DNA of 59,659 nt, the filler included. It is 8 parts of 8 records of this genome, joined end to end, with 100 filler letters (N's around TTAATTAATTAA, not from the genome) between each part and the next. Parts side by side here need not be neighbours in the genome. Positions count along the whole stretch, not along the records: positions 1 to 6,749 come from SRR31147125_15608; 7 more parts are not named here. One strand, written 5' to 3'. This document shows, piece by piece, positions 1 to 59,659 of the stretch. The position numbers were made by a program, and so were the translations under genes. How positions within the stretch are numbered: position 1 is the first letter of the stretch; every line of letters starts with the position of its first letter. Below the pieces are notes generated by a model. The model did not search any database, was not told the DNA's origin, and saw only the letters and a program-made list of their open reading frames with translations.

Positions 1-232
1 AAAAAAATTCCCCACTCCTTGGAATCATTTAGAAGCAGGTATTATGTTTGGATTAGGATTACCTCTTTTAGTTTTCAAAGAAGAAGGAATAACTGGTGGC
101 ATTTTTGATAATGGCGTTGCAGATGTTTATGTACATCAGTTACCTAATCCTGATGAAATATCAAATAATTCGAAGTTAAAAGAAGTCATAATTAAATGGC
201 AATCAAATGTTCGAGAAAAATACTATAAATAG
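1..232 (+). CDS. TIR/nucleoside-deoxyribosyltransferase-like protein, C-terminal fragment (5' truncated)
   Basis: Frame is open from nt 2: KKFPTPWNHLEAGIMFGLGLPLLVFKEEGITGGIFD. The W-x-x-x-E helix followed by a hydrophobic LPLLVF strand matches the catalytic-Glu region of TIR/NDT folds. Confidence 0.6.
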   Translation, partial: KKFPTPWNHLEAGIMFGLGLPLLVFKEEGITGGIFDNGVADVYVHQLPNPDEISNNSKLKEVIIKWQSNVREKYYK

Positions 233-252
233 CAAAGGGTTGATGAAAACAT

Positions 253-684
253 ATGACTGATGAAGAATATATTGAAATTCGAGTGAAAAATCAAATTGAT
301 TGGTACAACTCAAAAAGCAAGAAGAATAAGAATTGGTATTACACTTTACGAATTATTGAAGTAATTGCAGCTGTATCTATACCATTTCTCATCAATTATA
401 TTGGATCAGGTAGTGTTATAAAACTCATCATTGGCATTTTAGGTATTATTATAACAATCATTGCTTCAATAATTGGGATCTTCCATTTCCATGAAAAATG
501 GATTGAGTATAGAACAACTTGTGAATCCCTTAAGCATGCTAATTATTTATTCCAAACCAAGACGAGTCCATACAATGGTGAAGAACCCTTTTCATTATTT
601 GTCGAGCAAATAGAGCATCAGGTATCAAAAGAGAATTCAAAATGGAATCAATATACTTGTTCTGAAAAAACACGGAGAGCATAA
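253..684 (+). CDS. DUF4231 / SLATT-family two-TM membrane effector
   Basis: QIDWY..KS..NK..Y, two hydrophobic helices, then WIEYRTTCESLK..YLF....PY, the SLATT/DUF4231 signature. Confidence 0.85.
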   Translation: MTDEEYIEIRVKNQIDWYNSKSKKNKNWYYTLRIIEVIAAVSIPFLINYIGSGSVIKLIIGILGIIITIIASIIGIFHFHEKWIEYRTTCESLKHANYLFQTKTSPYNGEEPFSLFVEQIEHQVSKENSKWNQYTCSEKTRRA

Positions 685-1272
685 ATGGGGCATAAATGCT
701 TTATTTCTTTTAAAACTGAAGATATGGATTATAAAAAGTATATCCAAGAAAAATTAAAGATTGATATGATTGATAAATCTTTAGATTCTCCGATCAACTC
801 TACAGATGAGAACTACATTATGCAGAAAATAAGACAAGAGTATTTGTCTGATTCAACCGTAACGATTCATCTTATTGGAGAAAGAAGCTCTGAAAATTTA
901 GGCTGGCATGAACAGCGATACATCAAAAGAGAGCTACAGGGTTCGCTTTACAATGCTCCTCCTAAAAACACTAGAAGTGGTATCTTAGGAATTGTACTTC
1001 CACAAATGAAAAACAAAATATTTTTTGGAACATATCAGTGTGCTCTATGCGGGAATAATCATGATGGTGTTAACGTTAAAGATTATACTATCAAAGAATT
1101 CAGTTATAATTTCTATATCCCAAATGGAGGGAAATGTTCCCATTCTGAAGATGAGAGGTATTGTGTTCTGGCAAACTGTGACGAATTTATCAAAAATCCT
1201 GAAATATTTATTGAAAAAGCTTATCAAAAAAGAAGCTCCCCAATTGCTAATAAGGTTAAAGTAAAAGGATAA
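685..1272 (+). CDS. ThsB-like (MTH538/DUF1863) TIR-domain protein with Cys/His-rich insertion
   Basis: HKCFISF, IRQEYLSDSTVTIHLIG, YIKRELQGSL (catalytic Glu), GILGIVLP. ATG directly follows the upstream TAA. Confidence 0.85.
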   Translation: MGHKCFISFKTEDMDYKKYIQEKLKIDMIDKSLDSPINSTDENYIMQKIRQEYLSDSTVTIHLIGERSSENLGWHEQRYIKRELQGSLYNAPPKNTRSGILGIVLPQMKNKIFFGTYQCALCGNNHDGVNVKDYTIKEFSYNFYIPNGGKCSHSEDERYCVLANCDEFIKNPEIFIEKAYQKRSSPIANKVKVKG

Positions 1273-1340
1273 AGTTCTGCAACTTTATTATGATATACAT
1301 TAATATTACTTTGCGATTGCCATGGTATAGCACAATTAAC

Positions 1341-1832
1341 GAGCCTGTAAGGTTTTCTGTGTAACTGGCATTCTTAATCTTGGGAAACCCTCTCCCCATA
1401 TTCCAACAAAAATCGATTCATAGCCGGTCCCCAATCCCGGATCGGCATGGTCCAACGCTTAGACGCTTCCTGTATCGCCAAATAGACAATCTTAATGGTT
1501 GATGTGTCATTGAGAAAGATCCTCCGGTTCTTAATCCACTTCCGAATGACACTGTTCAATAATTCAATAGCATTCGTGGTATAGATCACCTTCCTGATCT
1601 AATCAGGGTATTCATACATCGTAATCAGATTCTTTCAACTACGCTCCCACATTTTGCTGATCGCGCCATACTTGCTGTCCCATTTAACAGAGAACTCCAG
1701 CAGTTCAGCCCAGCTTCTTCAATCATCACTGAAGCATAGACCTTCTTCAAATCCTATGTCTCTGGTTGTTTGGCCCTTAGCATACAGCATGAGAATCTTG
1801 TCATCCAGACCGGCAAATCGTCGTTGGTGACA
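1341..1832 (-). mobile_element. IS256-family remnant (internally deleted, frameshifted transposase; one terminal inverted repeat left)
   Basis: Minus strand encodes HQRRFAGLDDKILMLYAKGQTTRDI fused to DLKKVY...KWDSKYGAISKMW...RKVIYTTNAIELLNSVIRK...RWTMPIRDW. IS256-type end gagcctgtaaggttttctgtgtaact at 1341-1366. Confidence 0.85.
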
Positions 1833-1957
1833 GCATAAACTGCTCAATCGACCCGAAGGGTTGGTGCGATTTTTGAGTGGAGGAACGATTAGTTCCGTAA
1901 CGGCCGAAGGTAAAAAATCGTGACAAAGATTGGGGCAGTTTCATGCGTTTGTTATAA
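1833..1957 (-). other. attC integron recombination site, truncated (R' box lost)
   Basis: Just after the TGA of the 3410-1959 gene, minus strand reads TTATAAC-AAAC-GCATGAAACTGCCCCAATC...GATTGAGCAGTTTATGC: R'', L'' with an extra base, and L'. IS256 sequence follows where the GTT box should be. Confidence 0.75.
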
Positions 1958-1958
1958 A

Positions 1959-3410
1959 TCAACTTAATGCAATATCTCGAAATCTCTCTTGTAATATATT
2001 TTCACAATAATCTATCCCACCTTTTTCATAATTCATTAGCATATTCAATAAATCGTTATCAACAATTGGAATTATCAGACCCCTTTGGTCATGGTATGTA
2101 TCACGACATCTTTTAATGAACTTTTCCATTTTATTAATATCTCTACAAAGAATAAGACCGAATTTACCACGATTAGGACTAAATCTACTTGAAATTTGAT
2201 CCAATTCAGGATTCTTTACATCTCTGGAATAGTTTTTACATTCAACGATTATAAATGGTGATGGAATTTGATATGTATTTACTATTCTGAAAAAGAATCC
2301 TGTTTCTGCTGCGTTATCAAAAGTGATATCGATTCTTTTTCTACCTTCATGGATTTCTCGTTCTTTGATAGGTGATGTAATATTAGGGTAGAAAAGCAGT
2401 TCCAAGATACCAACTGTCAGTTTATGGTAGCGACTTGCAGCTTCATTCCCTGGTTTTATTTCATCTATCTGTATAATTAAATGATCAATGATTTTTGTCA
2501 AAAGATCTGATGTTAACTCTTCATTTGAAATATTTCTAACTTGTTTCGTAGTATCTAATTTGAATTTTTCAAATATTTCAGGATACTTTTTTGTAAACGA
2601 TGCTAAATAATCTTTACTGATATCTGCAAGACTATTTCTTACGCTTTTCTTTGTAACATATTTCCTAGTGATTTTACCTTTTTTATTTCTCCTTACCTGA
2701 ACAAGTGAAGTATTTCTAGTAAGGTGATCCTCTTGAAGAAAATTGAGAACAAAATGTTGTAAATATTTCTCTGGAGTATAATCAGAAGAGTAGGATACAA
2801 TCCTTTTGGGAACAAGTAATACTTTATTACCATTAACTAAAGGGATACTGGAATATTCATTTTTCCACTCCTGATTCATTCTATCCCAAAAAAATCCTGA
2901 TAAAATTCCATCTTGAATAGGAATATTCCATAATTTACATTGATTTTGTGTATACTCTATCAAATGTTTTTTTATAATATTTGTTGTTAAGTCTGATATT
3001 TTATCTCTACCTACTCCATCAACAAATATTCTAAAGTCCTCAAGATCTTCAACAACACCAGTAGTCATTGCTTTACTTCTTACTAGATTATCAAAAATAT
3101 TAATTGTATCTTGAGGACCTACTCCTCGACCTTGAGATTTTCCTTTTGATAAACCTAAATGTGTCTCGTTAGGTTCTTTTAAATGAGAGAAAATGGCCTT
3201 AGCCTCATCAGGTCTATCATTTTTCAGTTTTTGAATTAGTATTGAAAAGAAGCTTTCGAGTGTTCGATTGGCATCAATTGCCCATTTAAAGTTACATAAT
3301 CCAAGATAATAAGGATCTAGAAATAATGGTGTATCTTTCTCAATATCAATATCTATGAAATCTAGTTCAAACTGAGTTCTTCGTAAATTGAAATATTCAC
3401 TAATTTTCAT
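1959..3410 (-). CDS. Uncharacterised protein with C-terminal Mrr-like PD-(D/E)XK nuclease domain (putative anti-phage)
   Basis: RIDITFDN...IVECKNY...ELDQ motif. True start is probably MKISEYF at 3410 (AGGAGG upstream), not the ORF-track start at 3446. Confidence 0.7.
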   Translation of the reverse strand: MKISEYFNLRRTQFELDFIDIDIEKDTPLFLDPYYLGLCNFKWAIDANRTLESFFSILIQKLKNDRPDEAKAIFSHLKEPNETHLGLSKGKSQGRGVGPQDTINIFDNLVRSKAMTTGVVEDLEDFRIFVDGVGRDKISDLTTNIIKKHLIEYTQNQCKLWNIPIQDGILSGFFWDRMNQEWKNEYSSIPLVNGNKVLLVPKRIVSYSSDYTPEKYLQHFVLNFLQEDHLTRNTSLVQVRRNKKGKITRKYVTKKSVRNSLADISKDYLASFTKKYPEIFEKFKLDTTKQVRNISNEELTSDLLTKIIDHLIIQIDEIKPGNEAASRYHKLTVGILELLFYPNITSPIKEREIHEGRKRIDITFDNAAETGFFFRIVNTYQIPSPFIIVECKNYSRDVKNPELDQISSRFSPNRGKFGLILCRDINKMEKFIKRCRDTYHDQRGLIIPIVDNDLLNMLMNYEKGGIDYCENILQERFRDIALS

Positions 3411-3435
3411 AGGATATTTTATCCTCCTCTTATTA

Positions 3436-3981
3436 CTATCTAGCAACTATAAAGTGATCTTCTTCTATTACTCCGTTTACTAAATAGTAAAGGATACAAT
3501 CGATTGCTCTTGGATTGTAGCAGTATGAAACAGTTAGTCCAAATAAGTAGTTGTAGTTTGGATCATTCAAGAATGCAAGAACCTTGTTCTTATCATGCAT
3601 AGAGCTGATTTCTTTTTTGGCTTCAATAACTAAAATATTTTTATACTCAAGATCATCTCTAGTTCGAGAATGAACAATAATATCTGGCCTTACATTTATT
3701 TCACGATTATTTACAACCAGTAATTTTAAATTGTTGTATCGCCTGTTATATTCAATATCTGTATAGTAGCCATTTAGTTCTGGATATTTAAGAATCTCAT
3801 CTTCAATATATTTAGCAAATCTGTGATTGATTGTTACTTCATGAAGTTTTCTGTTCAATTCTTTCGCATCTGATGAGATTCTTGGATATTCGATGATTTC
3901 ATTAGAGATAATATTAGAGTCTTTTTCAACTAGCTTTATAAGAGCATTTTCAATAACTCTTTTTATATCATCTTTTACCAT
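3436..3981 (-). CDS. Small PD-(D/E)XK nuclease-fold protein
   Basis: HEVTINHRFA...DIEYNR...RPDIIVH.R...NILVIEAKK...DKNK. Confidence 0.75.
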   Translation of the reverse strand: MVKDDIKRVIENALIKLVEKDSNIISNEIIEYPRISSDAKELNRKLHEVTINHRFAKYIEDEILKYPELNGYYTDIEYNRRYNNLKLLVVNNREINVRPDIIVHSRTRDDLEYKNILVIEAKKEISSMHDKNKVLAFLNDPNYNYLFGLTVSYCYNPRAIDCILYYLVNGVIEEDHFIVAR

Positions 3982-3998
3982 ATAAAAATCCTTTGTAT

Positions 3999-4058
3999 AT
4001 ATAACACCGCTAATCAGCCGCGCGGCTTTTTGTGTCGGCTGAATTTACCTTGTTTGGT
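3999..4058 (-). other. attC integron recombination site (60 bp, complete)
   Basis: Minus strand: ACCAAAC-AAGGT-AAATTCAGCCGACACAAAAAGCCGCGCGGCTGATTAG-CGGT-GTTATAT. AAC and GTT cores, L'' with one extra base, located between a stop codon and the next RBS/ATG. Confidence 0.85.
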
Positions 4059-4060
4059 TT

Positions 4061-5143
4061 TTATATATTTTTATCTATTTCACTATATTCTCGAATTGTT
4101 TTAATCAAAAGCTCAACAGCATTTTCTGTATTACCATCTGTCATGTCTAACCATTGGATATTTCGGAGTAAGGGAGGTACTTCTGCTTGTTCAATTAAAA
4201 CAGGCAAAATGCGAGGTCCGACAGGACTTGATATTTGCCGATGCATTACATGTTGTAGTTCTTGTTTGGCCCCGCCACGAACTGAGTTGGGTGATATGAA
4301 GAATATTATAAAGTCTGCTGAATCTAAACTACGCTCAAATTCTAAGAACCATTGACTATCTGGCTTAAGGTTGGACCCTTCAAACAGTATTAGTCTAATA
4401 CCTGAAGCCTTTAATCCTTCGGCAACTTTTTTTACTATTTCTATATCAGCATAAGCATAACTCAGAAAGACTGAAGCTGCCAAATGCCCCAAGTCTGATA
4501 AAGCATTTGATACAGTCCTCCGAATAGATGAAAGCAGGGTTTCCTCGGAAAGTCCTTCTTCAATAGCGTTCGTTACTATACTTTGTATTTCACTCATTAG
4601 ATGAACAGGGGAACCAACATGTGCCTTTTCTCTTGCCTTGGCAGATTCTTCGATATCCCGAATTGTACGGCTAAGATCTGCAGCAACCTGAACTGATATG
4701 TCGTTTTTGCTTTCAAATGGCGCTACTGTATGTCGGGTTTGTAGTGTTGTCTTCCAAGCTTCGAGAAGTCTTAATTTATCAGGGTCACGCTCCATCATTT
4801 TCGGGAGTATTGGAACATTCTCTCCTCGAATATACACAAGGCAAGGTTTCTTTAAACGATAACCTTCACGATACTCTGCTTCCGAAAAAGATATTTCCAT
4901 TTCTGGAACAATTGATCCATAACGGTGGCCGAGAATCACAACTAGAATATTGCTTCTTCGTACTTCAGCCAAACAGGTTTCTATTGGTTGATTTGCTCGA
5001 GCCCCAAAAAACTCCATTGAATCGTGCTCTAATTGCAAGCGGCGTATTGCATCAAGCACACCCTCACGTTCCTCGCTAAGGTCACTAAATGTGCTACAGA
5101 CAAATACTGTTAACTTGGAGTTCATTTTTATTTCCCTGTTCAC
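4061..5143 (-). CDS. DUF4062 + TIR_2 two-domain protein
   Basis: N-term VFVCSTFSDLSEER...CLAEVRRSNILVVILGHRYGS...SEAEY (DUF4062). C-term VFLSYAYAD...SADFIIFFISPNS...KQEL...ILPVLIE...VPPLLRNIQWLD (TIR_2). Confidence 0.85.
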   Translation of the reverse strand: MNREIKMNSKLTVFVCSTFSDLSEEREGVLDAIRRLQLEHDSMEFFGARANQPIETCLAEVRRSNILVVILGHRYGSIVPEMEISFSEAEYREGYRLKKPCLVYIRGENVPILPKMMERDPDKLRLLEAWKTTLQTRHTVAPFESKNDISVQVAADLSRTIRDIEESAKAREKAHVGSPVHLMSEIQSIVTNAIEEGLSEETLLSSIRRTVSNALSDLGHLAASVFLSYAYADIEIVKKVAEGLKASGIRLILFEGSNLKPDSQWFLEFERSLDSADFIIFFISPNSVRGGAKQELQHVMHRQISSPVGPRILPVLIEQAEVPPLLRNIQWLDMTDGNTENAVELLIKTIREYSEIDKNI

Positions 5144-5240
5144 ATAATGGGTTACAGTTATTTTACATCATCATTCACACATAGATTCTCTTCAGTCTAA
5201 CTTCCTCATCCATAAGGTGCAGGTTCTTTCCATCGATGTA

Positions 5241-5247
5241 GCCTAAC
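5241..5247 (-). other. Candidate attI-like core (GTTAGGC) at the head of the cassette array
   Basis: GTTRRRY core about 100 nt upstream of the first cassette ORF, in an AT-rich context with no attC hairpin. Matches the reverse complement of that cassette's R'' (GTTTGGT) at 5/7. Confidence 0.35.
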
Positions 5248-5530
5248 ATAATTTATTTGCCCTTTTATTTAATAATATCACTGATTTATTATTGCTTTTT
5301 ATGTGTTTGTATATAAACCCAGCATACACTCTGTTATGTTTATTTATTGCTGTATAACTCATGATATAGCTTAGTTCTTTTTCTTTATCATTTTCAGATT
5401 GTTTCCCGTAATTACCAGATTATTCCAAATACCTGTTATATATAAATTTTAAGTCTGTATCTGTAAAAGTCAAGCAGTCTTTTCACAGGGATTACAAATC
5501 TGTTTATACTTATATGAAGGAATTATCATC

Positions 5531-5758
5531 ATGAAAATCCCAAATTTATCAGCTGAAACCTTTGCAGTAATTGAGAAATATAATAAGCACTTTCCAAAGA
5601 AATATATGCTGGGAACATTAGATTTAAATCCTGATCTTGAAGAACAGGATTTGGTTAAATATCTTGAGGAAGCCATTGATACGAATAAAACAATCACATT
5701 CCGGAATAAGAAAGTTTATTTAAATCCAAAAAAATTACCTAATGGTATTCTATTGTAG
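5531..5758 (+). CDS. Hypothetical protein
   Basis: 75-aa ORF with GAAGGA RBS and plausible composition; no recognised motif. Confidence 0.55.
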   Translation: MKIPNLSAETFAVIEKYNKHFPKKYMLGTLDLNPDLEEQDLVKYLEEAIDTNKTITFRNKKVYLNPKKLPNGILL

Positions 5759-5797
5759 AATTTAAAACCTAAACATTTTGCTTTTTATTGTATTTGA

Positions 5798-6749
5798 TTA
5801 GATATCTAATATTAAAGCAGCTTTATTGAGAAAAATCTCACAATTATGTTGATAAATTATATCAGGATTTTTTTCTTTTAACTTATCAACTTTTACAACA
5901 AACATATTTAGTTGATTATTCTTACTTTTTATATCTTTTTTTGGATTAAAATGGTTTAAGAATTCAATTAAAATCGTCAAACCGTAAGCGTCAAAATTCT
6001 CTATTTTATCTATCATATTATATTTAATTACATCAGAAAAGAAACTGCTTCTATACTTATAATTATTAAGCTTTGCTAGTGATATCTTGTTATTACTATT
6101 GGCTGATAAATAGTAATTAATATCATCTTGTCTTATATTTGATTTATTAAGTGATATACATTCTTTTAATGAATTAATTATCTTGATATAAGTAGGATCA
6201 TTCAGTAGTTCATTTTCATTACTAAAATTATATGTATTTGGATAAGTGAAATCATCTAACAAATTATGAGTCAATGCATATTTCTTTATTCCCCCAATAA
6301 ATTGATTTTCAACTTTTTCATTATATAATTTTCCTTTTAAAAAGTAAAAATATTCATAAAGGATTATAGTTTCATCAATATCGTATTTCCCATCATATAA
6401 ATACGTAAGTATCTCCTGAACAACTGCTGTAAACTCAGCATAACTTAAGTGATTATAATTTTTTAATGTATTTAAACATTTAGTCCAAATTGGGGTATGG
6501 TCAACAAACTTATCATTAATCTCATCATTAAAATATGATTTATCTAAAAATCCGGTAGTTATGAATTCAAAAACAGAGTACAAAAAAATGAAATCCAGTC
6601 CTTTATTCTGGACATAATTATTTATTATTTGTCTTCCTATAGTATCTTCTATTTTTTGATTCTTTTTTCTTTTTAATGAATCTGATAAACCGTGATAAGC
6701 TTGTAATTCAAGTTCAGTTGTAACTGATTCAGAATCCTTTTCGATATTT
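5798..6749 (-). CDS. C-terminal part of a large protein, possibly a KAP-family P-loop NTPase (5' truncated)
   Basis: Frame is open to the contig edge. FIFLYSVFEFITTGFLDK...EI resembles helical tails of KAP NTPases, but no Walker motifs are in view. Confidence 0.45.
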
Positions 6750-6849
6750 NNNNNNNNNNNNNNNNNNNNNNNNNNNNNNNNNNNNNNNNNNNNTTAATTA
6801 ATTAANNNNNNNNNNNNNNNNNNNNNNNNNNNNNNNNNNNNNNNNNNNN
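6750..6849. other. Artificial contig linker; also at 14954-15053, 20697-20796, 27090-27189, 33837-33936, 46577-46676, 53486-53585
   Basis: Identical 100-nt N-run/TTAATTAATTAA/N-run spacers with stops in all frames; GC content and gene content change across them. Confidence 0.98.
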
Positions 6850-6895
6850 CAAGCGTAAGGCTTGCTGGGTGTGCTCCAGCGAGCACGACTTTGAC

Positions 6896-7372
6896 TTAAA
6901 GCTTCTGAAGCAAAACTACGCAATAAGACTTAACTCCTTCACCATTACCAGTAAAACAAAGCTTCTCTTCAGTAGTTGCTTTTACACTTACTTGTGATAT
7001 ATCAATTCCAAGTTCACGAGCAATATTTTCTTGCATTGCTGGTATATGTGGCTTAAGCTTTGGTTGTTGCATTACTATGATTGAATCAAGGTTTATTACT
7101 TCATATCCCTCTTTTTTAATAAGCTCATTTACATGTTGAAGGAGTTTAATACTTGATATTCCTTTATACTTCGGATCGGTGTCAGGAAAGTGTTTTCCAA
7201 TATCACCTAATGCAAGTGCACCTAACATTGCATCCATTATTGCATGAAGAAGTACATCTGCATCTGAGTGGCCTAATAACCCCTTCTCGTAAGGAATGTT
7301 TACACCTCCGAGAATTAAATCTCTATTTTCAACTAATTTATGCACATCATAACCATTACCTATTCTTAACAT
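6896..7372 (-). CDS. ispF: 2-C-methyl-D-erythritol 2,4-cyclodiphosphate synthase
   Basis: [42 protein letters not shown] precedes ATG at 7372. Confidence 0.97.
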
Positions 7373-7389
7373 TTGATAACTCCTCAAAA

Positions 7390-8415
7390 TTATTTATATT
7401 TTTTCTCTCTAATCTCCAATTGATGTTTCTCATAAATCTCGTCATAAAACTCTTTTATCTCATCTATTGTTACAGTTGCTGTTCCTATCCTACCTACTGC
7501 AACACCTGCTGCTGTATTAGCTATTTTTGCAGCCTCTTCATACGATGCTCCACATGTAAGTGCCAATGTATAGACAGATATCACTGTATCTCCTGCTCCT
7601 GTTACATCAAATACTTCTTTTGCAAATGTAGGAATATGTTCAACCCTGTCCTCCATGAAAATTGACATTCCTTTTTCACTTCTAGTCATAATAAGGTGAT
7701 CTAACTCAAGTGTTTCTCTAATCTCTTTTCCTATTTCCAAAACATCCTCGTCACTTGATGGTATCTCTTTCCCAACACACTCACTTGATTCTTTCAAGTT
7801 GGGAGTCATCGATGTGGCTCCCTTATAATTAAGTGAATTTGATGGTTTTGGATCAACTAGTACAATTTTATTTTTTTCTTTTGCTAAAGCTATAATTTTT
7901 TTGGCTAAAGATTCGGTTAAGACTCCCTTGTCATAATCAGACATAATTATACCGTCCACCTCAGCTATTTTAGCAGTAAAAAGTAGTAATAACTTATTCT
8001 CAACCTCTTCTGAAATAGGGTGTTTCTTCTCCCAATCCAATCTAAGAAGTTGCTGATTTCCAGCTAAAACTCTTTTTTTCATTATTGTAGGACGATCTTT
8101 ACTTCGAATTATTCCAGTAGACTCTACACCTTTTCCAGAAAATTCCTTAAGTAACTTGTCAGCATTTTCATCCTTACCAACAACACCGAAAGAGCATACT
8201 TTTACACCAAGTGTTGAAAGGTTATTTACAACATTTGCTGCACCGCCAAGTACAAAAGTTTCTTTCTCAACATTTACAACTGGAACTGGTGCCTCTGGAG
8301 ATATTCTAGTTACGCTACCAACAATATACTCATCTAACATCATATCTCCAATTACAGCTATCTTTTTTTCCGAAAACTTTTCTAATATACTATTTAATCT
8401 ATCTTGACTAATCAT
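7390..8415 (-). CDS. rfaE1: D-glycero-beta-D-manno-heptose-7-phosphate kinase (RfaE domain I)
   Basis: [38 protein letters not shown]. Confidence 0.93.
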
Positions 8416-8496
8416 ATTTTCCTCCATTTAATACATTTTACCTCAACGCCTAAAATAAGGGTAAATTTTATCTTATAAATTATATCAGTAGAAAGA

Positions 8497-8522
8497 AAAA
8501 AACAAGCATGCGCTTGTTTTTT
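8497..8522. terminator. Intrinsic terminator downstream of the pilus operon
   Basis: aaaaaacaagc-atgc-gcttgtttttt perfect hairpin with A/T tails. Confidence 0.7.
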
Positions 8523-8527
8523 ATTAT

Positions 8528-10258
8528 TTAATTCTTAAATATTTTTTCTCTTATATTTGCACTACTATTTTTAAAGCCACTATCTGAAATTTCTGCGTTT
8601 GAATTTTCTGCATGAACAATTTCAGCCTTTATCTGAATAAATAGATCTTTGGAATTCTCAACATAAGTATCGTATTTAAATAAACGTCCTATCAGTGGTA
8701 ACTTTGAGAACAGTGGTACTGAGTAATTATTTTCCGTTACTGATTTTCTCTTTAATCCTCCGATGAAAACAACTCCACCATCTTGAACTCTCACAATTGT
8801 TTGAGTACTATTTTTCTGTTCTGCAGCAGAAATTTTCTGCTCTAAGTCTTCATCAGAAACTGTACTTGTAGAAGTCTTAAAAGAACTTACCTCAAGAGAA
8901 ATATTTAAAATAATTGTATCACCTTCTTCTCTACCTTGTCGAATAATTGGCTTTACACTTAATGTCGTCCCTGCTTCTTTATATTGCGGTTCCGTTGTTT
9001 TATTTCCATCATCATCTGTTTCTGTCGTCTCTCCAACATACTCCTCTTCAGTAATTGTTATCGTTGCTTCTTCACCATTTACTGTTACTAGAGCTGGCAT
9101 GGCTCCTACTGTAACATCATTTGTATTTCGAAGTAAGTTTAATGTCGCTGAAAATACTTCATTTGAACTACTAAGATATTTTGTAAAAGTAGCTACAGGA
9201 TTTCCTGTTATAACCGACACACTCGTTGTACTATCTGTTTCATCTGCGCCATCTTGATACGACCAATCTATTCCCAAGTTTTGTGAAATTGAATCACTTA
9301 ATTCAAGTACCTGAGCCGTTATTCTAACTTGACTAACGGGGATATCCAGTTCATCAATTATCTTCATTGCAGTATCTATATTTCCTTTACTACCTTTTAA
9401 TATCACTAAACTTTGCTTCTCTACAGATGTTACATCTATATTTTCAATTGAGGCAGTAACTACATCTCTTACTTCATCTGGATGTACATGCTTTAAAAAT
9501 ATTTTCTGCGTCTCTTCAATTTGCCCCTTTTCACTAATTACTTTTCCAAGAGCTTTTTTCTCTTCAATTGAGGACTCCTGTGTTTCTTCAGCCACATTTT
9601 CCTTCGTTAATTCTAATTTTTGCGCCTTATCTGAGCTTAGTGTTAGGTTAATGTTAAGTGTTTGACCAGCTTCAATCTCTAGGATATCTCCATTTTCTCC
9701 ATACTCCTCTGATGACACTTTTATAATATATGTACCTGGATCAATATTCTCAATTATATAAGTTCCACCAGCTTCTGCATTTACTGATTTTATAATTTTA
9801 TTATCTTTAATCAAACTTACCGTTGAGTTCTCGATACCTGTTTCAGATTCAGCTCTTACAACTCTACCTATAATTTGTCCTACAACCTCTGTTTTAGATT
9901 GAGTGCTTTTTTCTAAGATCATAATGTTGTTTACTTCTCGGATTTCTAAACTATTAGCTAACATAATAGCTTGTAAAATCTCTTTTAAACTTTGACCTCT
10001 TACGAAAAATAGATCAATGGGATCATTTTTTATTGATGACTCAGCTATTATCGTTATTCCACTTGTTTTAGATATTAAACTAAGTGCATCTGATAAATTT
10101 ACATCTTTAAAATCTAATTCTTGTGGATATACAATTCTTTCTAATTTTTCTGTTACATCTGCTATCAAAATAGTAAAACAAAATAGGAATAATGTTATTA
10201 GTATTCCTATTCTCGATTTTTTTGCTCTTTTATACAAAACTATGTCACCTTCCCTCAT
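8528..10258 (-). CDS. pilQ: PilQ/GspD-type secretin with inserted carboxypeptidase-regulatory-like domain
   Basis: N0/STN-like LDFKDVNLSDAL, N3 ...IIDELDIPVSQVRITAQVLE, secretin core (GTTLSVKP, VFIGGL, VPLFSKLPLIGRLFK). Last gene of pilMNO(P)Q. Confidence 0.85.
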   Translation of the reverse strand: MREGDIVLYKRAKKSRIGILITLFLFCFTILIADVTEKLERIVYPQELDFKDVNLSDALSLISKTSGITIIAESSIKNDPIDLFFVRGQSLKEILQAIMLANSLEIREVNNIMILEKSTQSKTEVVGQIIGRVVRAESETGIENSTVSLIKDNKIIKSVNAEAGGTYIIENIDPGTYIIKVSSEEYGENGDILEIEAGQTLNINLTLSSDKAQKLELTKENVAEETQESSIEEKKALGKVISEKGQIEETQKIFLKHVHPDEVRDVVTASIENIDVTSVEKQSLVILKGSKGNIDTAMKIIDELDIPVSQVRITAQVLELSDSISQNLGIDWSYQDGADETDSTTSVSVITGNPVATFTKYLSSSNEVFSATLNLLRNTNDVTVGAMPALVTVNGEEATITITEEEYVGETTETDDDGNKTTEPQYKEAGTTLSVKPIIRQGREEGDTIILNISLEVSSFKTSTSTVSDEDLEQKISAAEQKNSTQTIVRVQDGGVVFIGGLKRKSVTENNYSVPLFSKLPLIGRLFKYDTYVENSKDLFIQIKAEIVHAENSNAEISDSGFKNSSANIREKIFKN

Positions 10259-10694
10259 TTACCTTTAAGTGTATTGTATTTCCACTTGTTATCTCTCTGA
10301 TTTCAATCCCATCTTCATAAGGACTTAAAAAATATTTTTTCTTATCCACTTTTATTATTGTATTTCCTAAAATTACTTTTCTTTTAGTAGTTTCCACTGA
10401 AGATGAATTTTTTTCCTTAAAGAAAATTATACATCCCCACTTTCTATCTTTTCTGATAATGGTCTCAACTTTAATAAAAATATTATTAAGCTCATTTCCA
10501 GTTTTGACTGTACCACCAGTCCCAGTTTTCTTTATAACTTCACTTTTGAAAAAGTTTTTATCTTCCTGAAACTTCTTTTCCGCTTCTTTGAAAACTTCGT
10601 CACTTATATAATCTTTCATTGGGTTAACTTTGTTCGCAAATGTAAATACTGAAATAAGTAAAAATGACATAAAAATAAAAAATCGTTTATTCAA
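10245..10694 (-). CDS. Exported protein in the PilP position
   Basis: Signal peptide; lies between pilO-like and secretin genes. Confidence 0.5.
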   Translation of the reverse strand: MNKRFFIFMSFLLISVFTFANKVNPMKDYISDEVFKEAEKKFQEDKNFFKSEVIKKTGTGGTVKTGNELNNIFIKVETIIRKDRKWGCIIFFKEKNSSSVETTKRKVILGNTIIKVDKKKYFLSPYEDGIEIREITSGNTIHLKVNEGR

Positions 10695-11325
10695 ATCCTA
10701 TGTCACCACCCTCTTCAATAAAATATGCACCTACTTTAAAGCTAACTTGTACTAAACTTCTACCTTTACTATCTCGACCACTTTGAGTTAATTGAACCCC
10801 TGCGCCACGCATAGTTATTAAGAAATTTGAATTCTCTAGATAATATAAAAGTTTAGATATATTTGAAACCGTTCCTCTAACAATGTATGGGGTATACTTT
10901 TTCTTATAGCCCTCTTTATTCTCAGCTACCTCCACTCGACCAATAGCTTTTACATCTACGTCCAGGTACCTAGCTAAATCATCAATCATAAATTTTAAGC
11001 TTGTTTCATCTTCTAAACTTGAGTTTTCAAACTTTATTTTCAGCAAATCTAAATCTTCTTTTTGCTCTTGGTATATTGCAAATTGCGCATCATACTTTCT
11101 CTTCTCCTTCGTATAGGTTGTTTTGACTACTTGAAGGCTTTGACTGAGCTGTTCAATCTGTTTATTCCTTTCTCTAATTTTAACTAATGGGAGTACTACT
11201 GATGGAACTAAGCATCCAATAATTACGACTATTAAGGCAACGATTGCTATGATTTTAATCTGCTTATCTGAAAGTTCGGCTCTCAGGTCAATATCAAGAT
11301 TTATCTCTTTTCCGAATACTTCCAC
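10687..11325 (-). CDS. pilO: PilO-like pilus alignment protein
   Basis: Single TM, coiled coil, C-terminal GTVSNISKLLYYLEN; synteny. Confidence 0.7.
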   Translation of the reverse strand: MEVFGKEINLDIDLRAELSDKQIKIIAIVALIVVIIGCLVPSVVLPLVKIRERNKQIEQLSQSLQVVKTTYTKEKRKYDAQFAIYQEQKEDLDLLKIKFENSSLEDETSLKFMIDDLARYLDVDVKAIGRVEVAENKEGYKKKYTPYIVRGTVSNISKLLYYLENSNFLITMRGAGVQLTQSGRDSKGRSLVQVSFKVGAYFIEEGGDIGFE

Positions 11326-11347
11326 TATCTTTCCTCCTAAAACTGTT

Positions 11348-11914
11348 TTAGTTTATTTTTAACTGCATATCATACGAAAAACTTGATATTTCATTTTTTC
11401 CGTCTACTATTTTTTCAATATAATCTGCTTCAATATTTATAAATTTTCCACTATTTTTCAAATTTCGTTCAAACTGAAATACATTTTCATAAGAGTTTAA
11501 TTTTAACTTTTTATTTATTTCAGCTTTTCCACTGAATCTAATATTATCGCCTTCATAGGTTAAGCTATGAAGGTAAACATTTGCTGGTACTTCTTCTTGA
11601 ATAGTGTATAAAACCTCTGATATTCTTAAGTTTTGTTGGCTAAAAATATCTTCAACAATTTGAATACTATTTGTTAAATCTGGTATTTCAGTCATTTTTT
11701 TCCTAACTTCTTCTGTCTGTTTTTTCTTTTGTTTTATATCATTATTAAGTTTTGCTATCTCCTGCTGCTTTTTACTTATAATTCCTTTTAAGTACATATT
11801 TCCTGATCCCAAAATAAGTAGAACTAAAATCACCAAAACACCAGCAACTTTTGCCAGATTTTTGAATAACAATTTATATTTATACTCTGGAGTCAGAAAA
11901 TTAATATCAATCAT
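11348..11914 (-). CDS. pilN: PilN-like protein
   Basis: MIDINFL, TM, coiled coil, VPANVYLHSL...FSGKA...FERNLKNS. Confidence 0.85.
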   Translation of the reverse strand: MIDINFLTPEYKYKLLFKNLAKVAGVLVILVLLILGSGNMYLKGIISKKQQEIAKLNNDIKQKKKQTEEVRKKMTEIPDLTNSIQIVEDIFSQQNLRISEVLYTIQEEVPANVYLHSLTYEGDNIRFSGKAEINKKLKLNSYENVFQFERNLKNSGKFINIEADYIEKIVDGKNEISSFSYDMQLKIN

Positions 11915-12963
11915 CTATTTCACCTCTTCAATTACATTTCCTAATAAACTTGCAGACAATTCAGTCTCTAAAAGACTCTCTGCGCCAATTAAATAGTTAA
12001 TGTATGTAAAATCTAAAACTTCCACCTCTAACTCTCTTTGTAAAACTTGTTTAAACCCTTTTAAAAGAGTTGTTCCACCGGTAAAGTAAATTTTATCGAT
12101 ACCAGGCACTCTCTCATGACTGACATAAAATTCTGAAGACACTCTAAGCTGTTTCTCCAGTTGTTTGATAATGTCTGCTATCTCCATAAATAACTGTTGA
12201 TCTTTTGGGTCAACTGCAGTTTCAAATGTCTCTTCTGCAATTTCAAGGCTTTTCTTCATATTTTCAGCTTTTTCATAATCTAATTGGTAAATCCCTTCAA
12301 TGATATTGTTTATATCATTTCCACCAATTGCAACAATTCTCTGTAATTTAATAAAACCATTTTTTTCAATAAAAATTTTAGTTGCCTCTGCTCCAATATC
12401 AACCACCATTATGCTCTCTTCTGTTTCGATAGCATCTTTTTCTTTTTGCTTTTGCAAAAAGTTATACACTGAGACGAAATCCGGAACTATTTTTAAAACA
12501 GTTACTTTTAAACTGTCAAAAAGCTCTAATAAATTTTCAACTCTTGATTTTCTAATTGTAATAGCTATTATTTCTTCAGCTTCCGTCCCTAACTTTAAGC
12601 TAATATAATCTGTTAAAAACTCTTCACTATCATAATTTGGAATTAATTCTTCCAATTCTGTCTCAATTAATACTTTTTTTCCTTTTCATCAAGAAGAGGA
12701 ACATTTAAAAATTTAACTACAAAATCCTGAACTGGAAGAGATAACACCACGTTTTTATTTTTTAACTTTAACTCCTCAACAAGCTCTTTAACTCTATCAC
12801 CAAAAATAATAAAATCCTGTACATTTCCATTAACTATTGTACCTGAAGTTAGTTCAATTTTTGAGATTTTTTCAACTTTTCCATTTTTCAGTACAAGGCC
12901 TTTAATTGAACTAGTTCCAATATCTAGGCTAGCATTTACTTTTAGTTTAAACACCTGTATCAC
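11915..12963 (-). CDS. pilM: PilM actin-like protein, split by an apparent -1 frameshift at T7 (12674-12680)
   Basis: LDIGTSSIK...LSLP in ORF 12667-12963; VDIGAEATK, GGND, FTGGTT in ORF 11915-12655. One extra A gives EKKVLIETELEE. Confidence 0.88.
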
Positions 12964-13235
12964 TCCTCAGTTCTATTTTGAAGAACTTTTTCAAAACCTT
13001 CTGTTACAGTCTTCAAAACTGTTACCTTAGTCTGAACGTTTATTTCTCCCAGCTTCGTATAAGCTAACCCCTTAACTGAAGTTGTATAATGTGGTGGTAA
13101 TTTATTCAATGAATATGCCATCACATCTAATATATCAAGTTCTGTAATGTGTTCTGACACTTCCTCGTTATTTGATAAAAATTTTCTAATAGCATCCTCT
13201 ACCATTTTTTCAGTATAGTTCTCTAATTTTGTCAT
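12960..13235 (-). CDS. comFB: Late competence development ComFB-family protein
   Basis: LENYTEKMV...DVMAYSLNKLPPHYTTSVKG. Confidence 0.85.
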   Translation of the reverse strand: MTKLENYTEKMVEDAIRKFLSNNEEVSEHITELDILDVMAYSLNKLPPHYTTSVKGLAYTKLGEINVQTKVTVLKTVTEGFEKVLQNRTEE

Positions 13236-14087
13236 TTAACTACCTCCCTTTTCAACTGTAATCTCTGTAAGCTGTTCATCTGTTATCTCTATGGATTCTT
13301 TCTTTAAATCATTAGTATTTATCGCAGATCCTGTTACTGTAAACTTTATATTTTCTGTCGCTTCTATAGCATATCTAACGTCCCCAATACTAACTTGTTT
13401 TTTATATTTCGCTGTCGCCGACCACGTTGTTCCAGTAGACAAAGGCTCTGAAAAGTTTAAAAGAACATAGCCTCCAGAGCTATCAATAGTTATTGCTTGA
13501 TGAGTCGCAATACTTAAGCTTGTTAATTTATATCCACCAACACTGGAATAATACTTATAATTATTATTCTGCCATAATCTAAAAGCTTTATCCTCAGAAT
13601 CACTCCAATTCCGCTCTATCAGCTTTTCATTATCAATTATATTCTTCTTAACAATTGCTTGATCGATTGTTGTATTGAAGGCTCCTCCGGATGTAATATT
13701 CCAAGCTGAATCAAAGTACTGTCTATAGTTCGTTAGGACTATTCCTGCATAAGTTCCAGAGGTAACTATTCCTGACTCTGTAGTGTAGTTACCTGGATCA
13801 GTAAAATAACTAGAATCACTAAGAATAGTTGTTCTGTGATCGTCAGTATATAAACTACCTATGTTCACTAACTCTCCCGCAAGATAAAGTTCATAATATC
13901 CAAGTGTTGAACTCTCATCTATTCCTGAAAAATCAGTTTGACCTTTTACTTTGAATCCCGCCCTCTCTGCTCTTTTTTGCGTCATGTAAAACATATTTAG
14001 CGAAAGTGCCATAAAGAAGGCCAATAGTAAAATTGATAATACCATTGCAGATCCGCTATTTTTTTTCATATTCATAACATCACCCAA
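13236..14087 (-). CDS. PilX/GspK-like minor pilin
   Basis: KKNSG|SAMVLSILLL class III signal without Glu5; true start probably near 14075. Confidence 0.65.
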   Translation of the reverse strand: MGDVMNMKKNSGSAMVLSILLLAFFMALSLNMFYMTQKRAERAGFKVKGQTDFSGIDESSTLGYYELYLAGELVNIGSLYTDDHRTTILSDSSYFTDPGNYTTESGIVTSGTYAGIVLTNYRQYFDSAWNITSGGAFNTTIDQAIVKKNIIDNEKLIERNWSDSEDKAFRLWQNNNYKYYSSVGGYKLTSLSIATHQAITIDSSGGYVLLNFSEPLSTGTTWSATAKYKKQVSIGDVRYAIEATENIKFTVTGSAINTNDLKKESIEITDEQLTEITVEKGGS

Positions 14088-14693
14088 TTAACTACCAAAA
14101 GTTACCTTTCGACTAATTTGAAAATCTATTCTTGTTACCCCTGCATCTCGCACTTCTCTAGTGTATAAAATATTGCCATCTTCATCACGTTTAGCTAATT
14201 GAAAATACATAGTGATAATATTGTCATTATATCTAAATTCTACTGCCTCAACATTTTGCATCAATACTGAGCTTCCAGTAATATTTGAAGGGTTGCTCGC
14301 ATCATCTGTATTTGTTGACGATGCAACTCTTAACTCCCTATTATTCACATCATAATAAAACCTAACATATTGAAAATCCGCTGTTGCATTTTCACTCTCT
14401 CTTAATGTTAAAGTTAATGCGGAAGAGGTCGCAATAGCTGAACTTGCTGGTTCTAGTACTGCTGAATCTGCTGGTGACTCGTCATCTTCCTGGGCCGCTC
14501 TTATTGCTCTCTTTATTACATCAATTGTTTTAGCAAGCTCTAAATCAAGGTCATTTACCTCCGACATTTTATTATGAGAAATTGTAAAAGCTCTTCCTAA
14601 GGGCATAAGTAAAGAGGCAAATATTGCAAGCATTGCAATAGCTATTAATATCTCTAAAAGTGTATATCCATCTCTTTTTTTCACTTCTCTCAC
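14088..14693 (-). CDS. Prepilin-type minor pilin (PilW-like)
   Basis: KKRDG|YTLLEILIAIAML N-methylation motif. Confidence 0.85.
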   Translation of the reverse strand: MREVKKRDGYTLLEILIAIAMLAIFASLLMPLGRAFTISHNKMSEVNDLDLELAKTIDVIKRAIRAAQEDDESPADSAVLEPASSAIATSSALTLTLRESENATADFQYVRFYYDVNNRELRVASSTNTDDASNPSNITGSSVLMQNVEAVEFRYNDNIITMYFQLAKRDEDGNILYTREVRDAGVTRIDFQISRKVTFGS

Positions 14694-14701
14694 TCCTAAT
14701 A

Positions 14702-14953
14702 TTACCAGTTCTCTATAGGGGAAATAACAAAAGTCGTTGAATAATCATTGTCACTATCAAACCCCATTGTAATTGTTCCAACTATAAACACATTACCTAC
14801 AACGCTATCAGTAGTGGTTATTATACTAAGATCAAACTTCGTTGAATTAGTTCCACTTACAGGATTATGATAAGTAATTGCAGAGTTTGTCGATGAATTA
14901 AAGCCCTTTAAAGTAAAATAATCTTTTTTTATCATAATCTTTATCTTTACTCC
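14702..14953 (-). CDS. C-terminal fragment of a probable minor pilin
   Basis: Open to the contig edge, beta-rich, upstream of the PilW-like gene. Confidence 0.45.
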   Translation of the reverse strand, partial: GVKIKIMIKKDYFTLKGFNSSTNSAITYHNPVSGTNSTKFDLSIITTTDSVVGNVFIVGTITMGFDSDNDYSTTFVISPIENW

Positions 14954-15053
14954 NNNNNNNNNNNNNNNNNNNNNNNNNNNNNNNNNNNNNNNNNNNNTTA
15001 ATTAATTAANNNNNNNNNNNNNNNNNNNNNNNNNNNNNNNNNNNNNNNNNNNN

Positions 15054-16761
15054 AAAAAAATTAATCAGCATAGATCAAAGACGGGTATATAGAAAACCTA
15101 TGACTTTCATATCAGACAAGGAAGACAAGCAAGTATCGTTAAGCAATGCTCAAAAAGAAGTATTGAGCGAAATAATAAATAATCAAACTGATAATAAAAA
15201 GTTTATAATTCACGGGGTAACAGGAAGCGGGAAAACAGAAGTTTATATGAGGCTTTGCTCAAAAATGCTTGATGAAGGCAGGGGTGTAATTGTATTAGTA
15301 CCTGAAATTTCATTAACACCTCAAATGGTTGCAACCTTCCGTGCAAGATTCAAAAACAAAGGTGCAGTTTTACACAGTAAACTATCTGCAGGTGAACGAC
15401 TGGACGAATGGCAGAGGATACATGAAGGCGATGCAAAGATTGTAATAGGTGCACGATCCGCTGTGTTTGCTCCGGTAGAGAACTTAGGGTTAATAGTTAT
15501 AGATGAGGAACATGAAACATCATATAAAAGCGAGACACAGCCAAGGTATGATGCAGTTGAGGTGGCACAATTTAGGTGTAATCAGAACGATGCAGTACTC
15601 TTATTAGGCTCTGCAACGCCTACAGTTACTAGATATTATAATTCAAAAAAGGGCGAGTATAATTTGCTGAAGCTGCCAGAAAGAGTAGGAACAGCTCAGA
15701 TGCCAGAAACTTGTATTGTGGATATGAGAGATGAATTTAAAGCAAAGAATATGTCTATTGTAAGCAGAAAGCTGAAAGTTAAGCTGGAGAACTGCTTAAG
15801 CCGGGGAGAAAAGGCAATACTATTTTTAAATAGACGAGGGTATTCTACCCACGTATCATGCAGGGACTGTGGGTATGTGGTTAAATGTGAACACTGCGAT
15901 GTTACTATGACTTATCATATGAGCGATAGTAAACTAAGATGTCATTATTGCGGAATGGAAATGGAGCCGCCTACTAGCTGCCCTGATTGCAATAGTAAAT
16001 ATATTAAATATTTTGGTGGCGGAACACAAAAAGTAGCTGAAGAAATTCAAAAGATGTTTAAGGGTGTTAATGTATTAAGAATGGATGCAGACACTACTAC
16101 AAAAAAAGCATCTCACGCAGACATATTAAAAGAGTTCGAGAAAGAGGATGCACAAATTTTAGTGGGCACTCAGATGATAACTAAAGGTCTTGATTTTCAT
16201 GATGTTACATTAGTGGGTGTTATAGCTGCGGACACTTCATTGTATGCAAGCGACTATAGAGCTGTGGAAAGAACCTTCCAATTAGTGGCACAAGTAGCAG
16301 GCAGAGCAGGACGCGGCAGTAAAAAAGGTGATGTTGTGATACAGACTTATTCTCCAGATAATTTTGCGATAATTCATGCTGCTAACCACGACTATGAAGC
16401 ATTTTATAATGAAGAAATAAAAATGCGCCAAATAATGCTCTATCCTCCTTTTGCATACTTTTCCAGATGGGTTTTTCAAAGCGAAGATGAGCAGGCAGTT
16501 AAATATCAAGCAGAAAATGTGTTTAGGAGAATGGAAGAATTTCTAAATAAGAATGCAGATATAGCACAAAGCGTAATATCATTGGATGTAGCACCTACGC
16601 AATACGTAAAGATTAAGGGACAATACAGGTATCAGCTGCTGATAAAATATTATCCAGACGAAGGTGGGAAAGAAGCTTTAGGATATTTTGGGTCACTAGA
16701 TAAAGGAACAGTTTCACTTGCTTATATGACACTGGAAATTGACCCTTTAAATATGATATAA
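15054..16761 (+). CDS. priA: Primosomal protein N' (5' truncated)
   Basis: GVTGSGKTEVY, PEISLTPQ, DEEHE, four CxxC, QVAGRAGR. Confidence 0.97.
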
Positions 16762-16821
16762 TAAGATGTTACAAAGGTTTATAGGTTACCATAAAACCTA
16801 AATAATATTTTGGACATGAAT

Positions 16822-17280
16822 ATGGCATTAAGAACAATTATAACGGATGAATCACCAAAGCTTAGAAAGATTTCAAGAGAGCAAATCAATTTTGATGATA
16901 GATTACACCAACTTCTTGACGATATGAAGGAGACTGTAGAGCACGCAAATGGTGCAGGATTAGCAGCAGTGCAAGTAGGAATACTAAGAAGAGTTGCAAT
17001 AGTTGATGTAGAGGAGAGATTAATTGAACTAGTTAATCCTGTAATAATATCAACAGAAGGAGAACAGGAAGTAACTGAAGGTTGCCTTTCTATAATCGGG
17101 AAATGGGGTAAAACCATAAGACCGCTCAAAGTTAAAGTAAAGGCTTTTGACAGATATGGTAAAGAGTTTGAAGTGGAAGGCGAAGGAATGCTTGCTTTGG
17201 CACTGGTGCACGAAATCGATCATTTAGATGGTAAATTGTATACGGATATTGCACTGGAAATTTGGGAGGATGAGGAATAG
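16822..17280 (+). CDS. def: Peptide deformylase
   Basis: GAGLAAVQVG, EGCLS, HEIDHLDG. Confidence 0.97.
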   Translation: MALRTIITDESPKLRKISREQINFDDRLHQLLDDMKETVEHANGAGLAAVQVGILRRVAIVDVEERLIELVNPVIISTEGEQEVTEGCLSIIGKWGKTIRPLKVKVKAFDRYGKEFEVEGEGMLALALVHEIDHLDGKLYTDIALEIWEDEE

Positions 17281-18203
17281 TGAAGATTATCTTTATGGGG
17301 ACTCCGGATTTTGCGATACCTTCTCTAAAGGCTTTATTAGCCGATAAAGCCTTTAAAGTAGTAGCAGTGGTAACCCAGCCCGACAAAGCAAGAGGCAGGA
17401 GTAAAACACTTAAACATTGTCCTGCAAAGGAATTTGCTTTAAAAGAGGGACTTGAAGTATTCTGCTTTGAAAGAATTCGAAATAAAGAGAATATAGAAAT
17501 ATTACAAAATCTTAAGCCAGACGTAATGGTAACAGCGGCATATGGGCAAATACTTTCACAAAAAGTACTTGATATACCAAAGCTTGGCTGCATAAATGTA
17601 CATGGTTCTCTTTTGCCAAAGTATAGAGGTGCTGCCCCAATACAATGGGCAGTAATTAATGGTGAAAATCAAACAGGAATAACAACTATGCTTACTGAAA
17701 GAGGACTAGACTGTGGCGATATTTTGCTAAAGGAAGTTGTGGAAATTGGTCAAGACGAAACAGCAGGAGAGCTTTTTGATAAGTTGGCGGTTTTAGGCGG
17801 TGAAGTGCTGGTTAAAACACTGCATGGGCTAAAGGATGGTACTATAATACCACAAAAGCAAAACGAAGCTGAAGCAACACATTTTCCTATGCTTAAAAAG
17901 CAGGATGGGAAAATATCCTGGGAAAAGACAGCAAAGGAAGTCCATAATATAATAAGAGGTGTCAATCCGTGGCCGGGAGCATTTACTACTTATCAGGATA
18001 CGACAATAAAGATTTGGGCGAGCCAAGTTGTTAACGGCAAAGGGGAATGCGGAGAAGTATTAAAATCAAAAGAAGATTTAGTTATAGCATGCAAAGAAGG
18101 TGCGGTTAAGATATTAGAGATGCAAATTCCAGGTAAAAAGCGTATGCCGGCAGATGTGGTGTTACGAGGATTTAAAATCGAACCTAAGGATAAATTTATT
18201 TGA
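17280..18203 (+). CDS. fmt: Methionyl-tRNA formyltransferase
   Basis: FMGTPDFA, NVHGSLLPKYRGAAPI. Confidence 0.97.
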   Translation: MKIIFMGTPDFAIPSLKALLADKAFKVVAVVTQPDKARGRSKTLKHCPAKEFALKEGLEVFCFERIRNKENIEILQNLKPDVMVTAAYGQILSQKVLDIPKLGCINVHGSLLPKYRGAAPIQWAVINGENQTGITTMLTERGLDCGDILLKEVVEIGQDETAGELFDKLAVLGGEVLVKTLHGLKDGTIIPQKQNEAEATHFPMLKKQDGKISWEKTAKEVHNIIRGVNPWPGAFTTYQDTTIKIWASQVVNGKGECGEVLKSKEDLVIACKEGAVKILEMQIPGKKRMPADVVLRGFKIEPKDKFI

Positions 18204-19497
18204 TGAAAGATAAATCAAGAAAAGCGGCACTGGATGCTTTTAATGAAATTACTAAAAATAAGTCTTATGGTAATCTGGTGATAAAGACAGCATTTAATAG
18301 TTTAGATCCTCAGGAAAAAGATTTGCAACAAGGCTGGTTTATGGAACTTTAGAAAAGATGATAACTATAGATTGGATTATTGATAATTATGTAAAGAAGC
18401 GTACTCCAGTTACACTAAAAAACATATTACGCTTAGGTACATATCAAATATATTTTATGGATTCTGTACCAATGCATGCAGCATGTTCATCTAGTGTTGA
18501 ATTGGCAAAGTCAGCAGGCAAAGGAGGAGTATCGGGGTTTATAAATGGTGTACTTAGAAATATTGCAAGAAAGAAAGATAAACTTAAACTGCCAGATGAT
18601 GATTTGAGCATAAAATACTCTTGCCCACATTGGATAGTAGATATGTGGGTAAGGGAATTAGGCAAGCAGCAGACTAGAGAATTATTATCATACAAAGACG
18701 ATAAGGGAATAGTAATAAGAGCTAATAATCTAAAAGGGTATACCAGCGAAAAACTAGAAACTGAGCTTAATAAAAGAAATATAAAATATACAAGAGGCAA
18801 CATTATTTCTGACGCTTTCAGAATAGATGCAGGCTTTGAAGATATTGAACAAGGTCTATTTGATGAAGGTAAAATAGCAATTCAGGATGAAGGATCTATG
18901 GTGATAGCGCAAATTGCTGTTAAAAGCAAACCAGAATATGTTTTGGATGCATGTGCTGCACCTGGGGGTAAAACTGCCGCAATGGCGAATATACATAAAG
19001 ATGCTAAATTTTTTGCTACTGATATTCATCCTCATAGAATAGAGATAATGGAAAAGTTGTTTGAAAGGCTTAATATAAATGCAAAAACTTATAGGTATGA
19101 CGCATTAGCAAAACCATTTGAATTAGATGTTGACTGTTTGCTTGTTGATGCACCTTGCTCTGGATTGGGAACTATGTTTAAACAGCCGGATATTAAATAT
19201 AATAAAACATATGATGATATAAAGAAACTAGCGGAAATTCAATTAATGATATTGAAAAACTGTTCTAAATCAGTAGTGGCTGGAGGATATCTGGTATACT
19301 CTACATGTACAATATCGAAACTAGAAAACTATAATGTAGTTGATAAATTTCTTAGAAGCAACAAAGAATTTGAAGCTGTAGCACCAGAAGATAATGCAAT
19401 ACTCATGAAAGCATATGACGGTATAGGAATACAGCTGATGCCAAACATTCACAACACAGCAGGATTCTATATAGCTAAGATGAAAAGAAAGGTATAA
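18203..19497 (+). CDS. rsmB: 16S rRNA m5C967 methyltransferase; apparent -1 frameshift at A5 (18315-18319)
   Basis: MKDKSRKAALD... joins EKRFATRLVYGTLE with one extra A. QDEGS, DACAAPGGKT, DAPCSGLG, YSTCT. Confidence 0.93.
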
Positions 19498-19636
19498 AAA
19501 GACTTTCACACCAAGGGACTGTTGAAAAATTAAAATTTTTTAGCTTTTCCTTGCCGAATGTATGGGGGAAAAGATAGTAGGAACAGAAAATATTTAGAGT
19601 ATCTAATTATGGTACTTAGAGAAATGGATTAACATA

Positions 19637-20674
19637 ATGATAAAGACACTGCTTGATTTAAGCATGGATGAGCTAAAAGAAGAAATCGCAAAAGTAGATA
19701 ATAGTAAGTTCAGATATAAGCAAATTTATAGTTGGCTTCAAAAGGGAGCTAGCTTTGATGAGATGAGTAATATTCCTAAAAACTTAAGGAATATTTTAAA
19801 GGAAAATTACATAACGGGGCATGCTGAGATTTATACAAAGCTGGTATCTGATATTGATGGTACTATAAAATATCTATTTAAGTTTCATGATGGAGTTTTA
19901 GTAGAAGGCGTATTAATGCCTTATGATTATGGTAATACATTTTGTATGTCAACTCAAGCAGGCTGCAATATGGCATGCAGGTTCTGCGCCTCGGCAATAG
20001 ATAATAAAGCCAGGGACTTGTCAGATGGAGAAATGCTGGCACAGGCTATAGCTGTAGTAAAGGATATAGGAGGCGAGCGTCCTATAAATAATATTGTGTT
20101 AATGGGGTCTGGTGAAGCTTTTGATAATTATGATAATACACTAAGGTTTCTTCGAAGAATAAATAGCGAAGACTCATTGAATATAGGCTACAGATCCATA
20201 TCACTATCTACTTGTGGACTAGTAGACAGAATGTATGATTTTACAAAAGAAAACATTCCTGTTACTATGTGCATATCATTGCATGCAGGAAACGATGAGA
20301 CTAGAAAAGAAATCATGCCTATTGCAAATAAATATTCTATTAAAGAGACTATAAAAGCTGCAAAAGAATATTTTGATGTTACAGGAAGGCGAATAATAAT
20401 AGAGTATGTATTGATTGCCGGCGTTAATGATGATAGAAAGAATGCACAGGATTTAGCAAAAGTAATAAGAGGGCTTAACTGTAATGTTAATATAATTAGA
20501 TTAAATGCTGGTAGAGAGGGATTTTTGCCTACCGATAAAAAGGCAATGAATGGCTTTTTGAAAACTTTGCAGGAGGGCAAAGTAAAAGCTGTTTTAAGAA
20601 GAAACATGGGGTCAGACATTAATGGAGCATGTGGACAATTAAGACATAAAGTAATAATAGGGGAAGATAAATGA
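19637..20674 (+). CDS. rlmN: 23S rRNA m2A2503 radical-SAM methyltransferase
   Basis: STQAGCNMACRFCAS, MGSGE, SLHA, ACGQL. Confidence 0.96.
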   Translation: MIKTLLDLSMDELKEEIAKVDNSKFRYKQIYSWLQKGASFDEMSNIPKNLRNILKENYITGHAEIYTKLVSDIDGTIKYLFKFHDGVLVEGVLMPYDYGNTFCMSTQAGCNMACRFCASAIDNKARDLSDGEMLAQAIAVVKDIGGERPINNIVLMGSGEAFDNYDNTLRFLRRINSEDSLNIGYRSISLSTCGLVDRMYDFTKENIPVTMCISLHAGNDETRKEIMPIANKYSIKETIKAAKEYFDVTGRRIIIEYVLIAGVNDDRKNAQDLAKVIRGLNCNVNIIRLNAGREGFLPTDKKAMNGFLKTLQEGKVKAVLRRNMGSDINGACGQLRHKVIIGEDK

Positions 20675-20796
20675 TATTTAGAAAGTCCAGAAAAAANNNN
20701 NNNNNNNNNNNNNNNNNNNNNNNNNNNNNNNNNNNNNNNNTTAATTAATTAANNNNNNNNNNNNNNNNNNNNNNNNNNNNNNNNNNNNNNNNNNNN

Positions 20797-20880
20797 TCAC
20801 CCCTAAATCCCCTAAAGGGGACTTTTCACATTTGTAAGCAAATGCGTTTTGGACTTAGCCCCCTTTAGGGGGTTGGGGGT
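20797..20880. repeat. Bacteroidota-type extragenic palindromic repeat
   Basis: cccctaaatcccctaaagggg...ccccctttagggggttgggg nested inverted repeats at the contig start. Confidence 0.7.
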
Positions 20881-20881
20881 G

Positions 20882-22156
20882 TCAAATTGTCCACGGTGCG
20901 CGCATTGGCTGATTAATCAAACGGTTAGCACCTTCATCGTCAATAAACTCAAGTTTATCCGGATCGAAGTTTAGTGTGCGCCCCAAACGAACGGCAATAA
21001 TTCCAAGGTTTACCAAGGTTGCCGAGCGGAATCCATTTATTTCGTTCAATGCGAATTTTTTGCGTGTTTTTACCGATTCTGAGAATATTCCAATTTGTGG
21101 TTCAGGCTCAGGCAATGTTTTAATAAAGCTTTGCAGGTTCGGAATATCAGACTTAAATCCCTGGTAGATTTTACCATTTGGACCTTCGATGTAAGCTGCA
21201 TCTTTATCTTTATTTTCGCCATCTAAAATAACCTGGCAACCATCGGCATAAGTATAAGTTACGCGTCGCCAGCTACCCACTGCGTCGTAATGTTGCTGAG
21301 GTGCATCAACTTCAATTTTTACCGGGCTGGTATTGTCTTTCCCCAACATATATTGAACCGGGTCGAGGTAGTGTTGTCCCATGTCGCCAAGGCCGCCACC
21401 ATCGTAATCCCAGTATCCACGGAAGTTAGAATGAACACGGTGTGGATGATAAGGTTTGTGCGGCGCAGGTCCTAACCACATATCGTAATTTAAGTTTTTA
21501 GGAATTGCTTGTGGAGTTAGATTATGTTTTCCACTCCAGAAAAATTTCCAGTTGTAGCCGGTAATTCCGCTAACAGTAACTTTTAATGGCCAACCTAAAA
21601 TGCCACTGTCAATCACTTTTTTAAGTGGTTTTACATCGGTTCCCAAGCCGTAGAAATTATCTTTAAAACGGAACCAGGTATTCAAACGAAACATCCGGCC
21701 GTGAGCATTTACAGCTTCTACAACTTTTTTACCTTCGCCAATGGTGCGGGTCATTGGTTTTTCGCACCAAATATCTTTTCCGGCTTTGGCAGCTTCAACA
21801 GCCATAATTCCGTGCCAGTGTGGTGGCGTAGCAATGTGTACAATGTCAACTTCGGGCAATTGGCACACTTCTCTGAAATCGTCGAAATGTTTCACTTTGT
21901 AGTCAATCATACTTTGTGCCTTTTCCAGATGCAGTTTATCTACATCGCAAATGGCAACTACTTTTGTGCCTTCGTATGGAATATGACCGCGGCCCATTCC
22001 GCCAACTCCGATAATGGCTTTTGTTAATGTGTCGGATGGTGCAAGAAAACCGTTGCCTCCCAAAACGTGACGCGGAACTATCATCATTCCGGCTCCGGCT
22101 GCGAGGGCGCTTTTTAAGAATTTTCTCCTGTTAGTTGTTGCTTGATTTTTGTTCAT
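20882..22156 (-). CDS. Tat-exported Gfo/Idh/MocA oxidoreductase
   Basis: NRRKFLK twin-Arg, IGVGGMG, ATPPHWH, CEKPM, GLGDMGQHY. Confidence 0.92.
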   Translation of the reverse strand: MNKNQATTNRRKFLKSALAAGAGMMIVPRHVLGGNGFLAPSDTLTKAIIGVGGMGRGHIPYEGTKVVAICDVDKLHLEKAQSMIDYKVKHFDDFREVCQLPEVDIVHIATPPHWHGIMAVEAAKAGKDIWCEKPMTRTIGEGKKVVEAVNAHGRMFRLNTWFRFKDNFYGLGTDVKPLKKVIDSGILGWPLKVTVSGITGYNWKFFWSGKHNLTPQAIPKNLNYDMWLGPAPHKPYHPHRVHSNFRGYWDYDGGGLGDMGQHYLDPVQYMLGKDNTSPVKIEVDAPQQHYDAVGSWRRVTYTYADGCQVILDGENKDKDAAYIEGPNGKIYQGFKSDIPNLQSFIKTLPEPEPQIGIFSESVKTRKKFALNEINGFRSATLVNLGIIAVRLGRTLNFDPDKLEFIDDEGANRLINQPMRAPWTI

Positions 22157-22240
22157 CAGCTTTATGATTTAAGTTTCTTTTTATTGAAATAGTTTTTGTT
22201 GTTAATCGCACGAATATGTAAAATCACAGGTCAAAATTGA

Positions 22241-22261
22241 GGGTAACAACAGGGGTAACAA
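22241..22261. promoter_or_regulatory. Direct repeat GGGTAACAA x2 (12-bp period), candidate operator
   Basis: gggtaacaa-cag-gggtaacaa lies between the regulator and oxidoreductase genes. Confidence 0.4.
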
Positions 22262-22357
22262 GTAGAAAAATACGAAAAATATTCGATATAAATTGTTGAA
22301 AAACAAGCGTAAATAAAAAAGTGGGTGATGAAAGAAATTATAAGCAGTAGTTGAATT

Positions 22358-24736
22358 TTACTCTATTAAATCGGAAAAAGATTTACCGAAAGGTTGCGCA
22401 TAGCATTGTTGATACACCTTTTCGAAGTGTTCGAGGCTTTCGTGAGCCTGGGTGTTTTTACCCAATTTCACAAGTGCTTTAATGTTGTGTTCCAAAACTG
22501 TTTCGTTAAGCGGATCGAAAATCAATAAAGCACGCGACAGACGAATTATCCATTCGGTTTCCTGCACAAAATTATCGTTTGCAAAGAGTGGTAAAAAGAT
22601 ATCGAGCAACTCGTCAGATATTTTACTTTTGAAATCGTCCAACCACTCATCGTCCATATTCGGAAGCAGCGTTCCTTTTTCAATAATGGAAAGTAAGCTT
22701 GCCAACAAGTTAAAATCTACATTATCTTGCTGAGATTGTTTAAACTCTTCAAGTAAATTATAATAGTCAGCCAAATCGCAATATACTTCTCCGTCGAGCT
22801 CAATTATCCATTTTTTATCGGAGTATGCAATGCTTATTCCACTGTTTTGGGCAAGCGTTTCGCGTATACGCTGAACCTGTGTACTGCGGTTGTTTTTTGC
22901 ACTTTCGGGCGAATAACCTGCCCACAAATGATTGGTAAGCTGTTTCGAACTAATTCCTTTTCTCCGTAAAGTTTCAATAAGCACAAGTATAAAAATTTGC
23001 TTTCTGCGTGGCGAAAAGTACGAGGTTAAATCGTTCTTGTCGCAGTTCGTAATTTTGAAACCGCCAAACAGTTCAATAGCAGGCCCCTTAATTTGGCGTT
23101 GTTGGCTACCATGTGAATTGTTTTTTGTAATGTTTTTAGCCACCGGTTTTTTATTCTGTTTTCTCTTCTTTCTAAAAAGGATAAAAAGAAAGCAAACAAG
23201 TGCGACTAATATTATAGCACTCCAAACAAAAATCCGCGAAGGAAATTGTTTCGTTTCTTCAATTCCCTGTTCGTATAAATGCTTCACCTCTTCTTCGCTC
23301 AGGTTTCGGTTCCAAATTATCAGGTCGTCCATTTTGCCTTTAAACGACTCGTCCCAAAGGTTTGTGCCCACCAGCAGCGAGTGTTCGGTCGGTTCAATTC
23401 TTTCGGCTTCTTGTGCTTCTGCCAAACACCCGTTTTTGTAAAATTTTACAGTCTCGCCACTCGAAATTACATAGGTAAGATGTTGCCATTGGTTACAAAT
23501 TATTAATGCCGAGTCTGTTGCATGGTCTTTAATTCCGGGCGAAGTAAAAAGCATATTGCCATCTCTAAATTTTATCGAGAGGGCTTCTCCTTTTCCAATA
23601 ATACTTCTATTGCCAACCGTTTCGGTAGGATTTACCCACACGCTAACCGTAAAGTTCTCGTTAAAAACAATTTCGGTATCAAAATCAATATAATTATCGC
23701 GGCCATTAAAAACTGCGCACCAACCTCTCGTCGGGTCCTTTTGATAATCGACATTACTATAAGGGATTTCGGTGTTTTCTGCGGCCAGGTTATCAGTACT
23801 TTCGTCGAAAGCAAGGTGAAGCACCATTCCATCTTTAAAGTTTTTGGGGCGGGCAAAAAATATTTTGGTGCTTTCTGATGTGTGGTTATTAAAATTAAAA
23901 ACGTCGGGCGAAAAATGAAATCCGTCTTTGTAGGGACTTAATCCAATTTCAGTTGTATGAATTTTCCCAAAAGAAGTCATAAGTGGCATCTCTTTCCATC
24001 TTATTCCATTGAGAGGCTTATTATTGTATTCTACGGTTGCCGAATACCACCTTTGTTGCGAAATTTTTTTATGGTATGCCGAAAATACATCTTTGTGTTT
24101 TGTAACGAAGAAATTGGGTAGTTTTCCCGTGTACGAATTAAAGAGTTGAGGAAGCAATTCGGGGTGTTGTTTCAGTGTATCGGAAAGGTTGGGGATTATA
24201 TGGTCAATCTTAAAAATTACCAAGCCGTTTGCAGGATTGCTGCCAAAACCACTTTTTATTTCTGAAGGAAAACCGGCAGGAACTTTATACTCGCAAATAT
24301 AATTTTCGATTGGAAAAGTAAAGGATGTTTTTCCCGGCATAAAAATAAAGAAACGTTTCCCCTGTTTTTTACATTCTTTAAGGTTGTGAACTGAATGTTC
24401 TCCGGGGATGGACAGAAACTTATTAATGGGATGGCCTTCAATTTTTTCGGATAAAACAGAATTTTTTTGCTTTAAAATGAAGGTGACAAATTCATCCTCG
24501 TTTTTAGCAAGAAAACTATCGGTTTCATTAAGAATTTTATTGATTGGAGCTTCGGGAGAAATAATGAATGCACGGTAACCGTCATTCAGATATTGCTGAA
24601 TGTTGCTATTGGTTTCACAACTCAGAAATACATAATCATCTAAACTGTTTTTTCCTGCGGCTGCAATTGCGAGCATCTGAAAAAATAGCGTGCATGAGAG
24701 GATATATAATAGTTTCGAATTGTGAAAACTTCGCAT
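22358..24736 (-). CDS. Membrane-spanning one-component regulator (periplasmic domain + LamG + TM + wHTH/BTAD-like)
   Basis: Signal peptide; LamG (FNGRDNYI, FTVSVWVNP, WQHL, FKGKMDDLIIWNRNLS); TM; ELFGGF...LTNHLW...CDLADY...WLDDFK...DPLNE. Confidence 0.8.
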   Translation of the reverse strand: MRSFHNSKLLYILSCTLFFQMLAIAAAGKNSLDDYVFLSCETNSNIQQYLNDGYRAFIISPEAPINKILNETDSFLAKNEDEFVTFILKQKNSVLSEKIEGHPINKFLSIPGEHSVHNLKECKKQGKRFFIFMPGKTSFTFPIENYICEYKVPAGFPSEIKSGFGSNPANGLVIFKIDHIIPNLSDTLKQHPELLPQLFNSYTGKLPNFFVTKHKDVFSAYHKKISQQRWYSATVEYNNKPLNGIRWKEMPLMTSFGKIHTTEIGLSPYKDGFHFSPDVFNFNNHTSESTKIFFARPKNFKDGMVLHLAFDESTDNLAAENTEIPYSNVDYQKDPTRGWCAVFNGRDNYIDFDTEIVFNENFTVSVWVNPTETVGNRSIIGKGEALSIKFRDGNMLFTSPGIKDHATDSALIICNQWQHLTYVISSGETVKFYKNGCLAEAQEAERIEPTEHSLLVGTNLWDESFKGKMDDLIIWNRNLSEEEVKHLYEQGIEETKQFPSRIFVWSAIILVALVCFLFILFRKKRKQNKKPVAKNITKNNSHGSQQRQIKGPAIELFGGFKITNCDKNDLTSYFSPRRKQIFILVLIETLRRKGISSKQLTNHLWAGYSPESAKNNRSTQVQRIRETLAQNSGISIAYSDKKWIIELDGEVYCDLADYYNLLEEFKQSQQDNVDFNLLASLLSIIEKGTLLPNMDDEWLDDFKSKISDELLDIFLPLFANDNFVQETEWIIRLSRALLIFDPLNETVLEHNIKALVKLGKNTQAHESLEHFEKVYQQCYAQPFGKSFSDLIE

Positions 24737-24931
24737 AAAACAAAAATATAAAAAAGACTATTACTTGTGCGAGTGATGTGATAAACTTGGCGTAAAACAG
24801 TTTTTTTATGAATGTTTTTTGCCTCTAAAAAATAATTGGGAATAAGTTGTTGAAAACTATCGTTTTTCAGATAAACGAAGGGCGATTTCATTTTCTATCT
24901 TTAGAACAATCATAATCTAAACTTATTTTTA

Positions 24932-25819
24932 ATGAAAAATATCCCTGTAATTACCGTTTCCGGAAAGTCGCTGGCCGAAACTTATGAAGCCGCCTTAATT
25001 AATTTATACGAAAAGGGCACAAGGTTTAAAACCCAGTACGACAAACCCGGCGATCCGCTGAGTATTGATTGTACCATGAACATGACCATTCAAGAACCGG
25101 AAACCGATCCGATGATTCATATGGCATTTCCGGGCGGAATTGAAGATTTGAAGGAATATGTGCTGGAATTGAAAGGCTACAAAGACCACTGGGTGAAAAA
25201 TATAAACGATGAAAACGATACCCGTTGGGAATATACCTACCACGGACGTATAAAAAATTATGGAGTTTGGAAAGATTTGGTTGATGGTACTTCTACCGAA
25301 GTGGGTCCGTTTAAAGTTGACCAAATTGAAAATGTAATTAATAAACTTTCGGAACAACCATTTACGCGCCAGGCACAAATGATTACCTGGATGCCCAACC
25401 TCGATTTAACTTGTTACGACCCGCCGTGTTTGCAATCGCTTTGGTATCGCATTTTGGAGGACGAAGACGGAGTTTACTGGCTAAATTGCAATATTCGTTT
25501 CCGCAGTAACGATGCCTGGGGAGCCAGTTTTATGAATATGTTTGGTTTTATCCAATTCAACAAAGAAATAATTGCTGCCGGTGTTGCTGAGAAAACTGGT
25601 AAAACCGTAAAATTAGGACGATTAAACTGGCAGGCCGATTCGTATCATATTTACGGGAAAGATATTCTGGCAGCAAAAGAACGCTTGTTCGACAGGGTAA
25701 ATGATATGGCTTTCGAAGAACGAACCATGCCATTTAACGATCCGTTTATTCGCGAAATGTACGATAATGCGGAACCTGTAATTATTAATAAAATTAAGGA
25801 GCACGATTCACGACGCTAA
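24932..25819 (+). CDS. thyA: Thymidylate synthase, archaeal-type
   Basis: YTYHGR, TRQAQMITW, PPCLQ (catalytic Cys), FRSNDAWGASFMN (dUMP-type Asn), DSYHIY. Confidence 0.8.
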   Translation: MKNIPVITVSGKSLAETYEAALINLYEKGTRFKTQYDKPGDPLSIDCTMNMTIQEPETDPMIHMAFPGGIEDLKEYVLELKGYKDHWVKNINDENDTRWEYTYHGRIKNYGVWKDLVDGTSTEVGPFKVDQIENVINKLSEQPFTRQAQMITWMPNLDLTCYDPPCLQSLWYRILEDEDGVYWLNCNIRFRSNDAWGASFMNMFGFIQFNKEIIAAGVAEKTGKTVKLGRLNWQADSYHIYGKDILAAKERLFDRVNDMAFEERTMPFNDPFIREMYDNAEPVIINKIKEHDSRR

Positions 25820-25840
25820 TTAGTTGGTAGTCTCTGTTTT

Positions 25841-25885
25841 AAATATTCACCGGCTGACTTTTAGTTCACTCGGTGAATATTTTTT
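25841..25885 (+). terminator. Intrinsic terminator
   Basis: aaatattcaccg...cggtgaatattttt. Confidence 0.65.
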
Positions 25886-25894
25886 GAGTTTATT

Positions 25895-25988
25895 AAGTCG
25901 TCACCCCACTATGTGCTGAAAGTGATAGTGGGGTGACGACTATTTACAACTAATTATAAAGCCTAATAAATCTCATTAAATTTCCATT
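25895..25988. repeat. Direct repeat copy 1 (palindrome + degenerate lipB 3' end)
   Basis: Aligns by eye to 26707-26801 with 12 differences in 96 columns. Confidence 0.85.
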
Positions 25989-26030
25989 TGGCGAATATTT
26001 AAGTTTAAATCTTAATAATATTTTTCGAAA

Positions 26031-26062
26031 TTGTACGTATATTTGTACAAGAAAATGTACAA
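26031..26062 (+). promoter_or_regulatory. YefM-YoeB autoregulatory operator
   Basis: Three TGTAC cores (two full TGTACA) upstream of yefM; TGTACA is the known yefM operator core. Confidence 0.6.
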
Positions 26063-26076
26063 AAAAGTAGATTGGT

Positions 26077-26328
26077 ATGTTAGCAACAACAATTTCAGAA
26101 TTCAGAAAGAATATCAAGCATTATCTCGATTCTGTTACAGAGAATTTTGAGACATTGATAATTAATCGTGGGAAAGATTCTGGAGTAGTAGTTATTTCTC
26201 TGGATGAATACAACTCATTAACTTCAACTCAACACGAATTATCATCAAAGAATAATGAAGCCAGATTGGATTCAGCTATCGATAAATTGAAAAAAGGTTC
26301 ATCTTTTCAAAAAGATCTACTTAATTAA
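26077..26328 (+). CDS. yefM: Phd/YefM antitoxin
   Basis: TISEFRKNIKHYLDSV..N.ETLIINRG...VVISLDEYNSL. Confidence 0.93.
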   Translation: MLATTISEFRKNIKHYLDSVTENFETLIINRGKDSGVVVISLDEYNSLTSTQHELSSKNNEARLDSAIDKLKKGSSFQKDLLN

Positions 26329-26404
26329 CGATATAAGCATCGCAAATTTTCCATTTAGGAAGATGATTTAGAGAGTCTTCACTTAGGTAAACAATGCAAA
26401 ATTT

Positions 26405-26662
26405 ATGAGATACATATTTGTTGATGAGTCGTGGGAAGACTACTTGTATTGGCAAAAAACCAACAAAAAGTATGTGAAAAGAATAAATGATCTGCTTAAA
26501 GATATTTCCAGAACTCCATTTACCGGAATAGGGAAACCTGAACCTTTAAAACATAAATATAAAGGATTTTGGTCGCGCAGAATTGACAACGAACACAGGT
26601 TAATTTATGCAGTTAAAGATGATGAAATTTTAATTGCAAAATGTAGATTTCATTACGACTGA
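26405..26662 (+). CDS. yoeB: Txe/YoeB toxin
   Basis: WEDYLYWQ, GIGKPEPLKH, WSRRIDNEHRLIY, CRFHY. Confidence 0.96.
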   Translation: MRYIFVDESWEDYLYWQKTNKKYVKRINDLLKDISRTPFTGIGKPEPLKHKYKGFWSRRIDNEHRLIYAVKDDEILIAKCRFHYD

Positions 26663-26706
26663 AGATGTGTAGCCGTTGATTTATAAGTGTTTTTTCTCGT
26701 GCCTTC

Positions 26707-26801
26707 AAGTCGTCACCCCACTATTTGCTGAAACTTATAGTGGGGTGACGACTTTTTACGACTATTTATAGGGCTAATAAATCCCATTAAACTTTTCCAT
26801 T
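26707..26801. repeat. Direct repeat copy 2 (palindrome agtcgtcaccccactat...atagtggggtgacgact + true lipB 3' end)
   Basis: 17-bp perfect stem; overlaps the last codons of lipB. Confidence 0.85.
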
Positions 26802-27089
26802 GCAATTTTCTTCACCTCTTCCATCGAAATTTCTTTCCCTAATTCTTGCTGAATAGAAGTAACATCTGACGAAGAAAAACCACAAGGATTAATGTAGTTG
26901 TAGTAGCGCATGTCGGTATTTACATTCAGCGCAAAACCATGCATGGTAACATAGCGGCTAACACGAACTCCAATGGCACAAATTTTTCGGGCGCGCACTT
27001 TGTGGTCGGCTTGTAACCAAACTCCGGTAGCACCTTCTTTTCTTCCACCTTCCAATCCATATTCGGCAATGGTTGCAATAATGGCATCT
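26774..27089 (-). CDS. lipB: Octanoyltransferase, 5' truncated
   Basis: TGVW, RKICAIGV, VTMHGFALNVN, INPCG. Confidence 0.95.
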
Positions 27090-27197
27090 NNNNNNNNNNN
27101 NNNNNNNNNNNNNNNNNNNNNNNNNNNNNNNNNTTAATTAATTAANNNNNNNNNNNNNNNNNNNNNNNNNNNNNNNNNNNNNNNNNNNNGCTGAACG

Positions 27198-27235
27198 CCC
27201 CCTCTCCATTCATGGAGAGAGGGATGGGGGTGAGG
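27198..27235. repeat. Extragenic palindromic repeat
   Basis: cccctctccattcatggagagagggatgggggtgagg at the contig start. Confidence 0.6.
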
Positions 27236-27311
27236 TTAATCAATAATCGTTGGCTCCCTTAGTATCTTCACATCAAAATCTTGAAATCCCCTTTGCCGTG
27301 AAAGAAGATAA

Positions 27312-28700
27312 TCAAGAGTGTTTCAACACCGCGACCGACTCAATATGAAACGTGTGGGGAAACATATCCACCGGTTGAACCTCAACAGCCTGATAAGCAG
27401 GCGCAAGCATGGCCAGATCCCTTGCAAGGGTCGCTGGATTGCAGGAAACATAGACAATCTTTTTCGGTGCCAGTGCAATCACTTGGGTCACCACATCTTT
27501 ATGCATGCCGGCTCGTGGCGGATCGATGATCATTACATCGCACCCGTCCACCACTTCCGGAAGTACATGGCGGATATCCCCCACATGAAATTGACAATTA
27601 TCAATGCCATTGAGCTGAGCGTTCCTCTTTGCATCCAGAACAGCGCTCTCCACAATCTCGATACCCGTCACCTGCCCGGCATCTTTGGAGAGCCAAATGG
27701 GAATGGTACCGGTTCCGGAATAAAGATCCAGCACATGTTCTGATCCGGTCAATCCGGCGTAATGGGAGACAAGCCCGTAAAGCGTCTCCGCCCCACGGGT
27801 GTTGGTCTGGAAAAATGAGTTGGCGGAAATTTCAAAGGTAAAGTCCCCCAGTTTTTCTCGAATGCAGCCCTCTCCTGCCAACAACTTTTCATATTCTCCC
27901 GTTGCAACCCCGGCCTTCCTGGCAGTCACATTGTTGACCACTGAAGCGACCATGGGAAACTTTTCCATTAGAGACTCTGCAAGGGGCATGAGCAGATCAT
28001 CGTTCTCTTCTTTTGTGACGATATTCACCATCCAGGTGCCGAAAGCCACTGAATTTCGAAGCATGACAAAGCGCCAGAAGCCCTCATGGCTTTTCAACCC
28101 GTATGCCGGTACGCCGGAGGCTTTGATATAGTGACGGACATGATCCAGAATCTCGTTTCCCGGCTCAGGATGGATCAGGCATGCGTCGATATCCATGACC
28201 TTGTCAAAGGTTCCCGGCACGTGAAGTCCCAGGCCAAAATCTTTTTGACACTCGGGATTCTCGAGCTCTTCAGGCGTCAGCCAGCGCCGATCGCTACAAG
28301 AGAACTCCATCTTGTTTCTGAAGCCGTAAATCTTCTCAGAAGGGAGCACATCCTTTACGTGGATTCCCTTCAGCAAGCCGATATGCTCCAAAGATTCCAC
28401 AACGTGGTTCTTTTTATATTTGAGCTGCTCATCATAAGGAAGCGGCTGCCAGCGGCACCCCCCGCAGTAGCGGGCATACTTACACGCTGCATTTTTGCGC
28501 AGCGGCGAGGGCTCGATCAGATCGATCAGTTTCCCTTCGGCATACCGCTTTTTCTTCTTTATAATCCTGACCAGTGCACGATCTCCGGGAACAGTGCGGT
28601 CCACAAACACCGGAAAACCGTCCGGTTTAGCAAGCCCTTTACCGCCAAAAGCAAGATCTACGATCTCCAGCTCTGCGGTTTTTCGTTTTTTTAAACTCAT
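27312..28700 (-). CDS. rlmD: 23S rRNA m5U1939 methyltransferase
   Basis: TRAM domain, CxxxxxCGGC, SFFQTN, DLYSGTG, DPPRAG, YVSCNPATLARD, DMFPHT. Confidence 0.95.
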   Translation of the reverse strand: MSLKKRKTAELEIVDLAFGGKGLAKPDGFPVFVDRTVPGDRALVRIIKKKKRYAEGKLIDLIEPSPLRKNAACKYARYCGGCRWQPLPYDEQLKYKKNHVVESLEHIGLLKGIHVKDVLPSEKIYGFRNKMEFSCSDRRWLTPEELENPECQKDFGLGLHVPGTFDKVMDIDACLIHPEPGNEILDHVRHYIKASGVPAYGLKSHEGFWRFVMLRNSVAFGTWMVNIVTKEENDDLLMPLAESLMEKFPMVASVVNNVTARKAGVATGEYEKLLAGEGCIREKLGDFTFEISANSFFQTNTRGAETLYGLVSHYAGLTGSEHVLDLYSGTGTIPIWLSKDAGQVTGIEIVESAVLDAKRNAQLNGIDNCQFHVGDIRHVLPEVVDGCDVMIIDPPRAGMHKDVVTQVIALAPKKIVYVSCNPATLARDLAMLAPAYQAVEVQPVDMFPHTFHIESVAVLKHS

Positions 28701-28913
28701 TCACCTTCTCACAGTAAACCAACGAATCAATGGATCCGTAGGCAATGGAATCATGGTCATGCCGATTTTCTTTTGACCACGATGTCTTTTACTCATTTGC
28801 TCGTTTGTTTATCCGCCCGATTTATGGCAGAAATAAAACTCGAATACAAAATATTTATCACCCTAACACAACAAAACTTGAAAGTTTATAATACGTATGC
28901 CATAAAAACAAGC

Positions 28914-29675
28914 ATGAATATTCAAGCATCAGAAACGATTGCCCTCTCTTTTACCTGCGACGGCAAAAAGCTGAACGGCATGCTCCATTTACCGGACGCT
29001 CACACCTATTCATCCGATCGACCGCCCCTTGTGGTGGGCTCCCACGGACTGGAAGGCTCCATGGCGTCTGCCAAACAGCAATTGCTCTCAAATCTACTTC
29101 CGAATAACGGGATTGCATTTCTTCGATTTGACCATCGAGGGTGCGGAAACAGTGAAGGGGAATTTGTCGAGGAGACCTCCCTTGCCAAACGGGTGGAGGA
29201 TATGACAACGGCCATTGATCATGTTCGGCAACTGGATATTACGGATGACCGGCTTTTGCTTTTCGGCAGCAGTTTGGGAGGTGCCACCTGCCTCTCCACA
29301 TGGAGCCGTCTTGTTGAGAAAGGCATTCATCCATGCGGTGCAGTTGTTTGCGCCGCTCCGGTCAACAGTATCACCATCCAGGAGATTCCGTTAGAGGGCA
29401 ATGAACGGCGCCCGACCCTACCCATACGATTTTTCGAGGAAAATCTGTTGTTTGATTTGACAGACAAACTGCAGGATATCTCCAATATTTTGATCTTCCA
29501 TGGCGACCATGATGCCGTCGTTCCCGTGGAAAACGCCTATGCACTCCACAGCAATGCCGGATCTCCCAAAAAACTGATCATCTTTAAAGATGGGGATCAT
29601 CAGATGTCCAACAAAGAGGATCAGAATAGATTTGAAGCGGAAGCCTTACCTTGGATCAACCACTGTTTTGAGTAG
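28914..29675 (+). CDS. Alpha/beta hydrolase
   Basis: HGLEG, RFDHRGCGNSEG, GSSLGG, HGDHDAVVP, GDH; start trimmed to MNIQASE. Confidence 0.9.
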   Translation: MNIQASETIALSFTCDGKKLNGMLHLPDAHTYSSDRPPLVVGSHGLEGSMASAKQQLLSNLLPNNGIAFLRFDHRGCGNSEGEFVEETSLAKRVEDMTTAIDHVRQLDITDDRLLLFGSSLGGATCLSTWSRLVEKGIHPCGAVVCAAPVNSITIQEIPLEGNERRPTLPIRFFEENLLFDLTDKLQDISNILIFHGDHDAVVPVENAYALHSNAGSPKKLIIFKDGDHQMSNKEDQNRFEAEALPWINHCFE

Positions 29676-31054
29676 CTCCCTACGTAATAAATCCAAGGCT
29701 TTGACGGCAAACATCTTCTTATTTAACGATCGATGGTCAAAATTAAACCGAAATCGATGAGATGCCACACCATCTGCAGCGGCAAGACCGATGCAAATGG
29801 TTCCAACCGGTTTATCATCCGTGCCGCCTCCGGGCCCTGCAATTCCGGAGGTGGCCAATCCGAAATCAGCTCCGGCAGCGTTCCGGGCACCGCTTGCCAT
29901 CTCCTCCACGGTTAATTCGTGTACGGCGCCATTGACCTCGATTGTTTTTGGATCAACACCAAGTACCTGTATCTTTGCTTCGTTAGAGTAGGTGACGGCA
30001 GACAAAAGAAAATATTCGGAACTACCGGCCACATCGGTCAGCATATTGGCAATCAACCCTCCGGTACAGCTTTCTGCAACGGCAACGCTCTTTCCCATTT
30101 TTACCAACAATCTGCCCACTTCCTCCTCCATGTCTAAGCCATCCATGGAGATAATGTTGCCCTCGAGACGAGAGGCGATCCACTCTCCTGCAGCCATTGC
30201 CTGTTTCTCAGATTCTGCTTTTCTATCTAAATCTCGAACTTGAACGTCATCTCGAACTTGGCCCCCTTGACCTCCGCGCCATCGGTATCAAAAGCCAGCT
30301 TATCGAAGCCCTCATCTTCACCACCTCCGCTTACGGAAATCTGCTGAACCGCAGTACTGACTTTTACCTCTATTATTGGAAAAGAGGCCCGAAATCCCAA
30401 AATAAAGTCCGGAAACGCATCTTCAAACCCGTTTAGCCTAGTGCCCACTTTTGACTCGGGAAGGCCGAACAATTTAATTCGATTCATGACAAACTCAGTG
30501 TTCAGGCCGACCATTCCTTTGATATGGGGAAGCACACTGAGCTGATACATGGCCCGCATCTCACTGGGCACTCCCGGCATGAAATAAAACATGGTTTTGT
30601 TACAGCGCACATAGAATCCGGGTGCCGTACCGCAGCTATTCTCCATCAGACCGGCTTTGGACGGCAACATGACCTGCTTGATATTACTTTCGGGCATGGG
30701 CCATCCTCTTTTATTGAAATAGGCCTCCATGGACTTCATCGCTGCCTCATTGAAAATCAGCGGATCCTCACATGCCAATGCCGCCGCCTCGGCACTTAAA
30801 TCATCGGAGGTGGGGCCAAGTCCGCCGGTCACTAAAACTACATCCACAGGATTTTCCTTCGAGCGGTTCGAGATTTCTCTCATGATACCGGCAATGTCGT
30901 TGATATCATCTCCGATGCAACTCACACGCCTCACATCTATGCCGGACTCTCTCAATCTTTGGGAGAGCCAGCTGGCATTGGTATCGTCCACCTCTCCCCA
31001 AAGAACTTCATTTCCCGTTGATAAAATTTCCGCTGTAGCTGTTTTCAATTCCAT
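29646..31054 (-). CDS. cinA: CinA-family NMN deamidase-related protein; apparent -1 frameshift at 30262-30266
   Basis: STGNEVLWGEVDDTNA, TGGLGPTSDD, PGVPSEM; then AVAESCTGG, TYSNEAK, SGIAGPGGG. Confidence 0.92.
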
Positions 31055-31191
31055 TTTTCCTTGTACTCAATCCCCCATACATCTGGAGGAGTTCACAAAT
31101 AATTAATACCTCTCATCTCGATTCCAGTCGAAAAACAAGAATGAGATGGAAGGCACTTGGATTGCCGTTCTCCCATGTCAGATGTTAGGTG

Positions 31192-31833
31192 TCAGTTGTC
31201 GGTATTGTTTCCCCTGTTTTGCTTTCGATCCCCACCCAATAAATTCCCGATAAATGAAAACACCTTTTTAATCCCTTTCCAAATTCTTGGAAGGACCCAA
31301 ATCATGAACACTATAAAAAGAGTAAGCAATGCCAGAAATAAAACCGGATAGTGAAGCGCCGTCCAAACCCCGCCAATGACCGCGACATCTTCTGAAACTG
31401 AGGCCGCCCAATTGGAAAACGGCTCAGGAGAGGTGTTGATGATCACCCGACTTCCCGACTTCACGGCATGGGTTCCGGCTGCCACGGCTCCCCCGACCAA
31501 ACCTGCGGCAACGGCCAATGCCGGAGTTACGTCTCCAACAGCACCGGCTGCCAGCATCACCCCTGCCGGAATCCTGATGAAGGTATGAATGCCATCCCAT
31601 CCCGTATCCACACCGGGAATTTTATCTGCAACAAATTCGGTAAAATAGAGAATCACAGCCACCAGCATCACCATGGGATCCATCAAAACATGAAGGGCCT
31701 CTGGCAACACAATGTTACCGGTCATTCCCAAAAACCCGAGCACAACGATGGTGGCATAGAGATTGATACCACTGGCCCAGGCTGTCCCCATGGTCACCGA
31801 AATGGTGTCTATAATCTGATCAAGATGCTCCAT
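31192..31833 (-). CDS. DUF4126 membrane protein
   Basis: WASGINLYA, EFVADKIPGVD..WD.IHTFIRIPAG, NTSPEPFSN. Confidence 0.88.
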   Translation of the reverse strand: MEHLDQIIDTISVTMGTAWASGINLYATIVVLGFLGMTGNIVLPEALHVLMDPMVMLVAVILYFTEFVADKIPGVDTGWDGIHTFIRIPAGVMLAAGAVGDVTPALAVAAGLVGGAVAAGTHAVKSGSRVIINTSPEPFSNWAASVSEDVAVIGGVWTALHYPVLFLALLTLFIVFMIWVLPRIWKGIKKVFSFIGNLLGGDRKQNRGNNTDN

Positions 31834-32095
31834 ATTCCACCTCCGTGATTTGTTCCATCAAATGAGTTCCATATCATGGCAACATTTTGAAATAATTTTT
31901 TCTTCGTAGCCTCTTCAGAGAGCATCGACTGAAAAAAACAAAATATTTCCTTTTCTAAAAAACGAGTCGATCTCAGACAGATTCAAGCAAAAAATCGATT
32001 TTAATTGCGCTGACTCAAAACTTGAAAAGAGAAGTTCTCTCTGGTAGAGTATTTTTTTATTTTCAACTACATAACAAATTTACTCAGGATGTGAA

Positions 32096-33175
32096 ATGAT
32101 TAAAACCGCCATTGCAGGCGCCACCGGTTACACCGGTGCCGAGCTTGTCAAGCTGATCACCGGACACCCCGATGCCGAACTCGTTACCGTTACTACACGC
32201 TCTTACAGCGGCAAGCCGCTGGTTGACATTTTTCCCTCCCTCCGAGGCATTGTGGATATCCAATGTGAAGAGATGGTACCGGAAGCGCTTAAAGGAAAGA
32301 TCGATTGTGTCTTTTTGGCCCTACCCCACAAGGTCTCCATGTCATATGCCCCTCTTTTTCTTGAAAACGGCATCAAAGTAATCGATCTGTCAGCTGATTT
32401 TCGTTTCAAAAACCGCGCTGTATACGAAGCCGCCTACCAACCCCATCGTTCACCGGAATTATTGGAAAAAGCGGAATACGGCTTGAGTGAAATTTATGGC
32501 GAAGAGATTCGGGAAACAGATCTGGTTGGGAATCCGGGATGTTACCCAACCAGCCTTCTTTTACCGCTGTTTCCTCTGATTCGAGAAGGACTCGTCAAAA
32601 CCAAGGGGATCATCTCGGACTCAAAGTCCGGGGTCAGCGGTGCGGGCCGATCCCTCTCACTGGCTTCTCACTATTGTGAAGTGACGGAATCCTTTAAACC
32701 GTATAAAGTAGGGACCCACCGTCATGTGCCGGAAATGGAAGAACTACTCACAGCGGCACATACCGGCAAACGAGGCGCTAAAGAAGGTAATGAGGAGAGC
32801 GAGAACAACAGTGTCAAAATCACTTTTGTTCCCCACCTGCTTCCCATGAGTCGGGGGATGCTGACCACCATTTACGGAGAAGTTCCCTCAGAAACAACAT
32901 CCCAAATGATCCGAAAATGCCTTGAAACCACCTACGGCAATCACTTTTTTGTCCGGGTCTTACCTGATGGACAATTCCCAAATACCGCCCATGTCAGGGG
33001 CACAAATTGTTGTGACATCGGTTTCCGACTGGACGAATCCTCAAAACGTATTATTATTGTCTCTGCTATTGACAATATTTTAAAAGGGGCATCGGGCCAG
33101 GCGGTTCAAAACATGAATCTGATGTTCGGACTGAAAGAAGAGACCGGACTCAGCCTGATCCCTGGAGCCATATAA
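32096..33175 (+). CDS. argC: N-acetyl-gamma-glutamyl-phosphate reductase
   Basis: GATGYTG, DLSADFR, NPGCYPT, SGVSGAG, DNILKGASGQAVQN. Confidence 0.97.
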   Translation: MIKTAIAGATGYTGAELVKLITGHPDAELVTVTTRSYSGKPLVDIFPSLRGIVDIQCEEMVPEALKGKIDCVFLALPHKVSMSYAPLFLENGIKVIDLSADFRFKNRAVYEAAYQPHRSPELLEKAEYGLSEIYGEEIRETDLVGNPGCYPTSLLLPLFPLIREGLVKTKGIISDSKSGVSGAGRSLSLASHYCEVTESFKPYKVGTHRHVPEMEELLTAAHTGKRGAKEGNEESENNSVKITFVPHLLPMSRGMLTTIYGEVPSETTSQMIRKCLETTYGNHFFVRVLPDGQFPNTAHVRGTNCCDIGFRLDESSKRIIIVSAIDNILKGASGQAVQNMNLMFGLKEETGLSLIPGAI

Positions 33176-33279
33176 ATCCCGGTGACACATGAACTCTGGT
33201 GCATATAATATAATCTCCAGTGCAGTATGAAGTCTCCGTCTCTTCTTTCCAACTCAATCAATCAAGGCAAATAAACTAT

Positions 33280-33836
33280 ATGGTATTCAGCTTACTGACA
33301 AAAATTTTCGGATCGAACAACGAAAGACAGATCAAGAAGGTCATGCCCCTGGTGGAGCAGATCAACGCACTGGAACCGGATTTCAAAGCGCTTTCAGATG
33401 AACAGATAGCCGAAAAAACTCTGGAATATAAAGCGCGTGCGGTCAATGGAGAATCCCTTGACGCCTTGCTCCCTGAAGTGTTTGCCCAAGTTCGAGAAGC
33501 ATCGGTGCGAACCCTTGGCATGCGCCACTACGACGTCCAGATCATCGGCGGAATTGCCCTGCACAGGGGGATGATTGCCGAGATGAAAACCGGTGAAGGA
33601 AAGACCTTGATGTCCACCCTTCCCGCCTGCCTCAACGCCCTTTCCGGCAAAGGGGTTCATGTGGTGACGGTCAACGACTACCTGGCCAAACGTGATGCCG
33701 AATGGATGAATACCATATACAGCTTTCTGGGACTTTCAGTGGGCGTCATTCTCCATGAGCTGAACGATGAAGAGCGGCAAGTGGCTTACAGTGCCGATAT
33801 CACCTACGGCACCAACAATGAGTTCGGGTTTGACTA
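33280..33836 (+). CDS. secA: Preprotein translocase SecA (3' truncated)
   Basis: [30 protein letters not shown]. Confidence 0.97.
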
Positions 33837-33936
33837 NNNNNNNNNNNNNNNNNNNNNNNNNNNNNNNNNNNNNNNNNNNNTTAATTAATTAANNNNNNNN
33901 NNNNNNNNNNNNNNNNNNNNNNNNNNNNNNNNNNNN

Positions 33937-33962
33937 AGATGCTGAAACAAGTTCAGCATGAC
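33937..33962. repeat. Bacteroidota REP-like palindrome
   Basis: agatgctgaaacaagttcagcatgac at the contig start. Confidence 0.65.
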
Positions 33963-34128
33963 GTTCCAAATTAAGTATTGAACCTATGAATCTTAAAGCA
34001 ACCTTTTTAACCTTATTCCTAATTGTTTTTGAGGAGAAGAAATAAATGTTGTAATGTGTTCACGGGGTGGCTACGTGTTGCATCAAACGGCCACCCCGTG
34101 AATATTTAACTCAAAAAATCGAAATCAA

Positions 34129-36525
34129 ATGAACCATAAAACCACACTTTTAACAATTGCTCTTTCTATTTTTATTTTAATAGGCAATGCGCAAATCCGC
34201 GAAAAACAAAATTTCAATCAAAACTGGAAGTTTATTCTTTCTGATAAAGCAGAATACGCCAATCCTGATTTTAACGATTCAGAATGGCGAACGCTTGATT
34301 TACCCCACGACTGGAGCATTGAAGGAGAATTCAGCGAAGAACATAGCGGCAGAAATGCCTGGTTGCCCGGTGGAATTGCCTGGTACAGGAAATCATTCAA
34401 CATATCGGAAGCCGACAAAGGTAAGCACTTCGAAATTCAATTTGATGGAATTTACCGCCACTCAAAAATTTGGGTGAATGGTGTGTTTATTGGCATTCAG
34501 TACGACGGTTATACCAGTTTTTATTTTGATATAACCGAGGCTCTGAATTTTAGAGAAGAAAATATGATAACCGTTCGTGTTGATAATTCTGTGCAACCCA
34601 ATTGTCGCTGGTATTCGGGCTCGGGTATTTACCGTAATGTGTGGCTGACAAAAACAAATTCGATTCATGTAAAAAATTGGGGAACTTACATTACAACTCA
34701 TGAAGTTTCGGAAAACAACGCAACCGTGGCCATTCAAACTTCCGTCGAAAATATGGACTTTGAGGAACAGGAATTTGTGCTCGAAACAATTATTTTGGAT
34801 AAAGCCGGAAAAGAAGTTGCCAAAACAGAAATTACAGAAAAAATTGGGTTGCAGTGCAGTGCCCATTTTCAGCAAGAAATAGAAGTAAGTAATCCTGAAC
34901 TATGGTCGGTAAACGAACCAAATTTATACACAGCCATTTCAAAAATAAAAATTAACGGGAAAATAGTAGACGATTACACCAGTACTTTTGGAATAAGAAC
35001 CATTGAGTTTAATGCGAAAAAAGGCTTTTTTCTGAACGGCAAAAATATGAAAATGAAAGGTGTTTGTTTGCATCATGAGGCTGGAGCTTTTGGCTCGGCA
35101 GTGCCGGTTCAGGTTTGGGAACGCCGTTTGAGAAACCTGAAAGCCATTGGTTGTAATGCCATCCGGACAGCTCATAATCCTCATGCACCGGAGTTTTTAG
35201 ATTTATGCGACAAAATGGGTTTTCTGGTAATGGATGAATTTGTAGATAAATGGAATAACGTTGATGCTGAATTTGAATTTTACGCTGCTCCGTTTGCCGA
35301 CCCGTATTTTCATACTGAGTGGCGGAAGAATTTTGGCGAAACCCTTCGCAGAGACCGCAACCACCCGAGCGTAATTATGTGGAGTGTAGGTAACGAAAAC
35401 CATCATCCGGGAAGTGAAAGACAAAATCTGGGACTGAAACGGTATTGTGGTTTTGTGCGTTCGATTGACCCAACGCGCCCGGTAATTTCGGGAATGGAGC
35501 GCTGGAAAGATTTACCAACGGTTGGAGAAGTGGTTGACAATATTGTGGAGACTACGCAGTTTATGGATTTAATTGCCATGAATTACGGCGAACAATGGTG
35601 CGAGCTTATTAACGAAAAGAATCCGGGTAAACCGTATGTAAGCACCGAAAGTTATACCTATTTCAATAGTTCAAAAGAAAAGCGCTGGGCCAACCTGGAA
35701 AGCAATCCGTGGTTAGATGTAATTGATAACGATTTTAACATGGGACTTTTCCTTTGGGTAGGAATTGGTTATTTGGGCGAAAGCCGTACCTGGCCTGTAG
35801 TTGGTGCCTTAAGTGGTTTGTTCGATTTGGCTGCATTTCCTACAAGTAGTGCCGAATTGTTTGAAGCATTTTGGTCGGAAAAACCTGTAGTTCATATTAA
35901 TGTTTATGAGGGCGATGCCGACGATTTTTCTACCTCGGGACGTTGGAGCGTGCCACCAATGAATAAACACTGGAATCTTGAAAAAGGTAAAGAATATGAT
36001 ATTGCCACTTATACCAATTGCGAAGAGGTTGACCTGTTCCTAAACAACAAAAAAATTGGCACACAGAAATTGGCCGATGTACCGAACTGGATTATGAAGT
36101 GGCGAAAAGTGGGTTACAAAGCCGGGGAACTAAAAGCCGTTGGAAAGATTAACGGGAAAGCCGTTTGCGAAAAAGTGTTGGTAACTACCGGTGAACCCAC
36201 AAAACTTTCAATGGAACAATTTCAGCCAAAAGAAACTTCACCAGATGTCATTCAAGTAGAAGTGAGTTTGTTAGATAAAAAAGGAAATCCGGTTACTTTC
36301 GACGACCGCCAAATAAACTTCAAATTAGAGGGAGATGGAGAAATCCTTTCGCTGGCAACAGGATTTATGAATACAGATGAATCGCTTATTCAAAAAGAAA
36401 GGAAAACGACTTATAAAGGGAAATTACTTTGTGTGGTTAAAGCCGGTACAAATGCTGGTACACTAAAACTTGTTGCCAGTGGAGATGGAATTCAGGCAGA
36501 AACATTGGAAATTGTAGTGAAGTAA
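34129..36525 (+). CDS. Glycoside hydrolase family 2 (beta-galactosidase-like), secreted
   Basis: LDLPHDWSIE, RWYSGSGIYR, GVCLHH, NAIRTAHNP, DRNHPSVIMWSVGNE. Confidence 0.93.
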   Translation: MNHKTTLLTIALSIFILIGNAQIREKQNFNQNWKFILSDKAEYANPDFNDSEWRTLDLPHDWSIEGEFSEEHSGRNAWLPGGIAWYRKSFNISEADKGKHFEIQFDGIYRHSKIWVNGVFIGIQYDGYTSFYFDITEALNFREENMITVRVDNSVQPNCRWYSGSGIYRNVWLTKTNSIHVKNWGTYITTHEVSENNATVAIQTSVENMDFEEQEFVLETIILDKAGKEVAKTEITEKIGLQCSAHFQQEIEVSNPELWSVNEPNLYTAISKIKINGKIVDDYTSTFGIRTIEFNAKKGFFLNGKNMKMKGVCLHHEAGAFGSAVPVQVWERRLRNLKAIGCNAIRTAHNPHAPEFLDLCDKMGFLVMDEFVDKWNNVDAEFEFYAAPFADPYFHTEWRKNFGETLRRDRNHPSVIMWSVGNENHHPGSERQNLGLKRYCGFVRSIDPTRPVISGMERWKDLPTVGEVVDNIVETTQFMDLIAMNYGEQWCELINEKNPGKPYVSTESYTYFNSSKEKRWANLESNPWLDVIDNDFNMGLFLWVGIGYLGESRTWPVVGALSGLFDLAAFPTSSAELFEAFWSEKPVVHINVYEGDADDFSTSGRWSVPPMNKHWNLEKGKEYDIATYTNCEEVDLFLNNKKIGTQKLADVPNWIMKWRKVGYKAGELKAVGKINGKAVCEKVLVTTGEPTKLSMEQFQPKETSPDVIQVEVSLLDKKGNPVTFDDRQINFKLEGDGEILSLATGFMNTDESLIQKERKTTYKGKLLCVVKAGTNAGTLKLVASGDGIQAETLEIVVK

Positions 36526-36559
36526 ATTTTGTTGTATTTTTGTTGCAAAGCTAATCGTC

Positions 36560-36763
36560 ATGGATTCATCTGAAAAACGTAAATACATTCAAAATCATTT
36601 GTCTCAGGTCAAAGAACCAATACTCAGTGATTTATATAAAAAGGTGGCATCTTCTATTGAAGATAATTTGATGGAGGAATCGGAAGAAGATATTAAAACG
36701 GGTAATGTTATTTCTCATCAGTCATTAAAAGAGGAGATTGGAAATTGGAGACCTAACAAATAA
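36560..36763 (+). CDS. Putative antitoxin
   Basis: Small acidic protein ending SEEDIKTGNVISH..LKEEI..W; overlaps a RelE/ParE-like frame. Confidence 0.7.
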   Translation: MDSSEKRKYIQNHLSQVKEPILSDLYKKVASSIEDNLMEESEEDIKTGNVISHQSLKEEIGNWRPNK

Positions 36764-37062
36764 TCTGGACTTCACGAGCTGTAAAAGATTTAAGAAAAGT
36801 TTATGCTTTTTTATCAGAACAGATTGGCGAAGAACGAGCCTTCGAGATTATAACTTATTTACTCGAAAAAGTAGATGTACTTTCTGATGGACGATTTGTT
36901 AATATCGGAACAACAGATGAGGCTTTTCTTCATTTGAAACGGAATTATAAGAAATTACTTGTACAGAATATCAAAATTACCTACCGAATTAATTCTGATA
37001 GAAGTACGGTTTATATAAATCGTGTTTTTGACATGAGACAGAATCCTAAAAAGAATAAATAA
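36745..37062 (+). pseudogene. RelE/ParE-family toxin with TAA at codon 4 (absent from the ORF track)
   Basis: GAGGAG RBS, TTG GAG ACC TAA, then open QIIWTSRAVKDLRKVYAFL...KITYRI...VYINRVFDMRQNPKKNK. Confidence 0.82.
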
Positions 37063-37164
37063 TTCTGGAATTTATGGGGCGAAAATAAGTTCTGAGAATT
37101 GTCGCGCCGAGAATTGTTTGTGGCAAAATAATTATCGTATTTTAGCCATCCAAAAATCTAAACT

Positions 37165-38366
37165 ATGAATAAACCAGTAAAACAAAGAATTGAAGTTGTT
37201 GACTTTTTACGCGGATTTGCCATCATGGCAATAATGCTTCTGCATAATATCGAACGTTTTAATTTATATGTTTTTCCCGGCGGTTTTGGAGGGATGACAG
37301 CCACCGACCGAGGCATTTGGGATACCATGTTTTTCTTATTCGGCGGAAAAACTTACTCGATATTCGCACTTCTTTTTGGTTTTACCTTTTATATAATGTA
37401 CACCAAACAACAGGAGAAAGGGAAGGATTTCGGGCCGCGATTTTTATGGCGGCTTTTACTGCTTGCCGCATTTGCTACTGTTAACGCAGCCTTTTTTCCG
37501 GGCGAGGTTTTAATGTTGTATGCTGTTGTTGGCATAATTTTGTTTTTGGTGCGAAAATGGAATAACAAAGCACTTCTTATTTTGGCAATCTTCTTTTTGC
37601 TACAACCGGTTGAGTTATTCTATTATATAAGGCAATTGCTCGACAGTTCGTGGGAATTGCCACAGCAAATTAACCGCGGAATGCACGGCAGTGTAAAAGC
37701 CTATCTTTCGGAAGGAACTTTTGCTGCTTTGGTAAAAGGAAATACAACAATTGGCCAGGTTTGGAGTATGATGTGGGCCATTGAAAACGGCCGGTTCTTA
37801 CAAACAGCAGGTTTATTTTTAACCGGTTTATTAATTGCCCGAAAAGGTTGGTTTGCCGACCTCGATAAACACCGAAAAACATGGACAACTGTTTTAGTAA
37901 TTGCAGTACTAACTACTACCTTATTGTATTTCGTTAGAACAAACGTTTACATGGATCGCGAATTTGTATACCGCCGTTCGATTGGCGTTGCTGTTGATAT
38001 GTGGTGGAAAGCCGGTTTTACCTTTATTTGGGTGAGTGTTTTTGCCTTGCTATACAGAACCAATATTTTCCAAAAAATTACAACACCGTTTAAAGCTTAT
38101 GGAAAAATGAGTTTAACGAATTACGTTTCGCAATCTATAATTGGTTCGTTAATTTACTTCTCGTATGCGTTTAATATGGCACCAAAAATTGGAGTAACAG
38201 CAAGTTTGGGTGTTGGTATTGTGCTATTCATTCTGCAAATTATTTTTGTAACTGGTGGATTGGAAAATATAAGCAAGGTCCGCTCGAAAAACTTTGGCAT
38301 AACTTAACGTGGATAGGTACGGAAGAAAGAAAATTAAAATTGGCCAAAGTGCGTGTGAAAAAATAG
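37165..38366 (+). CDS. DUF418 (YeiB-like) membrane protein; apparent -1 frameshift at T5 (38243-38247)
   Basis: RIEVVDFLRGFA, FALLFG, GKMSLTNYVSQS; the shifted frame gives WW...QGPLEKLW. Confidence 0.88.
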
Positions 38367-38391
38367 CATGGAATTCGGATTAAGTTGGTAT

Positions 38392-38429
38392 AAAAAAGCC
38401 TTTCTCAATACAATGAGAGAGGCTTTTTT
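38392..38429 (+). terminator. Intrinsic terminator
   Basis: aaaaaagcctttctca...tgagagaggctttttt. Confidence 0.75.
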
Positions 38430-38650
38430 ATATCCCTGCAACAAGAGCCATTTTAAGATATAAAGTGCTATCTCAGATGGGATATTTTAATTCAAATCAG
38501 CACAGTGCAGGATAATAAAGAAAAATTTGTTTAGTTAATTAGCTTGATTGGGGAATTCTGCTTAGAAATTTGTGCAAGAATATTCAACGTGAAGCAGTAG
38601 TAATCACCATTTTAAGATAAACAGATTATACACAATTAATTAAATAAAAT

Positions 38651-40107
38651 ATGAAGCTCTTTTTTAAATCTATCCTGTTTGTAGTTATAGCTGCAACCTT
38701 GTTTGCCTCTTGTAAGAAAGAACAAAAACGACCAAACTTTTTATTTGTCCCGGCGGACGATCAATCTCCATTCGACCTGAAAATTTACGATGCCAAATCT
38801 GTTTTGGAAACACCAAATATTGACAAATTGGCCGAAGGTGGAATCGTTTTTGAAAGTGCCCGTCATATGGGCTCAATGAATGGTGCTGTTTGTACACCTT
38901 CGCGCCACATGATTATGAGTGGACGTACAGTTTGGCACCTGCCTGCCAGTGCCGGTAAAATGGATAAAATTATGTGTCCCGACAGCCTGGAATTGGAAAC
39001 CATAGGCGCCGTGTTCAACAGGGCTGGTTACAAAACCATGCGTACCTGTAAAAAAGGGAATTCTTTCAGGGCTGCAAATAAGCAATTTTCGGTGGTGCAC
39101 GAAGCCGTAAAGCGTGGCGCAACAGATGAAACCGGTAGTGCCTGGCATGCCAAACATGTGTTAAACTACTTAAACGAAAGGAAAGCCAATCAGGATACCG
39201 ATCCGTTTTTTATTCATTTTGGTTTTTCACACCCACATGATGTTCGCAACGGAAAACCTGAACTTTTGGAGAAATATGGAGCTGTAAATCATACCAATCC
39301 CCATAGCCTTCCTCCGGCCAATCCAAAACAACCACCACTGCAGGATAATTATTTGCCGGCACATCCTTTTTCCACGGGCATGTTGGACTTCGTGATGAAG
39401 AACGCGTAAGTGGTGTTTGGAAGAACCGCGACGAGCAAACCATCAGAAACGAACTGGGGCGTGAGTATGCCTGCGACGAAAATATTGACATTCAGATGGG
39501 TAAGGTGTTGAAAAAGCTCGAAGAAATGGGCGAACTAGATAATACCTACATTGTTTATACTGCCGACCATGGAATCTCAATTGGCCGTCATGGTTTAACC
39601 GGAAAACAAAATCTTTATGAACATACCTGGCGCGTACCATTTATTGTAAATGGCCCCGGAATTGAAGCAGGAAAACGTGTGGAAGGAAATGTTTACTTGC
39701 TCGATTTACTTCCTACATTTTGCGATCTCGCAGGAATTGAAATCCCTAAAACCGTTCAAGGTAAAAGTTTTAAACCTATTTTAGATGGGGAGAAAGAAAG
39801 CATGCGCGATGTTATGTATGGCGTTTATGCCGGAGGTTCGAAACCTGGAATGCGCTGCGTGAAAAAAGGCGACTGGAAATTGATAAAATACGATTTGATG
39901 GATGGTACAATCCACGAAACCCAGTTGTTTAACCTGGCCGAAAATCCAAACGAATACTTGCCCGAACATGGCAAATCGGGTGAAATGGAAACCAACCTGG
40001 CTAACAATCCAAAGTACGTCGATAAATTGGCTGAAATGGAAGCTTTATTGCTGGAACAGATGGAGAAAAACGACGATCCTTATCGTTTGTGGGATCAGAA
40101 AAAATAA
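38651..40107 (+). CDS. S1 sulfatase lipoprotein; apparent -1 frameshift at T5 (39367-39371)
   Basis: FASC lipobox, CTPSR, HPHD; the frames join as HPFFHGHVGLRDEE; YTADHG, GKQNLYE. Confidence 0.9.
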
Positions 40108-40202
40108 TTTTTCAAAAAAGAAATAGGAGTGATGTAAGTTTCAATCGTCTTTTAAAAGTAGAGTATACCGTATCACATTCGTAATTTCAAAACAATAGTA
40201 GT

Positions 40203-41792
40203 ATGAAAACATTTAATCTGTTGCTTAGTGTTTTGGTTGTGCTTTTCTTTTCAATCCTTACTTCTTGTACAAAGCAAAAAGAAGTTTCCATTGAATCGTT
40301 ATTAAATGAAATGGTTGATCGAGATGCACTGGCCAGCTTTCCGGAAACCAATTATCGCTTAAAACAAGAAAGTAGTTACAACCGTGCATCGGTAAGTCCT
40401 GAAGATTCTACCGGATGGTTTATGAATAAAGACTTTAACTCGAATGAAAAGGATAAAAACTATATTCGTATTGAAGAGAATAACGGGCAAAAAGAATGGG
40501 TGTTAATGGATCACCAGGGGCCAGGCGCAATTGTTCGCACATGGATGCCGTTTAGAAACCCGAATAATCCTGATACGGATATTATTCTGAAAATATATCT
40601 CGATGGTTCTACCGAACCTGTACTTGAAGGAAATATGTTGGGGATTTTTAATGGTACCGGGCTGATTCCTTATCCATTGGCGCATAAATCATTGCGGTCA
40701 TCTGTTTCGTTTTTCCCTATTCCATATGCACAAAGTTGCAAAGTTACGGTAACCGAGCAACCCTTTTTCTACCAGTTTACTTACAGAGAATACCCCGAAG
40801 GTACAGCCATAAAAACCTTTACAATGGAAGAATTTGAAGCTGTAACAGCACAAACTGAAGAAGTTGGAAAAATGTTACTGTCGCCACAAAATTATGCCGA
40901 AGGTGAAAAAGTGGCTTTCGATGGAAAATTAGAGGGTAGAACTGAACAAACGCTTGAGTTGCCAAAAGGAGATGCAGCAGTTCGTTCGCTTTCAATAAAA
41001 TTGGGAAATTATACCGATACTTTACTAACACGCTCAGTTGTGGTGAAGATGAACTTCGACGGAAAACAAACCGTTTATTGCCCCATTAGCGAATTTTTTG
41101 GAACAGGTGTTTTGTTAAATCCTTTTCAAGGCTGGTACCGAACTGTTGCAGAAGATGGAACCATGTCGTGCCGCTGGGTGATGCCTTATCAAAAGTCAGG
41201 TTCAATTACTATCGAAAATTTAGGCGATGATGCGGTTGAAATAGATTTTACAGCTCATGTGGGAGATTGGAAATGGGATGAACAGTCGATGTATTTCCAT
41301 GCCGGATATCGTTTGCAAAATCCTGTGCCAACTCGTCCATTCTCGGATTGGAATTACATTGAAGCGAGCGGGCGTGGCGTTTATGTTGGTGATGCGCTTA
41401 CTATTTATAACCCTGTAAAAAAATGGTGGGGCGAAGGCGATGAAAAAATATGGATTGATGGCGAAGATTTTCCTTCGATATTTGGTACCGGAACTGAAGA
41501 TTATTACGGTTACTCGTGGGGAGGGAAAAGTACCGATTTCTACGAACATCCATTTCATGCGCAACCTCATAGTAATGTGTACAACAAATTGAACCGTAAA
41601 ACAAGAGACGAGCGAAATACTCTGGGGTATAGCACAGAAACCCGAACTCGGGCGCTTGATGCCATGCCTTTTGGTAGTTCTTTTAAACTCGATATGGAAG
41701 TTTGGAGCTGGACCGACTGTGATATGGAATACGCCGTGGGTATGTATTGGTATGGCGATGCGGCCACCACTTCAAACAGAGAAAGAAATTAA
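40203..41792 (+). CDS. DUF2961 / GH172-family lipoprotein
   Basis: LTSC lipobox, GPGAIVRTW, WWGEGDEKIWIDGE.FPS.FGTGTEDYYG. Confidence 0.88.
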   Translation: MKTFNLLLSVLVVLFFSILTSCTKQKEVSIESLLNEMVDRDALASFPETNYRLKQESSYNRASVSPEDSTGWFMNKDFNSNEKDKNYIRIEENNGQKEWVLMDHQGPGAIVRTWMPFRNPNNPDTDIILKIYLDGSTEPVLEGNMLGIFNGTGLIPYPLAHKSLRSSVSFFPIPYAQSCKVTVTEQPFFYQFTYREYPEGTAIKTFTMEEFEAVTAQTEEVGKMLLSPQNYAEGEKVAFDGKLEGRTEQTLELPKGDAAVRSLSIKLGNYTDTLLTRSVVVKMNFDGKQTVYCPISEFFGTGVLLNPFQGWYRTVAEDGTMSCRWVMPYQKSGSITIENLGDDAVEIDFTAHVGDWKWDEQSMYFHAGYRLQNPVPTRPFSDWNYIEASGRGVYVGDALTIYNPVKKWWGEGDEKIWIDGEDFPSIFGTGTEDYYGYSWGGKSTDFYEHPFHAQPHSNVYNKLNRKTRDERNTLGYSTETRTRALDAMPFGSSFKLDMEVWSWTDCDMEYAVGMYWYGDAATTSNRERN

Positions 41793-41817
41793 GTAGAAAA
41801 CCTTATCACTTAAAATT

Positions 41818-42939
41818 ATGGATAGAAGAAATTTTTTAAACCTGACAATGGCTGCCGGAGCCGGAACATTATTATTGCCTGGGTGTATCGGGAAATCTCA
41901 AGTTCATATACCGGCCTTTTTAAAAGAATATCAGGATCTTTTTAATGAAGATCCACGTAAGGCTGCCATCGAGTGGTTTAGAAATGCCCGTTACGGTATG
42001 TTTATCCATTATGGTTTGTATTCTATCCCCGGCCGTGGAGAATGGGTGCAGCTGGCAGATAAAATGCATGTGGCCGATTATGCAAAACTGGCCGATGAAT
42101 TTACTGCCGAAAAGTTTGATGCCGATTTTATTACCGATTTGGCTCTGGAGGCAGAAATGAAATACATTAATATCACCACACGTCATCATGATAGTTTCTG
42201 CTTGTGGGATACAAAATTTACCGATTTTAAAAGTACCAATACTCAGGCTAAACGCGATTTGGTGGCAGAGCTTTATGAGCAGTGTAACCAGAAGGGATTA
42301 GGTTTGTACTTATACTATTCCCATGGCCGCGACTGGCGTCATCCGCATGCTCCAAACAACGATGAATGGGGTGGAAATGCACGTCCGAAATATGAAACGC
42401 CGGAGCCTTATTATAAATATGGTGATGAAAATGACCTTAATATTTACCTCGAATATATGTACAATCAGGTGGATGAACTTTTAACCATGTTCCCCGATGT
42501 TGGTGCTATTTGGCTCGATGGATTTGCTACGCCTGCATCAGGCGATCGTTCGCTATTTAAATGTCAGGAATTATATGATATGATTCATGCCAAGCAACCG
42601 CACATGTTGGTATCGTATAAGCAAGGATTATTGGGGACAGAAGATTTTTTAGCACCTGAACGTAAATATAAATCGGATATCAAACCCGAAAAACCATTGG
42701 AATTATGCGACCATTTACAACGTAATAAATGGGGCTACGCATCGGAGCAAGACGGAAAACACAAAACAAAAGACGAAGTAATTGAGATGTTGAAAAGGGC
42801 AGACGGTTACCCGGCAAACTTGTTGTTGAATACCGGCCCGCTTCCTTCTGGCGAAATGCATCCTGAAGATGTTAAAGTATTGCGCGAAGTAGGAGAAGAA
42901 ATTCGCGCTATAGGTTGGGACGAAATTTTAAAGGCCTAA
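41818..42939 (+). CDS. Alpha-L-fucosidase (GH29), Tat signal
   Basis: DRRNFL, WFRNARYGMFIHYGLYS, TTRHHDSF, IWLDG, LLLNTGP. Confidence 0.92.
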   Translation: MDRRNFLNLTMAAGAGTLLLPGCIGKSQVHIPAFLKEYQDLFNEDPRKAAIEWFRNARYGMFIHYGLYSIPGRGEWVQLADKMHVADYAKLADEFTAEKFDADFITDLALEAEMKYINITTRHHDSFCLWDTKFTDFKSTNTQAKRDLVAELYEQCNQKGLGLYLYYSHGRDWRHPHAPNNDEWGGNARPKYETPEPYYKYGDENDLNIYLEYMYNQVDELLTMFPDVGAIWLDGFATPASGDRSLFKCQELYDMIHAKQPHMLVSYKQGLLGTEDFLAPERKYKSDIKPEKPLELCDHLQRNKWGYASEQDGKHKTKDEVIEMLKRADGYPANLLLNTGPLPSGEMHPEDVKVLREVGEEIRAIGWDEILKA

Positions 42940-42994
42940 TTAGAATTTGAAAATTGAGAAATCAGAAATATAGCAAACAGTATAATTAGCAACC

Positions 42995-44473
42995 ATGATG
43001 AGGAGTATTTTAGTAATAATTAGCTTATTCATTTTTACCGGAATTTATGCCGGAGAATTACGTTTGGGATCGCCTTTTACCGAGCATGCCGTTTTACAAC
43101 GCGATATGCCCATTCAGGTTTGGGGCGAAGCAGCCTCGGGAGCTGAGGTTGGTGTTTCTTTTTGTGGCACAAAAGTTAGTGCTATTGCAAACAGCGAAGG
43201 TAAATGGCAGGTTATCCTACCTAAACAAAAAGCCGGAGGTCCGTATAAATTATCGGTACATTCCGGCGAAGAATCGATTGAGTTTACAGATGTGATGATT
43301 GGCGAAGTTTGGATTTGCTCGGGCCAGTCCAATATGTTCATGTCATACAAACAAGTTCCTGAAATTGATAGCTTGCGGGCAACTGCCGAAAATATCAGGG
43401 CTTTTCAGTTTAAAAATACGGTTGCTTACGAGGAACAAGACTACATAGACGGGGAATGGCAACTGGAAGTGCCCAACAGTGCGGTGGCTTTTGCGTTTGC
43501 TCACTTTTTACAAGAAGCAACCAATGTGTCGGTGGGAATTATTTTAACCTGTTGGGGGAGCTCATCAATAGAAGGTTGGATGCCCCGCGACATGACTGAA
43601 AAATTGCCTCATTTCAAAACCATAATGGAAAAGTTTGATGCTGATTTGGAAAAGAAAGCCAAAATAGACAGCATTCTTACCGTTGAAGAAAGGTCGAGAC
43701 GTGGCGATATTTTTCTGCGTACACAGCCCAATATCATTTACAATTCCATGATGAAACCTTTTGCTCCTTATGCGTGCCGCGGAATTGTGTGGTACCAGGG
43801 CGAGGCTAATGCAAATAAAATAGATGGTATGTTGCAATATGGCAAATCACTTCCTTTTTGGATACAACGTATGCGCCAGGAGTGGAAGAAACCCGATTTA
43901 TATTTTTTGGGAGTTATGTTGCCCGGCTACGGAAAACAGTTAAAACCTCTTGAATTAACAGATAGTTTAATGGAATGCCCTGAAGCTTTGTCGTGGGCGT
44001 GGATGCGCGAATCGCAATGCAAGGCCTTGGAATTGCCCTATACAGGCATTGCTACAACCATTGATTTGGGATTAAAAACTAATATTCACCCAATAGATAA
44101 ACTGCCAATAGGACAACGACTTGCATTGCTTGCACAGAAGAATACACTGGGTGAAAAAGTGGTGGCTGATGGCCCTGTGCTAAAAAACGTTTCGCAAAAG
44201 AAGAACTCAATCGTCATTGCTTTTGAAAACGCGAAAGGATTGACAACGAAGGATGGTGAAGCTCCTAAAGCATTTTGGATTGCCAACGAAAGCCAGAATT
44301 GGGTGCGAGCAAATGCCGTAATTAAAGGCAGTAAAGTGGTTTTAAGTTCAAGCGAGGTGAAACAACCACTTTATGTACGCTATGCATTTTCGGCCATGCC
44401 CAAAGTAAATTTGGTAAATGGCGCGCGACTGCCGGCACGACCATTCAGGACAGATTCATTTTTGCCGGAATAA
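42995..44473 (+). CDS. Sialate O-acetylesterase-family protein
   Basis: GEVWICSGQSNM, WGSSSIEGW, WYQGEAN, IHP. Confidence 0.92.
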   Translation: MMRSILVIISLFIFTGIYAGELRLGSPFTEHAVLQRDMPIQVWGEAASGAEVGVSFCGTKVSAIANSEGKWQVILPKQKAGGPYKLSVHSGEESIEFTDVMIGEVWICSGQSNMFMSYKQVPEIDSLRATAENIRAFQFKNTVAYEEQDYIDGEWQLEVPNSAVAFAFAHFLQEATNVSVGIILTCWGSSSIEGWMPRDMTEKLPHFKTIMEKFDADLEKKAKIDSILTVEERSRRGDIFLRTQPNIIYNSMMKPFAPYACRGIVWYQGEANANKIDGMLQYGKSLPFWIQRMRQEWKKPDLYFLGVMLPGYGKQLKPLELTDSLMECPEALSWAWMRESQCKALELPYTGIATTIDLGLKTNIHPIDKLPIGQRLALLAQKNTLGEKVVADGPVLKNVSQKKNSIVIAFENAKGLTTKDGEAPKAFWIANESQNWVRANAVIKGSKVVLSSSEVKQPLYVRYAFSAMPKVNLVNGARLPARPFRTDSFLPE

Positions 44474-44967
44474 TATTTCAATTCTATTATGAAACTTGTT
44501 TTCTAAAATATATCATCTGTATTTTAAGTGCCACTGGTCTGCCAATATTGATTGGCGTTCACTTGATAAATATAATTATCGCCGATTACGAACAAACCAT
44601 CAACATGCTTGGTGGCGACATGGAGCGTAGTTTGCATTTCATTCAAAGTATTCAAAATAAAGAGATTAAATCCGGGTGAGTGTAACTGATGCGACTCGGC
44701 CTGCCCGACAATGAACTTTCTAAAAAATAATTATCGAATAAAATTTTTTCAGAATGTGTATGTAAGTCAATTCATTTAATCGTCATAAAAACAAACTAAT
44801 TTCAAATTGACCACACAATACCGCATATAAATTGATTCTTTTTCGCCTTGTACAAAGGAAAAATGACAGCCTACATTCAGGTTGCAGGAGAAATATGAGG
44901 TATTAAAGTTCAATTCAGTTCGCCATGGTTGACGGACGCTAAGTGTAATATTAAAATCAAGTAAAAA

Positions 44968-46413
44968 ATGAAGAATTACGTCATATTGGCAAGTCTGGTA
45001 ATTATTTTTTCAGCTTGCACAAGAAAATCTGGTACTCAAAAACAGGCATCCGGTATCAATGAGAAACCGAATATCATCTACATTTTGGCCGACGATATGG
45101 GCTACGGCGATTTAAGTTGCTACGGGCAAACAAATTTTTCTACGCCCAACATCGACCGCCTGGCAAAAGAGGGAATCCGTTTTACCCAACATTATTCGGG
45201 CAGCACGGTTTGTGCTCCGTCGCGAGGCACACTAATGACCGGCAAACATACCGGGCATGCTTTTAGCCGTGGGAACAAGGGAGTTCCTGGAAATAAAGGC
45301 GATTTCCCGTTGGTAAGCTCGGAAATTACAGTTGCCGAATTATTGAAAAATGCAGGTTATGTTACCGGCATGTTCGGAAAGTGGGGGCTTGGCTACCCCG
45401 GCTCTGAAGGAGAACCCAATAAACAGGGATTTGACGAGTTTTTTGGCTACCTCAGCCAGGGATTGGCGCACAACTACTATCCGTATTATCTTTGGCACAA
45501 CCAGGAGAAAGTGGTGTTATTGGAAAATGCAGGACAAAGCGAAAAACAATATGCGCCCGAATTGATTCATTCAGAAGCCATGAAATTTTTGGAGACAAAT
45601 AAAGATACGTCGTTCTTTTTGTATTATCCCACTACCATCCCTCATGCCGAATTATTTGCTCCCGAAGAATACATTGCAAAATACCGGGGAAAATTTTTCC
45701 CGGAAAAGGAATACAAAGGGAAAGACAGTGGCAAAGGATATAAAACCGGTGGCTACGGTTCTCAAAATGAATGTCATGCTGCTTTTGCTGCCATGATAAA
45801 TTTATTGGATGATCAGGTAGGTGAAATAATAGCAAAAGTGAAGGAATTGGGGATTGCAGAAAATACCATCATCATGTTTTCTTCGGATAATGGGCCTCAT
45901 GCCGAAGGTGGTGCCGACCCCGAATATTTTAACAGTGGAGGTGGTTTAAAGGGCATTAAACGCGATTTGTACGAAGGTGGCGTGCGTGCACCAATGATTG
46001 TAAGTTGGCCGGGAACTATTGCTGCAGGCCGCGAATCGGATCATATTTCAGCATTTTGGGATTTGTTGCCAACCGCTGCTGAACTTACCAACCAGAAAGT
46101 TCCTGCTGGTATTGACGGTATTTCTTTTTTGTCGGAATTGTTGGAAAAAGAGCAGGCAAAACATAGTCATTTGTATTGGGAGTTATACGAGCGCGGAGGA
46201 AAACAAGCTGTTCGAAAAGGCAAATGGAAGGCTGTACGCCTAAACGTTCATAAAGATTATGAAGGAACACCTGTTGAACTGTATAATCTGGATGAGGATA
46301 TTTCGGAAACAAAGAATGTGGCTGATAAATATCCTGAAATTGCCGCTCAAATGCTTGAATTGATAAAGTCTAGTCATTCACCTTCTGAAAATTTTACGTT
46401 TAAAACGGAATAG
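44968..46413 (+). CDS. Arylsulfatase (S1) lipoprotein
   Basis: FSAC lipobox, ILADDMGYG, CAPSR, GKWGLG, SSDNGP, KRDLYEGGVR. Confidence 0.95.
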   Translation: MKNYVILASLVIIFSACTRKSGTQKQASGINEKPNIIYILADDMGYGDLSCYGQTNFSTPNIDRLAKEGIRFTQHYSGSTVCAPSRGTLMTGKHTGHAFSRGNKGVPGNKGDFPLVSSEITVAELLKNAGYVTGMFGKWGLGYPGSEGEPNKQGFDEFFGYLSQGLAHNYYPYYLWHNQEKVVLLENAGQSEKQYAPELIHSEAMKFLETNKDTSFFLYYPTTIPHAELFAPEEYIAKYRGKFFPEKEYKGKDSGKGYKTGGYGSQNECHAAFAAMINLLDDQVGEIIAKVKELGIAENTIIMFSSDNGPHAEGGADPEYFNSGGGLKGIKRDLYEGGVRAPMIVSWPGTIAAGRESDHISAFWDLLPTAAELTNQKVPAGIDGISFLSELLEKEQAKHSHLYWELYERGGKQAVRKGKWKAVRLNVHKDYEGTPVELYNLDEDISETKNVADKYPEIAAQMLELIKSSHSPSENFTFKTE

Positions 46414-46485
46414 ATATAGACTTCGAATTAGTAGCTGACTGTACCTGGAAAGTCGAGAGCTTAATTTGGTTATTTGCTAAATAAA

Positions 46486-46519
46486 AAAAGACACAGCTTT
46501 TTTATGAGCTGTGTCTTTT
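46486..46519. terminator. Bidirectional intrinsic terminator
   Basis: aaaagacacagct...agctgtgtctttt with A/T tails. Confidence 0.75.
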
Positions 46520-46680
46520 GTTTTTTTTGTGAATCCAAGCGGGGAGGTGTCGAACTTTTTACAGGAAGATTATGAGNNNNNNNNNNNNNNNNNNNNNNNN
46601 NNNNNNNNNNNNNNNNNNNNTTAATTAATTAANNNNNNNNNNNNNNNNNNNNNNNNNNNNNNNNNNNNNNNNNNNNAGTC

Positions 46681-46767
46681 GTCATGCTGAGCGTAGTCGA
46701 AGCATGAATGATGATAAAAATAATTAATAACTAAATAAACAACCCTTCGACTTCGTTCGGGGTGACA
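46681..46767. repeat. Paired inverted REP-like element
   Basis: gtcatgctgagcgtagtcgaagcatga ... cccttcgacttcgttcggggtgaca. Confidence 0.75.
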
Positions 46768-46770
46768 TTT

Positions 46771-47442
46771 ATGCTACTACAACTAAAAAACATAAATAAA
46801 GGTTACGGCGAAGCAAATACTCATAGCTTTCGCCCGGTTTTAAAAGAACTCAACCTCGAAATTATAAAAGGAGAAAAAATAGCCATAATCGGTCCCAGCG
46901 GTTCTGGTAAAACAACTTTGCTGAATATGATTGGAGCGTTGGATAATCCTGATTCAGGTGAGGTTGTTTTCAATCAGAAGAATATTACCAATTATTCAAA
47001 AAAGGAGTTGGCTAATTTTCGTAACCAGCACCTTGGATTTATTTTTCAATTGCATCATTTAATGCCTCAATTAAGTTTGTGGGAAAATGTTTTATTGCCG
47101 CTTTTACCACAAGGAAAAATTACAAAAGAGCAAAAAGAGTGGGCAGAGCACCTTATTCAAAAAGTAGGAATATGGGAGCAGCGCAATCAAAAACCGGCTG
47201 AAATGTCGGGTGGGGAATGTCAGCGTACTGCAGTGGTTCGGGCGCTTATTAATAAACCCGAACTAATTCTTGCCGATGAACCAACCGGTGCACTCGATGA
47301 AGAGAATGCCAATGCACTTTCCAAGTTACTTATTCAATTAAGTGAAGAGGAAAATGTAACGTTGGTAACGGTGACGCACTCGTCTGAATTGGCAGAAAAG
47401 ATGGATAAGAAATTACTATTGAGAAACGGAAAATTGGAATAG
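46771..47442 (+). CDS. LolD/MacB-type ABC transporter ATP-binding protein
   Basis: GPSGSGKTT, MSGGECQR, LADEPTGALD, VTH. Confidence 0.95.
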   Translation: MLLQLKNINKGYGEANTHSFRPVLKELNLEIIKGEKIAIIGPSGSGKTTLLNMIGALDNPDSGEVVFNQKNITNYSKKELANFRNQHLGFIFQLHHLMPQLSLWENVLLPLLPQGKITKEQKEWAEHLIQKVGIWEQRNQKPAEMSGGECQRTAVVRALINKPELILADEPTGALDEENANALSKLLIQLSEEENVTLVTVTHSSELAEKMDKKLLLRNGKLE

Positions 47443-47459
47443 CAGAACTCCGGAACAGG

Positions 47460-47530
47460 TGTCATGTTGAGCGAAGTCGAAACATCTGTTCTTGAAGGTT
47501 AGAGATTCTTCGACTTCGCTCAGAATGACA
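47460..47530. repeat. Paired inverted REP-like element
   Basis: tgtcatgttgagcgaagtcgaa...ttcgacttcgctcagaatgaca; same family as 46681. Confidence 0.8.
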
Positions 47531-47547
47531 AACAAAGCTGAAGGGCA

Positions 47548-50500
47548 ATGACCAAACTTCAATACATAATAAAATCCTTTCTCCACTACTTTAAAGCTAA
47601 CTTGCTGGTGGCACTTGGAGTAGCAATCAGTACCATGGTTTTAACCGGTTCGTTGATTATTGGCGATTCGGTACGACATAGTTTAACACAGGCTACTTTT
47701 TATCGTTTGGGTGAAACAACGCACTTGGTTTCGGTGGTTGAAAGATATTTCAGACAGGAAATGGCTGCTGAAATTGAAGCCGATAATTCGTTAATAAAAG
47801 CCACGCCTATTTTATTGTTGGAAGGAATGGCGGTTGCCGATGGCGGACAGCAGCGGGCAAATAAAGTTCAGGTGATTGGTGTCGATTCCGATTTTTATGA
47901 AATTTCAAAAACTCCAATTCTTTCTGAACTTCAAAATAACGAAATAGCAATTAGTGAAAACCTCGCAGAGCGTTTGCAAAAAGGAGAGGGCGATAATATT
48001 CTCGTTCGAATAAAAAAGGCAAGCTTGATTCCGATGAATGCTCCTTTTGTTTCGGCTGAAGAGACTAGTGTGGCTTTACGCGCTACTATAAAAAAAGTAG
48101 TTACAAAAGAAGAGCTTGGCCGATTTAGTCTGAAAAATTCGCAAACAGCACCGTTTAATATTTTTGTGTCAATTGAACGCTTAAATCGTTTGATGGAATT
48201 TGAAGGCAAAGCAAATCAGCTTTTGATTTCTTCGGAGGCAGGAGCTGACGAAGTTGGTTTATCGGTAAAAAACTGTTTAACGCCAGCCGATGCAGGACTT
48301 TCCCTGAAAACCATTGAGGCAACCAACGAAATTGAAATCTCAACGGAGCGGGTTTTTATGGAAGAGAAAATTTCGGAAACGCTAAAGAAGTTACCGGAAG
48401 CGGAGATGATATTGACCTATTTTGTGAATGCGATTGAAAAGTCGGCGGTTGGCAGTAATCAGTCCACAGCCGACAGTCATCCTGAGCGTAGTCGAAGGAT
48501 GCAGCCTGTATCCAACAACAAATCACAACAAATCACAACAAATCACAACAAATCGCAAGCATTTTCAGCCAATCTCCATCAATCTCCATCCATCCCTTAC
48601 TCTTTCGTTTCCTCATTAAACTCTACACAACTTGAGGCTAATCAAATGCTCCTCAATCGCTGGGCTGCCGATGATTTAAATGTAAAAACAGGCGATAAAG
48701 TCACCCTAAAATACCTTGAAATTGGGCCATTGCGAAAGCTGGTTGATAAAGAATCTGAATTTATTGTAAAGGAAATTATTTCGATGGATTCAGAATTGGC
48801 AGATCCAACCCGTGTCCCTCATTTGCCGGGGCTTTCGGATGCCGGGCATTGCCGCGAGTGGGAAGCCGGTGTTCCCATTGATTTGGATGCCATTCGCGAA
48901 AAAGACGAAAAATATTGGGAGGATTACAAAGGAACTCCAAAAGCTTTTATTTCAACTGAAAAGGCGGTCGAAATTTGGTCGAATCGTTTTGGAAATTACA
49001 CGGCGGCGCGTTATCCTTCTGGTGTTTTCGATGAAGTAAAATACAATGAGATTTTTGCGCAAGAAATAAGTCCGGCTGATTTGGGAATGGCAATTGAACC
49101 CATTCGCGAACAGGGTGTTAATGCTGCGCAAAACGGTACCGATTTTAGTGGGCTTTTTATCGGGCTTAGCTTTTTTATTTTGGCTGCTTCAATTATTCTA
49201 ACGGCTCTGCTTTTCCGGTTTAATCTCGAAAATCGTTCGGCGCAGGTTGGCTTGTTGGCGGCACTTGGATTTCAGCAAAAACAGGTTCGTAGCTTTTATT
49301 TATGGGAAGGATTAGTGGTTTCGTTGTTTGGTGGAATTATCGGATTGATAGTCTCCGTTTTTTACACGCAGCTGGTATTTAAGATTCTCAATTCGCTGTG
49401 GTTCGAAATTGTTAGAACCAATGTGCTTGAAGTGAAAATTTACCCGGAGACCTTGGCGTTAGGCCTGGCAATTAGTTTGTTTGTTTCGCTTGTTGCGATT
49501 TTTATTTCTGTTCAGCGTTTTCAGAAAAGAAAAGCAGTCGAGCTTCAAAAACAAATTGTTGCCAAGTCTAATAAAACCAATTTAATTTACAAAATTATTT
49601 TATTCGTTTCCCTGGGGTTTGCAACAGGCATTTTAATCTCCGAAATTTCTTCCGACCAGTTAAATCCGTCTATGTTCTTTCTTTCTGGTGGATTTATGTT
49701 GCTGGGCTTGCTTTTATTGTTCCGGCAAATTATTCTTCAACAAGAATCAAAAAAGAAAGAGCTTCGGTTTAGTAGGTTAGCTCAAATTAATTTGTCGCGA
49801 AATATAAGCCGCTCGTTAACCGTGGTGATTTTGTTTGCGCTTGGAACTTTTCTGGTTGTTTCAACTGGTTCAAACAAGCTCGATTTGTTTGCCAATGCCC
49901 AGGAAAAGTCAAGCGGAACTGGCGGTTTTCTGTATTTTGCCGAAACAACCATGCCGGTTCTTTTCGATATTAATGATAAAGAAAAGCAAGCTGAAGAAGG
50001 TATCTACGAAGACTTTAATGTTGTTCAGTTTCGGAAGATTGAAGGCGACGATGCCAGCTGTTTAAACCTGAACCGCATTGCGCAACCTGCAGTTTTGGGC
50101 GTTAATCCTGAAGCATTGCAAGACCGGTTCTCATTTGCATCAAAATTAAAAGGTTTAGATGAAGATATTTGGCAAGCCTTGAATGAAGATTTTGACGATG
50201 GAACCATACCGGCCATTGCTGACCAGACTGTAATTCAGTGGGGACTGGGAATGAAAGTTGGCGATATTTTATTGTATCAGAATGAAGTTGGTGATACGCT
50301 CCGATTGAAACTGATTGCCGGAACTAAACCTTCCATTTTTCAGGGATTTGTAATTATTTCGAATAAACACTTTTTAAAAATTATCCCACCAGCAGCGGCT
50401 CTAACTTATTTTTAGTGGAAGGAAGTCCTGAAAATGAAAATGCAATAGGAGAGGAGCTGCAATCAGTATTTCGCGATTACGGTTGGGAAATGGAAAGCAC

Positions 50501-50921
50501 CGCTAAACGTTTGGTTGAATTCTATTCCGTAACTAATACTTATTTGTCGATATTTTTAGCGCTTGGTGCCTTGGGTTTAATTCTTGGAACAATTGGTTTG
50601 GCGGTAATTCTGGCTCGCACTATATTGGAACGCCGCCGCGAAATTGCCCTGATGCAAGCCGTTGGTTTCTCCGAAAGCTCGATTTTTAAAACGCTGGTAA
50701 CTGAATACTTAATTTTACTTTTTATCGGTGTTTTAATTGGATTTGTAACTGCAGTAGTTGCCACGCTTCCGGCCTTTTTATCTACTAATTCTGATGCTTC
50801 ATTTTCGACAGTTGCTTTGGTGGTCGCTTTAATTCTGGTTAATGGTTTGGCCTGGATTGTTGGCTTGTGTTGGTTTTCGCTGAAGAAAAAAGTTTTGGTT
50901 GCGGGATTGCGGGTGGAATAA
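47548..50921 (+). CDS. FtsX/MacB-like ABC permease; apparent -1 frameshift at A5 (50376-50380)
   Basis: GSLIIGDSVR..L, two TM blocks with R..QVGLLAALGF and ERRREIALMQAVGF; frames join as KNYPTSSGSNLFLVEG. Confidence 0.9.
48476..48590 (+). repeat. REP half-site plus 10-bp tandem repeats inside the permease ORF
   Basis: gtcatcctgagcgtagtcgaaggat (48476-48500), (acaacaaatc)x4 (48515-48554), (aatctccatc)x2 (48571-48590). Confidence 0.85.
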
Positions 50922-50981
50922 TTGTATTTTTAAGCATTATTTTAAAAGCATTTTGTAATTTTAAAAATAAATACAAAAACA

Positions 50982-52322
50982 ATGACCAATACGATACAAA
51001 GAGCTACTCATATATCTCAAATTTACAGGGCTCTTTTTCAGGGCCCTTTAATGGTTGAGCAGCTTCCGGATTTTTATAAAGAAACATATAAAGCGAGGGG
51101 AGACAAGCCTCGATCGCAAATGGCACGGCTGCTAACCAATAATATTGGAATTAATCAGCATTTATTGTTTGTTGGATACCGTGGTTGTGGGAAAAGTACG
51201 GAATTACGCCGCTTGGAACAGGATATTCAAAATGATTTTATCGTATTTAATTACTCGGTGTATAGCGAATTGGATCCCAATAGTCTCAATTACATCGAAC
51301 TGATTATTGTTACAATGGAAAGGCTGTTTTCTTTTGTGAAAGAGAAGGAGCTAAGAATTAATAAAAGCTATATAAAGAATATCTCCGATTTTTTAAAGAC
51401 AAAAGAAATTGAAGAAATTAAAGGTAAGTACATGGATTTGAGTGCAGAAGCCGGTTCAGAAACTGCTTTCACTATTCCATACATTCAGAAGTTCTTCCTA
51501 AAATTAAAAGGATCTTTAAAAAATAGTCGTTCGATAAAAACAGTGCTAACCGAAACAGTTGAACCTCATTTTTCAACTTTGCTAAATCATTGTAACGACC
51601 TAATTGCAGAAATACGTTTGCAATTAAATGATTTGGGCAAAAAAGATTTAGTAATTATAATTGAAGATTTAGACAAGATAAAACTTTCGGAAGCAAGAAG
51701 ATTGTTTTTCGATTATGCCAATCAAATTACAAGTTTCAATGCCAACATTATTTATACTTTCCCAATTTCTTTGTACTACGATATAAAATTTAATCCTATC
51801 CGAACCTACTTTTCGAAAATTTATGAGTTGCCAATGATAAAGGTGCACGAACGAAACGGGGAGCCCTCTCCAGAGGGGATTAATACTTTGAAAAAGATTA
51901 TTGAAGCGCGCATGGATTTGACCTTATTTAGCGATGAGAAAATCCTGGATGATTGCATAATGTATTCTGGAGGTTGTATAAGAGATTTGTTTGCTATGAT
52001 TACCGAAGCAGCAGAAAGTGCCCAGGACGAAGACAGGGAAACAATAAATGAAAGCGATAAGGAATATGCTCTGAAAAAACTAAAAAAAGAGTATAAAAAT
52101 ACCATTGCCGACCATGTTAATGCCAATGGTGAAGTTGATGTACAAGCAAGCGAATTTTACAACCTGCTAAACCAAATAAATAACGACCCAAATAAATTGC
52201 TCGATAATACCAAACCGGCTTTACACCTGCGTCAAAACCTTACAATACTCGGATATAACGGTGATGGTTGGTGCGATGTGCACCCAATTGTAAAAATGAT
52301 TCTGGAAGAAAGGAATAGTTAA
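50982..52322 (+). CDS. P-loop ATPase (KAP/STAND-like)
   Basis: Walker A GYRGCGKST, Walker B IIIEDLDK, SGGCIRDL, C-terminal WCDVHP. Confidence 0.85.
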   Translation: MTNTIQRATHISQIYRALFQGPLMVEQLPDFYKETYKARGDKPRSQMARLLTNNIGINQHLLFVGYRGCGKSTELRRLEQDIQNDFIVFNYSVYSELDPNSLNYIELIIVTMERLFSFVKEKELRINKSYIKNISDFLKTKEIEEIKGKYMDLSAEAGSETAFTIPYIQKFFLKLKGSLKNSRSIKTVLTETVEPHFSTLLNHCNDLIAEIRLQLNDLGKKDLVIIIEDLDKIKLSEARRLFFDYANQITSFNANIIYTFPISLYYDIKFNPIRTYFSKIYELPMIKVHERNGEPSPEGINTLKKIIEARMDLTLFSDEKILDDCIMYSGGCIRDLFAMITEAAESAQDEDRETINESDKEYALKKLKKEYKNTIADHVNANGEVDVQASEFYNLLNQINNDPNKLLDNTKPALHLRQNLTILGYNGDGWCDVHPIVKMILEERNS

Positions 52323-52328
52323 TTCAAT

Positions 52329-53485
52329 ATGCTGTTAAATTCTAAAAATTCTAAAAATGTTAACAGGTTAATTCGTTTTTTCTCGCGAGATGAAGAAAGC
52401 GGATATGTTTTTGCATTTGCGGCCAACACGTCGCTAATTGCACAGGTTAATAACGAAATAACCACTTTTTTTAAAAGCCAACAACAAGAAATTGGTATAT
52501 TTTTTCTGAACAAAGAAAGCGACGATTCTATTTTACAGTCTGTAAGGTCTTTCGTAAACGGAAAAAGTTTAAAGCCTTGATTATTGCCAACCTATTCGAG
52601 TTTATTAGCGATAAAGACAAAGGGCAAGCATATTTAACCGAAATTAATTTCGCCCGCGAATCGTTTTATGCTTTTAAACTACCCGTTTTATTTTGGGTAA
52701 GCGAGCAAACTTTTCCATTGTTAAGCAACAATGCTCCAGATTTATACTCGCAACGACGTTTACCAAGTTTCGAGTTTGAAGCCGAAGTGCCTGAACCTGT
52801 TGAAGAATTGCAATTTAAAGCACCTCCATTGGTTCCTAGGGGAACAGAAACTTCAAGGTTGAAAGTACTTAAAGAGCAGTTTGTTGATGCTTTAAACAGA
52901 AATATTGAAAACAGTTCACTGGTAAACGAATTTCTCTTGCCTTATTTATCAGAACTGGCTGAAAACTACCGAAAAACGGAAGTGTTGGAATTATTATCGA
53001 AATACACTGATAGTATTGAAACGGAAAAAGAATCCAATATTAAAACGCTTGCCGATATTTATTCAAATATTCATGAGTATAAAACGGCAATTGAATATTA
53101 TACAAAAACTATTGAGTGTGAAACGGGATTTTCCCGAGATGAATTTGCTATTGTTTACCTGAAAAGAGGTGATAACTATAAAATATTAGGTGATATTTCA
53201 AAAGCGTTGGATGATTATATTAAGGGAGAAAAACTAATAAATGAACTGTATGAAACTTTTCCCAAAAATATTTCTTCTAAGAACAACCTGGCAATTTTGT
53301 ATGAAAGACTTGGTGATACATACACGGCTCTTGGTAAATTGGATATGGCATTGGTATATTTTGAAAAATATACAGAATTAGAAAAAGAACTCAATGAAGC
53401 CAATTCCCAAAATACTCTATATAAAAGCAACCTGGCTATCTCTTATGAGAAACTAGGAGAAACGCAGAGTTCATTGGGGAATTTG
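52329..53485 (+). CDS. TPR protein with N-terminal degenerate NTPase-like domain; apparent -1 frameshift at A5 (52562-52566); 3' truncated
   Basis: INFARESF...PVLFWVSE...APDLYS, then repeats NLAILYERLGDTY..LG / NLAISYEKLGETQ..LG. Confidence 0.75.
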
Positions 53486-53585
53486 NNNNNNNNNNNNNNN
53501 NNNNNNNNNNNNNNNNNNNNNNNNNNNNNTTAATTAATTAANNNNNNNNNNNNNNNNNNNNNNNNNNNNNNNNNNNNNNNNNNNN

Positions 53586-56500
53586 GCCACCTGACCGTTA
53601 TCTGCATCAACCACCTCCATTTCTCGCTCTTCCAACATATTTCCCAAAGCAAATACATTTCTAATGTCATCATCAACTACCAATATTTTTTTCCCTTTAA
53701 AAAGAGAGTCATCATTGGCTATTGCCGGCTTTTCTTTTAGCTCAGGAATCTGTTTTGATACTTGATGCAAAAACAAGGTTATCTCATCCATCAAACGATC
53801 ATCAGATTTTATTCCTTTCAGAATAATGGTGTCTGTATAATCATTTAACTCCTTAATTTCATCTTTTGACATTTCTTTCCCGGTGTAAACAATAACCTTG
53901 GGAATGGTTATATTATTCGATTTCAACTTCTTCAACAGCTCCATTCCTGAGTAATCAGGCAAGCCTAAATCAAGAATAATGCAATCAAAAGTTTCGTAGT
54001 TCAAAATATTGAAAGCTTCATCTGCCATTCCAGCTTCTTTAATTTCAAGATTAAGCTCGAATAACATTGTTTTTATTACACCCCGTGTAACAGCGTTGTC
54101 TTCAACGATCAATATCTTTTTCAAGGGACTTGTAAAATAACTTTCAAGGGACTTTAACGCATCAGTAAACTCCGTTGTTTCTAAAGTTTTTAATTCTCCA
54201 TGGTCATCCGAATCGGTATAATCAATTGGTGTAATTATATGCACAGGAAGCTTGCTAAACAACTTATGCTCTTTCAATTTTAAGTAATTAGGATCTTTTG
54301 TATACTCAACAGCCAGCATAATTGCTTTTGGTGAATATTTTTCTGCTATTTCAATCCCATCAAGAATGTTCTGCGCTACAATTGCCCGAAAGTTTTTCAT
54401 TCTGGCTTGTTGTAAAAATTTATTTGCCTGATCCCTTGAAGGATGAATCACCAATACTGTTCGTCCATTAGGATTTTCATCTCGGTCATCGTCTATAAAT
54501 AAAGGAAGTACTTTTTCTTCTTCTATCGGCTTTGCAATTTCAACATCATTTTTTTCCTCGATGGAAGGTAAGTCATCTGCAGAAGGTAGCTTTTCATTAG
54601 AATCCAATTCAGAATGAGAAAAAGGCAAATAAATATTAAATGTCGACCCTTTACCAACAACACTCTCCAATTGAATTTCACCGCCAAGTAGATTGATCAG
54701 TTCCCGAGAAATAGAGAGTCCTAGACCGGTACCTCCAAATTTACGAGAGATGCTACCATCAGCCTGCTGGAATGCCTCAAAAATTGATTCCATTTTCTCT
54801 GGAGGAATACCAACTCCTGTATCAGCAATTCGAATACAGCAAGATTGTTCAACAGCCAACTGTTTTGATCTAAAAACAGTATTATCAGGCGTTGTGGTGA
54901 AATATACAGAAACCGTTCCTTTACTTGTAAACTTGAATGCGTTAGAAAGTAAATTTTTAACAATCTGCATCAATCGATAGCGGTCAGTATTTAGTTTTTC
55001 AGGGAATTCTTCATTAACTGCAACATCTAAAGCTAAGCCTTTATCATCTGCCATCGCATTGAAATTCATCAATACTTCTTCTTTCAAATCAGTTGTATTT
55101 ACCGAGTTAAGCTCAAGACTCATTTTGCCAGCTTCTATCTTTGAAAGGTCAAGAATCTCATTAATCAGGTGCAATAAGTCTGACCCACTTTTATGAATAA
55201 TTTTTGCAGATTGCACTTGATCATCACTTAGGTTTCCTTTTTTATTGCTTGATAATAGATTCGATAAAATCAACAAACTATTTAAAGGTGTTCGAAGCTC
55301 ATGTGACATATTTGCCAAAAATTCTGACTTATACTGGCTAGCCTGTTGTAATTCCGTTGCTTTTACCTCGAGTTCTTCATGTGTTTTAATTAGTTCTTTA
55401 TTTTTAATGCTGATATCCTCTTTCTGCATTTCAAGCTGACCTGTTCTTTCTTCAAGCTCTTCATTGGCTACTCGTAACTCTTCCTGCTGAACTTGTAATT
55501 TTTTCTCATTCTCGGTCAAAACCTGAGTATGTTCTGTAAGCTCTTCATTAGCTACCCTAAGCTCCTCTTGTTGTACCTGTAGTTCACTTGCCTGATCCTG
55601 TGTTTTCTGAAGCAACTCACCCGTTTTAATCCTACTTTCTGCAGAATTAATTTTAATTGCAATTATCTCTGATGCTTGTTTCAAAAATTCTAGTTCAAGT
55701 TCTGAATATTCACGAAGCGATGATAACTCAAGAACACCAACCAATGCCTTGTTGAAAACCATTGGCACAATAACAATTTGCTTAGGCTTATATTCCCCGA
55801 CAGATGAGAAAGTTGAATACAACTCTTCAGGAACATCTTTGATCACTTGTATTTTCATTGATTCTGCAACCTGACCAATAATCCCTTCGTTTAGTTTTAC
55901 TTTCTTTTTCAACTTTCTGGTATCAACGCCAGATGCACTTAACAACTTCAGGTGCTTATAATCAGTATTATAAAGATAGGTGCTTCCTATTTGAGCCTGC
56001 AGAAGATCCATTAACAGACTAATTGATTTATTGGCAATATCTGTAAGGCTATGATCACTATTTAGCCTGGCATTTATCTCATTTAATCCTGATTTAAACC
56101 ATGAATCCTGTTTTACCTTATCATGTGATACTCTGAGTTCTTCAACCATTTTATTCAAGGCAATACTCATTTCATCTTTACTAGATCGAGGTGTTATCTG
56201 ACCACTATAATCACCATCTGCAACCTTTTTGGCATGCATAATTACCTTACGCAAGCCTTCCTGAATACTTTTAAAAGAACTAGCAAGTTCTCCAATCTCA
56301 TTCTTTGAATTAATAGAAAGTTCTACATCAAGATTCCCCATCGCAATTACTCTAAAATTGCTCACCATTTCACTTACCGGATTGGATATTGATTTGGATA
56401 TTAGAGTAGAAATAAAGGCAATCGTCACTATTAGGAGCACGACAACCAAAAACATTCCTACATACAATAAGTTATGGGCATAATTATTTAATGAACTTAT

Positions 56501-57085
56501 AGAGTTTGCAAAATCATCATAGAATATCCTCATACTAACTAAATCTTCACTTATTTCCTCTTCAACATCAGTGATCTTGCCTGATTTATATTCCAGTATT
56601 TTTGTTTTGATAACCTCTCCAAGCTCAGCCCCTTTTAGCGCAATTTGCTGAGCTTCTACCATTTTTACGGGTTTAAAGACAAGAAGAAACTTAATACGAT
56701 TTGCCATCAGTTCTGCATTGGAACGATCTTCATTGTAAGCTAATCTGTAATTCTCAAAGAGGATATCAACAAACTCATCCTCTGACAATTGAGCAAGCTG
56801 GTCAACAATACCAAAATTTCGTGCCATCTGATTAGCTTCATCAATTTTAACAATCGACCTATCCAACCAAAGAGTATCCTTAGTTATTTGATACCGATAG
56901 TAGTTCTCAATACCCTCTTGAAAAGTGTTATTATGAACTCTCTCTGCATTGATTATTAACCCTAGGGTTCTTCCTGTATCATAGAAATAATTAGAGACAT
57001 AACCCAAAACGATTAAGCTCAGGAATGACAACAAACTTAAAACCCGCAGTTTATTTCGGATTTTAAGGTTAGCAAAATTGATCAT
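53586..57085 (-). CDS. Hybrid sensor histidine kinase (TM, HAMPs, GAF, HisKA, HATPase, three REC), 3' truncated
   Basis: EFLANMSHELRTPLN, NLLSNAFKFT, GGTGLGL, ILIVEDN..LDLGLPD, ILVVDDD. Confidence 0.95.
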
Positions 57086-57388
57086 AATTGAAACCAGTTA
57101 ATTTTTCGCTTTAAAAATAAGAAATGATTCCAAGGTCAATCTTCTTTTTCAAAATAAGTATTAACAGCAGATTGTTCATTAACTCTGTTATTTGTCCGTA
57201 TACAAAGTTCTCTGATAAGCATAATAGCTATCTGTTATAAAGTCTTTAGCAAGCACCACTAGCTGCAGATAGTATGTTTTAACTATGGCATAAGCAAGCC
57301 AAACAATAAGCCCCTCAAATAAACTGCCATAAATCATATTGTAACCAACTGATTTGTTTCTATTTTTGAGATTCAAATTTGATATCTT

Positions 57389-58984
57389 ATGCTGAAAAAA
57401 GTTCCGCACACATATGTTATTGTTTTTTATCTTATTCTACTCTCTGCAATCCTGACCTGGGTTATTCCTGGTGGAGCATTTGAGCGGGAAACAGTTTCGG
57501 TAAATGGAATCGAACGGGAAATCATAAAAAATGAATCATTTCATTATACGGAAAGCACCCCTCAAACATGGCAGGTTTTTTCAGCTTTTTTCGATGGCTT
57601 TGCCAATACGGCCGACATCATTGTTTTCATTTTAATGATTGGTGGTGCATTTTGGATTATGAATGACAGTAAGGCAATTGATGTTGGAATTTATTCTTTT
57701 TTGAAATCGGCACAAAAACTTGAACGAAAAAAATGGATTAAAAGAATTGGGGTTGACAACCTCATTATGAGTTTGATCATGCTCATATTTAGTCTATTCG
57801 GAGCTATTTTTGGGATGAGTGAAGAAACCATCGCATTCACGATTATTTTTGTTCCGCTAGCAATTTCAATGGGCTACGATTCCATCATGGGGGTTAGCTT
57901 GTGTTTTGTTGCTGCTGGCTTGGGATTCGCAGGAGCAACACTTAATCCTTTTACAATTGGTATTGCTCAAGGACTTTCCAACTTACCACTTTTCTCAGGA
58001 ATTGAGTACCGTTTTTTCTGCTGGGTAGTTCTAAACATTATTGGATTCGCCTACATTCTTATCTATGCTAAAAAGATAAAAAAAGACCCAACTCGCTCAA
58101 CAGTTTATGAAGATGATGAGGTTTGGCGTAAAAAGAGCAACAGTCATCTGGATGAATTGAACCATTTTATGCCAAAACAAGCTTGGTTTGTTTTTGGAAT
58201 CATAAGCGTCGTGCTTATTGCTTTTTCAATAAGCCACCCAATTTCAACATTAAATATTGGAAACAGCTCTGTCTCGTTTCCTGCAATGCCTGTAGCTTCT
58301 GGTGCTTTTATTGTATTTAGTCTACTTTCATTAAGGAAAACTGTACACTACTTTATCTTAAATCAATTAATTTTCACCATCGTCTTTCTAATCATAGGTG
58401 TGATGGGATACGGATGGTATGTCATGGAAATTGCGACACTCTTCCTTGCAATGGGTCTGACTTCAGGTATTTCAATGGGCAGAAAAGCCAATGAATTGGT
58501 GAAACTATTTATTGAAGGAGCAAAAGATATTCTTTCTGCAGCTATGGTTGTAGGGCTAGCAGGAGGTATAATTGTAATTCTTGAAAACGGAAAAATCATA
58601 GACACTATCCTATTCGGACTTTCAGAAACCATGAACGGACTTGGAAAAGTTTCTTCGGTAGGAATGATGTACATTATACAAAATGTATTGAATATTTTTA
58701 TCCCTTCGGGGTCTGGGAAAGCTGCATTAACAATGCCTATGATGTCACAATTTTCAGATTTAATTGGAATTTCGAGACAAGCAACTGTAATGGCTTTTCA
58801 ATTTGGCGATGGCTTTACGAATATGATTACCCCAACTTCAGGTGTATTGATAGGTGTTTTGGGAATCGCAAAGATTCCGTATGAAAAATGGTTTAAATGG
58901 GTAGCTCCATTAATATTGATCTTACTAATCGTTGGATTTTTACTGCTTATCCCAACTGTGACCATGCAGTTAAATGGATTTTAA
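57389..58984 (+). CDS. yfcC: YfcC-family antiporter
   Basis: PHTYVI, TWVIPGGAF, GMSEETIAF, NPFTIGIAQ, PSGSGKA, FQFGDG. Confidence 0.9.
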   Translation: MLKKVPHTYVIVFYLILLSAILTWVIPGGAFERETVSVNGIEREIIKNESFHYTESTPQTWQVFSAFFDGFANTADIIVFILMIGGAFWIMNDSKAIDVGIYSFLKSAQKLERKKWIKRIGVDNLIMSLIMLIFSLFGAIFGMSEETIAFTIIFVPLAISMGYDSIMGVSLCFVAAGLGFAGATLNPFTIGIAQGLSNLPLFSGIEYRFFCWVVLNIIGFAYILIYAKKIKKDPTRSTVYEDDEVWRKKSNSHLDELNHFMPKQAWFVFGIISVVLIAFSISHPISTLNIGNSSVSFPAMPVASGAFIVFSLLSLRKTVHYFILNQLIFTIVFLIIGVMGYGWYVMEIATLFLAMGLTSGISMGRKANELVKLFIEGAKDILSAAMVVGLAGGIIVILENGKIIDTILFGLSETMNGLGKVSSVGMMYIIQNVLNIFIPSGSGKAALTMPMMSQFSDLIGISRQATVMAFQFGDGFTNMITPTSGVLIGVLGIAKIPYEKWFKWVAPLILILLIVGFLLLIPTVTMQLNGF

Positions 58985-59074
58985 AAGAGAAATCTCAATT
59001 TGAGAAAGGTGATTCAAAATTGAGAAGAGATTGAATTGATTTTCAGGAAGATTTTAGTTTGAATATTAACTATT

Positions 59075-59443
59075 TTAATGGAGCAATTTAACAGACGAAT
59101 TAGTTTTTTCGAATACGCTTGACAAAACTTTTCCATTTACCCGAATCTTCAACAGATAAATTCCGGTATGCACTGTTTTAATTTGAAGTTTTACTTTCTG
59201 AATACCCGGAAACAGATGCCGAGCCTCCCACTCCTGAACCTTATTTCCTAATATATCAACTAACTGAAATCTGGTAGTTGAATAATCCTCAAGGCTTATC
59301 TCAACATAAACATGTGTAGTAAATGGATTTGGATATACCTTTTCAATCTTACACGTTTCAAGCTCTACAGGTACCTGGGTTTGAGCAACCGATATATTAG
59401 TAACCAATAGAGTTATAATTATTATGGGTAAAATTATTTTCAT
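59075..59443 (-). CDS. Small protein made of a signal peptide and a T9SS type A sorting domain
   Basis: VYPNPF, DILG, GIYLLKI. One extra T at 59124-59127 gives the typical end VFVKRIRKN* (stop 59100-59102). Confidence 0.8.
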   Translation of the reverse strand: MKIILPIIIITLLVTNISVAQTQVPVELETCKIEKVYPNPFTTHVYVEISLEDYSTTRFQLVDILGNKVQEWEARHLFPGIQKVKLQIKTVHTGIYLLKIRVNGKVLSSVFEKTNSSVKLLH

Positions 59444-59659
59444 AGCTGCATTCTTTACATCCATTACAGACAATAACTATTCCAAAAAGTTGCTTTTACT
59501 CATAACTAAAATTGTAAACTCTCAATTTTTTCATTCGATTGTATAGCGGACAATTTTCAATAGAAATAACTACCATTTTGCTTATATCCAAGTCAAAAAA
59601 AGAGTTCTTACAAACATTTAACAAGACATAAGCAATAACCTCATGTTTTAAAACAAAAA

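Follow-up and report, generated by a model that had tools for sequence, protein, structure and literature searches.

Can a few compact genes on a short contig still be recognised as integron cassettes? This is the question raised by the segment 1833-5247, which the preliminary description of this DNA presented as a hidden cassette array without integrase, loaded only with defence-like cargo. The window, i.e., the whole stretch of DNA analysed here (59.6 kb), consists of contigs chained via seven N-linkers, and only 6.7 kb of the cassette-bearing contig, which stops at 6749, are visible. Our collective results (Table 1) suggest that the segment is probably a fossil fragment of a cassette array, with cassette A retaining its attC site and cassette B ending in a damaged one, and it is best explained as part of a defence island on a short draft-assembly contig. 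The cassettes would once have been integrated by an integron integrase that recognised the attC sites as folded bottom strands.

Table 1. Features of the cassette-bearing contig (coordinates of the window)
Feature	Position	Strand	Details
Degenerate IS256/Mutator-family transposase	1374..1832	-	Pfam Transposase_mut, profile positions 332-377 of 379
attC-like half-site 2	1833..1957	-	R'' TTATAAC (1957-1951), L box with bulged G, long variable stem, L'
Cassette B gene 2, 483-aa, DUF8370/PDC-M36A-like	1959..3410	-	PADLOC PDC-M36A; ORF listed from TTG 3446
Cassette B gene 1, 181 aa, PD-(D/E)xK fold	3436..3981	-	Invariant residues and predicted structure
attC site 1 (predicted), complete	3999..4058	-	R'' ACCAAAC (4058-4052), R' GTTATAT (4005-3999)
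Cassette A gene, 354-aa protein	4061..5125	-	Pfam DUF4062 N-terminal, TIR_2 C-terminal
Two R'-like heptamers	5195..5247	-	GTTAGAC 5201-5195, GTTAGGC 5247-5241; upstream of the cassette A gene
Artificial contig joint (N44-TTAATTAATTAA-N44)	6750..6849		End of the contig holding the cassettes

Site 1 begins 2 nt after a TAA stop codon (4063-4061) and, read along the minus strand, passes from R'' through a 5-6 nt spacer, the L box, a 15-nt loop, L' and a second spacer to R'. In the alignment with our model R3, its L box has a T bulging out after 3 bp and an A after a further 6 bp, which is the aadA-type pattern, and the first extrahelical base of the top strand is T, where reference attC sites mostly carry C. 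The AAC/GTT triplets of the R boxes pair, each box has one mismatch to the degenerate consensus (RYYYAAC, GTTRRRY), and crossover would be expected between G4005 and T4004. The folding energy of the site is unremarkable (z -1.6 and -2.1).

The preliminary description proposed a covariance-model check, which we performed with models of our own (R1, R2 and R3, built from 11, 17 and 32 sites) and not with that of IntegronFinder. Searched against both strands of the window, R3, whose training set consists in part of attC sites beside homologues of the cassette A gene, matched site 1 over its full length with 23.3 bits (E 0.0025, from a shortened calibration that is possibly some five-fold off); the runner-up reached 10.6 bits, and site 1 is the only significant match. 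It was also the best match of R2 (full length, 14.0 bits, E 0.72) and was partially recognised by R1 at the L box (11.1 bits, E 1.9), although the E-values of these two smaller models are not significant. Since attC sites of arrays outside the training set scored 18.5-27.8 and 18.6-34.3 bits, the score of site 1 lies within the normal range.

Moreover, site 1 has relatives among known attC sites. In a BLAST search of plasmids, it aligned over 55 nt with an attC of pHRM2a at 87% identity (E 1e-9), a plasmid with six places matching site 1. Over 64 nt it aligned at 83% identity (E 5e-8) with the attC that separates qacEdelta1 from the last cassette in an intI1-bearing class 1 integron of an E. 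coli plasmid. In one metagenomic run (X1), most of the 29 matching contigs align only with approximately 4001-4056 and have unlike flanks on both sides; the summed depth is 198 and 84 over this stretch and at most 11 elsewhere. It could be argued that the two palindromes of this AT-rich defence island arose by chance or are REP-like, as the fold z-scores of site 1 are modest and a repeat found in many genomic contexts would suit a REP or MITE equally well. However, the R3 match extends over the full length of site 1 with both bulges, an attC neighbouring intI1 is homologous to the site, the consensus of the loose ends in X1 contains the canonical R box GTTAGGC, and genes homologous to that of cassette A are accompanied by canonical attC sites, always on the gene strand. 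Given this, an origin without any integron is very improbable, and we regard site 1 as a genuine attC, as predicted by the models.

The gene closed by site 1 strengthens the cassette reading. Among 80 metagenomic loci containing homologues of the cassette A gene, R2 found attC matches in 12, and all 18 matches lie on the strand of the gene. Of the near-full-length homologues, 44 have 150 nt or more of downstream sequence, and in 8 of these an attC is located within 250 nt downstream; an upstream attC is present in 3 of 43. The attC that follows the homologue of locus L037 is identical to site 1 at 39 of 60 positions. Homologous genes never followed by attC-like hairpins had been named in advance as an observation that would speak against cassettes, and these eight downstream sites show the opposite. 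The DUF4062-TIR gene is a recurrent integron cassette family. Hence, the model match, the homology to attC sites of both intI-linked and intI-less arrays and the attC-flanked homologous genes together make the integron-cassette origin of site 1 and the DUF4062-TIR gene well supported.

Cassette A would thus consist of a single gene, whose protein combines two NADase-type domains (DUF4062/NIR and TIR), and of its own functional-looking attC, site 1. The probable start codon is ATG 5125-5123, while the listed ORF opens at GTG 5143. The Pfam matches are DUF4062 (85.3 bits at a cut-off of 24.7) and TIR_2 (80.9 bits), and the best of the 456 homologues is likewise 354 aa long. All 40 sequences compared share F14 and the motif S-E-A-E-Y (87-91), and E295 is nearly invariant; we infer that the conserved Glu is the counterpart of E87/E97/E108 in published DUF4062 proteins. 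In the predicted structure (pLDDT 83.9), the TIR domain resembles AbTir, PdTIR, BtpA and the TIR of SPARTA in Foldseek comparisons (TMt 0.66-0.77), with a TMt of 0.27 against the 419-residue TIR-APAZ chain of SPARTA. Judging from family and fold, cassette A may deplete NAD+ or signal upon infection.

The 5' end of cassette A is less well defined. The heptamer GTTAGRC occurs four times in the window, three times on the minus strand within 4145-5247, and the heptamers at 5195-5247, including GTTAGGC at 5247, possibly represent the putative 5' end of the cassette. They are adjoined by no R3 match, no attC or attI was found from 5247 to the contig end, and the region upstream of cassette A has no relatives among the loci collected here. 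The leader would measure 69-121 nt, compared with approximately 3-30 nt as estimated from coordinates in three homologous cassettes. The proposal that the attC sites delimit two self-contained units therefore holds where site 1 closes cassette A, but not for the 5' boundary of this cassette, which is unverified, nor for site 2, which is truncated.

Cassette B would open at the crossover of site 1 and comprise the PD-(D/E)xK gene, then the DUF8370/PDC-M36A-like gene and finally an attC. The first of these genes starts 23 nt past the crossover, with an AAAGGA ribosome-binding site in the leader. Its protein has invariant D100, E120 and K122 and a predicted structure with pLDDT 91 ( best fold match 3ijm, E 4.9e-4, TMt 0.61), matches PADLOC PD-Lambda-3_A weakly (E 6.4e-6) and found no match among plasmids. 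The 483-aa protein carries a C-terminal D...E-C-K motif. In PADLOC it matches PDC-M36A, the A component of the candidate system PDC-M36, across positions 7-271 of the 457-position profile (E 9.6e-48); a second profile gives E 1.1e-21. Its atlas clusters are annotated DUF8370, with PDDEXK_3 on 11% of one cluster, and at least 3872 homologues carry PF28123. The family of the 181-aa protein numbers 23 proteins; since the two families differ so greatly in size, cassette B is not a conserved pair. A search of NCBIfam returned no match for the cargo proteins. By family and fold, cassette B could act in nucleic-acid cleavage, and the cargo as a whole most likely serves anti-phage defence, so that the initial characterisation of the cargo as exclusively defence-like appears reasonable at the level of families and folds.

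The evidence that cassette B ends in an attC is of a different kind. The R'' box of site 2 lies 1 nt past a TGA stop codon (1961-1959), so both sites indeed begin within 2 nt of a stop, as had been noticed at first reading. It is followed at canonical spacing by an attC-like geometry, in which AAC, 5 nt, CAT, a bulged G and AAACTG are paired with CAGTTT-ATG. In the window, site 2 is the sole match to the strict form of this architecture (AAC, 4-6 nt, 4 bp, bulge, 7 bp), for which the null mean is 0.51 per window. Site 2 forms a long imperfect hairpin, and the suggested folding of the sites favoured it (z -3.2 and -2.9) more clearly than site 1. The half-site has neither a second spacer nor an R' box (GTTRRRY), as its L' runs straight into the IS256 transposase remnant. 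This remnant bears an internal deletion and a frameshift; in stop-to-stop translations the homology begins at approximately 1829, abutting site 2. Compared with typical IS256 transposases, it presumably lacks roughly the first 90 codons. A single deletion may have taken the spacer and R' of site 2 together with the 5' part of the neighbouring IS256 element.

A covariance search that allowed 3' truncation gave site 2 at best -0.1 bits, at the L box only. Of the two attC sites reported at first, hence, site 1 stands at 3999-4058, but site 2 retains only its attC-like geometry, without R' and without model score. Because the sensitivity of the models is limited (of held-out reference attC sites, R1 recovered 5 of 12 at E <= 1 and R2 5 of 7), this negative is not decisive. 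DNA relatives of site 2 were found neither in 72,556 plasmids nor among the loci collected here, and a BLAST search of 151 genomes of the nearest order likewise gave none. The one 21-nt match in the latter set was rejected as a chance match, being an AT-rich intergenic stretch in which no hairpin is evident by eye. Aligned with long attC sites, site 2 resembles them at its 5' end only. An origin of the two sites from different donors, as first suggested, would be plausible. Depth in run X1 was 10-11 in the bins 1876-2019 and 2596-2739.

These observations leave some room for a single cassette (SALIN), in which site 1 is real, the hairpin at 1833-1957 is an unrelated 3' structure (transcript-stabilising, terminator-like or another decayed element) and the nuclease-fold genes are ordinary defence-island genes downstream. 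The lack of a model score, R' and relatives at site 2 is what such an origin would predict, as is the abundance of the looser bulged architecture (3 bp, bulge, 6 bp), which the window contains 13 times (null expectation 6.7 +/- 2.6). DUF8370 homologues are moreover found alone on Firmicute plasmids, outside integrons, and an attC lay beside neither of the two DUF8370 loci examined, namely a Bacillus homologue and the one locus revealed by a scan of viral contigs. On the other hand, the only instance of the strict architecture shares its strand with site 1, lies 2 kb downstream of that site and falls exactly 1 nt past a stop codon, and only a ribosome-binding site separates the crossover of site 1 from the 181-aa gene. 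The R'' box TTATAAC is also complementary to the first bases of cassette B in 6 of 7 positions; this count and the 5 of 7 given for cassette A in the preliminary description are correct by direct reading, albeit statistically weak in AT-rich DNA. We thus consider the single cassette somewhat unlikely and continue to favour a two-cassette fragment with a damaged second site.

Since the cassettes point leftwards, an integrase gene would be expected to their right, where the contig is cut at 6749 by the artificial linker. It is therefore conceivable that the cassettes form the distal part of a complete integron, with a TIGR02249-type intI, attI and Pc beyond 6749 or on another contig, and that the array is not integrase-less at all. 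However, neither an attC match nor IntI lies in the 1.5 kb that separate cassette A from the contig end, and tblastn with an IntI query (375 bits) found nothing on any contig piece of the window, including the seven others. In neither of the two nearest genomes does an IntI exceed the cut-off, and within the phylum only 1 of 301 genomes has an IntI over the family cut-off. Many other recombinases of the phylum were not counted as IntI, as they match in two pieces that leave out positions ~180-235. Moreover, decay is suggested by the truncation of site 2 and by the remnant of the IS element, and we judge a complete integron to be rather improbable. The absence of an integrase, as claimed initially, is hence confirmed for the visible sequence and limited to it, as the window is made of joined contigs and its cassette-bearing contig ends on the side where intI is expected.

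As neither a second intact site nor an integrase is visible, the cassettes of the favoured fossil fragment are now most likely immobile. Their genes would be expressed from local promoters or by read-through; a promoter and terminator scan performed no better than on shuffled sequence (19 vs 18.6 and 2 vs 2.2). A repeat search of the cassette-bearing contig returned nothing relevant, and Rfam gave no match at gathering thresholds and three chance-level matches (E 0.3-0.8) in the region 1-6749. In the 151 genomes of the nearest order, R2 with stricter filters detected no attC at E <= 0.001, in a set that included no positive control genome.

Clusters of attC sites, or single attC sites, without an integron integrase are termed CALIN and SALIN, respectively, by IntegronFinder. 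The locus shares with them attC site(s) after promoterless ORFs, one orientation and no intI within reach. A CALIN has at least two model-supported attC sites within ~4 kb on one strand, whereas here one site passes the models and the other, lacking R', is unsupported, so that a two-site threshold would not be reached, and the absence of an integrase applies to the visible sequence. The word "array" thus applies to at most two cassettes, the first secured by site 1 and the second bounded by a truncated, model-negative half-site. The element is best regarded as the fossil remnant of one or two cassettes (SALIN or CALIN), a known kind of element of which it is a small and decayed case. Both terms are used by Darracq et al. 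(bioRxiv 10.1101/2024.07.02.601686).

A close counterpart is pHRM2a of Desulforapulum autotrophicum HRM2 (NC_012109.1), the plasmid whose attC sites reach 87% identity with site 1. It shows seven attC matches on one strand after successive CDSs, its cargo includes a TIR-domain protein, a HEAT-repeat protein and HigB/antitoxin, and no IntI was found on the whole plasmid. It differs from our locus in being an intact, longer array on a mobilizable plasmid of another phylum, in carrying an lnu(F) cassette as well, and in its TIR gene, which is not a DUF4062-TIR fusion.

Defence systems have been reported in cassettes of sedentary chromosomal integrons (Darracq et al., 2024, bioRxiv 10.1101/2024.07.02.601686) and of mobile integrons (bioRxiv 10.1101/2024.07.02.601719). 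Our locus resembles them in having compact defence genes as cassettes, here with a defence role predicted from sequence and fold; the terms "TIR", "DUF4062" and "PDC" are absent from the main text of the former. In the main texts of three 2026 preprints, DUF4062 (NIR) is an anti-phage NADase of the systems Swarozyc (10.64898/2026.05.01.722283), Evangelion (10.64898/2026.06.25.731849) and Avs2-NIR, Vulcan and Vesta (10.64898/2026.09.04.749371). With these, cassette A has in common the N-terminal DUF4062, the conserved aromatic and acidic-Tyr motifs, the single-gene architecture and the setting in a defence island. It differs in its C-terminal TIR_2, where the systems described in those main texts have auxiliary, HEAT or STAND modules (their supplements or figures may list a TIR fusion), and "integron" does not occur in any of the three main texts.

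Both attC clusters lacking an integrase and cassettes with defence genes were known before, and the locus leaves the understanding of integrons unchanged. With DUF4062-TIR, the catalogue of integron-carried defence genes gains a concrete and widespread cassette family, and the locus demonstrates that a true attC can be recognised by tool-free reading of a sequence. We tentatively speculate, as a possibility short of an expectation, that DUF4062(NIR)-TIR is a distinct single-gene anti-phage system, undescribed as such, that spreads mainly as a cross-phylum integron cassette, with its two NAD-handling domains dividing the work (e.g., one sensing or signalling, the other executing), and that its attC family is common to integrase-less arrays of marine anaerobes and a clinical class 1 integron cassette. 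If so, the shared attC family would reveal a route, still live, by which cassettes pass from environmental pools to mobile integrons. One family of attC sequences ties together an environmental draft genome, the plasmid of a sulfate reducer and a clinical class 1 integron.

The stretch from 1833 to 5247 is a decayed remnant of one to two integron cassettes with defence-type cargo. The two-cassette defence array proposed in the preliminary description is therefore broadly right as to a real attC site and defence-type genes, but it comes down to one to two cassettes in a decayed state. Such remnants are already described as clusters of, or single, attC sites lacking an integron integrase (CALIN/SALIN) and as defence cassettes. 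Cassette A comprises the DUF4062+TIR gene and site 1, and cassette B the 181-aa gene, the DUF8370/PDC-M36A-like gene and site 2. Both sites lie on the first of the eight contig pieces into which seven 100-bp joints divide the window (1-6749), and the left end of this piece runs off the window. The window is a pseudomolecule whose contigs come in no particular order, so that neighbours across joints carry no meaning. By comparison of an RlmN protein encoded on another of the contig pieces, the nearest genomes are two MAGs (77-80% identity).

Features of the first contig piece and artificial joints of the window
Feature	Positions	Strand	Remark
Partial ORF	2-232	+	
SLATT 2TM protein	253-684	+	NCBIfam SLATT_1, 129.6 bits
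ThsB-like TIR protein	685-1272	+	PADLOC ThsB, E 1.3e-13
Degenerate IS256-family transposase	1374-1832	-	
Site 2 (hairpin)	1833-1957	-	
DUF8370/PDC-M36A-like gene	1959-3410	-	483 aa
181-aa gene	3436-3981	-	
Site 1	3999-4058	-	
DUF4062+TIR gene	4061-5125	-	
ORF without family	5531-5758	+	
ORF without family	5798-6583	-	
Artificial joints	6750-6849, 14954-15053, 20697-20796, 27090-27189, 33837-33936, 46577-46676, 53486-53585		N44-TTAATTAATTAA-N44

Because Rfam gave no family at the proposed attC sites, we built our own attC covariance model from real sites. In the phylum of the nearest genomes, one genome of 301 encodes a true integron integrase (TIGR02249, 375 bits). With this protein as the query, integrons were collected from plasmids, yielding class 1 arrays as well as Kovacikia, Thiodictyon and Diaphorobacter arrays; their attC sites were placed by coordinates, a generic R''/R' consensus and folding. 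Three models were made in succession (R1, R2 and R3), the last trained on 32 sites, 19 from intI-linked and 13 from metagenomic arrays. Sensitivity was imperfect, held-out attC sites being recovered at E <= 1 in 5/12 cases by R1 and 5/7 by R2. In the phylum of genome G001, many tyrosine recombinases align to the IntI model over positions 2-180 and 235-315 but not in between (e.g., G045:C26:40800-41615); these are IntI relatives, and the stretch that they lack is presumably the integron-specific insert.

Site 1, as had been proposed, is a real attC. R1 gave a partial match only (11.1 bits, E 1.9), R2 ranked 3999-4058 (-) as the best match of the window at full length (14.0 bits, E 0.72), and R3 scored it at 23.3 bits (E 0.0025), the next best in the window reaching 10.6 bits. 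This is in the same range as independent, untrained arrays, namely seven sites of plasmid pHRM2a and two of an E. coli class 1 integron (18.6-34.3 bits) and metagenomic-array sites outside the training set (18.5-27.8 bits). The R3 alignment runs R'' ACCAAAC, spacer, 3-bp stem, bulged T, 6-bp stem, bulged A, loop, L', spacer and R' GTTATAT, which is aadA-type geometry. The strongest single result for attC identity came from plain BLAST: site 1 matches a pHRM2a attC at 87% over 55 nt (E 1e-9), with six matching places on that plasmid, and, at 83% over 64 nt (E 5e-8), the attC that separates qacEdelta1 from the last cassette in an intI1 integron. The latter is the class 1 integron of a clinical E. 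coli (NZ_AP024115.1), and the attC in question (3997-4055 of locus L113) belongs to a SAM-dependent methyltransferase cassette.

On pHRM2a (NC_012109.1), seven attC matches follow successive CDSs on one strand (locus L112, 3752-12293), exonuclease, lnu(F), TIR, HEAT-repeat and HigB/antitoxin genes among them, and the first match is preceded by a metallophosphoesterase CDS. No IntI was found on this plasmid; the array is thus itself integrase-less, a CALIN rich in defence and TA genes, and the plasmid is mobilizable. As with cassettes A and B, no integrase is seen; TIR, HEAT-repeat and HigB cassettes are part of the plasmid's cargo. In the public metagenome run X1, a few low-depth contigs are identical to the window, and many others are about 85-95% identical to ~4001-4056 only, with unrelated flanks on both sides; hence site 1 is one copy of an attC family that is repeated in many different contexts. 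The loose-end consensus past 4045 includes GTTAGGC, i.e., the canonical R'' GCCTAAC on the top strand. Summed contig depth in X1 was 10-11 in bins 1876-2019 and 2596-2739, from contigs not among the pieces listed, and part of site 2 may also recur elsewhere.

The protein encoded before site 1 carries DUF4062 (85.3 bits) and TIR_2 (80.9 bits) and has 456 homologues at E <= 1e-10 (best 76% identity), many on short contigs, the named ones spanning several phyla. Its structure model (pLDDT 83.9) consists of two alpha/beta domains with helices linking them; Foldseek matched TIR domains (TMt 0.66-0.77) and MilB-type nucleoside hydrolases (~0.5). Residues F14 and 87-91 (S-E-A-E-Y) are invariant, with E295 almost so. 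A metagenome scan with this protein gave 80 loci, in 12 of which R2 found 18 matches, all 18 on the gene's strand; R3 added sites and no further loci. An attC (E <= 0.01) lay within 250 nt downstream in 8 of the 44 near-full-length homologues having at least 150 nt of downstream sequence, and within 250 nt upstream in 3/43. Clearly, then, it does not hold for this gene that homologues never have attC after them, an outcome the preliminary description had named as counting against it. The attC behind one metagenomic homologue (L037) shares 39/60 positions with site 1. In another locus (L080), five attC matches occupy 196-3518, and one of them, at 3389-3518, lies within the matched span of the homologue, which may thus be interrupted or in two pieces. 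DUF4062 (NIR) is reported as a TIR-like NADase in anti-phage defence (10.64898/2026.05.01.722283; 10.64898/2026.06.25.731849; 10.64898/2026.09.04.749371); the main text of these three 2026 preprints does not mention integrons, and their figures or supplements may list the TIR fusion. The DUF4062-TIR fusion as a frequent integron cassette is a rather new point, as is the finding that members of the site 1 attC family occur both in integrase-less arrays from the environment and in a class 1 integron of clinical origin.

Upstream of the gene lies a possible 5' boundary of cassette A: the proposed cassette start, G/TTAGGC, is present (GTTAGGC at 5247-5241, with GTTAGAC at 5201-5195, both -), but R3 found no attC or attI structure before these heptamers. 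GTTAGRC occurs four times in the whole window, and three of these copies cluster at 4145-5247 on the cassette strand, within the DUF4062+TIR gene or a short way before it; they may be remnants of former R' boxes or have arisen by chance. No IntI-like sequence was found anywhere in the window, in line with the suggested absence of an integrase, but a window of contig pieces is silent on the whole genome.

In cassette B, the leader from the site 1 crossover to the 181-aa gene is 23 nt long and holds nothing but a ribosome-binding site, which is what a cassette should show. Its product has invariant D100, E120 and K122, and its confident model (pLDDT 91) best matches the restriction-endonuclease-like protein 3ijm (E 4.9e-4). 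The 483-aa DUF8370 member matches PADLOC PDC-M36A (E 9.6e-48), and a 50.5% identical copy occurs alone on a Bacillus plasmid beside a TOPRIM + UvrD pair. In size, the families of the 181-aa and 483-aa proteins are about 170-fold apart (the DUF8370 count being a lower bound), hence the two genes are not an obligate pair. Site 2 opens with TTATAAC, 1 nt past the TGA that ends the DUF8370 gene, and continues as AAC, 5 nt, CAT, a bulged G and AAACTG, pairing with CAGTTT-ATG 90 nt on; it has neither spacer nor R'. Only one place in the window, site 2 itself, has the strict architecture (4 bp + bulge + 7 bp; null 0.51 per window), and a loose version is common (13 vs. a null of 6.7 +/- 2.6). The proposed attC structure lacking R' is partly borne out by an L-box architecture after the stop, but the covariance model gave no score and no relatives were found among 72,556 plasmids, 151 related genomes and the metagenomic loci. 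Homology to the IS256 transposase begins at ~1829, at the codons for H-Q-R-R-F, so that the junction is a deletion that probably took the attC end and the 5' part of the IS, and not a G/TT crossover.

Beyond this junction, a second defence-like module (partial ORF, SLATT and ThsB-like TIR genes; 2-1272, +) lies on the opposite strand with no attC attached. Elsewhere in the window, pilM (11915-12963), a sulfatase gene (38651-40107) and an FtsX-type permease gene (47548-50921) are each split into two adjoining ORFs, reflecting either draft-assembly frameshift errors or pseudogenes.

Follow-up and report, generated by a model that had tools for sequence, protein, structure and literature searches.

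We interpret the two adjacent nuclease genes at positions 1959 to 3981 of the window—the whole stretch of DNA analysed, 59,659 nucleotides long—as two unrelated single-gene defence candidates. Each would be mobile independently of the other, and here they are neighbours in a chromosomal defence island, probably on one transcript. We put the probability of this reading at roughly 0.6. It follows from the occurrence of each family elsewhere without the other in the samples examined, and it departs from the initial annotation, which had proposed that the two genes work as a pair and move together.

Both open reading frames were found intact, at the coordinates and spacing initially reported, on the minus strand, where translation yields a small nuclease of 181 aa (3436..3981) and a large nuclease of 483 aa (1959..3410). 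Reading along this strand, the TAG stop codon of the small gene is followed by an intergenic gap of 25 nt (3411..3435), which contains a Shine-Dalgarno-like GGAGGA 11 nt before the ATG of the large gene. As a terminator would not fit in this gap, co-transcription is likely, and the two genes probably share one transcript. An alternative start for the large gene, TTG, is present at 3446. We place the start at the ATG at 3410 because the resulting 483-aa product begins like its homologues, among which M1 is nearly invariant. Relatives with E values down to 5e-242 (large) and 4.5e-43 (small) argue that both frames are real genes rather than chance.

The upstream intergenic region (3982..4060, minus strand) forms the spacer between the gene pair and a gene for a DUF4062-TIR protein. 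It harbors AAAGGA, which resembles a ribosome-binding site, along with a GC-rich palindrome (GCCGCGCGGC), and the promoter for both nuclease genes is presumed to lie here. A scan for promoters and terminators performed at chance level, returning 11 promoter-like sites versus 12.1 expected, none of them significant upstream of the pair. Inspection of the translated products recovered all motifs named in the initial annotation: E48, P99-D100 and E120-A121-K122 in the small protein, and, in the large one, the N-terminal stretches DTPLFLDP (26-33), EPNETHLGLS (79-88) and GVGRDKISD (132-140) along with the nuclease residues I360-D361, E390-C391-K392 and Q405. These motif residues are invariant or nearly so among the relatives of both proteins.

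The C-terminal part of the large protein (residues 301-483 plus the stop codon; 1959..2510, minus strand) is a FokI/Mrr-type PD-(D/E)XK domain carrying D361, E390-C391-K392 and Q405. In the AF2 model of the large protein (pLDDT 89.6), this domain is predicted to adopt a restriction-endonuclease-like core fold. Structural comparison with VIA-align returned N.BspD6I (Z 11.0), FokI (10.8) and the small subunit of R.BspD6I (10.6) as top matches, with 147-158 residues aligned at an rmsd of 3.3-3.9, followed by LlaBIII (9.5), EcoT38I (8.9), AspBHI (8.0), SduA (7.7) and MspJI (7.5). D361, E390, K392 and Q405 are at least 95% conserved across 46 sequences, and the PADLOC model PDLC04598 matched residues 293-463 at 1.1e-21. 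Pfam's Mrr_cat model (PF04471) stayed below the cut-off in the large protein (14.3 versus 21 bits; E 0.046) and matched 18 of 46 large-family relatives weakly, with a best E of 0.0021. The earlier description of the large protein as a region of unassigned function followed by an Mrr-like nuclease is borne out by the structural matches (Z 10.6-11.0), which place that nuclease in the Mrr/FokI type.

Residues 1-300 of the large protein (2511..3410, minus strand) probably constitute a DUF8370 (PF28123) domain, assigned from PDLC04597, phrog_30194 and the PF28123 annotation of relatives. PDLC04597 matched residues 2-267 at 1e-47, phrog_30194 matched the N-terminal region at 6.7e-16, and phrog_27295 (PHROG 27295) covered residues 1-480 at 4.9e-93. 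PF28123 was precomputed on 120 of the 120 relatives listed, all of them ~480 aa long, and the nearest Atlas clusters were 100% DUF8370 (score 0.90); the assignment thus goes via relatives and the Atlas, the Pfam copy used having given no hit and seemingly being without a PF28123 model. Judged by these profile matches, the large protein belongs to the family represented by PADLOC candidate PDC-M36A, PHROG 27295 and Pfam DUF8370. With at least 4117 relatives, this family has thousands of members from many phyla.

Conserved residues within the N-domain comprise D17, D20, D26, D32-P33, E79, N81, E82, G86, G94, D136, D140 and N144, and a glycine-rich loop is located at around residues 91-100. Mean pairwise identity within the large family amounted to 57.5% over residues 1-160 versus 55.5% over residues 301-483. 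The N-domain is hence conserved as much as the nuclease, which argues against a variable sequence-reading domain. Foldseek searches with the whole large-protein model retrieved nothing from the PDB at E ≤ 0.001 and no match from BFVD. VIA-align gave no PDB match covering the N-domain and no known modified-base reader over it, but hits to the nuclease domain took up the match list, and the N-domain was barely probed. A profile search of PDB sequences with the large family found nothing, an Atlas search without DUF8370 clusters had no usable match for the large protein, an NCBIfam search produced nothing meaningful, and literature text searches for ‘PDC-M36’ and ‘DUF8370’ returned no paper. The domain also exists on its own. 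In 99 of 103 matching plasmid records, less than 80% of the query is covered, and DUF8370-only proteins of ~300 aa dominate these plasmid matches; their carriers include many small Staphylococcus, Bacillus and Acinetobacter plasmids, one of which measures 4.5 kb and has two annotated genes. These proteins show that a nuclease is not required for the N-domain to function, and ‘sensor’ may therefore be a misnomer.

Among PD-(D/E)XK nucleases, the small protein represents a minimal form and falls into the PD-Lambda-3_A superfamily, which spans 4001 representative clusters. Its own match to the PADLOC PD-Lambda-3_A model is weak (6.4e-6, residues 36-131), and 33 of 35 sampled small-family relatives matched the same model at 3e-4 to 8e-21. 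Invariance over 22 relatives singles out E48, D75, E77, D100, E120 and K122 as catalytic candidates, with D100, E120 and K122 being invariant (n = 22 sequences). An AF2 model (pLDDT 91) predicts the core PD-(D/E)XK fold together with the catalytic D...ExK. The nearest folds are 3ijm (Foldseek E 4.9e-4; Z 11.3, 131 residues aligned, rmsd 3.1), the BpuSI nuclease domain (Z 9.7) and DUF820-type proteins, rather than the FokI-type domain. A profile search of PDB sequences with the small family yielded 3ijm as its sole match (E 0.017), and small-family relatives were not found in IMG/VR. Conserved catalytic residues and fold matches thus agree with the initial classification of both products as PD-(D/E)XK-fold nucleases. 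The notion that the small and large proteins are duplicates was rejected, with a profile-comparison probability of 0.17%.

Co-occurrence in the samples examined spoke against two genes that function and move together. Tblastn (E ≤ 1e-3) identified a large-family protein in 0/80 small-family metagenome loci, of which 40 had at least 1500 bp of downstream and 39 at least 1500 bp of upstream flank; a small-family gene adjoined the large-family gene in 0/25 loci, 24 of which had at least 650 bp upstream (counted from coordinates); and the small gene was present in 0/5 genomes carrying the large one—samples that are modest in size, many of the metagenome contigs being short. No small-type gene was found upstream of the large gene in the closest relative fetched with flanks (locus L001, 69% identity). 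The sole small-family match near large-family loci, a stretch of 59 aa (L093, E 5e-4), lies ~5 kb off, beyond two Gabija-like genes. No conserved partner of either family emerged. Neighbour clusters of the small family spanned at most five loci; around the large family, recurrence was limited to integrases or recombinases (3 + 3 loci) and, in 2 loci with N-domain-only forms, an adjoining AbiLi-like ATPase. Complex prediction for the large and small proteins, run three times without controls, scored 0.59, 0.00 and 0.00 and counts neither way.

The alternative role of antitoxin, which had been suggested for the small protein, fits poorly, since the protein keeps a full catalytic set and is found alone elsewhere; conserved two-gene linkage, the toxin-antitoxin criterion, was seen in 0/80 and 0/25 loci and in 0/5 genomes. 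Taken together, the evidence points to chance as the cause of the small-large adjacency, although co-expression of the two genes might be of consequence despite the lack of a conserved linkage.

Genes neighbouring the pair encode the DUF4062-TIR protein, a TIR protein resembling ThsB and a SLATT/DUF4231 protein, and these results of domain and PADLOC scans corroborate the defence-island setting. In line with the initial annotation, none of six neighbouring products scanned contains a methyltransferase domain. Both families sit amid other defence genes, integrases and recombinases. PADLOC matches were obtained for 12 of 56 large-family neighbours (type I RM, SIR2, PDC-S25, pAgo-like), further neighbours matching PDC-S42, an AbiO/Nhi-like helicase and AbiLi, and for 9 of 66 small-family neighbours (BrxL, BrxF, TIR-TM, methyltransferases, PDC candidates). 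On a Bacillus mycoides plasmid, a large-family gene stands by itself, with Gabija-like genes, an integrase and McrBC on its sides. Distribution of the nuclease genes is patchy, with 4 of 401 Bacillota genomes positive and relatives named from many phyla.

The ‘cassette’ framing of the pair did not hold. An attC-like repeat family was absent from positions 1-12000, and a scan of positions 1-8000 for RYYYAAC...GTTRRRY—a plain consensus search rather than a covariance model—gave a single pair, inside the TIR gene (4145-4292) rather than flanking the nuclease genes. None of the consensus pairs in the window folds strongly. As attC-like sites flanking the gene pair were not found, an integron-cassette reading was rejected.

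The analysis establishes the folds, the conservation of catalytic residues, the defence-island and mobile-element settings and the absence of co-occurrence; for these nucleases, we infer a defence function, a cue, dimerisation and a DNA target. The large protein would act as a stand-alone sensor-nuclease, whose DUF8370 domain would recognise a cue that is probably common to all large-family members; candidates are a feature of the invading DNA (a modification or structure), a small ligand or a phage product. Upon recognition, DUF8370 would position or license the C-terminal FokI/Mrr-type domain, and the DNA would be cut via D361/E390/K392. The analogy of FokI-type domains suggests that two copies probably have to meet before the DNA is cut. 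The small protein would act alone or with host factors.

Several other explanations deserve weighing. R.BspD6I is a heterodimeric type IIS enzyme composed of a large nickase subunit and a 186-aa small subunit, and our two products might likewise form a two-subunit nuclease in which target recognition and cleavage of one strand fall to the large protein, while the small, catalytic-only protein is recruited for the other strand. The shared strand, the 25-nt gap and the ribosome-binding site are operon-like, favour this arrangement and count against independence of the two genes; moreover, structural comparison ranks N.BspD6I (Z 11.0), FokI (10.8) and the R.BspD6I small subunit (10.6) highest for the large protein, and the small protein is similar in size to such a small subunit and retains a full catalytic set. 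However, the pairing was found nowhere else (0/80, 0/25, 0/5), the nearest folds of the small protein are not the FokI-type domain, and the two families are without detectable relation (profile-comparison probability 0.17%). A Rosetta-stone fusion was absent from the two longer small-family relatives compared directly, and a cognate methyltransferase was not found among the six neighbours scanned, so that we regard a two-subunit enzyme as quite improbable. Doubtful to a still greater degree is a more far-reaching scenario, in which DUF8370 would be a new, widespread module of immunity—endowed with a metal-dependent activity of its own or with a ligand pocket, built from the invariant acidic and glycine-rich motifs—that operates either by itself, as on small plasmids or next to AbiLi-type ATPases, or in fusion with a FokI-type domain, and that would here have newly recruited a PD-lambda-3_A-like second cutter, giving a two-nuclease system at its origin.

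Alternatively, the large protein could serve mobile elements in a selfish or maintenance capacity, for instance in element competition or post-segregational killing, with DUF8370 as the working part and no role in immunity. The dominance of DUF8370-only proteins of ~300 aa among plasmid matches (99 of 103 records below 80% coverage), the recurrence of integrases and recombinases beside full-length large-family genes and the presence of 14 large-family loci on contigs classed as viral are consistent with such a role. Yet mobile elements are the usual home of defence genes too, the large family's neighbours are mostly recognised defence genes, and relatives of the large protein are absent from GenBank phage records; we consider this explanation unlikely. 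Finally, one or both genes might be decaying, non-functional leftovers in an island strewn with insertion-sequence debris. Directly downstream of the pair, at ~1374-1960, is a disrupted gene resembling a transposase gene, and the GC content of the flanks (42% at 1501-2000, 38-41% at 4001-5000) differs from the 27-31% within the pair. Decay is nevertheless highly improbable, given that both frames are intact and of full length relative to their homologues and that all invariant catalytic and motif residues are kept. Two separate single-gene candidates thus remain our preferred reading.

A two-gene system, if true, would represent a new defence architecture. The chance adjacency indicated here serves instead as a caution that close spacing within defence islands alone does not define a system. 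The remaining interest lies with the large family: proteins of ~480 aa from many phyla, in defence islands and integrase hotspots, with a conserved DUF8370 domain. A DUF8370 cue, if found, would characterise a common candidate immune nuclease. Both genes are additional members of already known candidate families, and their novelty is modest.

The initial annotation could not match the pair to any named system, a statement superseded by PADLOC matches of the large protein to PDC-M36A (1e-47 and 1.1e-21) and of the small protein to PD-Lambda-3_A (6.4e-6). PDC-M36A is matched by the large protein across its full length (PDLC04597, PDLC04598, phrog_27295). The ‘M’ in this name presumably marks a multi-gene candidate as defined by its authors. 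No match named PDC-M36B occurred among the pair's neighbours or those of relatives (11 + 56 proteins), and a partner ‘B’ could have been missed by samples of this modest size. PD-lambda-3 is reportedly an E. coli system of Vassallo et al. 2022. PMC10952713 lists a PD-(D/E)XK domain for PD-lambda-3, PMC13190303 describes it as an abortive-infection system, and the main text of Vassallo et al. 2022 (PMC9519451) describes neither the system nor its composition. The small protein's match to component A is weak and the relationship distant; PD-Lambda-3_B was matched by none of the pair's neighbours and by none of 66 neighbours of small-family relatives.

With FokI, N.BspD6I, AspBHI, MspJI, LlaBIII, EcoT38I and Shedu SduA, the large protein shares the layout of a recognition or sensor region at the N-terminus followed by a PD-(D/E)XK domain at the C-terminus, and its residues ~301-483 align with these type IIS and type IV enzymes and SduA at Z 7.5-11.0, with D...ExK...Q conserved. 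Unlike sequence-specific readers, its N-terminal region is conserved as much as the nuclease; none of the known recognition domains matched these 300 residues, which were barely probed as the nuclease domain filled the list, the six neighbours scanned yielded no methyltransferase, and Mrr_cat stays below its cut-off. R.BspD6I differs from our pair in that the pairing here is not conserved (0/80, 0/25, 0/5), that six scanned neighbours include no methyltransferase and that the best fold matches of the small protein are other PD-(D/E)XK subtypes. The likeness to R.BspD6I is that of a gene for a large fusion nuclease adjoining one for a catalytic-only nuclease of ~180 aa, and the structures that the large protein matches best include both BspD6I subunits.

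The two nuclease genes at 1959-3981 are both intact open reading frames on the minus strand, one encoding a small protein (3981..3436; 181 aa) and the other a large protein (ATG at 3410, ending at 1959; 483 aa). An alternative TTG start at 3446 is possible for the large gene, yet the ATG is preferred because relatives share the N-terminus of the 483-aa product, with an almost invariant M1. At the junction, read on the minus strand, a TAG is followed by 25 nt and the ATG, with a GGAGGA 11 nt 5' of the latter; since this gap is too short for a terminator, co-transcription of the pair is likely. A promoter and terminator scan of 1600-4300 stayed at chance level (11 promoter-like sites against 12.1 expected). 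The motifs that the initial annotation had quoted for both proteins are all present, and alignments place them on conserved columns.

The same annotation had proposed that the two genes form one anti-phage system, and this does not hold up when their relatives are surveyed. Relatives of the small protein were encoded on 151 metagenome stretches, and none of the 80 loci kept, with at least 1500 bp of flank downstream in 40 and upstream in 39, encoded a large-family relative. Neighbour clusters in these loci spanned at most five loci, mostly near-identical contigs. Among 66 immediate same-strand neighbours, nine matched PADLOC models, namely BrxL, BrxF, TIR-TM, methyltransferases and various PDC candidates; neither PD-Lambda-3_B nor PDC-M36 was among these. 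In five loci (L009, L010, L012, L016 and L028), which may be closely related contigs, the small-family gene immediately adjoins a same-strand gene of a 161-164-aa protein family lacking a PADLOC match, located downstream in four and upstream in L028.

From the large-family side, no adjoining small-family gene occurred in 25 loci, of which 7 came from genomes, 3 from Bacillota, 1 from a plasmid and 14 from viral contigs. The sole small-family match among them (59 aa, E 5e-4) lay about 5 kb off on a Bacillus mycoides plasmid, with two Gabija-like genes in between. The small gene was likewise absent from all five genomes with the large gene, and the closest large-family relative fetched with flanks (L001; 69% identity) was without a small-family gene. 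Of 168 neighbour ORFs, the sole recurring kinds were integrases or recombinases, in 3 + 3 loci, together with an AbiLi-like ATPase, in 2 loci. PADLOC matches in 12 of 56 neighbours comprised type I RM, SIR2, PDC-S25 and pAgo-like models, and other neighbours matched PDC-S42 and an AbiO/Nhi-like helicase. A two-gene architecture thus finds no support in these samples, and the pair fails under the refuting condition that the initial annotation itself had set, rare co-occurrence of the genes. Nor did anything speak for the pair being an integron cassette, as had also been suggested: there was no attC-like repeat family and no flanking R''...R' pairs.

The surroundings of the pair vary in GC content from segment to segment, consistent with an island put together piece by piece. 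At 2-1272, three plus-strand genes follow one another: an ORF truncated at the window edge (2-232), a DUF4231/SLATT gene (253-684; Pfam 3.2e-26 and 1e-12) whose product resembles a two-transmembrane effector, and, directly abutting this gene, a ThsB-like TIR gene (685-1272; PADLOC ThsB 1.3e-13); together they may be a separate TIR-plus-membrane-effector defence unit. A minus-strand transposase-like frame, probably IS256-like, adjoins the large gene downstream (about 1374-1960); it is interrupted by stops and retains an intact tail of 71 aa (1374-1589), and GC is 42% in 1501-2000. On the other side, a minus-strand gene (4061-5143) has a 360-aa product in which DUF4062 (3.4e-24) and TIR_2 (1.4e-22) domains were identified and bSEFIR matched weakly; the gene's GC content of 38-41%, as opposed to 27-31% in the nuclease pair, suggests a different origin. 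Between this gene and the small nuclease gene lies a GC-rich palindrome (4019-4044; GCCGCGCGGC within CAGCCG...CGGCTG), followed on the plus strand by a T run, so that it resembles a terminator in the orientation opposite to both genes. Further along, a minus-strand ORF (5798-6583) in very AT-rich DNA (23-25% GC) encodes a 261-aa product for which Pfam, PADLOC, NCBIfam and PHROGs gave no meaningful match, and housekeeping-looking genes start from 6896. The run of N at about 6750-6850, flanked by TTAATTAA-type sequence, appeared as a palindrome in the repeat search.

Pfam, NCBIfam and PHROGs gave no match for the small protein, and PADLOC gave a weak one, to PD-Lambda-3_A (6.4e-6). Residues E48, D75, E77, D100, E120, K122 and K123 are invariant across a 22-sequence alignment, and the structure model (pLDDT 91) matched restriction-endonuclease-like folds: 3ijm (Foldseek E 4.9e-4; Z 11.3), the BpuSI nuclease domain (Z 9.7), TT1808 (9.2), a DUF820 protein (8.8) and DrdV (8.0). 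When 1.84 billion representatives were searched with a profile, 4001 clusters matched at E ≤ 1e-3; tightening the threshold left 1795 at 1e-10 and 57 at 1e-30. Most are 150-200 aa proteins that stand alone. PD-Lambda-3_A was matched by 33 of 35 sampled relatives, and 33 of the 35 lacked a Pfam match.

The large protein matched phrog_27295 over its full length (4.9e-93) and two PADLOC models that both bear the name PDC-M36A (PDLC04597, 1e-47, residues 2-267; PDLC04598, 1.1e-21, residues 293-463). Pfam Mrr_cat scored 14.3 bits, under the cut-off of 21 bits, and was weakly matched in 18 of 46 relatives. A word-indexed search found at least 4117 relatives at E ≤ 1e-3, the best 120 of which fall at 448-519 aa and all carry a precomputed PF28123, labelled DUF8370 in the Atlas; cluster representatives of 273-309 aa have the size of the N-terminal part. 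Sources named among the matches listed include Spirochaetales, Acidobacteriota, Desulfotalea, Bacillota, Elusimicrobia, Gammaproteobacteria, Vogesella and Fermentimonas. In a confident AlphaFold2 model (pLDDT 89.6, pTM 0.89), residues ~301-483 resembled N.BspD6I (Z 11.0), FokI (10.8), the R.BspD6I small subunit (10.6), LlaBIII (9.5), EcoT38I (8.9), AspBHI (8.0), SduA (7.7) and MspJI (7.5), and conservation among relatives is 95% or more at D361, E390, C391, K392 and Q405.

Searches with the whole large protein returned no match over its N-terminal 300 residues, neither by Foldseek (PDB and BFVD, E ≤ 0.001) nor by PDB profile comparison; as the nuclease domain dominated the structural list, this does not imply a new fold. 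The conserved acidic and glycine residues of the N-domain (D17, D20, D26, D32-P33, E79, N81, E82, G86, G94, D136, D140, N144) make up an unusual set. With a mean pairwise identity of 57.5% (residues 1-160) versus 55.5% (301-483), the N-domain is conserved like the nuclease; more variation would be expected of a reader of varied DNA sequences. The domain is absent from the two longer small-family proteins compared. It stands alone in proteins of 318-351 aa in 3 of 401 Bacillota genomes (the one other match among these is full length), and an AbiLi-like AAA_21 ATPase adjoins two of the three genes. On plasmids, coverage of the query stays below 80% in 99 of 103 matching records, among them many small plasmids of Staphylococcus, Bacillus and Acinetobacter. 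These forms indicate that DUF8370 can act without the nuclease and that its role may go beyond sensing. At L090 (47-2448) and L091 (1429-3752), the DUF8370-only genes (318 and 351 aa) lie downstream of the ATPase (PADLOC AbiLi, about 1e-40) and a ~100-aa small ORF, which may be a three-gene arrangement with DUF8370 in place of the ATPase's usual partner. Others reside on very small plasmids of Bacillus cereus (L094; 4.5 kb) and Staphylococcus epidermidis (L095; 13.6 kb), one with only two annotated genes, which would be odd for a pure sensor domain.

We favour two independent single-gene nuclease defence candidates (probability roughly 0.6). Beyond the fold, motifs and context observed for the large protein, we infer that DUF8370 would recognise a conserved cue and then target or license the FokI/Mrr-type domain to cut what is presumably DNA, probably after two copies pair. 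A role in maintenance or competition of mobile elements is a minor possibility, set beside the plasmid-borne DUF8370 genes and recurrent integrases on one side and the defence-type neighbours on the other. A two-subunit nuclease resembling BspD6I, to both subunits of which the large protein is structurally similar, is quite unlikely; the two families show no detectable relationship to each other and were not found adjoining in the other loci surveyed. Decay, of which the broken transposase-like frame is a local example, is highly improbable for two intact genes with conserved catalytic-type motifs.

By sequence, the small gene is best described as a distant member of the PD-lambda-3_A superfamily. 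PD-lambda-3 is listed with a PD-(D/E)XK domain in PMC10952713, and PMC13190303 uses it as a control for abortive infection; its gene composition goes undescribed in the main text of PMC9519451. The large gene adds a new member to a catalogued candidate family, and its widespread DUF8370 domain is the main point of interest.
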